Origin: an uncultured Clostridia bacterium
GTDB taxonomy: Bacteria; Bacillota; Clostridia; TANB77; CAG-508
Reading direction: 5' to 3'
NCBI GenBank assembly: GCA_944389225.1
Contig: CALXLP010000001.1
Location: 42,303-106,302, forward strand
DNA: 64,000 nucleotides
Shown here: positions 1 to 64,000 of the stretch, one piece after another
Layout of the letters: each line of letters starts with the position of its first letter
How positions within the stretch are numbered: position 1 is the first letter of the stretch
Notes under the pieces: generated by a model
What the model saw: the letters and a program-made list of their open reading frames with translations, nothing else
Databases searched by the model: none
Told to the model about the DNA's origin: nothing
Made by a program: the position numbers and the translations under genes

Positions 1-530
1 ATAATATCTTCTCTACAAAATTCTTTTCCAAACTCTTTTTTTAGAGATGTTGCAATATTTTCTGTTTCATCTGAAAATACATCTTCATTAACATTAAATC
101 CAAAACTGATTAATAAGTAATTAATCTTTTCTGCTATCGTATTGATTTCTGTTAAAATTCCACATATCTTCTTACCATTTAGCATTAAATCATTTGATTT
201 TTTTATTTCTAAATCAATTTGATATAGCTCTTGTATAGCGTTTTTCATACATTCTGCTATTTTTACAGTTAAACCTTCTAATCTATTAATTTCACATTTT
301 GGTTTTAATATCATGGTCAAGGCTATATTTTTACTTTCTCCTGTATACCAAGCTCTTCCTTTGGTTCCAATTCCATTTGTTTGTGTTTCCGCTATTATGA
401 TTTTTCCATTATGTTTTTCTTGCATTGCAATTTCTTTTGCATATGTATGTGTAGAAGAGATTTCTTTAAAATATTCTATTTCTTTTCCTATATATTTTGT
501 ATTTGCATTTTTTATTTTTTCTAAGTCCAT
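1..530 (-). CDS. birA: biotin--protein ligase (BirA-like); 3' end runs off the window
   Basis: I translated the minus strand from the ATG at 530 (RBS AGGAG 5 nt upstream). It reads MDLEKIKNANTKYIGKEIEYFKEISSTHTYAKEIAMQEKHNGKIIIAETQTNGIGTKGRAWYTGESKNIALTMILKP. GIGTKGRAW matches the GRGRxGRxW biotin-ligase loop. It is missing from the ORF track because the ORF is open at the window edge. Confidence 0.7.
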   Translation of the reverse strand, partial: MDLEKIKNANTKYIGKEIEYFKEISSTHTYAKEIAMQEKHNGKIIIAETQTNGIGTKGRAWYTGESKNIALTMILKPKCEINRLEGLTVKIAECMKNAIQELYQIDLEIKKSNDLMLNGKKICGILTEINTIAEKINYLLISFGFNVNEDVFSDETENIATSLKKEFGKEFCREDI

Positions 531-538
531 TATTACTC

Positions 539-823
539 CTAAATTTCATAATCAATTGCTTGCCTATCTAATCTAATAGACTTGCATAAATTTGATACTT
601 TAATATGTTCTGGATGATTTTTGTATGTTTCTAAATCCTCCATCGTTTCAAACTCAGAAATCAAAATAGCATCATAATCATTCTTAGGATTTATATTAAT
701 ACCTGTTTCCATGTATTTAATTTCTGGGATAATATCTTTTAAACGATTTAATCCTTCTAAGAATTCTTTCATTTTCTCTTCTTGATTTTCTTTAAATTTC
801 CAAATAACAATATGTTTTATCAT
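539..823 (-). CDS. stress-responsive Dabb (alpha/beta barrel) domain protein
   Basis: 94-aa ORF. The MIKHIVIWKFKE start and overall pattern are typical of the Dabb family. It is tightly packed against birA. Confidence 0.6.
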   Translation of the reverse strand: MIKHIVIWKFKENQEEKMKEFLEGLNRLKDIIPEIKYMETGININPKNDYDAILISEFETMEDLETYKNHPEHIKVSNLCKSIRLDRQAIDYEI

Positions 824-846
824 GTTCTTTCCCTCCTTATTTTAAC

Positions 847-1293
847 TCATCCTTTTAGAATTTTCTTTATTCTATTTATTAATCTTTTAAAAACTGATTC
901 TTTAACTTCTGTTATTGGTAAATCCTCTATAGCTTTTTCATTTTTTGAATTTATTTTCTTCTTAAATATATCATCCGGATTATATTTTTGTCTTTTCCCT
1001 ATTTCTAAAACTTCTATTTCAGCCTTTTCTTTTTCTCTAATTTTCTTTTTTTCTTCAGTGGTAGCCCAATAATCTCTATAAAAAACAGATAATATTGCTT
1101 CTGTTTCTTTTAGCATAGGTTGTTCATTAAAATTCTCGAAATTGGTTACCATATATTGATATTGATTATCCTGCTTTTCTTCCATATTTTGTATTATATC
1201 TTTTGGTATTTTATTATATTCATCTACAGGAATATATTTTAATATTTCTAAAACTTCTTTATATGCTTTTGGAAAAAGTGCTTCATTTATCAC
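847..1293 (-). CDS. hypothetical protein (148 aa, K/E-rich C-terminal half)
   Basis: Clean ORF whose start overlaps the stop of the upstream 414-aa ORF by 4 nt, suggesting translational coupling. I recognise no motif. Confidence 0.5.
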   Translation of the reverse strand: MINEALFPKAYKEVLEILKYIPVDEYNKIPKDIIQNMEEKQDNQYQYMVTNFENFNEQPMLKETEAILSVFYRDYWATTEEKKKIREKEKAEIEVLEIGKRQKYNPDDIFKKKINSKNEKAIEDLPITEVKESVFKRLINRIKKILKG

Positions 1294-2534
1294 TTGTTTA
1301 CCTCCTGACTTTGACTTAATTCATTTAACTGTTTACTTGCAATTTCTTTGTCTTCTATTGGAACATTTTCAACTCTATCTCCAACTATTTCTATTGGTAA
1401 TTCTCTCTTATCATTCTTCCATTCTTTTCTAAATCTTAAGTTTCCATCAGTGTCTTCATAAATTAAAATAAATTTTCTTGTTTTTTCAAAATTATCTCCA
1501 TCAAAAATTTCCATATGTATTCTAGCGCCTTGATCATCACCAAATTTCTCACCTTTACTACCACTTCGATAATGATAAGGATCATCAGATAATGTTCCCA
1601 ATACTTTTATTCCACTTTCTTCAATTTTTTCTTTATATGTTTTTTTAATTGGTGCTATATCTACGAATAATAATTCATCGCTACTGTCGTATATCTCATC
1701 ATATACATCACATACTTTTTTACTAGCTTCATCTCTCTCTTCAATAACTCCAGCAACATAATATGGTGAATATGACAATGGAGGATATATATTCTTTTTA
1801 TTTTTATGGAGTGCATTTATAGTGCTATGTGCTATATATGCTCTTTCTTTTCTAACAATTTCTGGTAGATTTCTCATGAATGATATATAATCACTAAGGC
1901 CATATTTTGCAACAAGTACACACTCTACCATTTTGTCATGCAATTCTTTCGCTTTTTTTGCTTCTTCTTCACTCAAGTTAGCCATAATATTATCTAATTT
2001 TATTTCTGGTCTTATCTCTTCATATTTTTTTAGTTTTTCATCAAAAGATTTTTTTCGTGCATTCGTTAGTGTACTTTTCTTTATTTCATATAATCTGCCA
2101 ATTATCTTTTTGTCCATTTTTCTATATTCTTCTACATCATGTGGTATATCCATATTTATTGTTGATTTTCTCATATCTAATGTAAGTTCTTCTCCTGCTT
2201 TTCCAACTTCTGATTCTGTTTCAAGAGAACTTTTAAACTCTTCATACCATTCTTCATTTTCAGTAGGGTAAGTAAATGTGTATAAACCAATCATGGGATT
2301 CCTTTTTCCCCAATTTTGATCTATTTTTACTGATATTTCTTCATTTACTATCAATACAGCTGTAACTTCTTTTCCGTCTATATTCAAGTCCATTTCATAA
2401 AGATCTCCTGGTCCTATTGCTGTTCTATGATAGTCATCTCTATTCTTTTGCATTGGTCCATATCCTTCTTTTATAGGTTTTCTTCCTATATATCTTACTG
2501 GAACAACATCCTCTTCCATATAATCTCCTTTCAT
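1290..2534 (-). CDS. hypothetical protein (414 aa, soluble, no recognisable motif)
   Basis: Long uninterrupted ORF with host-like codon usage. It is the first gene downstream of the tRNA pair. Confidence 0.55.
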   Translation of the reverse strand: MKGDYMEEDVVPVRYIGRKPIKEGYGPMQKNRDDYHRTAIGPGDLYEMDLNIDGKEVTAVLIVNEEISVKIDQNWGKRNPMIGLYTFTYPTENEEWYEEFKSSLETESEVGKAGEELTLDMRKSTINMDIPHDVEEYRKMDKKIIGRLYEIKKSTLTNARKKSFDEKLKKYEEIRPEIKLDNIMANLSEEEAKKAKELHDKMVECVLVAKYGLSDYISFMRNLPEIVRKERAYIAHSTINALHKNKKNIYPPLSYSPYYVAGVIEERDEASKKVCDVYDEIYDSSDELLFVDIAPIKKTYKEKIEESGIKVLGTLSDDPYHYRSGSKGEKFGDDQGARIHMEIFDGDNFEKTRKFILIYEDTDGNLRFRKEWKNDKRELPIEIVGDRVENVPIEDKEIASKQLNELSQSQEVNK

Positions 2535-2666
2535 TTTTTGGTTTATTTTCTACTTGATACATTAATATTATAACATTATTAATAAAATTTTACTACTATT
2601 TTAGATAAAATACATATTTTTAATCAAGTTTACCTAGATTAGAAAATTCAGAAGAATAATTTAACT

Positions 2667-2705
2667 AAAAAAAGAATACCAACTACTATAATCGTTGATA
2701 TTCTT
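2667..2705 (-). terminator. rho-independent terminator after tRNA-Gln
   Basis: Minus strand reads AAGAATAtCAAC-loop-GTTGgTATTCTT followed by TTTTT. Confidence 0.6.
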
Positions 2706-2710
2706 AGAAT

Positions 2711-2785
2711 TGGCTGGGCTGGCTAGATTCGAACTAGCGCATGCCAGAGTCAAAGTCTGGTGCCTTACCGCTTGGCTACAGCCCA
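2711..2785 (-). tRNA. tRNA-Gln (anticodon UUG), CCA encoded
   Basis: Hand-folded cloverleaf: acceptor TGGGCTG/CAGCCCA, D arm GCC..GGC, anticodon stem CCAGA/TCTGG with loop CTTTGAC, T arm GCTAG-TTCGAAT-CTAGC, discriminator G, then CCA. Confidence 0.9.
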
Positions 2786-2792
2786 ATATATA

Positions 2793-2870
2793 TGGGGTGG
2801 AAGATGGGACTCGAACCCACGGTCTCCAGTGCCACAAACTGGCGCGTTAACCAACTACGCTACATCCACC
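2793..2870 (-). tRNA. tRNA-His (anticodon GUG) with encoded G-1 and CCA
   Basis: Hand fold: an extra 5' G pairs with discriminator C. Anticodon stem CCAGT/ACTGG with loop TTGTGGC, T loop TTCGAGT, 3' CCA. Confidence 0.88.
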
Positions 2871-3039
2871 ATAGTTTACGTGCACCTTTTGATTAGCACA
2901 TTTCTTATTTTAACCTATTTCACCCCATCTTGTCAACCATTTTGTAAATTTTATTTTATTTTTTCCAAATTTTTTATTACTATTCATTCAAAATTCATAT
3001 TAAATACATAACTTTCGACCAACATAATATATCTTTTTG

Positions 3040-3837
3040 TTATTGTTGAACTGTACTCATACTACTTGGATCTATTCCATATTGTTGATATAACCATGAC
3101 ATATAATCAAATGGTGTTAATGTTTCAGGTAATCCATAATCAATTCCATTTGTTTCTACTCTAATAGATGTAATAACTGGTGGATTTACAGGTGTGCTTA
3201 CTTCTGTGTTTCCTGTTGTTTCTGCATCATCTGCTGCTTTTACTTCAACACCTTCTATTTGATGTACAATATCCATACCTTCTATTACTTTACCAAAAGA
3301 AGTATATTGTCCATTTAATCCTGTATTTTCTGCTGTCATAATAAAGAATTGTGAACTTCCAGAGTTATATGATTCTTCTGTTAATGATGAAGAATAACTG
3401 GTGTAATCAGATCTTGCCATTGCAACAACACCTTCTTCAAATTGTAATTTATTATCTACACCATTTGCTATAAATTCACCTTTTATTGTATATTCTGTAT
3501 CATCACCATCATCTCTTAAATCACTTGTGGTTGCTAATCCTGTTCCATCTCCATTTTTGTCTCCACCTTGAATCATAAAGTCTTTTACAATTCTGTGAAA
3601 TGTTAATCCATCATAAAATCCTCTATTGGCTAATGCTATGAAGTTTGCTACTGTTTCTGGAGCATATTCTGGATATAATTCAAATTTAATCGTTCCAAAA
3701 TTTTCAACTTCCATTGTTGCAACAGGTCTTGTAACCTCCATTGTTGCATTTCTATAATATCCATAACTGATAATTCCTATTAAAACAATTAAAATAATTA
3801 GAGCAACTATCCATATAATATTTTTAAATTTTCCCAT
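3040..3837 (-). CDS. membrane-anchored cyclophilin-type peptidyl-prolyl cis-trans isomerase
   Basis: N-terminal TM helix. Cyclophilin motifs FHRIVKDFMIQGGD and SQFFI. Confidence 0.85.
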   Translation of the reverse strand: MGKFKNIIWIVALIILIVLIGIISYGYYRNATMEVTRPVATMEVENFGTIKFELYPEYAPETVANFIALANRGFYDGLTFHRIVKDFMIQGGDKNGDGTGLATTSDLRDDGDDTEYTIKGEFIANGVDNKLQFEEGVVAMARSDYTSYSSSLTEESYNSGSSQFFIMTAENTGLNGQYTSFGKVIEGMDIVHQIEGVEVKAADDAETTGNTEVSTPVNPPVITSIRVETNGIDYGLPETLTPFDYMSWLYQQYGIDPSSMSTVQQ

Positions 3838-3871
3838 TTACTTCACATTTCCTTTCTTTTTTTATTTGCTT

Positions 3872-3902
3872 GGGACAATTTGGACCAGGTCCCAATTGTC
3901 CC
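3872..3902. repeat. palindromic derivative of the GGAC-rich REP-like repeat
   Basis: GGGACAATTTGGACC-A-GGTCCCAATTGTCCC, a 15-nt arm inverted with 1 mismatch. It lies between the disA stop and the PPIase start. The arm equals the first module of the 34-nt repeat. Confidence 0.85.
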
Positions 3903-3912
3903 AAATTTCCTC

Positions 3913-4986
3913 TTAAATCATATTGTCAAAAACAAATTGTTCTTGCATTCTTTTTAATGATTGTTTAATTGTTCTTGCTCTTACTTCTCCAATACCATCT
4001 ACTTCATCTAAGCTTTCAATATCTGCTGCTAATATATGTTGAAAAGATTTGAAAGAATCTACTAAGTTTTCAACAATATTGTTTGGCATTCTTGGCACTT
4101 TACTCAAAATTCGATATCCTTTTGGATAAACTGCAACTTCATCATAATTATCAAAATATTCATATCCTAATAATTTTGCAATAGAAGACTCTTTTAACAA
4201 TTCTTCATATTCTAAATCTTTTAACTCTTCTAATATTTTATCAGAAGATTTTTTCTTTTTAACCACATAATCTTTTATAATCAAACTTTCTTCTTTTTCA
4301 AGTCCCCCAATTAATTCATCTAGTTGCATTTTTACTAGTCTTCCGTCATCTCCAAGCTCATAAATCTGTCTTTGTATCTCTTCTACAATTCGCATAACCA
4401 TTTCTGCTCTTTGAATGGCAAGTACAACATTTTGTAATGTTACTATATCATTAAATTCATATTCATTCAATATATTTAATTTATTATCAAATACTTTTTT
4501 ATATTTTTCCAAAGTTTGTATTGCTTGATTTGCTTTATTTAATACAACATCTGTATCTTCCAAAACATATCGATCATTTCCTTTAAAAACTGTAATGATA
4601 TTTCTTCTTTGCGAGATACTAATGACTAATTCTCCTGTTTGTTTTGCTGTTCTTTCTGCTGTTCTATGTCTTGTTCCTGTTTCTGTTGTTTGGATTTCAT
4701 GTTCTGGAATTAATTGGGCATTGGCATATAAGATTTTTTTCATGTCACCACTTAATACAATGGCACCATCCATTTTGGCCAATTCATATAATTTTGATGA
4801 TGTATAGTCCTCATTAATAACAAAACCACCATCAACAATTTCTTTTATCACTTCATTATTGTCTGTAATTAATAATAATGCTCCTGTCTTTGCTCTTAAT
4901 ATATTTTCCAGACCATCTCTTATCGGTGTTCCTGGAGCTATTAATTTTAAAACAGATGTAATATTATCTTCTTTTACCTTTTTCAA
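3913..4986 (-). CDS. disA: DNA integrity scanning protein DisA (diadenylate cyclase)
   Basis: 357 aa. N-terminal DAC domain pattern (LIAPGTPIRDGLENILRAKTGALLLI, DGAIVL) and a C-terminal HhH. The conserved radA-disA pairing is present. Confidence 0.88.
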   Translation of the reverse strand: MKKVKEDNITSVLKLIAPGTPIRDGLENILRAKTGALLLITDNNEVIKEIVDGGFVINEDYTSSKLYELAKMDGAIVLSGDMKKILYANAQLIPEHEIQTTETGTRHRTAERTAKQTGELVISISQRRNIITVFKGNDRYVLEDTDVVLNKANQAIQTLEKYKKVFDNKLNILNEYEFNDIVTLQNVVLAIQRAEMVMRIVEEIQRQIYELGDDGRLVKMQLDELIGGLEKEESLIIKDYVVKKKKSSDKILEELKDLEYEELLKESSIAKLLGYEYFDNYDEVAVYPKGYRILSKVPRMPNNIVENLVDSFKSFQHILAADIESLDEVDGIGEVRARTIKQSLKRMQEQFVFDNMI

Positions 4987-5023
4987 AATTAATCTCCCTT
5001 CTCCCCTTAATTATGCAATCAAA

Positions 5024-6388
5024 CTATTTTAATCCAATCTTTTTCATTGCTTCATTAATATTGCTGACACCTATTATATCTAATTTATACTTTTCTTTCA
5101 AGTCTTTTTTGTTAGATTCCGGAATAATACAACTCTTAAATCCCAATTTTTCTGCTTCTTTCAACCTTTTGTCAATCAAATTAATTCTTCTTACTTCTCC
5201 GGTCAAACCAACTTCTCCAATAATCACCATATCTTTTGGAATTGGTACATTTTTGAAGCTTGAAACTACTGCCATCATCATTCCTAAATCAATAGATGGT
5301 TCATTGACTCTAATACCACCTACTAAATTTAAATAGATATCTTGACTTCCTAACATAATCCCTGCTCTTTTTTCTAGAACTGCAATTAATAAGGCAAGTC
5401 TATTATAATCTGTTCCATTTGCTGTTCTTTTGGGAAATCCAAAAATACTTTGTGTTGTTAAGGCTTGTAACTCAATTAAAATTGCTCTTGTTCCCTCTAT
5501 GCTAGACACAATACAAGAACCAGCTGGATTATCTTCTCTTTCTGAAATTAAAATATCTGATGGATTAGTGATTTCACACATTCCTTCTTCATTCATTTCA
5601 AACATACCAATTTCATTGGTTGAGCCAAATCTATTTTTTACACCTCTAAGGACTCTATATGAGAAATACCTTTCTCCTTCTAGATATAATACTGTATCTA
5701 CCATATGTTCTAAAACTCTTGGACCTGCTATATTTCCTTCTTTGGTTACATGTCCTATAATAATTGTTGTAATTGCTCTAGATTTACAAACTCTCATAAC
5801 TTGTGAAGTAATTTCTCTTACTTGGCTGACACTTCCAGCAGCTGCTGAAATTTCTTCTGAATACATGGTTTGAATAGAATCAATAATAACAAGTTTGGGA
5901 TTAATTTCTATAATTGCTTGATTGACAACATCAATATCTGTTTCTCCTAAAAATAGAATATCATCATTGTTTATCCCTAATCTATCAGCTCTCATTTTAA
6001 TTTGTTCTGCTGATTCTTCTCCAGAAACATATAAAACCTTTCCTTCACCTTTTACCTTATCACATATTTGTAAAATTAAAGTAGATTTTCCAATTCCAGG
6101 CTCTCCACCAAGTAACACAAGAGATCCTTTTACAAGACCTCCACCTAATACTCTATCTAATTCTCCAAAACCTGTTGAAGTTCTTAATGTTTCTTTTGCT
6201 TCATAAGAATTTAATTTTTGTGGCTTATTTTCACTTTTCGCTAAATCCTTGTGACTTCCCGCTTTTGTTTCCACTACTTTTTGTTCATAAAATGTATTCC
6301 AACTATTGCACGCTGGACATTTTCCAAGCCATTTACTAGATTCATTTCCACATTCACTACATACAAAAATCGTTTTACTTTTAGCCAT
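5024..6388 (-). CDS. radA: DNA repair protein RadA/Sms
   Basis: N-terminal zinc finger CSECG..CPAC, Walker A GGEPGIGKST, KNRFG motif and a Lon-like C-terminus. Confidence 0.95.
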   Translation of the reverse strand: MAKSKTIFVCSECGNESSKWLGKCPACNSWNTFYEQKVVETKAGSHKDLAKSENKPQKLNSYEAKETLRTSTGFGELDRVLGGGLVKGSLVLLGGEPGIGKSTLILQICDKVKGEGKVLYVSGEESAEQIKMRADRLGINNDDILFLGETDIDVVNQAIIEINPKLVIIDSIQTMYSEEISAAAGSVSQVREITSQVMRVCKSRAITTIIIGHVTKEGNIAGPRVLEHMVDTVLYLEGERYFSYRVLRGVKNRFGSTNEIGMFEMNEEGMCEITNPSDILISEREDNPAGSCIVSSIEGTRAILIELQALTTQSIFGFPKRTANGTDYNRLALLIAVLEKRAGIMLGSQDIYLNLVGGIRVNEPSIDLGMMMAVVSSFKNVPIPKDMVIIGEVGLTGEVRRINLIDKRLKEAEKLGFKSCIIPESNKKDLKEKYKLDIIGVSNINEAMKKIGLK

Positions 6389-6401
6389 TTTTCTCTCCTT
6401 T

Positions 6402-6445
6402 TGTCCATTTGGGTCTATTGGGGACGTTTCTTTTTGGACATTTTT
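6402..6445 (+). repeat. REP-like repeat copy (left flank of the RAYT gene)
   Basis: TGTCCATTTGGGTCTATTGGGGACGTTTCTTTTTGGACATTTT. It lies between the RAYT stop and the radA RBS and is inverted relative to the copy at 7387-7420. Confidence 0.85.
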
Positions 6446-6472
6446 ATTAATCTTTTTTTCAATCTCTCATTT

Positions 6473-7267
6473 CTATTTTTTAGAATTTTTAGTTTTCATA
6501 ACTCTTTCAATTACTTTTCTATTAACTCCTAATATTCTTGAAAGTTGTGCTTTTGATGTTCCTTTTATATTTTTTAATTGATATATTTTTTCATCTCTTA
6601 CTTTTTTATTATATGTACGAATTTCCCTTACATCTTTAATGTTTAGTACTTCCTGTATTTTTTTCTTTGTTTGTTCATCTGTTAATTTATCAATAATTTC
6701 ATATTCTACTTCTTCATTTATTGTTTTTTTCTCATAACTGTGAAAAATAATAAAATTTTCTATTGCTTCTTTTTGTGTTTGACCAAACATTGGTAAAATC
6801 CATTCTCTATTTATAATTTTTTCACCATAAATAAATTCAAGATAACTACTCCATTTATATTGTTCTATAGTTGAAATCCCAGATTTTACTGGATTTTGAT
6901 GGATATATCTACATAAACGGCACATATATTCTTTGGTTTCAACATTTTTACTTAAAAATCTATTTTGAAATAAATGACCTTCTTTATCATACTTTTTTGA
7001 AAAATAACTTGAATATGATATTGCTATACTTTGCATTATTTTAGAAATTTGGTTATTTTTATCATAAATAACTAAATGTACATGATTGGTCATTAAACAA
7101 TATGCATATATTTTATATTGATATTTTTCCTTTGTCATTTTCATTGTTTTTAGAAATTTTTTATAATCTTGTTCATCATAAAATATATCTTGCCTATCAT
7201 TTCCTCTTAAAATAATATGATATACTTTTGTATTACTAATTTTTCTTGCTACACGGGGCATATTCAT
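6473..7267 (-). CDS. REP-associated tyrosine transposase (RAYT) / IS200-like Y1 HUH transposase with C-terminal HTH
   Basis: HUH motif in LMTNHVHLVI and a catalytic Tyr motif in CRYIHQNPVK. The spacing and N-terminal YHIILRGN block are typical of PF01797-type proteins. The C-terminal AQLSRILGVNRKVIERV looks like an HTH. The gene is flanked by inverted repeat copies. Confidence 0.8.
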   Translation of the reverse strand: MNMPRVARKISNTKVYHIILRGNDRQDIFYDEQDYKKFLKTMKMTKEKYQYKIYAYCLMTNHVHLVIYDKNNQISKIMQSIAISYSSYFSKKYDKEGHLFQNRFLSKNVETKEYMCRLCRYIHQNPVKSGISTIEQYKWSSYLEFIYGEKIINREWILPMFGQTQKEAIENFIIFHSYEKKTINEEVEYEIIDKLTDEQTKKKIQEVLNIKDVREIRTYNKKVRDEKIYQLKNIKGTSKAQLSRILGVNRKVIERVMKTKNSKK

Positions 7268-7386
7268 CTCTCCTTACATTATTTTTATGCCCCTAAAACA
7301 AAAAAAGTATAGCATATTTCTATATTTTTTGCCATACTTTTCTTCTAATTTTTAAATAGCTATTCTAAAAACATTTCAATTTAAAC

Positions 7387-7420
7387 AAAATGTCCAAAAA
7401 GAAACGTCCCCAATTGTCCC
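7387..7420 (-). repeat. REP-like repeat copy (right flank of the RAYT gene)
   Basis: AAAATGTCCAAAAAGAAACGTCCCCAATTGTCCC, about 120 nt upstream of the RAYT start. Confidence 0.9.
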
Positions 7421-7424
7421 TTTT

Positions 7425-7739
7425 TTATACTTCTGTTTTCTTTTTTCCAAATGTAATTTCTTGGAATAAGAAATCATGTACTTTCTCCCATGTAACTTCT
7501 TGATGTAAAAATTCATTTATTTCATTTTCTACTTTTTGTTGATATGGAGTTAATTCTACTTTTATTTCTTTGTTCCAATCAATTTCTTGGAACCAGAAGT
7601 TTTTAAATTTTGACCAGAATCCTTGTTTTACTGGTAAATTTTTTCCTTTAGAAGCTTGTGCTTGTCCATTATTATTACCATTTTCATTATTAAATTCTAC
7701 TCCACCAAATACATTATTTTCTTCTCTTATATCTGCCAT
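7425..7739 (-). CDS. hypothetical protein (104 aa, N/G/Q-rich N-terminus, W/F-rich C-terminus)
   Basis: ORF with RBS AGGAGG upstream. No motif recognised. Confidence 0.45.
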   Translation of the reverse strand: MADIREENNVFGGVEFNNENGNNNGQAQASKGKNLPVKQGFWSKFKNFWFQEIDWNKEIKVELTPYQQKVENEINEFLHQEVTWEKVHDFLFQEITFGKKKTEV

Positions 7740-7923
7740 TTAATTTCCTCCTTTGTAGCTTATTATACCTTACTATATTATTTATACTATATCTTTTGTC
7801 ATTTATCAATACCTTTTCACTTCTTTTTTTATTAAATATTAATGACAAAATGATTACATTTTTGTTACATCTTTCCATTTCTAGAATTTTAAGGAATTTT
7901 TCAAAATCATCCTATTTATAAAT

Positions 7924-9213
7924 TTAGTTTACAACAATATACTCCTCTTCTGCATTTACACATTTTAATGTTACCATTTTATTTTCCATATTTTCCTCTG
8001 TTTCATAATGTGCTAATATGTAATTTTTGGTATGTCCTTGCCATACACCATGTTTTTCCTCTTCAAATAGAACTTCTACTTCTTTTCCTATATATTGTTC
8101 ATTATATGCCTTTTCATTTTTATTTGATAATTCGATTAATCTTCTACTTCTTTCTTCTTTTTTGTTTCCATCTATTTGATTTGGCATTACTGCTGCTTTG
8201 GTTCCTTTTCTTTGAGAATATTTAAATACATGCATTTTATAAAATTTGATTTCTTCTAAAAAAGCATATGTTTTTTCAAATTCTTCTTCACTTTCTCCTG
8301 GGAATCCTACAATGATATCTGTTGTCAATATTGCATCTTCAAACGCGTTTCTTAATAACGTTGTTATCTCTTTAAATTGTTCTGTGGTATACCTTCTATT
8401 CATTCTTTTTAATGTTTCATCACAACCACTTTGCAATGATAAATGAAATTGATGACATACTTTAGACAATCTTTCTAATCTACTCACAAACTCTTCAGTT
8501 ATTAATAGAGGTTCTATAGAACCTAATCGAATTCTTTCAATCCCCTCTATTTCATTCATTTCCTCTAATAAATCAATTAATCGATATTCTTTCTTAAAAT
8601 CTTTCCCATATGAGGCAATATGAATTCCAGTGATTACAACTTCCTTTATCCCCTCTTTTGCTATTTTACGAATTTCAGATATGATATGTTCTGGCTTTCT
8701 ACTTCTTACCCTTCCTCGTGCATAAGGAATAATGCAATAAGAACAAAAACGATCACAACCATCTTGAATTTTGATAACCGCTCTTGTTTTTTCTGTAAAA
8801 GTAATATCTCCAAATTCCACAAATTCTGTTTGATGCATAACATCTTCTGTTTGTATTTCTGGAATTTTACTTTTCATATATTTTTCAACATGTTCTACAA
8901 TATCTTTTTTCTCATTATTTCCTAATACTAAGTTAATTTCTTCTATCTTTTCTAATTCTTCTTTTGCTACTTGTGCATAACAACCACAAGCAACAACAAT
9001 GGCTTCTTTATTTAATTCCTTTACTCTTCTTAACATTTGTCTAGATTTTCTATCAGACATATTGGTTACTGTGCAAGTATTAACAATATAAATATCTGCT
9101 TTTTCAGTATGGTCTATAACTTTATATCCTTTTTCTATAAATTGTTGTGTCATGGCATTTGTTTCATATTGATTTACTTTACAGCCCAATGTAATAAATG
9201 CTACTGTTCTCAT
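7924..9213 (-). CDS. mtaB: tRNA (t6A37) methylthiotransferase MtaB (radical SAM)
   Basis: N-terminal VAFITLGCKVNQYE, radical SAM CxxxCxxC (CDRFCSYC) and a TRAM-like C-terminus. Confidence 0.75.
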   Translation of the reverse strand: MRTVAFITLGCKVNQYETNAMTQQFIEKGYKVIDHTEKADIYIVNTCTVTNMSDRKSRQMLRRVKELNKEAIVVACGCYAQVAKEELEKIEEINLVLGNNEKKDIVEHVEKYMKSKIPEIQTEDVMHQTEFVEFGDITFTEKTRAVIKIQDGCDRFCSYCIIPYARGRVRSRKPEHIISEIRKIAKEGIKEVVITGIHIASYGKDFKKEYRLIDLLEEMNEIEGIERIRLGSIEPLLITEEFVSRLERLSKVCHQFHLSLQSGCDETLKRMNRRYTTEQFKEITTLLRNAFEDAILTTDIIVGFPGESEEEFEKTYAFLEEIKFYKMHVFKYSQRKGTKAAVMPNQIDGNKKEERSRRLIELSNKNEKAYNEQYIGKEVEVLFEEEKHGVWQGHTKNYILAHYETEENMENKMVTLKCVNAEEEYIVVN

Positions 9214-9364
9214 TTTTTTCTCCTTTTTACAATGCTTTCTATATTATGACATATTTTTTCAATATTTTCAAGCCAATACTCTGTTAGATAACTCTTATAA
9301 AATCTTTGCTTTTGTAATATTTTAAACATGGAAATAGGGCAGACATCGTCCGCCCCTTCCCTCA

Positions 9365-9592
9365 TTAATAATAGTCATAGTCGTCGGCATCATAGTCGTA
9401 TCCCAATTCATCATACAGAATTTGGACTTGTATCTCCAGCTCTCTTACACGGCTTGTAAGGTCCATTACAGTCGCAGCTGTGAGAATCAATAATCCCACT
9501 AGTCCAATGGTAACTACGATTCTTATGTACCGACTTTCCCGTTTCAACTCTTCGAGTTCTTCTTTGATGAATTTTTTGATTTTTTCTCTCAT
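9365..9592 (-). CDS. small single-pass membrane protein with acidic D/Y-rich tail
   Basis: I prefer the start at MREKIKKF (RBS AAAGGAAG 7 nt upstream) to the longer track ORF. TM segment IVVTIGLVGLLILTAATV; C-terminus YDYDADDYDYY. The DNA is visibly more GC-rich than its surroundings. Confidence 0.45.
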   Translation of the reverse strand: MREKIKKFIKEELEELKRESRYIRIVVTIGLVGLLILTAATVMDLTSRVRELEIQVQILYDELGYDYDADDYDYY

Positions 9593-9748
9593 TTTTTTCT
9601 TCCTTTCGTTGATAAAATATTTATGTAAAATCGCCAAAAAAGGCGATGAGAATGTGATACACTAGACAACTTGCCTATTTATATTTATTTTACCATATTT
9701 ACATAATTTTTTGTCTTTACTTTTCTTTTCTTGGCAATGTTTACATAC

Positions 9749-9794
9749 AAAAAGAGAAAACAATTTTTCCTTCACAATTGTTTTCTCTTTTTTC
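9749..9794. terminator. bidirectional rho-independent terminator downstream of mreB
   Basis: AGAGAAAACAATT-loop-AATTGTTTTCTCT flanked by A and T runs. Confidence 0.7.
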
Positions 9795-9846
9795 TTTCTT
9801 CATTATTTTCATAATGTGAAATTTTAGAAATACATTTTGTTTGACA

Positions 9847-10897
<1,051 letters not shown>

Positions 10898-10968
10898 TTA
10901 CAATTATATTACAATGTTGTTATTTTTTCAACCATTTTTTGTAAAAAAGATATTCTATTTACTTAATT

Positions 10969-11550
10969 TTATATATTTATATAGTTTTTTATCACATCAT
11001 ATACTTTATGTGTTGGTAATCCAAGAGCTGATGTATAATTTCCTTCTATTTTTTCTACATGCACACAAAATTCATTTTGAATTCCATATGCAGCAGCCTT
11101 GTCCATGGCATTTCCTGTATCTAACCATCTTTCAATTTCTTCATCTGATATATCTTTTAGATATACTTTTACTGCATCATATGTTCTATACTCTTTTAAT
11201 TCTCCATTTTCTTCTATTAAAATACTTAATCCTGTTATAATTTCATGCACTTTGTCTCCTGTAATTAATTCTTTTATCATTTCTTTTGCATGTTTTCTAT
11301 TTTTTGGCTTTCCATATATTTTGCCATTTTTTGTAACAATGGTATCAGAACCAATGATAATTCTATCACCTTCAGTCCTGTCATATACATTTTTTGCTTT
11401 TGTATAAGCTATTTGTGTCACTTGTTCTTCTACGGATAATTTATCATTTAAAGTTTCTTCTTGATTACTCACTATAACTTCAAATTTAGGAACAATTAAT
11501 GCTAGTAATTCTTTTCTTCTTGGAGATTGAGATGCTAATATAATTTTCAT
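10969..11550 (-). CDS. maf: Maf-like nucleoside triphosphate pyrophosphatase
   Basis: MKIILASQSPRRKELL start and the family-typical GAYGIQ-like block (AAAYGIQ). Confidence 0.85.
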   Translation of the reverse strand: MKIILASQSPRRKELLALIVPKFEVIVSNQEETLNDKLSVEEQVTQIAYTKAKNVYDRTEGDRIIIGSDTIVTKNGKIYGKPKNRKHAKEMIKELITGDKVHEIITGLSILIEENGELKEYRTYDAVKVYLKDISDEEIERWLDTGNAMDKAAAYGIQNEFCVHVEKIEGNYTSALGLPTHKVYDVIKNYINI

Positions 11551-11552
11551 TT

Positions 11553-12035
11553 TTATTCCTCCTTTAGTGGATTTCTTCTATTTCGTAATTGTTGTATCAT
11601 AAAAAACATACAAATTAGAACAATAAAAATCACAATGATTACTTTTTTCCAAAAATGAATATTGGGTATTACAAAAATCACTTTTCCAATAACAACATCT
11701 TTTGTTATTGGATCATCTTGTACATTATTGGCATCACCTTTTGTGATCAATGTATTCTCTTCCATTTTTATTAATCGATGTGTAATTAAACTTTCTTCTT
11801 TTTTATATACAATAATATCTTCTTCTTTTATATCTGAAGTTAGCTGAACAATAACACCATCACCTATTTCAAGTGTTCCTGACATACTTCCTGTAACTAC
11901 TTCTAAAATTGTATAACCAAATAAATTTGTGTATTTCTCACCAGTTACTTTCTTTTGTATGATGCTATATAATAACCATATTATAATGACAAATATCATC
12001 ATATATATTACAATATTTAAAATTTTTTTTGCCAT
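11553..12035 (-). CDS. signal peptidase I, SipW/archaeal-type (S26B)
   Basis: N- and C-terminal TM segments; motifs GSMSGTL, THRLI and GDANNVQD. Confidence 0.75.
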   Translation of the reverse strand: MAKKILNIVIYMMIFVIIIWLLYSIIQKKVTGEKYTNLFGYTILEVVTGSMSGTLEIGDGVIVQLTSDIKEEDIIVYKKEESLITHRLIKMEENTLITKGDANNVQDDPITKDVVIGKVIFVIPNIHFWKKVIIVIFIVLICMFFMIQQLRNRRNPLKEE

Positions 12036-12083
12036 GTATTCTCCTATTTGTTTTATTTTTTGTCTAAATCTTTTAACTCTTTC

Positions 12084-12116
12084 AAAATGTCCAAACAGAA
12101 ACGTCCCAAATTGTCC
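12084..12116 (-). repeat. REP-like repeat copy
   Basis: AAAATGTCCAAACAGAAACGTCCCAAATTGTCC, between the slt stop and the signal peptidase start. Confidence 0.85.
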
Positions 12117-12128
12117 TAAATTGTATCA

Positions 12129-12698
12129 TTATCCATATAACTCATTATATACACCATAGTCTCTTAATATCTTTCTCACATAATTATTGGTTTCTTTATA
12201 TGGTATATTTTCAATATCTGAACCATCTGCTTGTATAATTTGCTTATCTATCCAATTGTTCACAGTTCCTATCCCTGCATTATATGCTGCTAATGCTACT
12301 TCTATGTTTTCATATTGTGTTAATAATGTTGAAAGATATTTTGTTCCAATATTGATATTATTATCAATATCTAATAATTCTTCTACTATATTTTCTGTAT
12401 CAATATCTATCTGATTTTTATTAGCAACATCTATGGCTGTTTCCTTTACAATTTGCATTAGTCCAATTGCTTCTCTATTAGAAACTGCTTCACTGTCAAA
12501 ATTGCTTTCTGCTTTTATCACTGCATATATTAAATTTTCCTCTACATCATATTCCTCTGCATAAACTGATATAATTTCACTATATGTTTTAGGGTATAGT
12601 ATTTTTAATAATTTATCTTTAAACAGAACGAATAGTATGACTACTATGAATATCATAATAGCCGTACCAATTACAATTTTATATTTGTTTTTCAACAA
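12129..12698 (-). CDS. membrane-anchored lytic transglycosylase (SLT domain)
   Basis: N-terminal TM; catalytic ES block (AVIKAESNFDSEAVS), GLMQI and AYNAG. Confidence 0.85.
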   Translation of the reverse strand: MLKNKYKIVIGTAIMIFIVVILFVLFKDKLLKILYPKTYSEIISVYAEEYDVEENLIYAVIKAESNFDSEAVSNREAIGLMQIVKETAIDVANKNQIDIDTENIVEELLDIDNNINIGTKYLSTLLTQYENIEVALAAYNAGIGTVNNWIDKQIIQADGSDIENIPYKETNNYVRKILRDYGVYNELYG

Positions 12699-12756
12699 AG
12701 TTTCCTCTCCTTTTCAATTTTAAAACTCCCTAATATTTCCATTCATTTTTTAGCAA

Positions 12757-12940
12757 TCAATCAATATTATTATTTTTGAATTCATCGACGAATGTGACGT
12801 GAAACGGACGTACAAATTCTTAATTTTAAATAAATGAGGAAGCGCGTTTGTAGCGAGAGGCTCGTTTATTTAAAATTTAGAATTTGTAGTACATGGAACT
12901 AGCCGAGGAAATAATAAAAAAATAATAATATTGATGAATT
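12757..12940. other. about 180-bp nested inverted-repeat element with a GC-rich core
   Basis: Outer arms AATCAATATTATTATTTTT / AAAAATAATAATATTGATG. Inner arms of about 30 nt, GTACAAATTCTTAATTTTAAATAAATGAG / CTCGTTTATTTAAAATTTAGAATTTGTAGTAC, surround a GC-rich loop. It sits between the polA stop and the slt start. Confidence 0.5.
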
Positions 12941-12963
12941 ACACTAAAAAAATATCATAAATT

Positions 12964-15663
12964 TTATTTACAATCATACCAATTTTTTGCTTCTGATATT
13001 TCTGCAACAAGTGGTATTTTTAATTGTATTGCAGACTCCATTTCCCTTTTCATGATATCTTTTACTTCTTCTTTTTCACTTTCCGGTGCTTCAATCATCA
13101 TTTCATCATGTACTTGTAAAATAATTTTAGCTTTTAACTCTCTCTTTTTCAATTCCTTATTTACATTAATCATCGCTATTTTCATAATATCAGCAGCTGT
13201 CCCTTGAATCGGTGTATTCATTGCCACCCTATTTCCAAATTGTCTTACCATATAGTTTTTAGAATTCAACTCAGGAACATATCTTCTTCTATGGAATAAA
13301 GTTTCAACATATCCTTTTTCCTTTGTCTTTTCAATAATATTCTCCATAAATTCTTTTATTCCTGCATACTCTGTTAAATATTCATCTATATATTGTTTTG
13401 CTTTTTTTCTAGAAATTCCTAGTTGTTCTGCTAATCCAAAATCACTAATTCCATAGACAATTCCAAAGTTTACAGCTTTTGCATTACTTCTTTGCTCTTT
13501 GGTTACTTCATCAATTGGTGTTTTGAAAACTTTTGAAGCTGCTTGTTTATGAATATCTTCATTATTTTTAAAAGCTTCTATCATGTGCTTGTCTTCTGAA
13601 ATATGTGCCAATACTCTTAATTCTATTTGTGAATAGTCTGCATCAATATAGACTTTTCCCTCTTCTGGTTTAAATACTTTTCTTACTCTTTTTCCCAATT
13701 CAAACCTAGTAGGAATATTTTGCAAATTAGGCTCTGTTGAACTAATTCTTCCTGTTGCTGTTATGGTTTGATGGAAAAAGGAATGAATTCTTTTGGTTTT
13801 CGGATTAATAAATGGTTTTAATCCTTCTACATATGTAGAATTTAATTTCATTAACTGTCTATATTCTAATATCTTTCCAATAATTGGATCTTCTCTTTTT
13901 AGTTTTTCTAGAACATCTACATCTGTAGAATATCCGTTTTTTGTTTTCTTAATAACTGGTAATTTCATTTTTTCAAAAAGAATTTCTCCTAATTGTTTTG
14001 TAGAATTAATATTAAATTCTTCTCCTGCCATTTCATGAATTACCTTTGTTAAAACTTCAATTTGTGAAGTCAATTCTTCTCCAAATGCACTTAGTTCTTG
14101 TTCATCGACATACATTCCATTCCATTGCATGCTAGATAAAACTTCTACTGTTGGCATATCAATATTGGTATATAAGTCAAAGCTATTAGTTTCTTTTAAT
14201 TTTTGTAAAATCATTGTATTTATTTTTTCAATAACATATGCATACAAAGTATATTTTTCCGAATCTTTTTTATCATTTTGAGTATCATTTTCTTCAAATA
14301 AAGTCATTTGTTTTTGATTATCTTCTTCCCCTATATATTCCTCTATATCCAATTCTAAATATTGCATTGCTAAATTTTTAAGGTCTAATTTATTATTTGT
14401 TGGATTCAAAATATATGCTCCAATAGATATATCATTTTCAATTCCTTCTAATGTAATGTCTACTTGTTTTAATAAAATATATATTTTTGTTAAATTGATG
14501 CTTGTCTTTTTTATATTTTCATCTTCAAAAATTTCTTTTAATTGTGACATTTCTTCTTGGTTTAGTTTTATATAGTAGGCTTCTTGAGTATCTGAATTAT
14601 ATAAACTCATTCCTGTTATTTTTTCTTTTATGATATTATCTGGATTCTCCTCTTTTTCTGTTTGTAAATAGAAGATTATCTTTTTTTGTGATTTTACTAT
14701 ATCCATAACCTCTTCTATTGATTTTTCAACTGTTTTAAATTCTACTTTATAGGTTTCTTCTTGACTATCCTTCTCGCCTGTTAAATGGAATCTTTCAATA
14801 TATCGATTAAAATTTAATTCTTTAAATAATTTTAATACTTTTTCCTTATCCCATTCTTCTACTTTAAATTGTTCTAAAGTATCTTCGATTGGAACTTCTA
14901 GATTGATGGTTCCTAATGTTTTAGATAATTCTGCTAATTCTTTATTATCTTTAATCTTTTCTCTTTGCTTTCCTTTTAAATCATCTTCATTTTTTTCTAT
15001 TTTGTCATATAAATTATCAATAGTTCCATATTTCTGAATTAAAGATAATGCTGTTTTTTCTCCAATCCCAGGTACACCTGGTATATTATCTGAACTATCT
15101 CCTTGTAATCCTTTTACTTCTATCAATTGTTTTGGCTCTATTCCATAAGTTTCCAATATTTTACTTCTATCAAATAAATCGGTTTCTGTTTTTCCACCTT
15201 TTGTTCTAGGAATTCGAATCGTTACATTATCTGTTGCTAATTGGAAAGTATCTCTATCTCCTGATAATATGGTAACATGAAGTCCTTGTTTTTCTCCATA
15301 TCTAGAAAGCGTTCCTAAAACATCATCTGCTTCATAACCTTCTTTTTCCACAATATCAATATTCATAGCTCTTAATATTTCTTTAATTAAAGGCATTTGC
15401 TCTGCCAATTCATCTGGCATTCCTTTTCGATTGGCTTTATATCCTTCATATAATTTATGTCTTGCTGTTGGTGCTTTTAAGTCAAATGCAACAGCCATAT
15501 ATTTAGGATTGGCATCTTCTATTAATTTAAATAAAATTGCTAAAAAACCATATACTGCATTTGTATACTTTCCATCTTTCGTCGTTAGCATTTTACTTCC
15601 CATAATTCCATAAAATGCTCGATTCATGATACTATTTCCATCTATTAAAACAAAATTATCCAT
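12964..15663 (-). CDS. polA: DNA polymerase I
   Basis: 5'-nuclease, inactive-looking exo and Pol A motifs (DYSQIELR, QVHDE). I prefer the start at MDNFVLIDGNS (RBS AAAGGAGG) to the longer track ORF. Confidence 0.95.
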   Translation of the reverse strand: MDNFVLIDGNSIMNRAFYGIMGSKMLTTKDGKYTNAVYGFLAILFKLIEDANPKYMAVAFDLKAPTARHKLYEGYKANRKGMPDELAEQMPLIKEILRAMNIDIVEKEGYEADDVLGTLSRYGEKQGLHVTILSGDRDTFQLATDNVTIRIPRTKGGKTETDLFDRSKILETYGIEPKQLIEVKGLQGDSSDNIPGVPGIGEKTALSLIQKYGTIDNLYDKIEKNEDDLKGKQREKIKDNKELAELSKTLGTINLEVPIEDTLEQFKVEEWDKEKVLKLFKELNFNRYIERFHLTGEKDSQEETYKVEFKTVEKSIEEVMDIVKSQKKIIFYLQTEKEENPDNIIKEKITGMSLYNSDTQEAYYIKLNQEEMSQLKEIFEDENIKKTSINLTKIYILLKQVDITLEGIENDISIGAYILNPTNNKLDLKNLAMQYLELDIEEYIGEEDNQKQMTLFEENDTQNDKKDSEKYTLYAYVIEKINTMILQKLKETNSFDLYTNIDMPTVEVLSSMQWNGMYVDEQELSAFGEELTSQIEVLTKVIHEMAGEEFNINSTKQLGEILFEKMKLPVIKKTKNGYSTDVDVLEKLKREDPIIGKILEYRQLMKLNSTYVEGLKPFINPKTKRIHSFFHQTITATGRISSTEPNLQNIPTRFELGKRVRKVFKPEEGKVYIDADYSQIELRVLAHISEDKHMIEAFKNNEDIHKQAASKVFKTPIDEVTKEQRSNAKAVNFGIVYGISDFGLAEQLGISRKKAKQYIDEYLTEYAGIKEFMENIIEKTKEKGYVETLFHRRRYVPELNSKNYMVRQFGNRVAMNTPIQGTAADIMKIAMINVNKELKKRELKAKIILQVHDEMMIEAPESEKEEVKDIMKREMESAIQLKIPLVAEISEAKNWYDCK

Positions 15664-15724
15664 TTTTTCCTCCTTTGCCTTGTGTCTCATTAAATTTCTT
15701 TGTCTATGCGACCTTTTTCAAATT

Positions 15725-17173
15725 TTAAGATTTCGTAATTTTTGTTTTTGGAAAAATGTTTTTTAAGTTCAAACACATAAAACTCCCCAACAGCATGAAA
15801 AATGTAAATGGTGTTCCATTTCTCCAACCTTCTCCATTGATTAAGAAAACACTATTGGCAAATTGACTGATTAATGCAATTTGTACAGCAAATTGCATCA
15901 TCCTTTTCTTTTGCCACATCATTAATGGAAATAGCCACATGATATACCATGTTTGAAAATTGGTAATTAGTAAAAACAAAAATGCTACCAAAAAATATTC
16001 TACTGTTCTCATTTCTTCTCTAAATTTTATTTGCTTTTTATATAATAATGTTAAACAAGTAAAGAAATATATCATAATAAATAAAGCTAAAAACAGAGCA
16101 TTTACATTAGCAATCAAATTTGGTATATCAAAATATTCCATTAATATGATATAAAAGTTTTTTGCAAATTTTTCTTGTTGTGCCATAATTCCATTTAGTA
16201 CTTGTATATCTTGAATATATAGTAAATAAGTAATTGCTACTACAAATATAAATAGCATACCATATAAAAAGCATTTCTTCAATCTTTCTAAAGGCTTTTT
16301 ATCTCTAAAGTAATAAATAATTATAAATGGTAATAATAAAATTGCAAAATATTTTATAGCAGTAGCTAATGCTAAAAACACAATACTAACAATGATGTTC
16401 TTCTTTTTTAATAGGAAATATAGAGATGCTAGTATACATGTTACAACATATATATCGTTATGTACATTTGCAATTCCTTCTATAAACATATATGGATTTA
16501 GTCCATATAGTAATACAAATAATTTTTTTCCTGTTAATTTATAAATAAGATAACAATTTAATAAATGAATTACCATATTTAGCAATTTTAGTACTAATAA
16601 TGCCATATCAATGTTTCCAAAAGAAATTCCTGCTACAATCTTACAAATCAATGTCCATATCGGTCCATATACAACCGTTGTATTTGCCCAATAATTTCCA
16701 TATCCATTTGCTAATACGGTATCTTGTTCTAAATATTGGCTATTATCTCCATTTTCTACAAATTCTTGTATTGTTATATAATATGGATTTTGTCCATATT
16801 TGCTATCTAATCTTCCCACTCCTAAATAATAAAATACATCTGAACTTAAGAATGGCACAACTATGACGAAAATTAGTGAAATAATCGCTATATACATATA
16901 CATCTGCTTATTGTTTTTAAAGATTTTTTCTCTATTTTTTACAATCAAAAAATAAAATATAGTCAATACTATTAAAATAGCAATATACATTATCGTTTGG
17001 TCAACTGTATTTGTATCATTTAAACAAAATTTATAATATTCGTTAAAATTATCTATGGTTTTATTTTCTAATAAATACTGAATAGATGGTATTGCAAACA
17101 AAATACAAGCCAATATAAAAACTGCTATTATAACTTTTTTTGAATTTATAAATTCTATTACTTTTTCCTTCAT
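15725..17173 (-). CDS. polytopic membrane protein, GT-C-like glycosyltransferase (DUF2029/GT87-like)
   Basis: 482 aa with more than 10 predicted TM helices. The YGPIWT loop after the first helices is typical of the family. Confidence 0.45.
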   Translation of the reverse strand: MKEKVIEFINSKKVIIAVFILACILFAIPSIQYLLENKTIDNFNEYYKFCLNDTNTVDQTIMYIAILIVLTIFYFLIVKNREKIFKNNKQMYMYIAIISLIFVIVVPFLSSDVFYYLGVGRLDSKYGQNPYYITIQEFVENGDNSQYLEQDTVLANGYGNYWANTTVVYGPIWTLICKIVAGISFGNIDMALLVLKLLNMVIHLLNCYLIYKLTGKKLFVLLYGLNPYMFIEGIANVHNDIYVVTCILASLYFLLKKKNIIVSIVFLALATAIKYFAILLLPFIIIYYFRDKKPLERLKKCFLYGMLFIFVVAITYLLYIQDIQVLNGIMAQQEKFAKNFYIILMEYFDIPNLIANVNALFLALFIMIYFFTCLTLLYKKQIKFREEMRTVEYFLVAFLFLLITNFQTWYIMWLFPLMMWQKKRMMQFAVQIALISQFANSVFLINGEGWRNGTPFTFFMLLGSFMCLNLKNIFPKTKITKS

Positions 17174-17201
17174 TTTTTTCTCCTTTATTCTTTTTTTGTT
17201 A

Positions 17202-17343
17202 GGGACAATTGGGGACGTTTCTGTTTGGACATTTTTGATATATTTACAATAAATTTGTTTCTAATAAAGACATATAAAATAAAAAAATTATAGTTAACAG
17301 TTTTTACATAAAATGTCCAAACAGAAACGTCCCCAATTGTCCC
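17202..17343. mobile_element. REP doublet (REPIN/MITE-like): two 34-nt repeat copies as perfect terminal inverted repeats
   Basis: 17202-17235 GGGACAATTGGGGACGTTTCTGTTTGGACATTTT is the exact reverse complement of 17310-17343. The spacer between them is 74 nt and AT-rich. The arm orientation matches that of the arms around the RAYT gene. Confidence 0.9.
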
Positions 17344-17347
17344 TTTG

Positions 17348-18835
17348 TCAAAATTCAAAAAAATGAAATACATCTGGAAGGAACCTTTCTAAATAATTCG
17401 TTTCTGCATTTAAGAATGTTCCAATAAAATTAATTAAAATACTAATTTCTATTAATATAAGAACTGTTATCAAAATAACTTTTTTCGTACTTTCTTTTGG
17501 GGCATTTTCATACATTAAAAACCAAATAATCATCGCTACTATAGAAAACATCCAAAAGAAATCAACAGCATATCGTTGTATTGTACCTCCCATATATACA
17601 TCTAACATACACATTATGAGTCCAACAATTGGTAATGTAATCATCATTCCTTTTAAAATAGGATCTTTGACCTTTTTATAATACTTATACCAAAAAACAC
17701 AACTAATAATCGTTAAGTTAAAAAATAAAATTCCACAAACAATACCTCCACTACAATAATTTGCCGTATGTCCTTCTGTACTATAATCTGTATATATGTA
17801 AGGATATTTTTCCTGCAAATGTGGTGGTTCTAATAAATATTGATACATTCCCTTTGGTATATCTTTATATCTTTCTGACAAATTGGTAACATCCACTATT
17901 GTTAATTGATATTTTGCTCCAAATTCAAAAACACTTCCAAACCTTGCATAATTATATATCATTAGTGGAATCGCCACAATCATATATGGCACAATTATAA
18001 AAAGCAATGTCTTTTTCAAAGATTTATTTTTATAAGCTTGTTTTAATATCTTGTACAAGAATGGTAATAATAAAACTGATGCTAATACTAATGTTGGTCT
18101 ACATCCGACTGCTAATGCCATAGACAAACATGCTAAAAATAAATATTTCAAGTTAACTTTTTCTTCATCGTCCGTCGCTTTAAACATACAAACCAGTCCT
18201 AATAGAACAAAAAAGTACCCTGACATTATGGCTAATTCATATGCCCACATTCTCCAAGTATTCCATACATATAGTCCAGAAATTAATCCAGCTATTATAA
18301 ACAAAAATAATAGATTAAATGGTATTTTTTTGAACCATCGCTTATAAATTTGTATAATGAGAACTGTGCTTGTTACCATTGATAAACTAGCAAATAAAAA
18401 AGTTCCTACATTTGTTGGCAAATAGAATCCTGTTATAAGTTTAAATGGTACAAATATGAGTATTGCTGGAACAACTCCAAAATACACATAATATTGTCCA
18501 TTGTAATATGCTGTATCAAAAGAATAGTCTGCCCATACTCTTTGATTTGGATCATATGGATTTTCTAATTTTTTTAATTCTTCTGATGGTTCTATGTCAA
18601 TACTTACTTTTCCTTCTAGTATGGCATCTACCAAATATTTATTATAAATATCATTTTCTTCTCCTAAATAATCTGAAACAATATTTGGTTTCATTGCCAA
18701 TAAAATAATATATAAAAGTATAAAACCAACGATGATTACTTTTTGAGAAGGTTTTCCTGTATACGGTTCTCTAAATATATTTACCTTATACAATATACAT
18801 CCCATTATGATAATGAAAATTAATATAATTAACAT
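17348..18835 (-). CDS. polytopic membrane protein, GT-C/ArnT-PMT-like glycosyltransferase
   Basis: 495 aa with many TM helices and a loop pattern resembling lipid-linked sugar transferases. This is a weak call. Confidence 0.4.
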   Translation of the reverse strand: MLIILIFIIIMGCILYKVNIFREPYTGKPSQKVIIVGFILLYIILLAMKPNIVSDYLGEENDIYNKYLVDAILEGKVSIDIEPSEELKKLENPYDPNQRVWADYSFDTAYYNGQYYVYFGVVPAILIFVPFKLITGFYLPTNVGTFLFASLSMVTSTVLIIQIYKRWFKKIPFNLLFLFIIAGLISGLYVWNTWRMWAYELAIMSGYFFVLLGLVCMFKATDDEEKVNLKYLFLACLSMALAVGCRPTLVLASVLLLPFLYKILKQAYKNKSLKKTLLFIIVPYMIVAIPLMIYNYARFGSVFEFGAKYQLTIVDVTNLSERYKDIPKGMYQYLLEPPHLQEKYPYIYTDYSTEGHTANYCSGGIVCGILFFNLTIISCVFWYKYYKKVKDPILKGMMITLPIVGLIMCMLDVYMGGTIQRYAVDFFWMFSIVAMIIWFLMYENAPKESTKKVILITVLILIEISILINFIGTFLNAETNYLERFLPDVFHFFEF

Positions 18836-18850
18836 ATGATAATACCCTTT

Positions 18851-20407
18851 CTATTTTTTTACCTCATGGTATTCTTTTTCTGTATTAACTTTCCAAATAT
18901 TTGATTTATCTTTTTTATTTTCTTTTATATCTTTAACCGTTTCTATTGCTGTTAACATAGCATGGTCCATATTATTATATCGATGTTGTCCATTTCTTCC
19001 AATACAGTATAAGTTCTCTATTTCATTTAAATACTTTATCAATTCATCTATTTTTGCATATGTATCAAAATATGCAGGATATGCTTTTTTTATTTTCTCC
19101 ATATGCGTATCTTTTATCTTTACTGTCTCTTCTAATATTCCTATTTTTTTCAATTCATTGATTGCCATATTTTTGAAATCTTCTTCTGTCATATTCCATA
19201 ATTCATCATTTTCATTGCAAAAATATTCTAATCCTAACCATACTGTTTCTTGAGGTTTTTCCACTAAATATGGTGACCAGTTATTAAAAATTTGTATTCT
19301 TCCTACATTTACATCAGGTTCTTGAACATATATCCAACAATCTGGTACAATGTTTCCTAATGTCTTTATAGTAGTTTCATTTTTTATTTTTAATTTGTCT
19401 ACCAAAATTCCTATAGTTATGAAATCTCTATATGGTAAATGAATTGCTATATCTAATATATCTTCTGGTACTGTTTCATTTTCTATGTTTTCCACTAAAT
19501 CTTTTAAAGGCATAGAAGATATAAATATGTCTCCTGTAAATTCTTCTTCATTTCCATTATGCAAACATACTACTGATTTTATTTTTCCGTTTTCTTTTAT
19601 TATTTTTTGTACTTTATATCCACGTTTTATTGTTACACCATTTTGTTCTATAATTTCAGCAAGTCTCTCCCATAATTGTCCCGGTCCATATTTGGGATAC
19701 CAAAATCGTTCTATCAATGATGTTTCTGTGTTTTTATTGTTCTTTATCTTCAAAACTTTATATAGCATATCTTTTAAAATGGCTGCTATAGAAAGTCCTT
19801 TAGCACGTTGTTTTCCCCAGTCTGGTGAAATTTGACTTGGATGCCTTCCCCATACTTTTTCTGTATATTTCTCAAAAAACATTTGATATAGAACTTTTCC
19901 AAATCGATTAATATAAAAGTCTTCTAATGATTCTTCTTTTCTTTTAAAAATACTACTTTTTAAATAACTGCATCCTGCTTGTATTGTCTTTTTCAATCCC
20001 ATATTTTTAAAAGTTTCTAATTTAATTTCTATTGGATAATCAAAAAACTTTCTTGCATAATATATTCTTGAAATTCTGTGTCTGATTAGCATAACATTAT
20101 CTTCTTTTTCTGGATCTGGTCCGTCTTTTACTAATTCTGCTGTTCTTTCTAGGACTTTATCGTCAATTGCTTTTTCCCCTTGTAAAGGCATGATTTCCTT
20201 CCAAAAATTCATAATATTTTCATCTTTTGAAAAAAATCTATGTCCTCCAATATCCATCCTATTTTGCTTATATTTAATGGTTTTAGATATTCCTCCAACA
20301 TCTTCTAATTCTTCTAATACAGTCACACTATATTGTTTATCTTTTGATAATTCATAAGCAGCAGTTAAACCTGCTGGTCCTGCACCTATTATAATTACGT
20401 TATACAT
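18851..20407 (-). CDS. NAD(P)/FAD-dependent oxidoreductase (amine-oxidase/UDP-galactopyranose-mutase-like fold)
   Basis: N-terminal dinucleotide motif IIIGAGPAGLTAAYEL..VTVLE...GG. Confidence 0.7.
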   Translation of the reverse strand: MYNVIIIGAGPAGLTAAYELSKDKQYSVTVLEELEDVGGISKTIKYKQNRMDIGGHRFFSKDENIMNFWKEIMPLQGEKAIDDKVLERTAELVKDGPDPEKEDNVMLIRHRISRIYYARKFFDYPIEIKLETFKNMGLKKTIQAGCSYLKSSIFKRKEESLEDFYINRFGKVLYQMFFEKYTEKVWGRHPSQISPDWGKQRAKGLSIAAILKDMLYKVLKIKNNKNTETSLIERFWYPKYGPGQLWERLAEIIEQNGVTIKRGYKVQKIIKENGKIKSVVCLHNGNEEEFTGDIFISSMPLKDLVENIENETVPEDILDIAIHLPYRDFITIGILVDKLKIKNETTIKTLGNIVPDCWIYVQEPDVNVGRIQIFNNWSPYLVEKPQETVWLGLEYFCNENDELWNMTEEDFKNMAINELKKIGILEETVKIKDTHMEKIKKAYPAYFDTYAKIDELIKYLNEIENLYCIGRNGQHRYNNMDHAMLTAIETVKDIKENKKDKSNIWKVNTEKEYHEVKK

Positions 20408-20437
20408 ATTATCCTCTCATATTTTTTAATTTTTTCC

Positions 20438-21355
20438 TTACAACTGTACACCATTTGATTGCATAAATTCTTTTTCTACTTGTTGAAAATGATTTATTTT
20501 TTGTGCATATCTTGATTCAAATTCATTTTCAGAACATCCCATAGATTCATAATATCTTTTTTGCATATCTTTTTGTAAACAAAATCTAAATTCATTTATT
20601 AAATTTTGTCTATATCTTTCAACATTTCTTAGTGATTCTTCACCTATTCTAAAAGATGGATGTGATATTCTAATAAATTTTGGCATAGAAACATAATCCA
20701 TCTTATATTCTAACAAATCCCAAAATTTTTGTCTTCCTGTCAGTTTTGTAAATAGAGCTCTTAATTGGTTTCTTCCATAGTCATTTTCACTTTTCCAAGA
20801 TAATATTCTATCCTCTTTTACGCCTAAAACAACTGCTATTTTTCTTAAATTATTAATTTCTTCATCATATGTCCTTCTTGTAGAAGTATACGCATATGCT
20901 TGTGGAGTATTACCACATAAATCCCAATATACTTTGCTTGCATATAATTCTGCTTCTGCTTCTCCCATTGCTAAACCTTTTGTTCCTCTATTTATACGAA
21001 CAATATTATTAGATTTATCTTCATAAGACATTTGTGCAGTGTAATCATTTTCATTTTCCCAATTTGTATGCCAATTTCCAGAAGAATCTTTCCATGCTTT
21101 TCTTAAATGTCCACACTCATGAAAGAAAGTAACAATAGATTGTCCTTCCCTCATTCTAATTTCATTTTCACTAACATTTGTATTCGCTAATGCTCTACTT
21201 CCATTTGGTAATTGATGGGGATATATTTTCACTTTACAATTTTTAAATCTTTGCGTAACTTCTTCTCCATGTCTTTGTGCATAATTGATATAAATTTGCT
21301 TGGCTTCGCCAATTGTATAATTTCTTCCATGAATTGTTTCTATAAAATCGCTCAT
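20438..21355 (-). CDS. hypothetical protein with HExxH zinc-metallopeptidase-like motif
   Basis: FFHECGHL motif. I prefer the start at the second ATG (RBS GGAG spacing). Confidence 0.45.
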   Translation of the reverse strand: MSDFIETIHGRNYTIGEAKQIYINYAQRHGEEVTQRFKNCKVKIYPHQLPNGSRALANTNVSENEIRMREGQSIVTFFHECGHLRKAWKDSSGNWHTNWENENDYTAQMSYEDKSNNIVRINRGTKGLAMGEAEAELYASKVYWDLCGNTPQAYAYTSTRRTYDEEINNLRKIAVVLGVKEDRILSWKSENDYGRNQLRALFTKLTGRQKFWDLLEYKMDYVSMPKFIRISHPSFRIGEESLRNVERYRQNLINEFRFCLQKDMQKRYYESMGCSENEFESRYAQKINHFQQVEKEFMQSNGVQL

Positions 21356-21399
21356 TCTCATTTCTCCACTTCTTATTTCAACTCAATGTATACTCTCAA

Positions 21400-22698
21400 T
21401 TAATCTCCAAAAGCTGATCCGCCTATTATTAATCCTGTTGTTACATCAACATATACCATAACTCCATTTCCCATATTATTTTCTTTTATTACCACATATG
21501 CTTTACGTTTTATATTGGTATATACATCAGTTGCTTCATTATATTTGCGTATAAAATAATTATTAGGACTAACTTCTCTGATTTCAATATATTCCTTTTC
21601 TGTATCTCTTACACCTTCTGCTGCAATCCTTGTAGCAGATTCTTGAAATCCTATTTCTGCAATTTCTTTTGCTTTTTCTTCCGATATTTTCACTTCATTT
21701 GAATCAATATTATAGTTATCAAAATCCGTTAAATATATACTTTCATCAAGATTTTCTGCCATTTCATTATATCGTACAATACTTGCATCATTTTCTTCTT
21801 CTTCCTGTCTTTTTTGCTCTCTATATGCTTCTTCTGTTTTCCATGTTTTACCATCATCTGAAGATATAAATTTAGTTAAATTGCTATCATTTACATTTTT
21901 TCTTACATCCATAACCAGTGTCATACCTGAGCTATCGAAATATGTTGGCATGCTATAATAATCCATATCTGCATCATTAGTTAATTCTGTTAAATCTATT
22001 TTTTCAAGCGTTTCTTCTGTTGTATCATCCACTCTATATAAATCACACTTTTCTCCATCATCACTTGGAACAATTAAAAATCCATCTACTGTCATTCCAA
22101 ATTGATTTAAAAATTTTAATGTACAATTATCATTTAGTGTAAAATCTGTTTCTATTTCCGTCCAATAGTTTCCTTCTGTTGTTGATTTTAATATCTTCCC
22201 AGTTCCATCAGGTGCAATATAAAAAATGTATCCATAGTTTCCACTAATTCTTATATATTTAATTTTCGAATTACTAGGGATACCAATAGCTCCATTGGTT
22301 AATTCTTTAATTACCCATTCTCCAGAACTCACACTATCTGACATAACTAAATAAATTTTATCATCTAAATAATAATAAAAATATACATTTCCAAACTTTG
22401 TATTTGATTGATGATTTTCGTCTTCATAATCTGCTATTGTCATTTGAGAAAAATCACCTGGAACTTGAATAGGATTTTCATTATTATCTAAAATAAATAA
22501 TTTTCCATCTTGCAAATAAAAATTTGTATCTACTAAAGAATAATATTTTCTGTCTTTTAAGATTTCTTCTTGTTTTTCTTCATAAATGAATTTAGCTATC
22601 ACTAAACTTAAAATAACGATAACAATTATTAAAAGTACAATCATCCATTTATTACTTTTTCTTACAACTTTCATCTCTTCTTTATTTTCATCAGGCAT
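21400..22698 (-). CDS. membrane-anchored protein with BNR/Asp-box repeat and C-terminal PepSY-like domain
   Basis: N-terminal TM, Asp-box SSDDGKTW and a C-terminal PepSY-like MGNGVMVYVDVTTGLIIGG. Confidence 0.45.
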   Translation of the reverse strand: MPDENKEEMKVVRKSNKWMIVLLIIVIVILSLVIAKFIYEEKQEEILKDRKYYSLVDTNFYLQDGKLFILDNNENPIQVPGDFSQMTIADYEDENHQSNTKFGNVYFYYYLDDKIYLVMSDSVSSGEWVIKELTNGAIGIPSNSKIKYIRISGNYGYIFYIAPDGTGKILKSTTEGNYWTEIETDFTLNDNCTLKFLNQFGMTVDGFLIVPSDDGEKCDLYRVDDTTEETLEKIDLTELTNDADMDYYSMPTYFDSSGMTLVMDVRKNVNDSNLTKFISSDDGKTWKTEEAYREQKRQEEEENDASIVRYNEMAENLDESIYLTDFDNYNIDSNEVKISEEKAKEIAEIGFQESATRIAAEGVRDTEKEYIEIREVSPNNYFIRKYNEATDVYTNIKRKAYVVIKENNMGNGVMVYVDVTTGLIIGGSAFGD

Positions 22699-22720
22699 TT
22701 ATCTTCAACTCCAATCTTTT

Positions 22721-23296
22721 CTAAAATTGTTGTGTTTCATTTGCCCTTTCTTTATCTTTTTGAATCTTTTTTTGATATCTATCCTCTTCAGAAAAAATAC
22801 ATCCACAGTATTTTTGCATATATAATCCCAATTCTCTTGCCTTAGCTTGACCCTCTCTAAAACCTACTCGGAAATCTCTATACAAAAATTCTACTCCATA
22901 TTTCTTTGCCATTTGTTTAGCCACTTCTATTAATGCTTCATGATTTTGATATGGACTAACCAATAAAGTTGTAGAAAAATGCGTATAACCATTTTCCTTT
23001 GCATATTTAGCTGTTTGCTCTAATCTTACTGGATAGCAATATTGTCTACAGCGATTTTGTAGATCTCCAATGACATGTTTGCAAAATTCATCTAGTCCAT
23101 AGTTTTCTTCAAATATTGCTTCTACATTTATACTTTTTGTATATTCTTTTAAACAATCTCTTCTTGCCTTATACTCCATATATGGATGAATATTTGGATT
23201 AAACCAATACACAGTTGGTTCAATTTCTTCTTTTCTTAGTGAATCGATACAATATACACTACATGGTGCACAACAAGTATGTAATAATAGTTTCAT
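22721..23296 (-). CDS. queH: epoxyqueuosine reductase QueH (DUF208)
   Basis: LLHTCCAPCS start and conserved Cys pattern including YCGCIFS. Confidence 0.85.
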   Translation of the reverse strand: MKLLLHTCCAPCSVYCIDSLRKEEIEPTVYWFNPNIHPYMEYKARRDCLKEYTKSINVEAIFEENYGLDEFCKHVIGDLQNRCRQYCYPVRLEQTAKYAKENGYTHFSTTLLVSPYQNHEALIEVAKQMAKKYGVEFLYRDFRVGFREGQAKARELGLYMQKYCGCIFSEEDRYQKKIQKDKERANETQQF

Positions 23297-23320
23297 TTTT
23301 ACTCTTTAACTCCTTTTCAA

Positions 23321-23959
23321 TTATTTTTCATAACCATCTAAATCTGATTGAATTTCTGTATCTTCATCAGGATTTTTTCTCCAAAAAAAATTGTCTCCAT
23401 CTTTATATCCCAACTTATCCAAATCTTCCTTTATGTATCCCATAGCTTCTTCTGGTGTACTTGCAATTTGATATAACTCTGATATATCAAGTGTTTTCAG
23501 TAAACTTTCTACTTCATCCCATTGATGCGCAATATTTAATACAATAATCATTTTATTATGTTCTTTATTTTTTTTCGTATCAATCGCTTGAAATAATTCT
23601 GTTAATGTTCCTGTACTTCCCTTCATAAAAATCAAATATTCTGATTCTTTTATCAAGGTTCTTGTTACATCTGATTGTTTTTCACATTCAATCATTAGTG
23701 CTTTCAATTGTCTTATCCACTCATATGGTAATCTATGCGTTTGATTGCATGCACAAATTAAAACATTTTCAAAATTATCATCTTGTCCTAAGAATCGAGC
23801 AGCCGCCAAACCTGGTAATCCATAAGCTCCATCAAAAACTAATGTATATTTATTTTCACAAATTGCCTTTCCTAATTTTTGTGCAGCAATATTATATTCT
23901 TCACTTATTTTTTCGTTTGTAGAACCTGCAACAAATATATGAGGTCGTCTGGCTCCCAT
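23321..23959 (-). CDS. LOG/TIGR00730-family Rossmann-fold nucleotide-binding protein
   Basis: Contains KGSTGTLTE (a GGxGTxxE-like motif). I prefer the start at MGARRPHIF (RBS GAAAGGA); the track ORF is 11 aa longer. Confidence 0.6.
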   Translation of the reverse strand: MGARRPHIFVAGSTNEKISEEYNIAAQKLGKAICENKYTLVFDGAYGLPGLAAARFLGQDDNFENVLICACNQTHRLPYEWIRQLKALMIECEKQSDVTRTLIKESEYLIFMKGSTGTLTELFQAIDTKKNKEHNKMIIVLNIAHQWDEVESLLKTLDISELYQIASTPEEAMGYIKEDLDKLGYKDGDNFFWRKNPDEDTEIQSDLDGYEK

Positions 23960-24012
23960 TTTTCCCATCCTTTCATTTTTTAGTCCACACACAGATTTGA
24001 TTCCAACGGACC

Positions 24013-25023
24013 CTAATTATTTTCTTGATATGGATACCCTAAATGTTTATATGCTGGTGGCAAAACCACTCTTCCTCTTAATGTTCTTGCAATAAATCCA
24101 ATTTGAATTAAATATGGTTCATACACATCTTCAATCGTATCTACTTCTTCGCCAACTGTTGCAGCTAGTGCTTCGATTCCCACTGGTCTTCCTGCATATT
24201 GCACAATCATGGTATCTAATATTTTTCTGTCAATTTCATCTAACCCTAATTCATCAATCTCTAATTTATCTAATGCATGTTTTGTAATTTTTAAAGTAAT
24301 ATTTCCATCACCTAATACAGCCGCATAATCTCTAACTCTTTTTAATAAACGGTTTGCTATTCTAGGCGTTCCTCTTGATCTTCTAGCAATTTCTGTTGCG
24401 GCTTCTTCTTCTATTTCTACATTTAAAATTCCGGCAGAACGTTTTACAATTTTTGTTAAATCTTCTACAGAATATAGCTCTAATCTATGCACAATTCCAA
24501 ATCTGTCCCTTAATGGAGTTGTTAATGACCCAGCTTTTGTAGTTGCTCCAATTAATGTAAATTTCGGTAAATCTAATCTGATTGATCTTGCACTTGGTCC
24601 TTTTCCAATAATAATATCTAATGTATAATCTTCTAGTGCTGGATATAAAATTTCTTCTACACTTTTACTAAGTCGATGGATTTCATCTATAAACAAGACA
24701 TCAAACTCTGAAAGATTTGTAAGAAGCGCTGCTAAATCTCCTGGTTTTTCAATTGCTGGACCTGATGTAATTTTTATATTGGAATTCATCTCATTAGATA
24801 TAATATTTGATAACGTTGTTTTTCCAAGTCCTGGAGGTCCATATAGTAAAACATGATCTAATGGCTCTCCTCTTTTTTTAGCTGCTTCTATATATACTTT
24901 CATATTTTCTTTAATTTTATCTTGTCCGATATATTCATCTAATGTTTTAGGCCTTAATGAATTTTCTAGTCGTTCTTCCCCTCTATTTTCTAATTCTGGA
25001 CTGATAATTCTGTCTTCCTCCAT
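24013..25023 (-). CDS. ruvB: Holliday junction branch migration helicase RuvB
   Basis: Contains [12 protein letters not shown], Walker [10 protein letters not shown] and FIDEIHRL. Confidence 0.97.
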
Positions 25024-25126
25024 CTATAGTCTCCTCCTTATTTTGCAAAAGTTTAATTAAAAACAATTTTTCCTAGTTCTGTCCCTTTCGTTCCATTCTG
25101 AAACGATTTGGCACGTCCCTAATGTT

Positions 25127-27127
25127 TCATTTCAACAAATTGTTAATACTAATTGAAATAGATATATCCAATTCTTTTCTCATTTTCTCATAATAGTCTT
25201 CTAATAATTCTTTTTCATCTTGTGTTAGTTCTTCTAAATTTATTTCTGCTCCATCTTTGATTCGATACCATTTTTCGTCGAAATAATATCGGCTTGTAAC
25301 AATTCTCTCATTATTTAAACAGATAAAGTCTTTTCTTGCAAATAGATTGGTTCCTAGACTAAATCCAGCATCTCCATCAATTAAATATGCAAATGTTGGT
25401 TTTATGTCTAATTTACTGACTGGTTTTTCTATTTTTATATGTTCTATTCCTGGTATTTTCATTCCACAAGCGACTCTGATATAATTTAATTTGATATCTG
25501 TATCTGTTAATTCTGAATCTGTTCCTTGCAAAAAGTCTAACATTTCTTCATTATACATATCCATTCCATTGTGGTCACCAAATAAAAGAATTACTGTGTC
25601 ATCATATAAATTAGCTTCTTTTAATTTGTCTATGAATATTCCAAAAGCATAATCTGCATAATTAACAGCTTCTAAATAGTTTCCAAAAAACGTATCTTTA
25701 TATTTTCCAACATCAATATTTACTTTACTTCTATCTTCTAATCCATCCAAACTAAATGATGTATGTGAAGATGCTGAAACAATATAGGAAACAAATGGCA
25801 TATCATAACCTTTTAATTTTTCTACTGCTTGTGTATATAGTAATTCATCTGATAAATATCCCATAATATTTTCTGATGTGTCTGCAAAAGAATCTTTTAA
25901 TTCGATATTTTCTACTCCAAAAGTTTTATATACATTTTCTCTATTCCAGAAAAATCCATAATTTCCATGCATATAAGATGTTGTATAACCTGCATTGTCA
26001 AACATAGTAAATATATCATCATATGCATTTGTATAATATCGACTATATGACATTCCATTTTCCATAGGATATAATGATGTTACTGTAGAAAATTCTGAAT
26101 CTGCTGTTGATGAATAACTTTGCATAAACATGTTAGAAATTTCTATATTTTCATTGATAAACTTATTTAAATTTGGTGTAATTTCTTTTCCATTAATTTC
26201 TTTATTAATAACAAAATTTTGAATAGATTCTAATTGCAAAATGATAACATTTTTTCCTTTTGCAATTCCTTGTAAATCATAATTTGTCTTTCCATACTTT
26301 TCATCATATTCTTCTTTTAATTCATCATAATCAGCTAAAAGTGCTTCTTTGGTTGTGTATTTTGCTTGTTTCTTTATATTAATTGTATTTTCTATATCTG
26401 ATATGTGATATCCATAAATTGTACTCTTCTTTACTTGCATATCTTTATTAAATGGATCTTCTTTTGTTTTTTCAATAAAGTCTACATCTATTTTAAAAAA
26501 CAATACAATAGCAATAATACCTACAATAGCTTTAGCTATTTTCTTTTTCCAATTTATTTTTGCTTTTTTCTGAATCTTCAAAAACCTTGTACATAACAAC
26601 ACTATAATTAATAAAATATCTAAGAAATACAAGATTTCTTTTGCCTGTATTAGCATTGGTAAAGTATCCATAATTTCTTCTCCATATTGGAGATTCATAA
26701 TTTGTGCCACAGATAATACTGAACTTGAATAGGTATGATATACATTATCTGCAAATAATATGATACTTAATACTATATCTACCACAATTGTTGTAATACT
26801 TCTTCCTCTATTCGGTAATGTACATATCATACAAAATACAGTTGCTAAAAATGCAATCGTACCTAATACTGTAGCTTTATCTATTGTTTCTCTAATAGAT
26901 ATTGTATTCAAATAGAAAAAGATGGTTTTTAAAAACAATAAAATTCCTATAAAAATGGGAAATCCTATTGAATTAAAAAATCGATTGGTTATTTCCTTTA
27001 ATTTTTCTATTGTTATTTTCTTTTCTTTTTTATCTATTTCTTTAGTTTTTTCTAATTTTTCTTTTTTCTCTGGATTTTCTTTCTCTATTTTCTCTTTCAA
27101 ATTATTTTCCTCTTTCTTTATATTCAC
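25127..27127 (-). CDS. LtaS-family sulfatase-domain polyglycerolphosphate transferase
   Basis: K/E-rich N-terminus, 5 TM helices, and an extracellular domain with LQLESIQNF and TPNLNKF blocks. Confidence 0.8.
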   Translation of the reverse strand: MNIKKEENNLKEKIEKENPEKKEKLEKTKEIDKKEKKITIEKLKEITNRFFNSIGFPIFIGILLFLKTIFFYLNTISIRETIDKATVLGTIAFLATVFCMICTLPNRGRSITTIVVDIVLSIILFADNVYHTYSSSVLSVAQIMNLQYGEEIMDTLPMLIQAKEILYFLDILLIIVLLCTRFLKIQKKAKINWKKKIAKAIVGIIAIVLFFKIDVDFIEKTKEDPFNKDMQVKKSTIYGYHISDIENTINIKKQAKYTTKEALLADYDELKEEYDEKYGKTNYDLQGIAKGKNVIILQLESIQNFVINKEINGKEITPNLNKFINENIEISNMFMQSYSSTADSEFSTVTSLYPMENGMSYSRYYTNAYDDIFTMFDNAGYTTSYMHGNYGFFWNRENVYKTFGVENIELKDSFADTSENIMGYLSDELLYTQAVEKLKGYDMPFVSYIVSASSHTSFSLDGLEDRSKVNIDVGKYKDTFFGNYLEAVNYADYAFGIFIDKLKEANLYDDTVILLFGDHNGMDMYNEEMLDFLQGTDSELTDTDIKLNYIRVACGMKIPGIEHIKIEKPVSKLDIKPTFAYLIDGDAGFSLGTNLFARKDFICLNNERIVTSRYYFDEKWYRIKDGAEINLEELTQDEKELLEDYYEKMRKELDISISISINNLLK

Positions 27128-27612
27128 TTTACATTATCTATAAAGTTCTCTATCAACTCTAACATTTTATGATTATTTTCTATATATGGTTTTGGCTCAA
27201 AATCTTGCACTTTTTTTACTGCCTCTTCTAATTCTTCTACTGATTGTAATCCAATAATGTTTCCACCTTTATTAAACTTTTCCACAATTTCTGTTTGATG
27301 ATTATTCACATGTTCTCCATATTGATGTAATCTTGGTACTGCAATTACTTTTTTTCCTTTTTCAAGTGAAGTAATAATAGAACCTACTCCTCCATGTGTT
27401 ATAATGAAATTTGCCTTTTGTTCAAATGTATCTAATTCTTCTCTTGGCATAAAATCCATTATCTTCATTTTTTCATTTTTTGGCTGATACTCTGTATATC
27501 CAGCCTGTACAACCACTTCTTCTGTAATTACATTTTTACTAATTAATCTATCAATTTCTTCTAATAATCTTTGAAATGGATTATTTTGTGTTCCTAACAT
27601 TACAAATATCAT
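27124..27612 (-). CDS. glycosyltransferase subunit, Alg13/PssE-like (Glyco_tran_28_C)
   Basis: The start at MIFVMLGTQ overlaps the upstream stop (TAATG). HGGVGS motif present. Confidence 0.75.
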   Translation of the reverse strand: MIFVMLGTQNNPFQRLLEEIDRLISKNVITEEVVVQAGYTEYQPKNEKMKIMDFMPREELDTFEQKANFIITHGGVGSIITSLEKGKKVIAVPRLHQYGEHVNNHQTEIVEKFNKGGNIIGLQSVEELEEAVKKVQDFEPKPYIENNHKMLELIENFIDNVK

Positions 27613-28085
27613 TAATAAATCGAACCTCCATAAACTGCTTTTGGATATATTTTTAGCATCTCTTCCCATTGTACAATAAATAAATCTGCAATTGGATATA
27701 ATAGTCTACCTGTTGCTGTTTTTTTATTGGTATTCGCAAAAGTTTCTATATATATAATTTTGCTACCAAATAGTTTTCCCAATATACACATTGGTCCTGC
27801 TGTATGTGTTCCTGTTGTTACAATGACTTTTGGTCTTAGTTTAAAATAATAATATACTGTTTTGATACATAAGTACAAATATTTAAAAATATATGTAAAT
27901 AGTTTTGCTCTTGTTCCATAAGGTAAAAAATCTAATTTATCCCCATATGTTTCTTTTAAATGTTCATTTACTTTATCTTTTTCTGTTATAATATGATAAT
28001 CATATTTTTCAAATAAAGGAGAAAGTTGTAATAATTCTGTTAAATGTCCTCCTGTACTTGATATAAACAATACTTTTTTCTTCAT
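27612..28085 (-). CDS. glycosyltransferase membrane-associated subunit, Alg14/PssD-like
   Basis: Contains VLFISSTGGHLTELLQL and VTTGTHTAGP. It is paired with the Alg13-like gene downstream. Confidence 0.75.
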   Translation of the reverse strand: MKKKVLFISSTGGHLTELLQLSPLFEKYDYHIITEKDKVNEHLKETYGDKLDFLPYGTRAKLFTYIFKYLYLCIKTVYYYFKLRPKVIVTTGTHTAGPMCILGKLFGSKIIYIETFANTNKKTATGRLLYPIADLFIVQWEEMLKIYPKAVYGGSIY

Positions 28086-28189
28086 TTTTTTACACCTTTT
28101 TATTCTTTATATTCTTGTATATTATATCTTTTTTTCAAGTATCTGTCTAGTAAAATAAGGAATAAAACAAATTCTTTACTTTATCCATT

Positions 28190-28276
28190 TATAAGAAACC
28201 TAGCTTTGTTGTATACAGAAAAATCCTAATAGGGTCAAGATAAAAGTTGATTTTTTCTATACAATAAAAAAGAGAG
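28190..28276 (-). repeat. copy B of a second dispersed repeat of about 88 nt (hairpin plus promoter-like core)
   Basis: The reverse complement aligns at roughly 85% identity (by eye) with 40969-41057. Arms are TTGTATAGAAAAAATC / GATTTTTCTGTATACAA. It contains TTGACC-17-TATACA directed at the Alg14-like gene. Confidence 0.75.
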
Positions 28277-28299
28277 ATGTGCGCCTAGCACATTCTCTC
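28265..28299 (-). terminator. rho-independent terminator of the dnaJ-tail gene
   Basis: Minus strand: GAGAGAATGTGC-TAGGC-GCACATCTCTC followed by TTTTTT. It overlaps the stop codon of the 143-aa ORF. Confidence 0.75.
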
Positions 28300-28716
28300 C
28301 TTGCGTTCAGATAATCCAAACGGTAATTTGAATCTATGTGGCATTCCAATGATATAGCATTCGTTATTTTTCATAGATTTCACGCCCTTTGGTATAATCT
28401 CTATCGCGGTTTCTCCCTTTCCAATCAAGTCATCTTTGATTTCTTGCTTGGATCTCCACGGTATTCTTTTCCCGTCTTTGGATTTTATCGAAAGCACCAC
28501 AACTTTTCCATATTCTGTCTGAATTTCTTTCACTCCAAACATAATATCATAGAAATATCCGGTTTCCTCATAATTTCTCTCTGTCGGATATTCTATTGAA
28601 AACGGAAACTGATAATCCGTTGGTAAAATCCATAAATGATACAGATTAGCCATATCCACCAAACTGCTTTCTCTTGGAAAGACTTCTACCATGTCCCGAT
28701 TTTTCTCTCCTATCAC
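28285..28716 (-). CDS. hypothetical protein (143 aa), visibly GC-richer than neighbours
   Basis: ORF starting 5 nt after the dnaJ stop. No motif recognised. Confidence 0.5.
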   Translation of the reverse strand: MIGEKNRDMVEVFPRESSLVDMANLYHLWILPTDYQFPFSIEYPTERNYEETGYFYDIMFGVKEIQTEYGKVVVLSIKSKDGKRIPWRSKQEIKDDLIGKGETAIEIIPKGVKSMKNNECYIIGMPHRFKLPFGLSERKERMC

Positions 28717-28721
28717 TTGTC

Positions 28722-29894
28722 TTATCCAAATATTCCTCTTTTTTTAATTGGTGGTTGTTCATTCATAGTTTTTGCTAATTGTACTAGCAATTCTCTTTGT
28801 TCTTTAGAAAGTCTCTTTGGTGTTTGAACATTAACTGTAAATACAAAATCACCAACTGAACTTGAAGTTACAGATTTAAATCCTTTTCCCCTTATAGCAA
28901 ATTTTGTTCCAGTTTGTGTTCCCTCTGGTATTTTATATTTTTCTTTACTACCGTCAACCATTGGTATTTCTAGTTCTGCACCTAAAGCTGCCTGTGTAAT
29001 GGTAATTGGCACTTCACAATATACATTATTTCCTTTTCTTGAATAGATACTGTGTTTCTTTAGTCTAACTGTTATATATAAATCACCTTTAGGTCCACCT
29101 TTTTCTCCTGGCTCTCCTTCACCTCTTAAGACAACTGTTTGACCATCATCAATACCTGCTGGTATTTTTACTTTTATTTTTGGTTGTTTTCTAACAGTTC
29201 CTTTTCCTCTACAATTTTCACAAGGTTCTTTAATAACTTCACCTGTTCCGTGACAATTTGTACAAGTTCTTGTAGTTTGCATTTGACCTAAAATCGTATT
29301 TTGTACTTGTCTAATTTGTCCTGTACCATTACAGGTTGGACATTTTGTAACAGATGTTCCAGGTTTTGCACCAGTTCCATGACATACTTGACATTCTTCA
29401 TTTCTGGTAATAGTAATTTCTTTTTCTACTCCTAGAAAGGCTTGTTCAAAAGTAATATCAATATGAAGGTTTAAGTCTGCACCTTTTCTTGGTCCATTCT
29501 GTTTTCTGCTACTACTTCTGCCACCACCAAAACCTCCTCCAAAAAATGAAGAGAAGATATCTCCTAAATCTCCAAAATCACCAAATCCATCAAATCCTGA
29601 AGTGGTATATGAATAATATCCATTTTGTCCGCCAAATGGTCCTCCTGCTCCACCATTAAAGCCTTGTGGTCCATCTGGTCCAAATTGGTCATACATTTTT
29701 CTTTTTTGTGGATCTGATAATGTTTCATATGCTTCGTTGACCTCTTTAAATTTTGCTTCCGCTTCTGCTTTATTATCTGGATTGGCATCTGGATGATATT
29801 TTTTTGCTAGTTTCCTATATGCTTTTTTTAATTCGTCCTCTGTCGCATTTTTATTGACACCTAACACTTCATAATAATCTCTTTTTCCTGCCAT
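28722..29894 (-). CDS. dnaJ: chaperone DnaJ
   Basis: J domain with HPD, a G/F-rich region and four CxxCxGxG zinc motifs. Confidence 0.97.
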
Positions 29895-29954
29895 TCTTTT
29901 TCCTCCTTAGAGATTAATAAGGGATTAAGGAATATTCCCTCAATCCCTCTTTTC

Positions 29955-31832
<1,878 letters not shown>

Positions 31833-31866
31833 CTAAATTAAATTTATATTTTAAAATTAATACCTT

Positions 31867-32493
31867 TCATATTTTGTCATTCTTTTTTAAATCAAGAATG
31901 ATTTTTCGATTGTTTTCTAAAGTTTCTTTTGTTACTTTTTCCATCCATTCTTCTTTTGTCATATTGGATAATCTCCAATTCGATAATTCTTTATATTTCA
32001 TTTCTTCTCCTAGCCATTCTGGCTTTTGAAAGTTATTAACTATGTCTTCATTTGGAAATTCTACTTCTGCTGTTATAAGATTTTGTAAGTAATCTTTATA
32101 TATGTCCATTTCTACCTTTAAGTTATTTCCTATTGGTATTATCATCCTTGTCTTTTTTATTATACTACTGATTCTATTTTTTATAAGTTCATTAAAATCT
32201 TCTTCTTGAATATAGCTTTCTATTTCATATGCATTTGCAACAGTAGAATCCTTATGGTATGCTATATCCCCCATTGTTTTAACTGTATAAATATATTCTA
32301 TATTTTTAGAATTTTTATTTTGTATTTTTCGAATTCTAATTACTGTTTTTGCATCTTTATATATAAATGCTTGTTCTATATCCAATATATTTGCTATTTT
32401 CAAATTTTTAGGAAGATAATTTACAGCATATTTTCTTTCTATTTCTTGTTTCAAATATTTCACACTCTTTTCCATATATATCTTACATAACAT
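31867..32493 (-). CDS. CYTH-domain (triphosphate tunnel metalloenzyme / CyaB-like) protein
   Basis: EIERKY (ExExK) N-terminal motif and a later EVEF acidic strand. The start is uncertain (MLCK.. or MEKSVKY at 32475). Confidence 0.6.
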   Translation of the reverse strand: MLCKIYMEKSVKYLKQEIERKYAVNYLPKNLKIANILDIEQAFIYKDAKTVIRIRKIQNKNSKNIEYIYTVKTMGDIAYHKDSTVANAYEIESYIQEEDFNELIKNRISSIIKKTRMIIPIGNNLKVEMDIYKDYLQNLITAEVEFPNEDIVNNFQKPEWLGEEMKYKELSNWRLSNMTKEEWMEKVTKETLENNRKIILDLKKNDKI

Positions 32494-32680
32494 ATGTAAA
32501 ATACATCGGTAAACTACAAAGTAATATAACCGAAAAAATTACTACAAATCTGGCAAATGTAAATTCTTTATTTGTTTTTTTACAATACATATAATTAATA
32601 AATCCTGTTATTACCAATGCAATGATTGTAAAAATAATTCGTAATATAACATTTAAAATAACTTTTCCTGCTATCTCCAT
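32483..32680 (-). CDS. small two-TM membrane protein (paralog of the 32694-32888 product)
   Basis: 65 aa. Shares the FINYMYCKK/FIINYAYAK block and the C-terminal VM with its neighbour. Confidence 0.5.
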   Translation of the reverse strand: MEIAGKVILNVILRIIFTIIALVITGFINYMYCKKTNKEFTFARFVVIFSVILLCSLPMYFTYVM

Positions 32681-32693
32681 ACTAAATTCCTTT

Positions 32694-32888
32694 CTACATT
32701 ACTAATTCTACTTGTCCTGTTATATGACTTCCCGCTTGCATTGCTAAAAATCCATAAATGACTAATACTGCAAAAATAATCAAATGTGAAGAAAAATTAT
32801 ATACTTTATGATTTATTTTTGCATATGCATAATTAATGATAAAGGAAAATAGTAATGATAACATTATCCAAATCACTTCTATTATCAT
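32694..32888 (-). CDS. small two-TM membrane protein (paralog of the 32483-32680 product)
   Basis: 64 aa with two hydrophobic helices, arranged in tandem with its paralog. Confidence 0.5.
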   Translation of the reverse strand: MIIEVIWIMLSLLFSFIINYAYAKINHKVYNFSSHLIIFAVLVIYGFLAMQAGSHITGQVELVM

Positions 32889-32897
32889 TTTTATCTA

Positions 32898-33410
32898 TTA
32901 ATTGGCTACTACTACCATAGAATGTCTAATTACTTTTGTGCCAATCTTATATCCCTTTCTATATTCTTGAACAATTTCTTTTTCACCTTTGGTTTCGTCT
33001 TGTACACTACTTACTGCCTCATGTAATTCTGGATCAAAAGTTTCTCCTACTGTTTTAATTTCTTCTACACCTTTTGCTTTTAATGTATCTTGAAATTGTT
33101 TCAATACCAATTCAATTCCTTTTTTGTATTCTTCATCTTTTGTTTCAACTTTAGCAGCATTTTCTAAGTTATCTAATATAGGAAGCATCACTTCTACGAC
33201 ATCTGATAAGATAGAATTGTATAAACTCTCTCTTTCTTTTGCACTTCTTTTTTTATAATTTTCAAATTCTGCTAAAATTCTTTTATATCTATCATCTAGT
33301 TCATCATATTCTGACTTTGGTACAATTTCTTGCTCTTTTTTTGCTTTTTTATTTTCTACTTTTTCTTCTTTTTTTACGTCATTTTCTAACTCTTCTTTTT
33401 TCTCTGCCAT
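32898..33410 (-). CDS. grpE: nucleotide exchange factor GrpE
   Basis: Coiled-coil N-terminus, AEFENYKKR, and C-terminal GYK.G.KVIR.S.V.V. Confidence 0.95.
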   Translation of the reverse strand: MAEKKEELENDVKKEEKVENKKAKKEQEIVPKSEYDELDDRYKRILAEFENYKKRSAKERESLYNSILSDVVEVMLPILDNLENAAKVETKDEEYKKGIELVLKQFQDTLKAKGVEEIKTVGETFDPELHEAVSSVQDETKGEKEIVQEYRKGYKIGTKVIRHSMVVVAN

Positions 33411-33426
33411 TCTTTAACCTACCTTT

Positions 33427-34440
33427 CTATTCTATTTCCTTTAATTTCTTATTAATATATTTCATAACAGAAATTACTTTTGAATAATCCATTCTTTTAG
33501 GTCCAATAATACCAATTGTTCCTAAATCTTTTCCATTGACTTTATGTTTAAAAGTAACAACGCTAAAATCTTTTAATTCTTCTTTCTGATTTTCCTCTCC
33601 TATATATACATGAATATCATCTGCAATTCCTGAATCTAACATATCTGTTACTAATTCTTTTGTATCTAGTATATTAACAAAGTTTTTAGCAACTTCTAAA
33701 CTATTAAATTCTGGTAAATCAAATGACTTATTAGCACCTTCTAAATATACATTTTCTTCTTCTAATACTTTTTTAATTTGCTCAATAATTGGCTTAATCA
33801 CATTGATACTATATGTCATTTCATCATACAAATAATCTTCTAAAGGTCTATCAATTGTTTCAATTGGCTGTCCTTTTAATTTTTTATTAAACATATAATT
33901 AATGGTTTCTACTTGTTTTTCTGTCACATCTTCATCAAATTTGATAATGGTTTCTTTTACCAATCCGCTATCTGTTAAGATAACTGCCATCATCATTCTA
34001 GAACCTAATAATACAAACTTGATTTCTTCTATAATCTGACTGTTTGCTTTTGGTCCTATAGATACTGTCGTATAATGTGTAACTTCTGATATCGTATTTG
34101 CTGCAATCTTTGTTAAATCTTCAATTTCATTTACTTTTGTCTCTAATTTATCACTAATATATTTAATTTCCTCTAAACTGATATCGTCCTCTTTTAACAA
34201 TTCATCAACATAATATCGATACCCTTTTTCAGAAGGTATTCTACCACTTGATGTATGAGTTTTATCCAAGTAACCAGCTTTTTCTAAATCTGCCATTTCA
34301 TTTCGAATCGTTGCACTACTATAATCTAATCCATGATTTGTAGTTAATGCATTTGAGCTAACCGGTTCTGCTGTATTAATATATTCTTCTACAATTGCTT
34401 GTAATACTTTCTTTTTTCTATCATCTAACAATTTTTTCAC
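33427..34440 (-). CDS. hrcA: heat-inducible transcription repressor HrcA
   Basis: Winged-helix N-terminus (EPVSS..L....GLDYSSATIRNEMADLE). It heads the grpE-dnaK-dnaJ operon and is preceded by CIRCE-like operators. Confidence 0.95.
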   Translation of the reverse strand: MKKLLDDRKKKVLQAIVEEYINTAEPVSSNALTTNHGLDYSSATIRNEMADLEKAGYLDKTHTSSGRIPSEKGYRYYVDELLKEDDISLEEIKYISDKLETKVNEIEDLTKIAANTISEVTHYTTVSIGPKANSQIIEEIKFVLLGSRMMMAVILTDSGLVKETIIKFDEDVTEKQVETINYMFNKKLKGQPIETIDRPLEDYLYDEMTYSINVIKPIIEQIKKVLEEENVYLEGANKSFDLPEFNSLEVAKNFVNILDTKELVTDMLDSGIADDIHVYIGEENQKEELKDFSVVTFKHKVNGKDLGTIGIIGPKRMDYSKVISVMKYINKKLKEIE

Positions 34441-34470
34441 CTCTTTAGTTTTAATTGTTAGTTTGTTGTT

Positions 34471-34497
34471 TTAGCACTCTTGTTGTTTGTTTGCTAA
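34471..34497. promoter_or_regulatory. CIRCE-like operator 1
   Basis: TTAGCACTC-N9-GTTTGCTAA compared with the consensus TTAGCACTC-N9-GAGTGCTAA. Confidence 0.7.
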
Positions 34498-34507
34498 CTT
34501 CATATAT

Positions 34508-34547
34508 ATTATACCCCTTTTTAGCACTTGTCAATACATTTTGCTAA
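34508..34547 (-). promoter_or_regulatory. hrcA operon promoter overlapped by CIRCE-like operator 2
   Basis: Minus strand has TTGACA (34534-34529) and a TATAAT/TAATAT region (34513-34508). The operator is TTAGCACTT-N9-TTTTGCTAA at 34521-34547. Confidence 0.6.
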
Positions 34548-34573
34548 AATATTTTGTGAATTTTGTGTGAACA

Positions 34574-34616
34574 AAAAAACAAAATGAATTTTACGAAATA
34601 CATTCATTTTGTTTTT
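34574..34616 (-). terminator. rho-independent terminator after the pilin-like/FGE gene
   Basis: Minus strand: AAACAAAATGAAT-loop-ATTCATTTTGTTT followed by a T run. Confidence 0.7.
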
Positions 34617-34642
34617 ATTTCTATTTTATATAAAGAGTCAGT

Positions 34643-35998
34643 CTAGATCCGCATTGTTGATTTATATCTACTTCCATTATAGTCAACATAACTTGCTGAA
34701 TTTATATCCTGCCAGCTACCTCCACGATAAATTCTACTACTAGTAGCATAAGCTCCTAATGTCCATTCACTCACATTTCCTCCTAAATCTCTAATCTGAT
34801 TAATATTATCATTAGCATATGACACATTGCCTGTAGTTGTATAAGATCCTTGATTATTATTTCCTATTCCTTTAGCCGTTATTTTTTCTTTATCTGTACT
34901 TCCACTATTTTTTATCCAATTTAACATTGCATCATATTGGCTCAACCAAACCATACTACTTCCTACTGAATTGTTCTTTCCTGTATATTCTTTATGTTTT
35001 GCATATAATCCATACCACATACTTGTTGTATCATTTCTAGCTGTCACTGGCTTTACATTTGCTTTAGATTGTATTGTTCCTTCGCTTCCTTCATCATCTT
35101 CTGTAGCAGTTGACAAACTTGATTCATATCTTCCTATATAAAAACCATCATACCTAGCGACACTATTTATCATTGATTTATACTCTTGTTTTAATCCTTC
35201 TAAAGTCATTCCAACAGTATTATAGTCTTGTGTATTATTATCATATGAAGTTACAATTGCTGGCTCTCTTATTCCTGAATTTTCATTATATACATTGTTT
35301 ACTGTTCCAAAATTTTCTCCTGTACTACTTTCATAGACTTTTCCTACTATCTCATTTGCTGTATTACTATGTTCTGGATTGGTACATTTAACTTCTCCAT
35401 CTATCAGTTCCAAATTACAATTTCCCCCTGCAGTTCTACATTGTGCCATACTATTTATATCATTTACTGGAACCCATACAAACTCACTTCCATCTGGTCC
35501 TCTTACAACTAACCCCGTATCTATAACATTTAATTCATTATCAACAGTAAATCCCTCTGGTATTGTAGCTGTATCATTATTTATATCTCTATAATTATCT
35601 TTAAACGTCTTATCAACTTCAACACCAGCCACTGCATTTTCTTTTATTGCTACATTTCCATCAAAATCTACTACAATTTCATAGCCATCCATGTTTACTG
35701 TTATTGTTTCTTCATCTTCTGCTATTATACTTCCTCCCAAATTTTCTATTTCTGACTTAAAATTTTCTGTATTAAATTTTCCTGTATTATCATAACTTCC
35801 TACAAATGCTATACTGACTTTTTCTTCAGCACTTGATTCTGTCGTTGCTTCACTTGCCTGACTTGCTCTTGTTAGGATTCCATTTTCTCCTGTCAACGTG
35901 GCAATTGTAACTCCTGCCAAAATTAATAAAACAATGATTGTAATTACTAATGCAATCAAGGTAATACCTCTTTGTTTTTTTATTTTTTCTTTTATCAT
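34643..35998 (-). CDS. secreted/anchored protein with a prepilin-like N-terminal segment and a C-terminal FGE-sulfatase (SUMF1-like) domain
   Basis: N-terminus KKQRGITLIALVITIIVLLILAGV is pilin-like but lacks Glu at +5. The C-terminus has GGNVSEWT and YRGGSW, typical of the FGE-sulfatase fold. Confidence 0.65.
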   Translation of the reverse strand: MIKEKIKKQRGITLIALVITIIVLLILAGVTIATLTGENGILTRASQASEATTESSAEEKVSIAFVGSYDNTGKFNTENFKSEIENLGGSIIAEDEETITVNMDGYEIVVDFDGNVAIKENAVAGVEVDKTFKDNYRDINNDTATIPEGFTVDNELNVIDTGLVVRGPDGSEFVWVPVNDINSMAQCRTAGGNCNLELIDGEVKCTNPEHSNTANEIVGKVYESSTGENFGTVNNVYNENSGIREPAIVTSYDNNTQDYNTVGMTLEGLKQEYKSMINSVARYDGFYIGRYESSLSTATEDDEGSEGTIQSKANVKPVTARNDTTSMWYGLYAKHKEYTGKNNSVGSSMVWLSQYDAMLNWIKNSGSTDKEKITAKGIGNNNQGSYTTTGNVSYANDNINQIRDLGGNVSEWTLGAYATSSRIYRGGSWQDINSASYVDYNGSRYKSTMRI

Positions 35999-36030
35999 GC
36001 TTTTGTTTCCTCCTTATATTCTTTTGTGCT

Positions 36031-36221
36031 TTCTTAAAATTAGTTACTCTAAGAAATTTTTCATCTAAATTTTATCAATAAAATACTACAAAGTCAACTG
36101 AAATCGTAAAAAATATATGAAACCAATATATATTTTCTTATAACTATAAAATAGTGAAACTTATTGGTAATAGTAATAAAAAAAGAATAATTTGCTTTCT
36201 TAGAGTAACTAACTATAAGAA
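36031..36221. promoter_or_regulatory. 191-bp segment bounded by a 26-bp inverted repeat and carrying a promoter (candidate invertible switch, or a MITE)
   Basis: 36031-36056 is TTCTTAAAATTAGTTACTCTAAGAAA. The reverse complement of 36196-36221 is TTCTTATAGTTAGTTACTCTAAGAAA. That is 24 of 26 matches, and the inner 17 nt are perfect. The arms are separated by 139 bp. Confidence 0.6.
36069..36097 (-). promoter_or_regulatory. sigma-A-type promoter inside the IR-bounded segment, facing the pilin-like/FGE gene
   Basis: Minus strand: TTGACT (36097-36092), a 17-nt spacer, then TAAAAT (36074-36069). Confidence 0.6.
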
Positions 36222-36245
36222 ATTTTTATTTTTATATATTAATCT

Positions 36246-37088
36246 TTAAATCGCTATTATATATATTATTATCCCAATTGCTTGTATAATAAACAAATTT
36301 AACATATTTGATGTTAATAAATTATTTGTTGCTTCTATAACACCTAACAATTTATCCTCTTCCTTTTTATAATGATTTTGTGCCTCAAAAAATGTAACCA
36401 ATTCAGGAACACTGGTTATCATTCCTAATAAAATACCTAAAATCCATTCTGCCATTTCGAAACTTTTTGATAGATTTTCTAATACGCTTCCTAATGCATC
36501 CCCTATAAAATACAATAAAATACCTGCCATTAAAATATACCCTACATATATAAACGATTGTTTATTGTCATATTTTTCCTTTTCTTCTTGCTTTTTCTCT
36601 CTTTCCTCGATTTTTACATCTTCATCGCTTAAGTATCTTTCATGTATTTTTTTAGAAATCCAGTAAAAAATAACATACATAACAATTAATAAAAATGCTA
36701 TAACCATATTTAATGTATTTTCTAATTTTAATAAGATGATTGGAAAGATAATGGTTATCATTACCAATATATTTTGAATAATAATTCCTTTATTTTTAAT
36801 CACTTTATAATTTTTATTGATAATTAAAGACACACTATATTGAATAAAATTAATGACATTAGAACTGATAATATTATATAAACTTGTTCCCATTAATCCT
36901 TTAAAACTCGATACAGTTACAGTCAATAATTCAGGAATTGAAGTAGCAAATCCCGCAATATTTCCTATCGTTCTGGGTTTTAGTTTTAAATTTTCTGCTA
37001 ACTTTCTTAAAGCTTTGACTAACATATATTTTGAAATCACTACAATGAGTATAGAATATATAAAAAATCTTCCTATTTCTATCAACAT
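36246..37088 (-). CDS. Ca2+/cation antiporter (CaCA/YrbG-like)
   Basis: Two alpha-repeat motifs, GFATSIPELLT and GMITSVPELVT. Roughly 10 TM helices. Confidence 0.8.
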   Translation of the reverse strand: MLIEIGRFFIYSILIVVISKYMLVKALRKLAENLKLKPRTIGNIAGFATSIPELLTVTVSSFKGLMGTSLYNIISSNVINFIQYSVSLIINKNYKVIKNKGIIIQNILVMITIIFPIILLKLENTLNMVIAFLLIVMYVIFYWISKKIHERYLSDEDVKIEEREKKQEEKEKYDNKQSFIYVGYILMAGILLYFIGDALGSVLENLSKSFEMAEWILGILLGMITSVPELVTFFEAQNHYKKEEDKLLGVIEATNNLLTSNMLNLFIIQAIGIIIYIIAI

Positions 37089-37215
37089 TTCTATCTTTTT
37101 CTCCTTGTTTATTAGCTATTTTCTCCTATTTTTATTTATTTATAACAAAATTTTTTATTCGTTATATATAACAAAGGGAGACAAATGCTTGAAGCATCTA
37201 TCTCCCTTTATCTTT

Positions 37216-37683
37216 CTAATAAAATTCTGATACTTTTTTCCTATAATGAATAAAATCTTTTGTCATATATACAGGCTGTACTTTTAGCTTTTTTTCCATA
37301 AATCTTTTTGATGGTTTGTTTGCGTGTCTTATGCAAAATTCCAGCTCTTTATACTTGGTATTTTCTGAAATGTACTTTGCAAATTGACAAATTGCTTCTT
37401 TGCAATAGCCCTTTCTCCGCACCTTTGCAGAAATAAAATAGGAAACTTCCATTACTTTCTTAGGCTTTTTCTCCCCAAGAACCATCCCTACAATTTGATT
37501 TTGCTCATCTAGTATTTTAAAAGCATCATAGTTACAAGAGTCGACACATAATTCCATTAAATCTTGTGCTTCCTCTAAATCTTTACAATAAGCTAACCGA
37601 AAAAATTTTTCAACGCTTGCATCTTGAGCTATCTCTAAATATGCATTTGCATCATTTAAATTAAATCTTTCCAACCGTATCAT
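37216..37683 (-). CDS. GNAT-family N-acetyltransferase
   Basis: 155 aa with an acetyl-CoA-binding-like block VRRKGYCKEAI. Confidence 0.65.
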   Translation of the reverse strand: MIRLERFNLNDANAYLEIAQDASVEKFFRLAYCKDLEEAQDLMELCVDSCNYDAFKILDEQNQIVGMVLGEKKPKKVMEVSYFISAKVRRKGYCKEAICQFAKYISENTKYKELEFCIRHANKPSKRFMEKKLKVQPVYMTKDFIHYRKKVSEFY

Positions 37684-37840
37684 ACTTTTCCTCCATTTGG
37701 TTTTTATTTTATTTATTATACATTAATTTTATGTATACTGTCAAATATATAATTAGATATCTCAGAAATTCAGTTGTTTTTATTGCCATTTATCAAAAAA
37801 TATTATATAATGGCTTCGTATTGTAAAGGAGCGTGTGTAT

Positions 37841-38104
37841 ATGGAAGAAGTAAAGATTGGACGAGTTTATCGTCACTTTAAAGGAAATTATTACTTTGTT
37901 GAAAATGTGGCATATAACTCGGAAACAAAAGAAAGAATGGTTATTTATAAAAATTTATACCCTAGAGATGATGGACGCTCCATATGGGTTAGACCTGAGA
38001 AAATGTTCTTAGAAGAAATTCCAGAAAGGCCAGACAATATCACTGGTCAAAAAACACGATTTGCGTTAGTAACAGATTTAGAAATAGATTATACTAAAAA
38101 ATAA
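37841..38104 (+). CDS. DUF1653-family protein
   Basis: YRHFKGNYY...VIYKNLY pattern. ATG at 37841 with an AAAGGAG RBS. Confidence 0.65.
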   Translation: MEEVKIGRVYRHFKGNYYFVENVAYNSETKERMVIYKNLYPRDDGRSIWVRPEKMFLEEIPERPDNITGQKTRFALVTDLEIDYTKK

Positions 38105-38137
38105 AATGTCCAAAAAGAAACGTCCCAAATGGACATT
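38103..38137 (-). repeat. REP-like repeat copy (variant with flipped terminal module)
   Basis: AAAATGTCCAAAAAGAAACGTCCCAAATGGACATT. It overlaps the DUF1653 stop codon by 2 nt and ends 7 nt before the serS RBS. Confidence 0.85.
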
Positions 38138-38154
38138 ATAAAAGGAGGATTTTT

Positions 38155-39447
38155 ATGATAGATATTAAATTTTTAAGAGAACATCCTGATGTTGTAAAAG
38201 AAAATATCAAGAAAAAATTTCAAGACCATAAATTGGTTATGGTTGATGAAGTAATTGAGTTAGATAAAAAAAATAGAGAAGCTCAACTTACTGGTGATAA
38301 TTTAAGAGCAGAAAGAAAAAGCCTAAGTTCTCAAATTGGAGAATTGATGAAAGCTGGTAAAAAAGAAGAAGCTGAAAAAATTAAAGCACAAGTTCAAGAA
38401 ATTAATGAAAAATTAGAGAAAAATGAAAAACTAGAGAATGAATATTCTGAAGAAATAAAAACAAGAATGATGAAAATCCCAAACATTATGCATGAATCTG
38501 TTCCTATTGGAAAAGATGATTCTGAAAATGTAGAAGTTGAAAAATTCGGAGAGCCTATTGTTCCTGATTATGAAATCCCTTTCCATGGTGAAATATTAGA
38601 GAACTTAGGCGGTCTAGATTTAGATAGTGCTAGACGTGTTTCTGGTAATGGATTTTATTATTTAATGGGTGATGTTGCAAGACTTCATTCTGCTGTTTTA
38701 ACTTATGCTAGAGATTTTATGATTAATAAAGGATTTACCTATTGCATCCCACCTTTTATGATAAGAAGTGATGTTGTAACTGGTGTTATGAGTTTTGAAG
38801 AAATGGATGCTATGATGTATAAAATCGAAGGAGAAGATTTATATCTAATTGGTACTTCTGAACATTCTATGATTGGTAAATTTAAAGATCAAATTTTGAA
38901 AAAAGAAGATATGCCATATACCATGACTTCATACTCTCCTTGTTTCAGAAAAGAAAAAGGTGCTCATGGAATAGAAGAACGTGGTGTATATAGAATTCAC
39001 CAATTTGAAAAACAAGAAATGATTGTTGTTTGTGAACCTGAAGATAGTTGGGAATGGTATGATAAAATGTGGTCATATACTGTTGAATTTTTTAGAAGCA
39101 TGAATATCCCTGTAAGAACCTTGGAATGTTGTAGTGGAGATTTAGCAGATTTAAAAGCAAAATCTTGTGATGTTGAAGCTTGGTCTCCTAGACAACAAAA
39201 ATATTTTGAAGTGGGAAGTTGTTCAAATTTAACAGATGCACAAGCAAGACGTTTAGGTATTCGTATTAAAGGTGAAAAAGGAAATTATTTTGCACATACT
39301 TTAAATAATACAGTTGTTGCCCCACCTCGTATGTTAATTGCCATTATGGAAAACAACTATAGGCCAGATGGTAGTGTCATTGTTCCAGAAGTATTAAGAC
39401 CATATATGGGTGGACTTGAAAAAATTGAACCTAAGAAAAATAAATAA
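38155..39447 (+). CDS. serS: seryl-tRNA synthetase
   Basis: Coiled-coil N-terminal arm and class II motifs (FRKE, GVYRIHQFEK, CSGDL...NNT). Confidence 0.95.
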   Translation: MIDIKFLREHPDVVKENIKKKFQDHKLVMVDEVIELDKKNREAQLTGDNLRAERKSLSSQIGELMKAGKKEEAEKIKAQVQEINEKLEKNEKLENEYSEEIKTRMMKIPNIMHESVPIGKDDSENVEVEKFGEPIVPDYEIPFHGEILENLGGLDLDSARRVSGNGFYYLMGDVARLHSAVLTYARDFMINKGFTYCIPPFMIRSDVVTGVMSFEEMDAMMYKIEGEDLYLIGTSEHSMIGKFKDQILKKEDMPYTMTSYSPCFRKEKGAHGIEERGVYRIHQFEKQEMIVVCEPEDSWEWYDKMWSYTVEFFRSMNIPVRTLECCSGDLADLKAKSCDVEAWSPRQQKYFEVGSCSNLTDAQARRLGIRIKGEKGNYFAHTLNNTVVAPPRMLIAIMENNYRPDGSVIVPEVLRPYMGGLEKIEPKKNK

Positions 39448-39564
39448 TAGTTAAATTTTATAGAAATTTTATATTTAATGTTTTATGTTTTTAATTTTAT
39501 AATATATATACTATTTTATATACTATAAAAAATTTAATAAATATTCTAAAAGGAGAAGAAGAAA

Positions 39565-40914
39565 ATGAATAAAAATATAACAATGATTGTTGGTGTTAAA
39601 TGGGGAGACGAAGGAAAAGGAAAAATTGCTGCAATAGAAGCACAAAATGCAAAACTTGTTATCAGAGCTACTGGTGGAAGTAATGCTGGACATACTGTCA
39701 TTTATAAAGGACAAAAATTACCATTGCATTTAGTTCCAGGAGGAATTGCTTATCCTCAAACTACTTGTATTATTGGACCTGGCGTTGTTCTTGATTTAGA
39801 AGTATTATTTGAAGAAATTGCATTTTTAAAGAAATGTGGTATTCCAGATATTGAATCAAGATTAAAAATTAGTGGACGTACACATGTCACACTTCCTTAT
39901 CATAAAGATTTAGATGGTTTATATGAATCTTTAAAAAATAAACCTGTTGGAACAACCAAAAGAGGAATTGGTCCAACTTATGCAGACAAAAGTAATCGTA
40001 TTGGTATTAGAATGTATGACCTACTTCTTCCAGAAGATGAATTAACTCATAAAATTGAAGAAGCTACAAAAGTTCATAACCAAGTTTTTAAAGCAAACAA
40101 TATGGAAGAATGTATTGTAGATAGTAAAAAATTAGGAAAACAATATCATGAATATGGAGAAAAATTAAAAAATTATATTACAGATATTGAACCTCTAATC
40201 TTCAATAGTATTAAAAATAATGAAAAAATCGTTGTAGAAGGTGCACAAGCTTTCCGTTTAGACTTAGACCATGGAGATTACCCAATGGTTACAAGCTCAC
40301 ATCCTGTTGTTTCAGGTACACTTTGTGGAGCAGCTTTACCTGCACAAGCTTTAAATGTTGTTATTGGTGTTGATAAAGCATACAACAGTAGAGTTGGTAA
40401 TGGTCCATTCCCTACTGAGCTACCAGCTTCAATTGATGAAAATGGAAATGTTATAAAAGATGCCACACCTTTAGAAGGTGATGTTGTTCGTGATACAGGA
40501 CATGAATATGGTACAACAACAGGTCGTCCTCGTAGATGTGGATGGATGGATTGTCCTATTCTTTGCTCTGCTAAATATACTTCAGGTATTGATTATTTAT
40601 GTTTAAATCATTTAGATACTTTAGGTGAAATTGGTAAAAAATTAGGATATGTTAAAGTTTGTACAAGTTATATGTATAAAGGTGAAAAAATTCATCATTA
40701 TCCTGATGATATCATGGTAACAGGTGAAATTCCTGAACCTATTTATGAAACTTTAGAAGGTGGTTGGACAATTGATTCTTCTTGTAAAAAATATGAAGAC
40801 CTTCCAGAGCTTGCAAGAAAATTTGTTGAAATTGTAGAAAAAGCTTCTGGTATTCCTGTTAAATACATAGGAACTGGTCCTGCTAGTGATGATTTGATTG
40901 TAAGAGATATTTAA
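39565..40914 (+). CDS. purA: adenylosuccinate synthetase
   Basis: Contains GVKWGDEGKGK, GGSNAGHT and GTTKRGIGPTY. Confidence 0.95.
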   Translation: MNKNITMIVGVKWGDEGKGKIAAIEAQNAKLVIRATGGSNAGHTVIYKGQKLPLHLVPGGIAYPQTTCIIGPGVVLDLEVLFEEIAFLKKCGIPDIESRLKISGRTHVTLPYHKDLDGLYESLKNKPVGTTKRGIGPTYADKSNRIGIRMYDLLLPEDELTHKIEEATKVHNQVFKANNMEECIVDSKKLGKQYHEYGEKLKNYITDIEPLIFNSIKNNEKIVVEGAQAFRLDLDHGDYPMVTSSHPVVSGTLCGAALPAQALNVVIGVDKAYNSRVGNGPFPTELPASIDENGNVIKDATPLEGDVVRDTGHEYGTTTGRPRRCGWMDCPILCSAKYTSGIDYLCLNHLDTLGEIGKKLGYVKVCTSYMYKGEKIHHYPDDIMVTGEIPEPIYETLEGGWTIDSSCKKYEDLPELARKFVEIVEKASGIPVKYIGTGPASDDLIVRDI

Positions 40915-40922
40915 TCATATAG

Positions 40923-40980
40923 AAGAGAGCTTATTATGAAGTGTCCATATAGTAGGCATTTCATTATGCTCTCTTTTCTT
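40923..40980 (+). terminator. rho-independent terminator after purA
   Basis: GAGAGCTTATTATGAA-loop-TTCATTATGCTCTC followed by TTTTCTT. Confidence 0.6.
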
Positions 40981-41057
40981 ATTGTATAGGAAAAATCGAC
41001 TTTTATCTTGACCACATATAAGATTTTTCCGTATACAACAAGGTTAGGCTTCTTATA
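40969..41057 (+). repeat. copy A of the second dispersed repeat of about 88 nt
   Basis: Arms TTGTATAGGAAAAATC (40982-40997) and GATTTTTCCGTATACAA (41022-41038). It contains TTGACC (41008-41013)-18-TATACA (41032-41037). Confidence 0.75.
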
Positions 41058-41199
41058 TTTGTGAAGTACTGCGAAGCAGTCTTCACATGTGTGCGTCGAA
41101 ATCTTTGATTTCGTTAACGCACGCCTTTCTTATTTGAAAAAAATAATAAAATATGTTAAAATATGAAAATATAAAAAACAAAAAAGGAGAATTTTAATA

Positions 41200-41788
41200 A
41201 TGAATATAAAAAATCCCCAATTTAAAATATCTGCAGTTGGTCCAAAACAATATCCTAAAAACCATCTACCTGAAATTGTTTTAGTAGGAAAATCAAATGT
41301 AGGAAAATCTAGTTTTATCAATACCATGATAAATAGAAAAAAATTAGCAAGAACTAGTAGCGAACCTCGGAAAAACCCGTCAAATCAATTTTTACAATAT
41401 GGATGATATCTTTTATTTTGTAGATTTACCTGGCTATGGATATAGTAAAATGTCCAAAAAAAAGCAAGAACAAGTAGGAAAATTTATAGAGCAATATTTA
41501 TTTCATAGAAAAGAAATTACATTAATTATCTTTTTGATTGATATTCGTCATAGTCCAACAAGTAATGATAGACTGATGTATAACTATATCATTTCTTCTG
41601 GATTACCTTGTTTAATCCTTGCTAATAAAGCAGATAAAATTGCTATTACAAAAGTAGATGATAGTGTAAAAACATTACAAAAAGAATTAAATCCTATTGG
41701 AGATATCCCTACTTTACCTTTTTCTTCTGAAAGAAAAATATATAAAGAAGATGTGTGGAATTTTATAGAACAATATATAAAGAACTAG
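41200..41788 (+). pseudogene. engB: ribosome biogenesis GTPase EngB/YsxC, reading frame broken by a 1-nt insertion
   Basis: Frame 1 reads ...[13 protein letters not shown]...LARTSSEP. After removing the C at 41368 it continues [27 protein letters not shown].., joining track ORFs 41200-41406 and 41399-41788. G1 and G3 motifs are intact. Confidence 0.85.
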
Positions 41789-41821
41789 GTATAATCCCTA
41801 GTTCTTTTTTTATAATATTAA

Positions 41822-42010
41822 TTACATTTCTTTTCTTTTTTCTAGTTTTGTTATCACTTTTAAAGCTTTTTCTCTTGGAAGTATTACAACATGTCCACAT
41901 CCTTCACATTTCAATTTAAAATCTACGCCTACTCTTGTAATTTCCCATAATTTACTTCCACAAGGGTGTACTTTTTTTGTTCTTACAATATCTCCTATTT
42001 TATATTCCAT
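41822..42010 (-). CDS. DUF951-family small protein
   Basis: KKVHPCGS..W...R.G.D.KLKCEGCGH pattern. Confidence 0.7.
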   Translation of the reverse strand: MEYKIGDIVRTKKVHPCGSKLWEITRVGVDFKLKCEGCGHVVILPREKALKVITKLEKRKEM

Positions 42011-42023
42011 AGATTTCCCTTCT

Positions 42024-42749
42024 TTATCTTCCTTGTTCTATATCTTCACCAGTTTGTTGATTCCAATCTGGTTTTGCATGTATCTTCATCATCTCATCTT
42101 CTGCCTTTCTATCAACTTCACTATAACTTGTATATGATAGTGGAGGTAATACTTCCACTTTTCTTACTCCTTGTGATGATTTTTGTGTATAGTTCCAGCT
42201 TCTTAATAATTTCATTCTTCTTTGATTTATATCTTCTCCATCTTCAACTGATAATGCTGGTAAAATAGATACAATCCCATTTTTTTGCATAACCTCTGAA
42301 AACATTTGCTCAAATTGTTCCATTGCTCTGAATTTATAACTATGGCTTGGTCTTTGTCCATGTCTGTCCATTTGCATTAATGTATCCCAATGTGATTTTT
42401 TTAATAAAGATGATTCTTGCATTCCTTTTAAAGTAATGCTTGGTGGTAATTTATCAACAATTTCTGCATAGTGTTTCATTTCCTGTAATGGCTCACCATC
42501 ACTACTACCAATGATGGTTTCCCAATCTACATATAGGATATTAGTCTTTGTTGATTCTGTTTCTATTGGATTTAATAAATCCATCCCACTAATTACTTTT
42601 TTATGTTCATCCACTTGTACAACATTTCCGTCTATATCTCTATATTCATTTCCCTGTTGGGTTAATAATTTTCCCTTTTCATCAATTCTTCTTCCATTTT
42701 CATCAATTGTAGGTCTTTCCCCACATAAAACTAATAATTTTCCATCCAT
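42024..42749 (-). CDS. hypothetical protein (241 aa)
   Basis: Clean ORF between gltX and the DUF951 gene. No motif recognised. Confidence 0.45.
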   Translation of the reverse strand: MDGKLLVLCGERPTIDENGRRIDEKGKLLTQQGNEYRDIDGNVVQVDEHKKVISGMDLLNPIETESTKTNILYVDWETIIGSSDGEPLQEMKHYAEIVDKLPPSITLKGMQESSLLKKSHWDTLMQMDRHGQRPSHSYKFRAMEQFEQMFSEVMQKNGIVSILPALSVEDGEDINQRRMKLLRSWNYTQKSSQGVRKVEVLPPLSYTSYSEVDRKAEDEMMKIHAKPDWNQQTGEDIEQGR

Positions 42750-42775
42750 ATTTCTACATCCTTTATTTCAATATT

Positions 42776-44428
42776 TTATTTTTTCTTTGCTACTTCAAAT
42801 CTTTTTTTCATACTCTCTTTTCCTAATACTTGCATAATCTCATACATGTCTGGTGTATTCGTTCTTCCTGTTAATGCTACTCTTAAAACTGTACTAACAT
42901 CTCCTACATGTGCTTTATATGCGTCTGGATTTGCTTTATATTCTTTTACTTCTTTTGCATATCCAAGTTCTCCTGCAAGTTCTTTTATTTTGTCAAACCA
43001 TTGTTGTTTATCATCATTTTCATTATAGTATTTTTCCATATACAAATCTAATATTTTATCAACATCTTCTTTTTCATGAATCACTTGATATGGATACTCT
43101 TGTTCTTTTGCAAAGAATTTTTCATCATACATATATTCTATGTTTTCTTTTACATCTGACCATTTTGCAATATCTTTTCTAGGCTTTTTGTTTCCTCTTT
43201 CAATTCCAAATATTTTTAAAGCATATTGCTTATCTTGTAACATCTCCTCTAATTCTTTATCATATGTTTTTGCCCAATTGAAAGCATTTTCATATACTTC
43301 TTCTGCAGTAAACTTAGAAATAACGGTTTTTCCTACATCTAATAATTTTACCATATCAAATAAAGCCCCACTGACACTCATTTTGTTTAATTGTAATTCA
43401 AATTCATCAATAGACTTATCTTTATTTGCTCTTCTCCAATTTTCAAAATTAGAATTGGCAATATTTAATAAATATTCATTTACCGCTTCTTTTGGAATTC
43501 CCATTTCATCATAATATGATACAGCTGCTTCTGGATCTTTTCTCTTACTTAATTTTCTCTTATTTCCATTATCATTTTTCATGATTGGCGCAATATGTGC
43601 ATATTTAGGTGGTTTAAATCCTAATTCATGGAATAATTGTAAATGTAATGGAACTGATGATAGCCATTCATCTCCTCTAATAACATGTGTTGTTCTCATT
43701 AAATGGTCATCTACTGCATGTGCAAAATGATATGTTGGTAATCCATCTGCTTTGATAATAACGATATCTTGGTCATTTTCTGGGAAATCTACATTTCCTT
43801 TTATCACATCATGATGTTTTATTTTTCTATCTTCACGTCCAGGTGATTTAAAACGAACAATATAATTCTCTCCATTATTTATCTTTTCAATGGCTTCTTC
43901 TACAGTTATATTTCTACATTTTGCCCAAACACCATAATATCCTGGTCTAATTTTAGCTGCTTCTTGCTTAGCTCTCATTTCTTCCAATTCTTCAGGTGTA
44001 CAGAAACAAGGATATGCCTTTCCTTGTTCAATTAAGTATTTTGCATAACTTTGATAAATCTCTTTTCTCATAGATTGTCTATATGGACCATAATTTCCTT
44101 TTCCCTCTGTTTCTGAAATCATTCCCTCATCAGGTTCTATTCCAAATCTATCCAAAGATTGCACAATATCGGTTATTCCATTTTCTACTTCTCTTTTTTG
44201 ATCTGTATCTTCAATTCTTAATAAAAATACACCTTCTGTTTGATTAGCTAACTTTCTAGCAATCAAAGATTGATATAATCCTCCTATATGTACAAATCCT
44301 GTTGGACTTGGTGCAAATCTTGTTACAATTGCTCCTTCTTTTAAATTTCTCTCTGGATATTTTTCCTCATAATATGTGATATCCTTTGCATCTGGAAATA
44401 TTGCATTTGCTAAATCTTTGTAATCCAT
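42776..44428 (-). CDS. gltX: glutamyl-tRNA synthetase (long form)
   Basis: Contains RFAPSPTGFVHIGG (HIGH-type) and KLSKRK (KMSKS-type). Confidence 0.88.
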   Translation of the reverse strand: MDYKDLANAIFPDAKDITYYEEKYPERNLKEGAIVTRFAPSPTGFVHIGGLYQSLIARKLANQTEGVFLLRIEDTDQKREVENGITDIVQSLDRFGIEPDEGMISETEGKGNYGPYRQSMRKEIYQSYAKYLIEQGKAYPCFCTPEELEEMRAKQEAAKIRPGYYGVWAKCRNITVEEAIEKINNGENYIVRFKSPGREDRKIKHHDVIKGNVDFPENDQDIVIIKADGLPTYHFAHAVDDHLMRTTHVIRGDEWLSSVPLHLQLFHELGFKPPKYAHIAPIMKNDNGNKRKLSKRKDPEAAVSYYDEMGIPKEAVNEYLLNIANSNFENWRRANKDKSIDEFELQLNKMSVSGALFDMVKLLDVGKTVISKFTAEEVYENAFNWAKTYDKELEEMLQDKQYALKIFGIERGNKKPRKDIAKWSDVKENIEYMYDEKFFAKEQEYPYQVIHEKEDVDKILDLYMEKYYNENDDKQQWFDKIKELAGELGYAKEVKEYKANPDAYKAHVGDVSTVLRVALTGRTNTPDMYEIMQVLGKESMKKRFEVAKKK

Positions 44429-44430
44429 TT

Positions 44431-44661
44431 TTATCTTTCCTCTCCTTCTATTTTTCTTGCATTTTTCGTTTTGCCCTTATGAAAAACCTTTTCTTCGTCC
44501 TCTTGTTTTTGATTCATTTCTGCTATTAATTGAAATAGATGCTCACTAGTAAATTTTGTTCTCTCTTTCATAGACATTTTTCTTTTTAGTATTCTTTTAA
44601 TTTCATTTAATGGTTTATGTTGATTCTCTCGAATAATTTCAATTGCTTCTTCTTTTGTCAT
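44431..44661 (-). CDS. hypothetical small basic protein (76 aa)
   Basis: The ORF ends 2 nt before the gltX start, so it is probably co-transcribed. Confidence 0.4.
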   Translation of the reverse strand: MTKEEAIEIIRENQHKPLNEIKRILKRKMSMKERTKFTSEHLFQLIAEMNQKQEDEEKVFHKGKTKNARKIEGEER

Positions 44662-44852
44662 ATTCTCTTTCCTCTCTTCTATAGCATCTTTATGTCAAAC
44701 ATTATACTATATTTTTAAGTATTTCACAAGTCCTTTTCTTTAGTTTATGAATGCTTTTCTTGAAATTTCATTATTGTTTAAATTTCCATACGTCTTTATT
44801 ATAAATCATCATAAAAATATATTTATCTTTAACCTATAACAAATTTTAGGAA

Positions 44853-45731
44853 TTAATCTTTTTGCCTTTTGGACTGCGAACGCATTTTGTTTAACACTTT
44901 AACCGATCTAAAAATCTTAGAATTTCTGAAATTTTTTATTGATTCTGGTATATGAGATACATATACTCCTAAAATGATACATAGCACACATAAAATTATT
45001 TCTAATAATGACATTCCTTGTGGTAAAAGAACAAATATAGATCCAATCGTAAAACCGATAATGCTATAAAAAGTTTGTGCATAATATTTTTCTAACAATT
45101 TTTTGGTTAATTTCATCACAATGATACTACCTAATATCAATCCAATTCCAAGAGGAATTAAAACAGGTAAATATAAATTGGCAACAGATTGCAAATATAC
45201 AGAATAAACACCTAATAACATTAAAATAATCGTGCTACTAACACCTGGTACAACAATTCCAACAGACATAATAGCTCCACACATAACTAAATACATAATA
45301 CTTATATTGTCTAGATTAGTAATACTATGCATTCTATTTTCTAATACCACTGTTATAATTCCAATTGCTAATGCTATCAACAAAAAAATCACATTTTGTG
45401 GTTTGAATTTTTCTTTTTCATTGACTTCCTTTATTAAAGAAGGAATGGTTCCAATGATTAATCCAATAAATATAGATTTGGTTTGTATTGGAAATTCATA
45501 CAAAAAATAATTTAGCATATTACTAAATAATAAAACACCTATCCCAACACCTAAAGCAATCGGAAATAAAAACTTTATATTTTGTTTTATATCTTTAAAA
45601 AAATTTAGAACAGCATCTAATAATTTTTCATAAATGCCAAAAATTACACATAACACGCCACTACTAACACCAGGCACAATCGCTCCCGCTCCTATAAAAA
45701 TACCTTTTATGATATTTAAAAATCCATTCAT
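44853..45731 (-). CDS. DUF368-family membrane protein (putative undecaprenyl-phosphate translocase family)
   Basis: Duplicated VPGVSSG/VPGVSST motifs and multiple TM helices. I prefer the start at MNGFLNII (RBS GAGGAG). Confidence 0.75.
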   Translation of the reverse strand: MNGFLNIIKGIFIGAGAIVPGVSSGVLCVIFGIYEKLLDAVLNFFKDIKQNIKFLFPIALGVGIGVLLFSNMLNYFLYEFPIQTKSIFIGLIIGTIPSLIKEVNEKEKFKPQNVIFLLIALAIGIITVVLENRMHSITNLDNISIMYLVMCGAIMSVGIVVPGVSSTIILMLLGVYSVYLQSVANLYLPVLIPLGIGLILGSIIVMKLTKKLLEKYYAQTFYSIIGFTIGSIFVLLPQGMSLLEIILCVLCIILGVYVSHIPESIKNFRNSKIFRSVKVLNKMRSQSKRQKD

Positions 45732-46081
45732 AAATATACTCCTCAAAAAAATATATAGAAAAACTCATATGTTCCCTTCTTATTTTATGAATTTCTTTTT
45801 ATTTCATTCATTCAAAAAATATTTTTTCGTAATTACCTATAATTATAAAAATTAAATAACTTATTACACAACATATTAAAATAATGTTGTACTCTTGACC
45901 ATAAATTATGTATCCTTTTAAAATTTATAGATTTGAATTTTTGAATTTTAATAAAATTTGATTTAAATTGTAGATTTATATTCATATTCAGACCTAAACT
46001 AAAGTTATCTTAACTTACCTTAACTTGACTTGACCTAAATTTGTTTTGTTTGATTAAAATTTATTCATATAATTTTGTGTA

Positions 46082-46369
46082 CTATGAAAAATATGTAAAA
46101 TAAAGACTTGCCCGTTTCTCTTTATCAACTTCATAAATGATAATATAATTATTCACTTTCATTTTTCGTACATTTTTTGTCTTATCTTTCCAATCTTCTA
46201 GTTTTACATATTTTTCAGGTAAATAGCTTAAATTTGAAATATAATTTAAAATTCTATTTACTATTTTCTTTGCTGTACTTTTCTCTTTAAAATAATATTC
46301 TATATAAAAATGAATATTTTGTAAATCATTACGAGCCTTTGGAGACCAAATAATTTTATAAATCTTCAC
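46082..46369 (-). CDS. type II toxin, RelE/ParE family
   Basis: A GTG start overlaps the antitoxin stop. Reads VKIYKIIWSPKARNDLQNI...YIIIYEV, a typical ParE/RelE pattern. Confidence 0.7.
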   Translation of the reverse strand: MKIYKIIWSPKARNDLQNIHFYIEYYFKEKSTAKKIVNRILNYISNLSYLPEKYVKLEDWKDKTKNVRKMKVNNYIIIYEVDKEKRASLYFTYFS

Positions 46370-46715
46370 TAAGATGATACTTCGCCTCCATTTCTGCCAC
46401 CACTTCTTCCATTGGAATTCCCTTTCCTTCTTTAATCTCTTGCATTGCTTCTTCAATTTTTTTTAAAATATCTTTTTGAAATTCCTCAAAAGTAGCATAA
46501 TGTTTATCAAAATGTTCTGATACCAATCTATCAATTCTCTCTTCCTCTGTTTCTTCTAATCCTTTTGTTAATTCTTCATATGCTTCATCACTTAAAATGA
46601 CCAAATCATTTGTTCCATTCTTTGTGATATACATTGGTTCTTTTGTTTCATGACATATTTTTGAAATTTCATTATAATTATTTCTCAAATCTGCACATGG
46701 TCTAATTAAAGCCAT
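46356..46715 (-). CDS. type II antitoxin, Phd/YefM family
   Basis: MALIRPCADLRNNYNEISKICHETKEPMYITKNGTNDLVILS. AAGGAGG RBS upstream of the ATG at 46715. Confidence 0.75.
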   Translation of the reverse strand: MALIRPCADLRNNYNEISKICHETKEPMYITKNGTNDLVILSDEAYEELTKGLEETEEERIDRLVSEHFDKHYATFEEFQKDILKKIEEAMQEIKEGKGIPMEEVVAEMEAKYHLSEDL

Positions 46716-46979
46716 AAAAGCACCTCCTTGTTTTATAGGCAAATTATATCAAAATTATGATATATTTGCAAGTTATTTTTATAATATTCCATATTTTATA
46801 ATTTTTTTGAAGTTCTAAAATGTTTTTTGAATTCATTAATTATCTTTTTTCTAATGGTCAGGCACTTTTATTGTTCTCAAACATATAATTTGTTATGCGA
46901 GATTTTAATGTACATTGAAATCTATTTTATTACTCATACATTTAAAATTTTCTTATTTTATATATTTGGAGGTGCCTAT

Positions 46980-47693
46980 ATGTTTTCTGCACTTTGTATG
47001 TCTGGTATTTTAGGATTTATTGAATTTCTAAAATCCTCTGTATTTTTAGTAGGATATATTTCTAGTAGTAATATATTCCCTGAACCATTAACATCTGAAG
47101 AAGAAAAAATGTATTTAAAACAAATGAAAAGCGGTGATGAAGAAGCAAGAAACATTTTAATTGAAAGAAATCTAAGATTGGTCGCCCATATTAGCAAAAA
47201 ATATTCAACTACAAATGTTGAACAAGATGATTTAATTTCAATTGGCACCATTGGTTTAATCAAAGGAATCAATAGTTTTAACATTGACAAAGGATCTAAA
47301 CTTTCTACATATGTTTCCAGATGCATTGATAACGAAATATTAATGCACTTAAGAGCCACAAAAAAATTAGGTGCTGAAGTCTATTTAAATGAACCCATTG
47401 GAAAAGACAAAGACGATAACGTCATTACTTTACAAGAAATATTAGAAAATGATGAAAGAAACATCGAAGATACAGTTGATATTAAAATGAAAATTAAATT
47501 ATTATATGAAAAAATGAAGTCTATTTTAAAGGATAGAGAAAAAACGATTTTGGAACTTCGTTTTGGTTTAGGTGGTCATAAACCAAAAACACAACATGAA
47601 ATTGCCAAAATGATGGGTATTTCTCGTTCCTATGTTTCTAGAATTGAAACCAAAGCAATTGGAAAATTGTCTAAAGAATTTAAAAATTTGTAA
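46980..47693 (+). CDS. sigK: sporulation sigma factor SigK (pro-sigma form, uninterrupted)
   Basis: Hydrophobic pro-sequence, then FPEPLTSEEEKMYL, LIERNLRLVAHISKK, DLISIGTIGLIK, NEILMHLRATKK and GISRSYVSRIE. GGAGGTG RBS before ATG 46980. Confidence 0.8.
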   Translation: MFSALCMSGILGFIEFLKSSVFLVGYISSSNIFPEPLTSEEEKMYLKQMKSGDEEARNILIERNLRLVAHISKKYSTTNVEQDDLISIGTIGLIKGINSFNIDKGSKLSTYVSRCIDNEILMHLRATKKLGAEVYLNEPIGKDKDDNVITLQEILENDERNIEDTVDIKMKIKLLYEKMKSILKDREKTILELRFGLGGHKPKTQHEIAKMMGISRSYVSRIETKAIGKLSKEFKNL

Positions 47694-48002
47694 AATGTGT
47701 TGTTCTTTAGTTTAGTTTTGTATAATTTTTACAAGATTTTAATATTTTATACTTTTTTACAAATTTTTTGTAACTATTTTACACATTTTATTCTACTTTT
47801 TACACAAAATATCTATGAATTAGATAAAAATTTGATAAATTCGAATGAATAGTCTCATTATTTTTGTAAAATTTTAAGAAAATTTTATCATTTTTTTGAT
47901 TTTTGAAAAAAGTTTTTTAATTAATTTTTACTTATATGTATTGTTTTTATTGCTTTTTTGTTACTTTTTTACAAAAATATTACATTTTTGTTACAAAAAG
48001 TG

Positions 48003-48031
48003 TTGACATTTGTAATTTTTTATTCTACAAT
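48003..48031 (+). promoter_or_regulatory. near-consensus sigma-A promoter
   Basis: TTGACA (48003-48008), a 17-nt spacer, then TACAAT (48026-48031). Confidence 0.65.
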
Positions 48032-48107
48032 TAATTTGTAGTAGTTAAAAAACTACATTTTGCTAAAGATTTTTATGATTTACGATAGATAAAAGGAGTG
48101 ATATACA

Positions 48108-48275
48108 ATGGATATGGAAAGGGAAATTTACCCAAAATCGAATTGTTTAGCTTTAACAGTTAGAAAAGAACATAGATTAGTTTGTATTAATAGGGCTGCT
48201 AGAAAGACAATTAGAGTTTCTTGGAAAACTTTATTATATGCTCTATTCTTAACAATTGCCAATATTTTTGTTTAG
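48108..48275 (+). CDS. small basic protein with hydrophobic C-terminal tail (55 aa), missing from the ORF track (below its size cutoff)
   Basis: AAAGGAG RBS 9 nt before the ATG. Reads MDMEREIYPKSNCLALTVRKEHRLVCINRAARKTIRVSWKTLLYALFLTIANIFV. A promoter lies upstream and a terminator downstream. Confidence 0.5.
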   Translation: MDMEREIYPKSNCLALTVRKEHRLVCINRAARKTIRVSWKTLLYALFLTIANIFV

Positions 48276-48296
48276 AAATTAATATAATATATATAG

Positions 48297-48331
48297 AAAA
48301 ACCTCAGATTTGATTCTGAGGTTTTGTTTTT
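48297..48331. terminator. bidirectional rho-independent terminator between convergent genes
   Basis: AAAACCTCAGA-TTTGAT-TCTGAGGTTTT followed by a T run. Confidence 0.8.
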
Positions 48332-48342
48332 ATTCGTCTGGT

Positions 48343-48822
48343 TCAATCATTTTTCTCATCTATGTTACTTTCGAAATAAAAATTATATGCATCTATTAGA
48401 TTTGTTGTTGTTACTAATTTTATGTTTCCTATCTCATTCGCTGGTATTTCTTCTAGTTGGTATGAAAATCTAGCAAATTCAGAATTATCTTCTTTTACAA
48501 ATACAATAGAAATATCTTGCTTATCTATTTTCTCCTGATTATTTTCTATATCGCATTTTAAATAACTTGCATTTTCTTTTATATCTAAACTAATATTCTT
48601 TACAGATCTTCCTTCGAATTCTTTATCTTGTAATAATTCTTGAGATATTTCTTTTCTTTCTTCTTCATTGACTGTTTTATTACTTTGCATTTTAAAAATT
48701 ATTATCCCTATTCCTGTAATAATCAATAATATTATTATAACAATGAAAACTTTCTTTTTAGATATTCCTGTTTTCTTTTCGCTATCTGCAAATCGTTTTC
48801 CTCTTTTACTTTCTCCTGACAT
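48343..48822 (-). CDS. membrane-anchored hypothetical protein (159 aa), last gene of the sortase operon
   Basis: Basic N-terminus, a TM segment (VFIVIIILLIITGIGIIIF) and an extracytoplasmic domain. Confidence 0.5.
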   Translation of the reverse strand: MSGESKRGKRFADSEKKTGISKKKVFIVIIILLIITGIGIIIFKMQSNKTVNEEERKEISQELLQDKEFEGRSVKNISLDIKENASYLKCDIENNQEKIDKQDISIVFVKEDNSEFARFSYQLEEIPANEIGNIKLVTTTNLIDAYNFYFESNIDEKND

Positions 48823-48891
48823 AAAAAATCACTTTCCCTTTTATTTAGATAGATAAAAGATAGGAATAATCCTATCTTTCATCTTATAAAA

Positions 48892-51800
48892 CTATTCTGT
48901 AACTTTATATTCTAATGATAGTTCACTTGTTGCTAATTCTTCCGTTACTGTCCATTCAAATCCTACATTTTCAATATATCTAATACCATCTACACCATTT
49001 TTAAGATCACTTATTATATAAGTTTTTGTTGTTTCTCCTATTTTTACTTGTACAGTATTTCCATCTAATTTTCTTGTCTCTGATATTTTTACTGTTGCTG
49101 GTAATTCTTCTTTAATATAATGTGTAGTTGTTTCTCTTTGTGTTTCGTTAAATATTTGATCAAATATACTTTGTAAACTTTCTGCTGTTCCGTCTTTTGC
49201 CTCTTTATATTTATCTGTTGATGATGCTATATTGTTTTTAAGGATTCTTCGTGCATAACTTTGTTCACTTTCCCAATGATAGTAATTTCCATCATTTGCT
49301 CTGATACAATTATCTGCACCGCAACCAGTCTTTGAATTTTCAATTTCTGTTACTTCTTTTGATAGTGTTATTTCTCTATCTCCCCATCTTCTCTCTTTTA
49401 CTGTTATTGTATATGTTAGTGTTAAAGATCCGTTTGCTGGTACTGTAACATTTTCCCAAGTTACTGTACCCCATCTGTCATATCCTCTATTAGAAATATT
49501 ACTAATTCTAACATCATCTGTAGAACCTGCATAGTCATTAACTGTAACAGTTCCATTCTTATCACTATTATTAGTTAGTGTAATAGTATATTTTACTTCA
49601 TCTCCACTTGAAGCTTTATTTTCTGTAGTTTCTTCTCCATTTATTGTATAAGATTTTGTTGCTGTTATATTAGCAGTACTCATATTTGGACATAATGTAT
49701 ATAATGCTGCTTTTTGAGATTCCTCATTATCTCTTACTGTATATAATTTATCAATTCCTAATCCTATTGAATAAACTGTAGCTTTTTGTCTTAAAGCTTC
49801 TGCTTGAGATATAATATTATCCTCTGTATTTTGGCTATAATCTCCATATTTTGTTCCCCAATCATCTTTATTGCCATTGTATATATAATAAGGTTGTGTT
49901 GGAGCTCCGTCTCCTAAGAATACTACTACTGGTGTTCCATTTTTCAATTTTTCACTATTCTTTGTTATTAATGAATTTACTTCTTTTAATGCTTCATTAA
50001 TATTTGTTCCACCATCTGCACCTAACCATGTTATTGTAGATTTTACATCGCTCTTATCATCATATCCTTTTGCTATAAATTTTGTATTAGCTTTTGAAGA
50101 GAATGTTATTAATGATACCGTTGAATCTGTTCTCTTTTCGTCTGGGAATAATTTATCTATCATATTATTAGCTGCTGTTTTCATATTAGACAATCTGCTA
50201 TAATTATTCATACTACCAGATACGTCTAAGACTAGAATTAAGTCGATTGGCTTTTCTTGTTTTGCTATTGAATATACTTTTTTAATAACTTTTGTTGTTG
50301 CTGTTGGGGTATCACCATTTACATTTGCTGTATTAATAATATCCTTACCACATGTTTGCTCTGTTATTTTTACTTTGAAAACAAGTCTTAATTCTTCATC
50401 TTGCTTTGTTAATTCTCCTGTATATATAACTTTCTTTTCATCACCATCTACAACATAATGATCTCTATCTGAAACTGATTTTCCATTTACTGTTATACTG
50501 TTTGGTACATATTCTGTTCCAGTTGGAATCCTATCACTAATATTTACTGGTGTTGTTACATTCGTTAAATTCTTAACTGTGATTGTATATGTTAATTCTT
50601 CTCCAAATTCTGCTTCAACTTTATCTACTGATTTTGTAGCTTTTGTTTGTGGTTTTTCTACTTCATATCCACCATCATCTGGTGTATTTGCTCCATTTAC
50701 AATTGCTATATTATTTGCTATTTGATTACTATATGTTCCTTCTTCAAGAGGATCTACTGTTACATCAAAAGTAATTGTTAATGTTTTTCCAGCTACTAAT
50801 TCATAAGCAGTTAAACTTACTACTCTATTATTAATTGTAACATCTTCTACTGGTGTTCCATCATTTAAAGTTGCTACTAATGAGTTATCTACATATGTTA
50901 CATCATCTGGTATTTTATCTGTAACATTAATGATATCAGATTCTGTTCCATTATTTTCAACTGTAATTGTATATCTGATTGTATCTCCTTCATGTGCTTT
51001 TCTTTCTGTTGTTTGACCTAATGAGCATTCTACGATTGCACTAGATTTTGATGCTGTAATATGTGGTTTAACAACATCATATTCACCTGTTGTATCTGTT
51101 GTTGTTTCTCCATTTACTGTTACTACGTTTGCATCAATTGTTTTACCATATACACCTTCTGGTAATGAATCTACTTGTACTGTAAATTTAATAATTAATG
51201 TTTTGTGTGCTTCTAATGTATAGTCTGATAACATTACTTTTCCATTATTTACTGCAATACCTGAAACTGCACTTCCATCAACTGTTGCCTCTACAGTTCC
51301 TTGTACATATGTTAATCCAGATTTGATTGTATCTTCAACTGTTACTTTTCCTGATGTTTCTCCTGAATTAGTTACTTTTATTTCATATTGAATTTGATCT
51401 CCTTCATGCACAATTGTTCCTGTTGTTTGATTCTTACTACATGATACAATTGAACTTGATTTTTCAGTAGTAATAATAGGTTTTACTACTTCATAATCAC
51501 CTTTTTCGTCTTCTTTATTATTACCATCTACTACAGCAATATTTTTACCAATTACTTTGTTTGATACACCTTCTGGCAATGTATTTACTTGTACTGTAAA
51601 TTCAATTGTCAATGTTCCACCTGTTGTTAATGTATAATTTTCTAATTTTACAACCCCATCTTCTACTTTTGCACTTGTTATTTCTGTTCCTGCAAAGTTT
51701 GCTTTTAAAGTTCCATCAACATATGATAGTCCTTCTTTAATTGGGTCTGTAATATTAATTTGTTTTTCCACAGTTCCATCATTTTTTACTGTAATTGTAT

Positions 51801-64000: not shown

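Follow-up and report, generated by a model that had tools for sequence, protein, structure and literature searches.

A 64-kb window (the whole stretch of DNA analyzed here) from an uncultured Clostridia genome carries a Y1 tyrosine transposase gene flanked by two inverted copies of a repeat that recurs between genes elsewhere in the window. In its arrangement, this locus matches TIRYT/TIRtron, a known, barely studied kind of element, of which it would be a new Gram-positive example rather than a new kind. We consider it likely that the gene encodes a domesticated RAYT-family transposase of the TIRYT type (subclass 2.1-like) under vertical inheritance, and that the repeats on its flanks act as reference copies for a dispersed non-autonomous family. 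The features of the locus and of the repeat family are listed in Table 1.

Table 1. Transposase locus and repeat family members in the 64-kb window
Feature	Position	Strand	Description
Head-to-head palindromic derivative	3872..3902		GGGACAATTTGGACC-A-GGTCCCAATTGTCCC, between disA and PPIase gene
Left flanking repeat	6402..6445	(+)	TGTCCA head, 10-nt insert, core ATTGGGGACGTTTCTTTTTGGACATTTT, tail toward gene
TIRYT/RAYT-type Y1 (HUH) tyrosine transposase gene	6473..7267	(-)	Y1_Tnp match, 4er8 likeness, dN/dS, orthologs
Promoter-like palindrome inside cassette, upstream of transposase	7300..7345	(-)	Block invariant in 6 lineages
Right flanking repeat	7387..7420	(-)	Full 34-nt unit GGGACAATTGGGGACGTTTCTTTTTGGACATTTT, tail toward gene
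Single dispersed unit	12084..12117	(-)	Head 11 nt past SLT-domain gene stop codon
Inverted tail-to-tail doublet	17202..17343		17202-17235 (+), 17310-17343 (-), 74-nt spacer
Single unit, ATGTCC head	38103..38136	(-)	Exact fit between DUF1653 stop codon and serS ribosome-binding site
Perfect 15+1+15 palindromic derivative	63688..63718		typA/bipA gene 5' leader

The transposase ORF has a 264-aa product. All orthologs begin with MPR, which fits an ATG at 7261 as the likely true start. The protein matched Pfam Y1_Tnp (PF01797) with an E of 5e-17 and 62.5 bits (cutoff 23), and the Y1 domain occupies its N-terminal part, at about residues 15-145. The HUH motif N61-H62-V63-H64 and the tyrosine motif Y121-I-H-Q-N-P showed no change across 42 homologs and aligned with HMHCI and YIYINP of E. 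coli TnpA_REP (4er8). Against NCBIfam, the protein scored 73.9 bits with the REP_Tyr_transpos equivalog NF047646, just short of its 80-bit cutoff, and 25.9 bits with the IS200 model, which has a cutoff of 55. An earlier note on this DNA had pointed out both motifs and called a RAYT-type Y1 gene, and this reading is borne out; the gene is not an IS200 insertion sequence. A profile of the 42 homologs had 4er8 as its sole match among PDB sequences. This structure was reached by the profile alone, as phmmer with the single sequence returned only a spurious Nesprin match. The AlphaFold model (pLDDT 91) also had 4er8 as its best Foldseek match (E 5e-6, TM 0.70 on the target, 144 aligned columns), ahead of IS200, IS608, and ISDra2 TnpA, with 4er8, 2f4f, 2vjv, and 2xqc all at E ≤ 1e-4. 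Judged by these profiles and by the predicted fold, the transposase is closer to TnpA_REP than to IS200/IS605 TnpA.

An extra 120 aa form a helical C-terminal domain, which was modeled confidently by AlphaFold, is conserved among homologs, and ends in an HTH-like motif. Pfam matches to this domain were all sub-threshold, with HTH_23, Sigma70_r4_2, and HTH_28 found in 8, 5, and 3 of 29 homologs, respectively. Its profile gave no significant match among PDB sequences, and a Foldseek search of its fold returned nothing below E 0.3, the best compact superposition being DnaA domain IV at E about 1. Because of these two results the HTH assignment, which the earlier note had made outright, is tentative.

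The gene order mtaB, small ORF, transposase gene, radA, disA was the same in 11 other lineages, down to 56% protein identity. L033 and L110 shared the context from mtaB through the PPIase gene in alignments of 75% nucleotide identity, and L112-L118 shared the slot with transposases of 56-64% protein identity. The ORF was intact in all 12 lineages, and dN/dS was 0.22-0.26 in the three closest comparisons. The gene is under purifying selection. Together with the invariant HUH and tyrosine motifs, this is as expected if catalysis matters. A paralog count gave one copy within the 64-kb window, in line with the single gene described earlier. Among 72,556 plasmid records and the phage records there was no close relative; distant homologs occurred in 16 plasmid records and 1 phage record. 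In the loci examined, no tnpB adjoined the gene and no other transposase stood beside the repeats. The earlier note had named several copies with IS-type end hairpins as the mark of an ordinary insertion sequence, and what we found was a single syntenic copy with terminal inverted repeats in place of such ends. Its two other grounds for refutation, a repeat that is not over-represented genome-wide and motifs that fail to align with PF01797, were not borne out in the DNA covered here.

Inside the cassette, the block at 7300..7345 was unchanged in 6 lineages while the intergenic DNA around it varied. It consists of GTATrGCA-N18-TGCTATACT (palindrome GTATAGCA-N18-TGCTATAC), followed by a T run and then AGGGGCA at 7289-7295. 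This block is probably the transposase gene promoter, of the extended -10 kind, and its palindrome is possibly an operator as well.

The repeat family was searched in the window with the 28-nt core ATTGGGGACGTTTCTTTTTGGACATTTT, allowing at most 2 mismatches. The core was found 6 times (6417+, 7387-, 12084-, 17208+, 17310-, and 38103-) and in none of 100 dinucleotide-preserving shuffles, i.e., 6 units against 0 expected. An nhmmer scan of the window added no full units. The full unit is 34 nt long, GGGACAATTGGGGACGTTTCTTTTTGGACATTTT, with termini inverted over 8-9 bp (AAATGTCCA...TGGACATTT). It has no GTAG, and it carries GGGGACGT, whose last two positions depart from GGGGWSAS. Six full units and two palindromic derivatives give 8 copies per 64 kb, or about 1 per 8-10 kb. 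On the ORF map all 8 lie between ORFs, and coding sequence makes up about 85% of the sequence set. The 38103 copy shares 2 nt with the stop codon of the DUF1653 gene, which is a real gene. The left flanking repeat lies past the transposase stop codon and ahead of the radA ribosome-binding site, and 4 nt separate the head of the right one from the small ORF (7425-7739) at its stop codon. These two copies are inverted, with their ...GGACATTTT ends pointing inward. Of the 6 window units, 4 have the head module GGGACA and 2 have TGTCCA; each form also turned up among 128 copies from other genomes. All of this sustains the earlier description, which had given the inverted flanking pair, the copies at 12084, 17202, 17310, and 38103, the palindromes at 3872 and 63688, their intergenic placement with a single 2-nt stop codon overlap, and the flipping of the terminal module.

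The copies differ in how they fold. A GGGACA-headed unit formed no hairpin (-0.4 kcal/mol, z 0.46). Both palindromic derivatives, GGGACAATT(T)GG(G)ACC-A-GGTCCCAATTGTCCC, have nothing but the 15-nt head module in common with the unit and folded as DNA at -13 and -18 kcal/mol. The doublet at 17202-17343 is REPIN-like and occupies its entire intergenic region; as single-stranded DNA it formed a 37-bp stem of -44.3 kcal/mol (z -11.6).

Inverted repeats flanked the transposase gene in 12 of 12 lineages, with orthologous flanks in L098, L095, L033, L110, and L112-L118, and their sequence varied with the lineage. These repeats were 34-44 nt long in the window and about 46-55 nt in the orthologs. In sister lineages the repeat continues into a 6-bp hairpin and then GGGGACAC-ATCT; the hairpin stands between GGGAC modules, again with no GTAG tag. 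Ortholog repeats carry GGGGACAC or GGGGACAG, both matching GGGGWSAS. The hairpin arms change by lineage as pairs, namely TGGACA/TGTCCA, CCGACA/TGTCGG, TGCTCC/GGAGCA, and GTTTCA/TGAAAC. Pairing was found in 89.7% of cells, compared with 25-46% when the partners were slid; double changes occurred at 5 of 6 pairs, and the covariation score was reached by 0 of 500 shuffles. The window 34-mer ends after the 5' arm of this hairpin and is a truncated derivative of the longer sister-lineage repeat. Without the hairpin, only inverted doublets fold. The earlier statement that single copies lack a hairpin is correct for the GGGACA-headed unit, and the lack is specific to the window lineage. Near the gene the lineage's own repeat variant also recurs, at 5 copies per 20 kb in L114 and at 4 copies in L112; L115 and L117 had the two flanking copies only, within about 20 kb.

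A scan of other genomes located at least 111 repeat loci in more than 30 MAG species, and one MAG held at least 19 exact 20-mers of the repeat. The repeats occurred as single units, tandem units, tail-to-tail doublets, and palindromes, with many +/- pairs 40-250 nt apart among the matches listed. Two kinds of evidence point to mobility. Presence differed between relatives. Orthologous sites were filled in one genome and empty in another, in pairs too diverged for exact junctions; the 17202-17343 doublet was absent at the orthologous L090 site, and L044 had a doublet with a different spacer. In a related MAG, a doublet was duplicated as a unit. This 290-bp repeat-bounded foldback element lies at two places on one contig (L045 and L079), with an interior 95.7% identical and unrelated flanks, and a third copy was found in another species. 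No target-site duplication was visible at the three copies.

Other copies have held their position across species. The 38103 unit was kept in L015 and L055, and the site downstream of disA (3872-3902) has full repeat copies in L114 and L116. For the 38103 unit compared with L055 and for the disA site, coding identity was only 75-79%, which suggests that these are old sites, possibly fixed and with a function, and not ones in active movement. Since the window units lack the hairpin normally needed by Y1 enzymes, they may be inert relics.

We propose that one copy of the gene was acquired ancestrally in this low-GC gut Clostridia clade, between the small-ORF stop codon and the radA start, and that this copy would since have been inherited vertically. 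Its terminal inverted repeats would serve as the reference copies of short non-autonomous intergenic elements. If it works as TnpA_REP and IS608 TnpA do, the enzyme would recognize one strand of the repeat in single-stranded DNA, such as that at the replication fork, and would cleave and rejoin it through a 5'-phosphotyrosine on Y121 with H62/H64 as the metal site. Segments bounded by repeats would in this manner be moved or copied without target duplication. The recognition structure in sister lineages would be the 6-bp hairpin between two GGGAC modules. With that hairpin lost in the window lineage, the inverted doublet would be the foldable and probably mobilizable form. The HTH-like domain plausibly adds double-strand recognition, either of the GGAC modules or of the palindrome in the gene's own promoter.

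An alternative is that the repeats are host-functional sites that no longer move, with the Y1 protein co-opted in the radA-disA operon as a DNA-binding or processing factor. The repeats could then bind the HTH-like domain of the transposase or a different DNA-binding protein, or could act as RNA elements at gene boundaries, such as weak terminators and 3'-end or 5'-leader stabilizers. Their placement is in keeping with this. Repeat heads ended within 1 nt of a stop codon in 16 of 35 cases and within 10 nt in 27 of 35, other repeats stood just outside ribosome-binding sites, and the tails had no such clustering. Orthologous repeat copies were near consensus while the flanking coding DNA was only 75-79% identical, the GGAC/GTCC modules lie about 10 bp apart (L118 flanking repeat), and the C-terminal HTH-like domain is conserved. 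In every lineage the gene is also enclosed by the small ORF and radA. The radA ATG adjoins the repeat, and where it does, a Shine-Dalgarno sequence is lacking. However, repeat orientation relative to transcription of the neighboring gene was 62 vs 59, and a one-strand RNA element was rejected because of this near-even split. Intrinsic terminators were rejected as well, as a promoter/terminator scan of 6300-7500 gave no terminator and the palindromes have no following T runs. Rfam gave no family at the window repeats and only sub-threshold junk matches on the 290-bp element, which led us to reject a known RNA family; a literature search with the repeat sequence returned unrelated primer matches only. 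The presence/absence differences, the duplicated repeat-bounded element at unrelated sites, the invariant HUH and tyrosine motifs under purifying selection, and the mix of tandem, doublet, and palindromic arrangements, unlike operators, also count against immobile host sites. We regard this alternative as improbable on its own, and it is compatible with a domesticated TIRYT-type transposase and its dispersed family if co-option followed dispersal.

Two further explanations concern the identity of the mobile element. The short repeats could be miniature elements of a DDE-type transposon, their link to the Y1 gene being coincidental or secondary, and both their 8-9 bp inverted termini and the MITE-like 290-bp element would suit such an origin. 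This is highly improbable given that the repeat variant tracks the Y1 gene lineage and always flanks the gene, that the three 290-bp copies show no target-site duplication, and that the loci examined show no other transposase next to the repeats. The remaining possibility, that an autonomous IS200/IS605-family insertion sequence of the ordinary kind came to lie beside radA by chance, is effectively refuted. The Y1_Tnp domain is common to IS200, and IS200, IS608, and ISDra2 TnpA were significant in Foldseek, but the IS200 model scored far below its cutoff (25.9 of 55 bits), and the one copy in the window occupies an identical slot in 12 lineages down to 56% identity. The long terminal inverted repeats in place of distinct left-end and right-end subterminal hairpins, the lack of an adjoining tnpB, the extra 120-aa C-terminal domain, and the lack of close plasmid or phage copies all point away from it.

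A broader reading of the domesticated TIRYT-type element, possible in our view but doubtful, is that it represents the first REPIN-RAYT-like partnership documented in Firmicutes and in the HTH-bearing TIRYT subclass, with the enzyme fixed clade-wide in the radA-disA repair operon and its population of GGAC-module repeats co-opted by the host as gene-boundary punctuation. If so, a TIRYT subclass previously thought to have no repeat populations would have one, and the units at stop codons or outside ribosome-binding sites would be this co-opted punctuation. The loss of the hairpin in one lineage, in a family that is still abundant, would then mean that recognition had shifted from a single-strand hairpin to double-stranded DNA or to the doublet via the HTH domain.

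The link between TIRYT and repeat families is disputed between Di Nocera and Quentin. This clade offers a natural comparative series, with one syntenic gene in dozens of species and repeats that do or do not carry the hairpin and number from two to many per 20 kb. Such a series makes testable which part of the repeat is read by the enzyme, what the HTH domain does, and whether repeat populations persist vertically outside Proteobacteria. On the practical side, such repeats fragment gut Clostridia genomes assembled from short reads: many transposase homologs stood alone on contigs of about 1 kb.

Compared with known systems, the IS200/IS605 family (IS608, ISDra2 TnpA) shares the Y1 HUH fold and the catalytic motifs, and the 290-bp element without target duplication is consistent with transposition of that type. 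The locus differs in its single syntenic copy, terminal inverted repeats, extra domain, missing tnpB, and sub-cutoff IS200 score. The E. coli REPtron (TnpA_REP, RayT/YafM, 4er8; REP/BIME) is closer, as 4er8 is the best structural and sole PDB profile match, and both systems have a single-copy gene, inverted cognate flanking repeats, and intergenic mosaic clusters of the BIME kind. A mechanism on single-stranded DNA would be expected in both. Unlike TnpA_REP, the protein here is 100 aa longer, has an HTH-like domain, and shares only about 16% identity in the structural alignment. Classic REPs are short, imperfectly palindromic, and tagged at one end by an unpaired GTAG (or CGTC), whereas the window unit has no GTAG tag and is not a palindrome; the classic REP/RAYT architecture claimed in the earlier note does not apply, and the arrangement is that of TIRtron/TIRYT. 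A REPIN, defined as two close inverted units forming one hairpin, does describe 17202-17343. REPIN-RAYT systems (Pseudomonas, Enterobacteria, Neisseria; Bertels and Rainey; groups 2 and 3) also resemble the locus in their vertically inherited single-copy RAYT, in inverted doublets that form long hairpins, in the duplication of a whole doublet, seen here in a related genome, and in repeat turnover between related genomes. The known ones, however, are proteobacterial and use GTAG REPs. RAYT group 1 was earlier reported in Clostridia (PMC5581495), and published work regards groups 1, 4, and 5 as single genes that were co-opted and have no large repeat population.

TIRtrons were described as Y1 genes with long terminal inverted repeats carrying GGGGWSAS (Di Nocera, De Gregorio, Rocco 2013, PMC3733652). 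TIRYT was equated with TnpA_Y1 subclass 2.1, with a C-terminal HTH of the Bac_DnaA_C, HTH_23, or HTH_28-like type (Quentin et al. 2018, PMC6006769). Among the classes of Y1 transposase relatives it is said to be the second largest. Our literature search found no report on the biochemistry of these proteins. Some moderately abundant TIRYT-linked repeat families were reported by Di Nocera (PMC3733652), whereas Quentin et al. (PMC6006769) saw no REP-like repeats near subclass 2.1 genes; the window family, in contrast, is dense. The locus also departs from published TIRtrons in its host, an uncultured low-GC Clostridia clade, in the covarying hairpin of sister-lineage repeats that the window lineage has lost, and in the GGGGACGT of the window repeat. 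It agrees with them in its RAYT-like Y1 gene, its long terminal inverted repeats with no GTAG REPs, the fit of GGGGACAC or GGGGACAG in ortholog repeats to GGGGWSAS, the dispersal of repeats as singles, dimers, and clusters, and a long protein whose C-terminal domain is tentatively HTH-like. Since the arrangement matches TIRtron/TIRYT, this architecture is already in the literature.

The minus-strand ORF encodes a 264-aa Y1 transposase. It matched the Pfam Y1_Tnp profile (PF01797) at E 5e-17 and 62.5 bits (cutoff 23), and reached 73.9 bits with the NCBIfam model REP_Tyr_transpos, below the cutoff of 80. Across an alignment of 42 homologs, H62, H64, Y121, N125, P126 and W139-S140-S141 were invariant, and these residues include the HUH and catalytic Tyr motifs read in the earlier note. 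The profile of this alignment had a sole match among PDB sequences, the E. coli RAYT TnpA_REP (4er8, E 0.047), with HVHLI opposite HMHCI and YIHQNPVK opposite YIYINPVK. The AlphaFold model was confident (pLDDT 91), and its top Foldseek match was also 4er8 (E 5e-6, TM 0.70 on target, 144 columns), followed by TnpA of IS200, IS608 and ISDra2. A conserved helical domain spans residues ~150 to 264 and closes with ...IKGTSKxQIARVLGINRKIIERAMK. The earlier note had called this domain an HTH. Its HTH identity is weakly supported by sub-threshold Pfam matches (HTH_23 in 8/29 homologs, Sigma70_r4_2 in 5/29, HTH_28 in 3/29) and by compact superpositions that were best with DnaA domain IV (E about 1). 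The two-domain architecture is widespread: a homolog search yielded 829 clusters at E ≤ 1e-30 (50% clustering), and among the best 150 nearly all were full-length, at 245-275 aa. A second, distant Y1 paralog was seen in one chicken MAG (see table).

The transposase is a fixed, inherited gene rather than an insertion sequence, with a single copy in the window. Orthologs in two related loci, L033 and L110, share 63% and 62% protein identity, and both loci align collinearly with window 3641-7883 over long stretches at ~75% nucleotide identity. Seven more orthologs (L112-L118, 56-64% protein identity) share the gene order mreB, mtaB, small ORF, transposase gene, radA, disA, PPIase. The ORF was intact in 12 of 12 lineages and is under purifying selection, with dN/dS of 0.22-0.26 in the three closest comparisons. 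Among 72,556 plasmid records only 16 had even distant homologs, as did one phage record, all below 43% identity. Upstream of the gene, a promoter-like block was near-invariant in six lineages (window, L095, L033, L112, L113 and L114) and the adjacent intergenic DNA was variable; a promoter scan of the block returned a promoter with an extended -10. The block contains palindromic half-sites (GTATAGCA/TGCTATAC) that may serve as an operator, perhaps one bound by the putative HTH domain of the transposase itself.

The neighbouring small ORF is conserved (99-115 aa), has no Pfam family and was found between mtaB and the transposase cassette in every case. In most sister lineages (L112-L118, ~10,790-10,900 each) the radA ATG follows immediately on the repeat's outer end (...GGACATGGCGAAAAG) without a Shine-Dalgarno, and the small-ORF stop codon abuts the opposite flanking repeat (TAATGTCC). 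Beyond the PPIase gene lie two tRNA genes, and phage-type integrase or serine recombinase genes occupy the corresponding place in three sister loci; this site is probably a tRNA-linked integration hot spot.

Coordinates of the transposase locus, the repeats and related features (window positions unless another locus is named)
Feature	Location	Strand	Remark
Transposase ORF	6473..7267	-	264 aa
Core unit	6417	+	≤2 mismatches to ATTGGGGACGTTTCTTTTTGGACATTTT; flanks gene
Core unit	7387	-	≤2 mismatches; flanks gene
Core unit	12084	-	≤2 mismatches
Core unit	17208	+	≤2 mismatches
Core unit	17310	-	≤2 mismatches
Core unit	38103	-	≤2 mismatches
Palindromes	3872-3902; 63688-63718		31 nt each; only the 15-nt head GGGACAATTGGGAC in common with the unit
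Doublet	17202-17343		Two inverted units
Decayed relic	~25050-25124		TGTCCC...GAAACG
Promoter-like block	7289-7345	-	AAAGTATAGCAA-N17-18-TGCTATACTTTTT, then AGGGGCA; between right repeat and transposase start
Repeat-radA spacer	6389-6401		AGGAGAG separates repeat from radA ATG
Small ORF	7425-7739	-	
Two tRNA genes	2714-2869		Just past PPIase gene
290-bp element	L045 6700-6987; L079 3488-3778		Same contig; interior 95.7% identical
290-bp element, third copy	L053 6844-7123		Another species; 87%
Intact doublet	L044 7289-7420		
Tandem direct array	L101 6139-6304		34-nt period; 3 units, then one inverted
Tandem direct array	L027 5344-5461		42-nt period
Integrase or recombinase genes	L113 14754-17293; L116 15016-16944; L118 14832-16010		
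Second Y1 paralog	L093 997-1446		MAG Chicken_20_mag_115; 30% identity to window protein

The repeats in this window (28.6% G+C) were as the earlier note described them. The 28-nt core occurs six times, was absent from 100 dinucleotide-preserving shuffles, and a profile search of the window found no further full units. The two gene-flanking copies are inverted with their GGACATTTT ends pointing inward. All 8 of 8 copies, palindromes included, lie between ORFs; the copy at 38103 shares 2 nt with the stop codon of a DUF1653 gene, which is genuine, and stops 18 nt short of the serS start. As single-stranded DNA, a GGGACA-headed unit had no hairpin potential (-0.4 kcal/mol, z 0.46). The palindromes folded at -13 and -18 kcal/mol, and the doublet formed a 37-bp stem (-44.3 kcal/mol, z -11.6).

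Inverted flanking repeats with the same geometry were present at every ortholog. Most sister lineages carry a longer repeat, (A)ATGTCC-NNTT-GGGGAC[G/A]-N8-9-[6-nt arm]-T3-4-[complementary arm]-N3-4-GGGACAC-ATCT, in which the arms vary by lineage yet stay complementary: TGGACA/TGTCCA, CCGACA/TGTCGG (L116), TGCTCC/GGAGCA (L114) and GTTTCA/TGAAAC (an L118 variant). In a 13-sequence alignment, 89.7% of cells were paired vs 25-46% with slid partners, two-sided changes occurred at 5 of 6 hairpin pairs, and none of 500 shuffles reached the covariation score. The lineage-specific variant was found again in the vicinity of the gene, in 5 (L114), 4 (L112), 3 (L116) and 3 (L118) copies per 20 kb; L115 and L117 had the two flanking copies only. 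Because the unit of the window, L098, L095 and L113 ends directly after the 5' arm, the hairpin-less form is a derived truncation. In the window lineage, folding is limited to inverted doublets.

An exact search with GGGACGTTTCTKTTTGGACA returned at least 111 loci, with one genome per species. Among the matches listed, hosts were more than 30 MAGs of uncultured Clostridia from animal guts and many +/- pairs were spaced 40-250 nt; one MAG held at least 19 exact 20-mers. In 128 aligned copies (L001-L111 and the window) the head was either GGGACA or (A)TGTCCA, in keeping with the reported change of orientation of the terminal module. The latter head is the reverse complement of the tail, so the unit has 8-9 bp inverted termini. 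Units were arranged as singles, 34-nt-period tandem arrays (L101), tail-to-tail pairs with a 4-nt loop, and doublets with longer spacers. Many close homologs (P0001, P0003, P0007 and others) lie alone on contigs of ~0.9-1.0 kb, matching the 1019-nt spacing of the flanking repeats in the window, which suggests that assemblies in many samples break at the repeats.

These repeats have dispersed and turned over, and a repeat-bounded unit has been duplicated. The site orthologous to the window doublet is empty in L090 (~90% identity) and filled in L044 by a doublet with a different spacer; elsewhere, L044 holds an intact doublet at a position where the window shows just a decayed relic. Downstream of radA, an element is present in L033 and L110 and absent in the window and L098, and further filled/empty site pairs were seen between relatives. 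The most direct evidence of movement is a 290-bp element with the 34-nt repeat at its ends: a single contig carries two copies, whose flanks are unrelated and show no target duplication. It is a MITE-like foldback that folds as a single long hairpin (-124 kcal/mol, z -19) with a 15-bp stem and an inner stem inside, and it matched no Rfam family. That no target duplication is seen is consistent with a Y1 mechanism and speaks against a DDE transposase; because the repeat also tracks the Y1 gene, the reading of the repeats as a MITE of an unrelated DDE transposon is disfavoured. An ordinary IS200/IS605 element, for which the earlier note had named several identical copies with LE/RE hairpins as the sign, is excluded. 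The NCBIfam IS200 model gave 25.9 bits (cutoff 55), TnpA_REP was nearest in both profile and fold, and no tnpB was found beside the gene. Single copy, synteny, an intact ORF under purifying selection, near-absence from plasmids and phages, and absence of tnpB are the traits by which RAYTs are told apart from IS200 elements (PMC5581495).

The serious alternative is that the repeats are host-functional sites that are no longer mobile. The distance to the stop codon was at most 1 nt for 16 of 35 single-unit heads facing a gene end and at most 10 nt for 27; for 18 of 39 heads facing a gene start, the start codon was 6-29 nt away. Tails were scattered without clustering, 6 of them against 30 heads lying 10 nt or less from a gene, and some copies hold position and near-consensus sequence between species at 75-79% coding identity. 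A purely static role is, however, opposed by the filled/empty polymorphisms, the duplicated 290-bp element, the about equal numbers of units in the two orientations relative to transcription (62:59) and the conservation of the catalytic residues. Head placement may come from target choice or selection, and co-option following dispersal is compatible with mobilisation as the main explanation.

TnpA_REP bound to its REP hairpin (4er8), as outlined in PMC8266576, served as the model for a mechanism, together with IS608 TnpA. By analogy, one strand of the repeat would be recognised when single-stranded, cleaved via Y121 and the HUH metal site, and rejoined, giving excision, copying or insertion of repeat-bounded segments. 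The likely substrate in the window lineage would be the doublet. The putative HTH may bind duplex GGAC modules, spaced ~10 bp in the L118 repeat, or the palindrome of the near-invariant promoter-like block ahead of the gene. We rate the mechanism as a whole, mobilisation by the enzyme included, as probable.

RAYT-like genes with long terminal inverted repeats in place of GTAG REPs were named TIRtrons or TIRYTs (Di Nocera et al. 2013, PMC3733652); GGGGWSAS is common to many of these repeats, and some families are moderately abundant, as dimers or clusters. TIRYTs were later equated with TnpA_Y1 subclass 2.1, the second largest, with a C-terminal HTH resembling Bac_DnaA_C, HTH_23 or HTH_28, and a search near its genes reportedly found no REP-like sequences (Quentin et al. 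2018, PMC6006769). RAYT group 1 occurs in Clostridia with flanking 16-mers of only ~12 copies (Bertels et al. 2017, PMC5581495), and a later paper regards groups 1, 4 and 5 as co-opted single-copy genes. The REP/RAYT architecture proposed in the earlier note was right in outline: the RAYT family stands, whereas the classic GTAG REP system gives way to the TIRYT type. We file the system there because ortholog repeats carry GGGGACAC or GGGGACAG, fitting GGGGWSAS; the window repeat reads GGGGACGT, which differs from the motif at its last two positions. The family assignment is very likely correct. The system is an example from uncultured gut Clostridia of an already described kind, whose biochemistry is absent from the literature surveyed, and its value is threefold: repeats with and without a hairpin can be compared across lineages, a TIRYT with a putative HTH is accompanied by a dispersed repeat family, and units sit precisely at the boundaries of genes.

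Follow-up and report, generated by a model that had tools for sequence, protein, structure and literature searches.

In C. difficile, invertible segments of 150 to 200 bp lie upstream of cell-surface genes in the cwpV and flagellar (flgB) switches, and RecV, a single tyrosine recombinase that is not linked to them, serves several switches, the repeats of which differ from one switch to the next. cwpV is regulated via a terminator in its leader and not via promoter orientation. The core sites of tyrosine recombinases consist of inverted half-sites around a short asymmetric spacer that sets the polarity of the site, as in loxP (13-8-13), FRT (13-8-13), and dif (11-6-11); inverted sites lead to inversion, and the spacers of the two partner sites must be identical. 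The fimS, hyxS, and ipuS switches of E. coli, which are acted on by the tyrosine recombinases FimB, FimE, FimX, and IpuA, resemble the locus described here in that a short promoter segment is placed between inverted repeats before a gene for a surface structure. Recombinases of the fim type can act on switches that are not adjacent to them, and specificity is determined by the half-site sequence (PMC6083910). Inverton groups linked to tyrosine recombinases have also been reported from Clostridia (PMC11892184). An invertible promoter upstream of a surface gene is a well-known kind of element and is not conceptually new.

Here, we analyzed a stretch of 64 kb from an uncultured Clostridia bacterium (hereafter the window, meaning this whole stretch), in which a sequence-only reading had proposed an invertible promoter upstream of a pilin-like gene. 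Our results make it very probable that the element is a site-specific promoter inverton that phase-varies a pilin-like surface protein of 451 aa and is operated by a recombinase acting in trans.

The coordinates of the locus are collected in the table. The inverted repeat had been described as 26 nt long, spanning 36031-36221 with 24 of 26 positions matching; the repeat itself was confirmed, but its extent was not, since each arm is one base longer per side and measures 27 nt, with 25 of 27 positions complementary (93%). The inner 17-mer, TTAGTTACTCTAAGAAA, is perfect, as had been claimed, and within the window it is present at the two arm positions only. The 139 nt between the two arms hold no open reading frame. 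They do contain the best promoter match of the region, TTGACT-17-TGnTAAAAT, in which an extended -10 element, TGATAAAAT (36077-36069), places TG ahead of TAAAAT (10 of 12 matches). In the window, this predicted promoter is aimed at the gene of the 451-aa protein, and both the sequence match and the direction given earlier were borne out, as was the position of the gene-proximal arm inside the predicted 5' untranslated region (UTR). The fixed stretch of the 5' UTR (GCACAAAAGAA...) is also present in a sister lineage that lacks the switch.

Table. Features of the invertible promoter locus, in window coordinates
Feature	Position	Strand	Details
CaCA (Na_Ca_ex) gene, upstream of the switch	36246..37088	-	3' end faces the promoter in the flipped core (L002, L003, L007)
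Gene-distal recombination site (arm)	36196..36222	.	gene-sense strand: TTTCTTATAG-TTAGTTA-CTCTAAGAAA
Parts of the gene-distal arm			outer half-site 36213-36222; 7-nt spacer 36206-36212; inner half-site 36196-36205
Invertible AT-rich core, 139 nt	36057..36195	.	exact reverse complement in L002 and L003
Sigma-70-type promoter (predicted) within the core	36069..36097	-	-35 TTGACT 36097-36092; 17-nt spacer; -10 TAAAAT 36074-36069
Gene-proximal recombination site (arm)	36030..36056	.	gene-sense strand: TTTCTTAGAG-TAACTAA-TTTTAAGAAA
Parts of the gene-proximal arm			inner half-site 36047-36056; spacer 36040-36046; degenerate outer half-site 36030-36039
Fixed part of the 5' UTR	35999..36029	-	RBS GGAGG at 36013-36009
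Controlled gene, 451-aa protein	34643..35998	-	class-III-signal/pilin-like N-terminus, KKQRG followed by ITLIALVITIIVLLILAGV

The repeat is unlikely to have arisen by chance. In 200 simulated windows of 64 kb, generated with a first-order Markov model and searched for perfect 17-nt inverted repeats with a loop of 30 to 600 nt, such a repeat was seen in 1.5% of windows (mean, 0.03 per window). Apart from the inverton arms, the real window contains perfect repeats of this kind at just two places, namely in an unrelated doublet of the REP-like type at 17.2 kb and in a region of nested hairpins at 12.8 kb. The latter region (12746-12949) lies between an SLT-domain gene and polA, where arms of 37 nt (78%) enclose arms of 28 nt (93%) around a GC-richer center, and it has no Rfam match.

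To determine the orientation of the core in related genomes, we compared the window with contigs from public assemblies whose encoded 451-aa protein is identical. In two of them, L002 (ERZ28614918) and L003 (ERZ24773556), the core is exactly reverse-complemented, with arms and flanks unchanged. Over flanks of 2.0 and 2.6 kb, these contigs match the window at 99.95 to 100% identity, and the genomes are therefore near-isogenic and differ by the inversion. In L001/L006 and L004, the core is oriented as in the window (referred to as ON, with the opposite orientation as OFF), so that 2 of 5 assemblies of this lineage are flipped. A second lineage, in which the protein is 95% identical and the DNA approximately 92 to 95% identical, likewise contains both states, with L012 ON and L007, L040, L041, and L042 OFF (4 of 5 OFF). 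The flipped orientation, which the sequence-only reading had suggested looking for, is thus found in public assemblies, with both states in each of two lineages, and the inversion itself is a direct observation. The activity of the promoter and the effect of ON and OFF on expression are predictions from the sequence.

Further contigs end at the switch. L005, L013 (a 197-kb NCBI MAG contig), and L014 stop precisely where the gene-proximal arm meets the core, and L023, a contig from a JGI metagenome, ends exactly at an arm. In the JGI metagenome scan, only two contigs were relevant (L020 and L023), the other eight matches being chance matches in unrelated DNA. An assembly graph breaks where the reads hold both continuations, and contig ends at the arms are the signature expected of mixed orientations among the reads, which points to heterogeneity within one sample. 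Logan assemblies presumably use a k of 31, which is longer than the perfect repeat; the repeat alone should therefore not break Logan contigs.

The same considerations bear on the reading that the element is a static terminator, attenuator, or operator palindrome and that the opposite orientations are assembly artifacts of the inverted repeat. Each arm can indeed fold as a hairpin, and short-read assemblers can mis-orient segments that lie between long inverted repeats. However, the perfect repeat here is just 17 nt (27 nt with mismatches), which we take to be shorter than the k-mers of the assemblers involved, so that the junction k-mers are unique. The OFF state was recovered six times and the ON state four times, by different pipelines and in different studies, and an Rfam search of the inverton region matched no family, which argues against a static RNA element. 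We therefore regard a static palindrome as very improbable.

Equally, the orientation differences might reflect independent insertions of a MITE or REPIN that landed upstream of the gene. Units with the same arms do occur at different chromosomal positions in different species, and the window does carry a genuine repeat family of the REP/RAYT type. Against this, both orientations are found at exactly the same position with the arm-specific mismatches in place, the unit invariably accompanies one gene family, and a sister lineage without the switch has approximately 100 nt of unrelated sequence at this point rather than an empty site. Many copies with target-site duplications had been named beforehand as the finding that would point to a MITE; instead, there is a single copy of the unit in 64 kb, no target-site duplication flanks it (ATAAAAA on one side, GCACAAA on the other), and the mismatches are fixed to the flanks. 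As judged from these sequence features, a mobile element appears largely refuted, and we consider it extremely unlikely. The REP/RAYT-like system of the window consists of an ORF for a 264-aa IS200-type Y1 transposase (6473-7267, PF01797) with 40-nt inverted repeats on either side (6411-7420) and of a REP sequence of approximately 35 nt (TTGGGGACGTTTCTnTTTGGACA), which forms an intergenic inverted doublet with perfect 35-nt arms at 17201-17345 and occurs as singletons at 12088-12110 and 38107-38129. The REP sequence is unrelated to the inverton arms.

The inverton reading is further informed by the anatomy of the arms. Each arm is itself a dyad, in which 10-nt half-sites, TTTCTTAGAG and CTCTAAGAAA, are arranged around the asymmetric 7-nt spacer TTAGTTA (10-7-10). 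This dyad is perfect in five species, and the arms of the window are imperfect versions of it, with one and two mismatches, located in the outer half-sites. The dyad form of each arm explains why the pair also registers as a direct repeat (83%). The half-sites are symmetric, so the spacer alone gives the site its polarity, and since the two spacers are inverted relative to each other, the expected outcome is inversion and not deletion. The mismatches of the outer half-sites stay with the flanks in both orientations, and in the lineage of L012 and L007 the final base (A or T) of the inner half-site travels with the core. Together, the fixed outer mismatches and the mobile inner base place the exchange inside the 16 nt TTAGTTACTCTAAGAA, which include the spacer; the end-points of the inversion are thereby known to within 16 nt. 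When the dyad motif was searched for at up to 4 mismatches in the window and the fetched loci (approximately 410 kb), it was found at invertons only, and a scan of viral contigs for the dyad gave no matches.

A 10-7-10 site with an asymmetric overlap region corresponds to the classical core site of tyrosine recombinases (loxP, FRT, dif, lambda core). To look for the enzyme, Pfam profiles were run on essentially all window ORFs of at least 100 aa on the coding strands, apart from the 1766-aa ORF within 48892-55799, and on the neighbors of the switches in four related loci (L016 to L019). No match to PF00589 or PF00239 was found among the window ORFs scanned, in line with the earlier statement that no recombinase gene is adjacent, and no recombinase gene was found in the 4 to 8 kb around the four related loci. 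The sole recombinase-like protein of the window is the Y1 transposase of the unrelated REP system. On the basis of the site architecture, the recombinase is most likely a tyrosine (Int/Xer-type) enzyme that is encoded elsewhere in the genome.

It could also be that the inversion is real but is carried out by a serine invertase of the Hin/Gin/Mpi-like kind, Hin being a serine DNA invertase (PMC3798978). We consider this rather unlikely, while giving it some weight. Many promoter invertons are driven by serine recombinases; Mpi of Bacteroides is reportedly one of these enzymes, and Hin sites are likewise imperfect dyads, of approximately 26 bp. The sites of invertases are, however, of the form 12-2-12, and the odd, asymmetric 7-bp center between 10-bp half-sites argues against an enzyme of this class. 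In the second inverton of L018, 3 of the 7 central bases differ and the half-sites are kept, a pattern that fits the overlap region of a tyrosine recombinase better than a 2-bp crossover. Moreover, the invertase gene is usually adjacent in systems of the Hin/Gin type, whereas no invertase gene adjoins the switch or lies inside it here. A tyrosine recombinase thus remains the preferred candidate.

To explore how widespread the switch is, we scanned one genome per species for the exact pattern of the arm. Besides the L012 contig, the same arm was found in four other uncultured Clostridia MAGs (L016 to L019), in which the arms bracket an AT-rich core of 140 to 190 nt. Across seven invertons from five species, strong conservation within the core is limited to the block TTGACw-17-TGnTAwwAT, and the rest can barely be aligned; the sites and the promoter sequence are thus what is conserved. 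Every related unit lies directly upstream of a gene with the N-terminus GITLIALVITIIVLLILAGV, and the products behind these switches begin ...KGITLIALVITIIVLLILAGV(T/A)IATLTG(E/D)NGIL. In the representative assemblies of the four MAGs, all five switches have the promoter aimed away from the gene. Two of these belong to L018, a chicken-gut MAG (Chicken_20_mag_115), which carries tandem invertons at 3189-3395 and 4755-4961, both OFF in the assembly, each preceding a separate pilin-like gene; the two genes encode 405 aa and 505 aa, respectively, the longer product having a GLUG motif. The half-sites of the two L018 invertons are identical, and the spacers are TCTGATA at 3189-3395 and TTAGTTA at 4755-4961, each matched within its own pair. 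Such a pattern would be expected if partner sites need identical spacers, and it would prevent recombination between the neighboring switches.

The switch is absent from other relatives. In a sister lineage represented by eleven independent contigs (L008 and L030 to L039), the gene order is the same (the CaCA gene, a gene 84% identical to that of the 451-aa protein, and hrcA), and there is no switch; approximately 100 nt of unrelated sequence are found where the inverton sits elsewhere. The 125-nt intergenic region of this lineage contains no recognizable sigma-70 promoter. No inverton was found upstream of the more distant homologs P0015, P0056, and P0075.

On the minus strand of the window, the genes follow in the order GNAT acetyltransferase (37216-37683), CaCA, a 247-nt intergenic region, the ORF of the 451-aa protein, and hrcA-grpE-dnaK; the identification of the upstream gene as a Na_Ca_ex (CaCA) protein agrees with the earlier description. 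No terminator was detected by a scan between the gene of the 451-aa protein and hrcA. The region at 34471-34534 holds a promoter for hrcA itself, TTGACA-17-TAATAT, together with a CIRCE-like operator, TTAGCACTC-N9-GTTTGCTAA, with 2 mismatches, and since hrcA has its own promoter and operator, the switch is dedicated to the gene of the 451-aa protein. Elsewhere in the window, the MreB ORF (9847-10653, minus strand) has a TTG start and is matched by the Pfam profile only from position 63, so that it may be truncated at the N-terminus, frameshifted, or called from the wrong start, and an ORF for a ParE-family toxin (46082-46456) adjoins a divergent factor of the sigma-70 family (46827-47693).

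In the mechanism that we propose, a recombinase encoded in trans would bind the four half-sites, pair the two sites, and exchange strands within the asymmetric 7-bp spacer. In the ON state, as seen in the window, transcription is predicted to start near 36062, approximately 5 nt before the gene-proximal site. The transcript would pass through this site, which may form a weak 5' UTR hairpin that lacks a U-tract, and would then reach the ribosome-binding site and the ATG at 35998. When the core is OFF, the promoter would instead be directed at the CaCA 3' end; the gene-distal site, then lying between A5 and T5, would resemble a bidirectional terminator hairpin, which might halt the outward transcript as well as read-through from the CaCA gene. 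The distal site in the OFF orientation comprises a hairpin of 16 to 18 bp followed by a U-run in both directions, and a terminator scan calls it in L007 and L018. The OFF hairpin of the window type, with a computed energy of approximately -11 kcal/mol, was not called by the scan because it has too few G-C pairs. The distal arm may be regarded as a putative terminator in the OFF state.

The geometry of the OFF state, with the flipped promoter aimed at the 3' end of the CaCA gene as had been predicted, is present in L002, L003, and L007. Because the promoter converges on this gene, the switch could be a toggle with two outputs, in which the flipped promoter deliberately represses the CaCA antiporter gene by producing antisense RNA. 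An outward transcript in the OFF state would, however, meet the hairpin and then UUUUUAUUUUU within approximately 40 nt. Furthermore, the gene on the far side varies, encoding DNA polymerase III alpha in L016, an aminotransferase in L017, a pseudouridine synthase in L019, and, at the second L018 switch, an unannotated 405-aa protein with the same pilin-like N-terminus. With a different far-side gene at each related locus, a conserved second target is not apparent, and we judge a deliberate antisense output to be unlikely. ON/OFF control of the pilin-like gene is the reading that we carry forward.

We next turned to the protein under control. It had been described as pilin-like with an FGE domain; the resemblance holds, but the Pfam matches are below threshold, at 18.2 bits against a cutoff of 21.2 for N_methyl (PF07963) and 18.3 against 23.3 for FGE-sulfatase. 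Position +5 is Ala and not Glu, and the C-terminal RGGSW region resembles FGE-sulfatase and DGR variable domains. Profile and sequence searches against the PDB gave weak pilin and FGE matches only, with E values of 0.03 or higher for pilin. The AlphaFold model has a mean pLDDT of 67 and a poor C-terminal half, and a Foldseek search of the PDB returned nothing at an E value of 0.001 or below, leaving the FGE/C-type-lectin fold without structural confirmation. The protein belongs to an unannotated family of more than 7,900 relatives from uncultured Clostridia, with several paralogs per genome. Both its surface location and its function are putative. Among the members of its 90% cluster, P0133 has an alternative Y/S-rich C-terminus ending in ...GSRLTLYIK, like the DGR variable regions of the wider family, and P0128 has an unrelated N-terminal extension that may derive from a chimeric contig. 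The window also holds a putative sortase-dependent surface cluster on the minus strand (48892-55799), which includes the 1766-aa ORF, a sortase (54208-54795, PF04203), and a 334-aa protein (54795-55799) with a C-terminal LPITG and hydrophobic tail.

Some relatives of this protein are targets of DGRs. L011 (GCA_037069205.1) contains a complete DGR cassette at 10001-13602, comprising the target P0056, which is a 52%-identical homolog, a MutS_I-like ORF, bAvd, and RVT_1. Its VR (11307-11433) and TR (13476-13602) differ at 18 positions, 17 of them at TR adenines, and there is no inverton upstream of the target. In L017 (MAG E08__bin232, CALXJN010000090.1; 961-3443), an inverton in the OFF state lies directly upstream of a pilin-like DGR target, which is followed by a MutS_I-like ORF and bAvd; here, 29 of 33 mismatches between VR (2191-2337) and TR (3297-3443) are at TR adenines, and the 1 kb of contig that remains yielded no RT. 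L009 was considered as a further cassette and rejected, its downstream ORFs consisting of 78-nt leucine-rich-type repeats with no VR/TR pair. The gene of the window was likewise rejected as an active DGR target. Neither a TR-like repeat nor an RT is present in the 64 kb, and 16 members of the cluster share a conserved C-terminus, so that the gene belongs to a DGR-target family without itself diversifying.

More tentatively, the lineage may run a recombinase regulon, in which invertible promoters have one 10-7-10 site in common and are addressed by differing 7-bp spacers that would prevent recombination between switches, with each switch gating one member of a multigene family of pilin-like proteins with lectin-type C-terminal domains, some of them hypermutated by DGRs. 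We regard this proposal as possible, somewhat short of an even chance. If it is true, ON/OFF phase variation would be layered on retroelement-driven diversification of the ligand domain of the same surface appendage. Members of the family combine a conserved pilin-like N-terminus with C-terminal binding domains that can be swapped, some of which are diversified by DGRs, and they are switched ON and OFF. This switching, together with the prevalence of the OFF state in assemblies, points to selection by immunity or phages on a surface structure. The family also provides a natural setting in which the interplay of phase variation and DGR hypermutation can be studied. The locus provides a sequence-defined phase-variation switch in an uncultured gut Clostridia lineage of human-type and chicken metagenomes, and the consensus of its recombination site offers a means of locating the remainder of the regulon and, via co-occurrence, the recombinase.

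In a limited literature search, the repeat motif, the host lineage, and the target family appeared to be undescribed, and the motif was not found. Compared with fim-type switches, which have inverted repeats of 7 to 9 bp with separate flanking half-sites, each arm here is a complete 27-bp 10-7-10 dyad; the fim-type recombinase genes are adjacent, whereas none was found here in the scanned ORFs of the 64 kb, and the host belongs to an uncultured, low-GC Clostridia lineage. Relative to loxP, FRT, and dif, the site has a 10-7-10 layout and an unrelated sequence, and it serves promoter inversion rather than the resolution of plasmids or chromosomes. The RecV switches of C. difficile share with the present switch a host of the class Clostridia, but the switches described here have a strict consensus site in common and carry the promoter itself. 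The invertons of Bacteroides capsular polysaccharide loci and those of the PhaseFinder type from the gut are similar in their shared repeat motif, in their embedded conserved promoter, and in the presence of several loci per genome that control surface structures; the present family differs from the Bacteroides invertons in its host lineage, its repeat motif, and its targets, which are pilin-like proteins of the DGR-type lectin kind.
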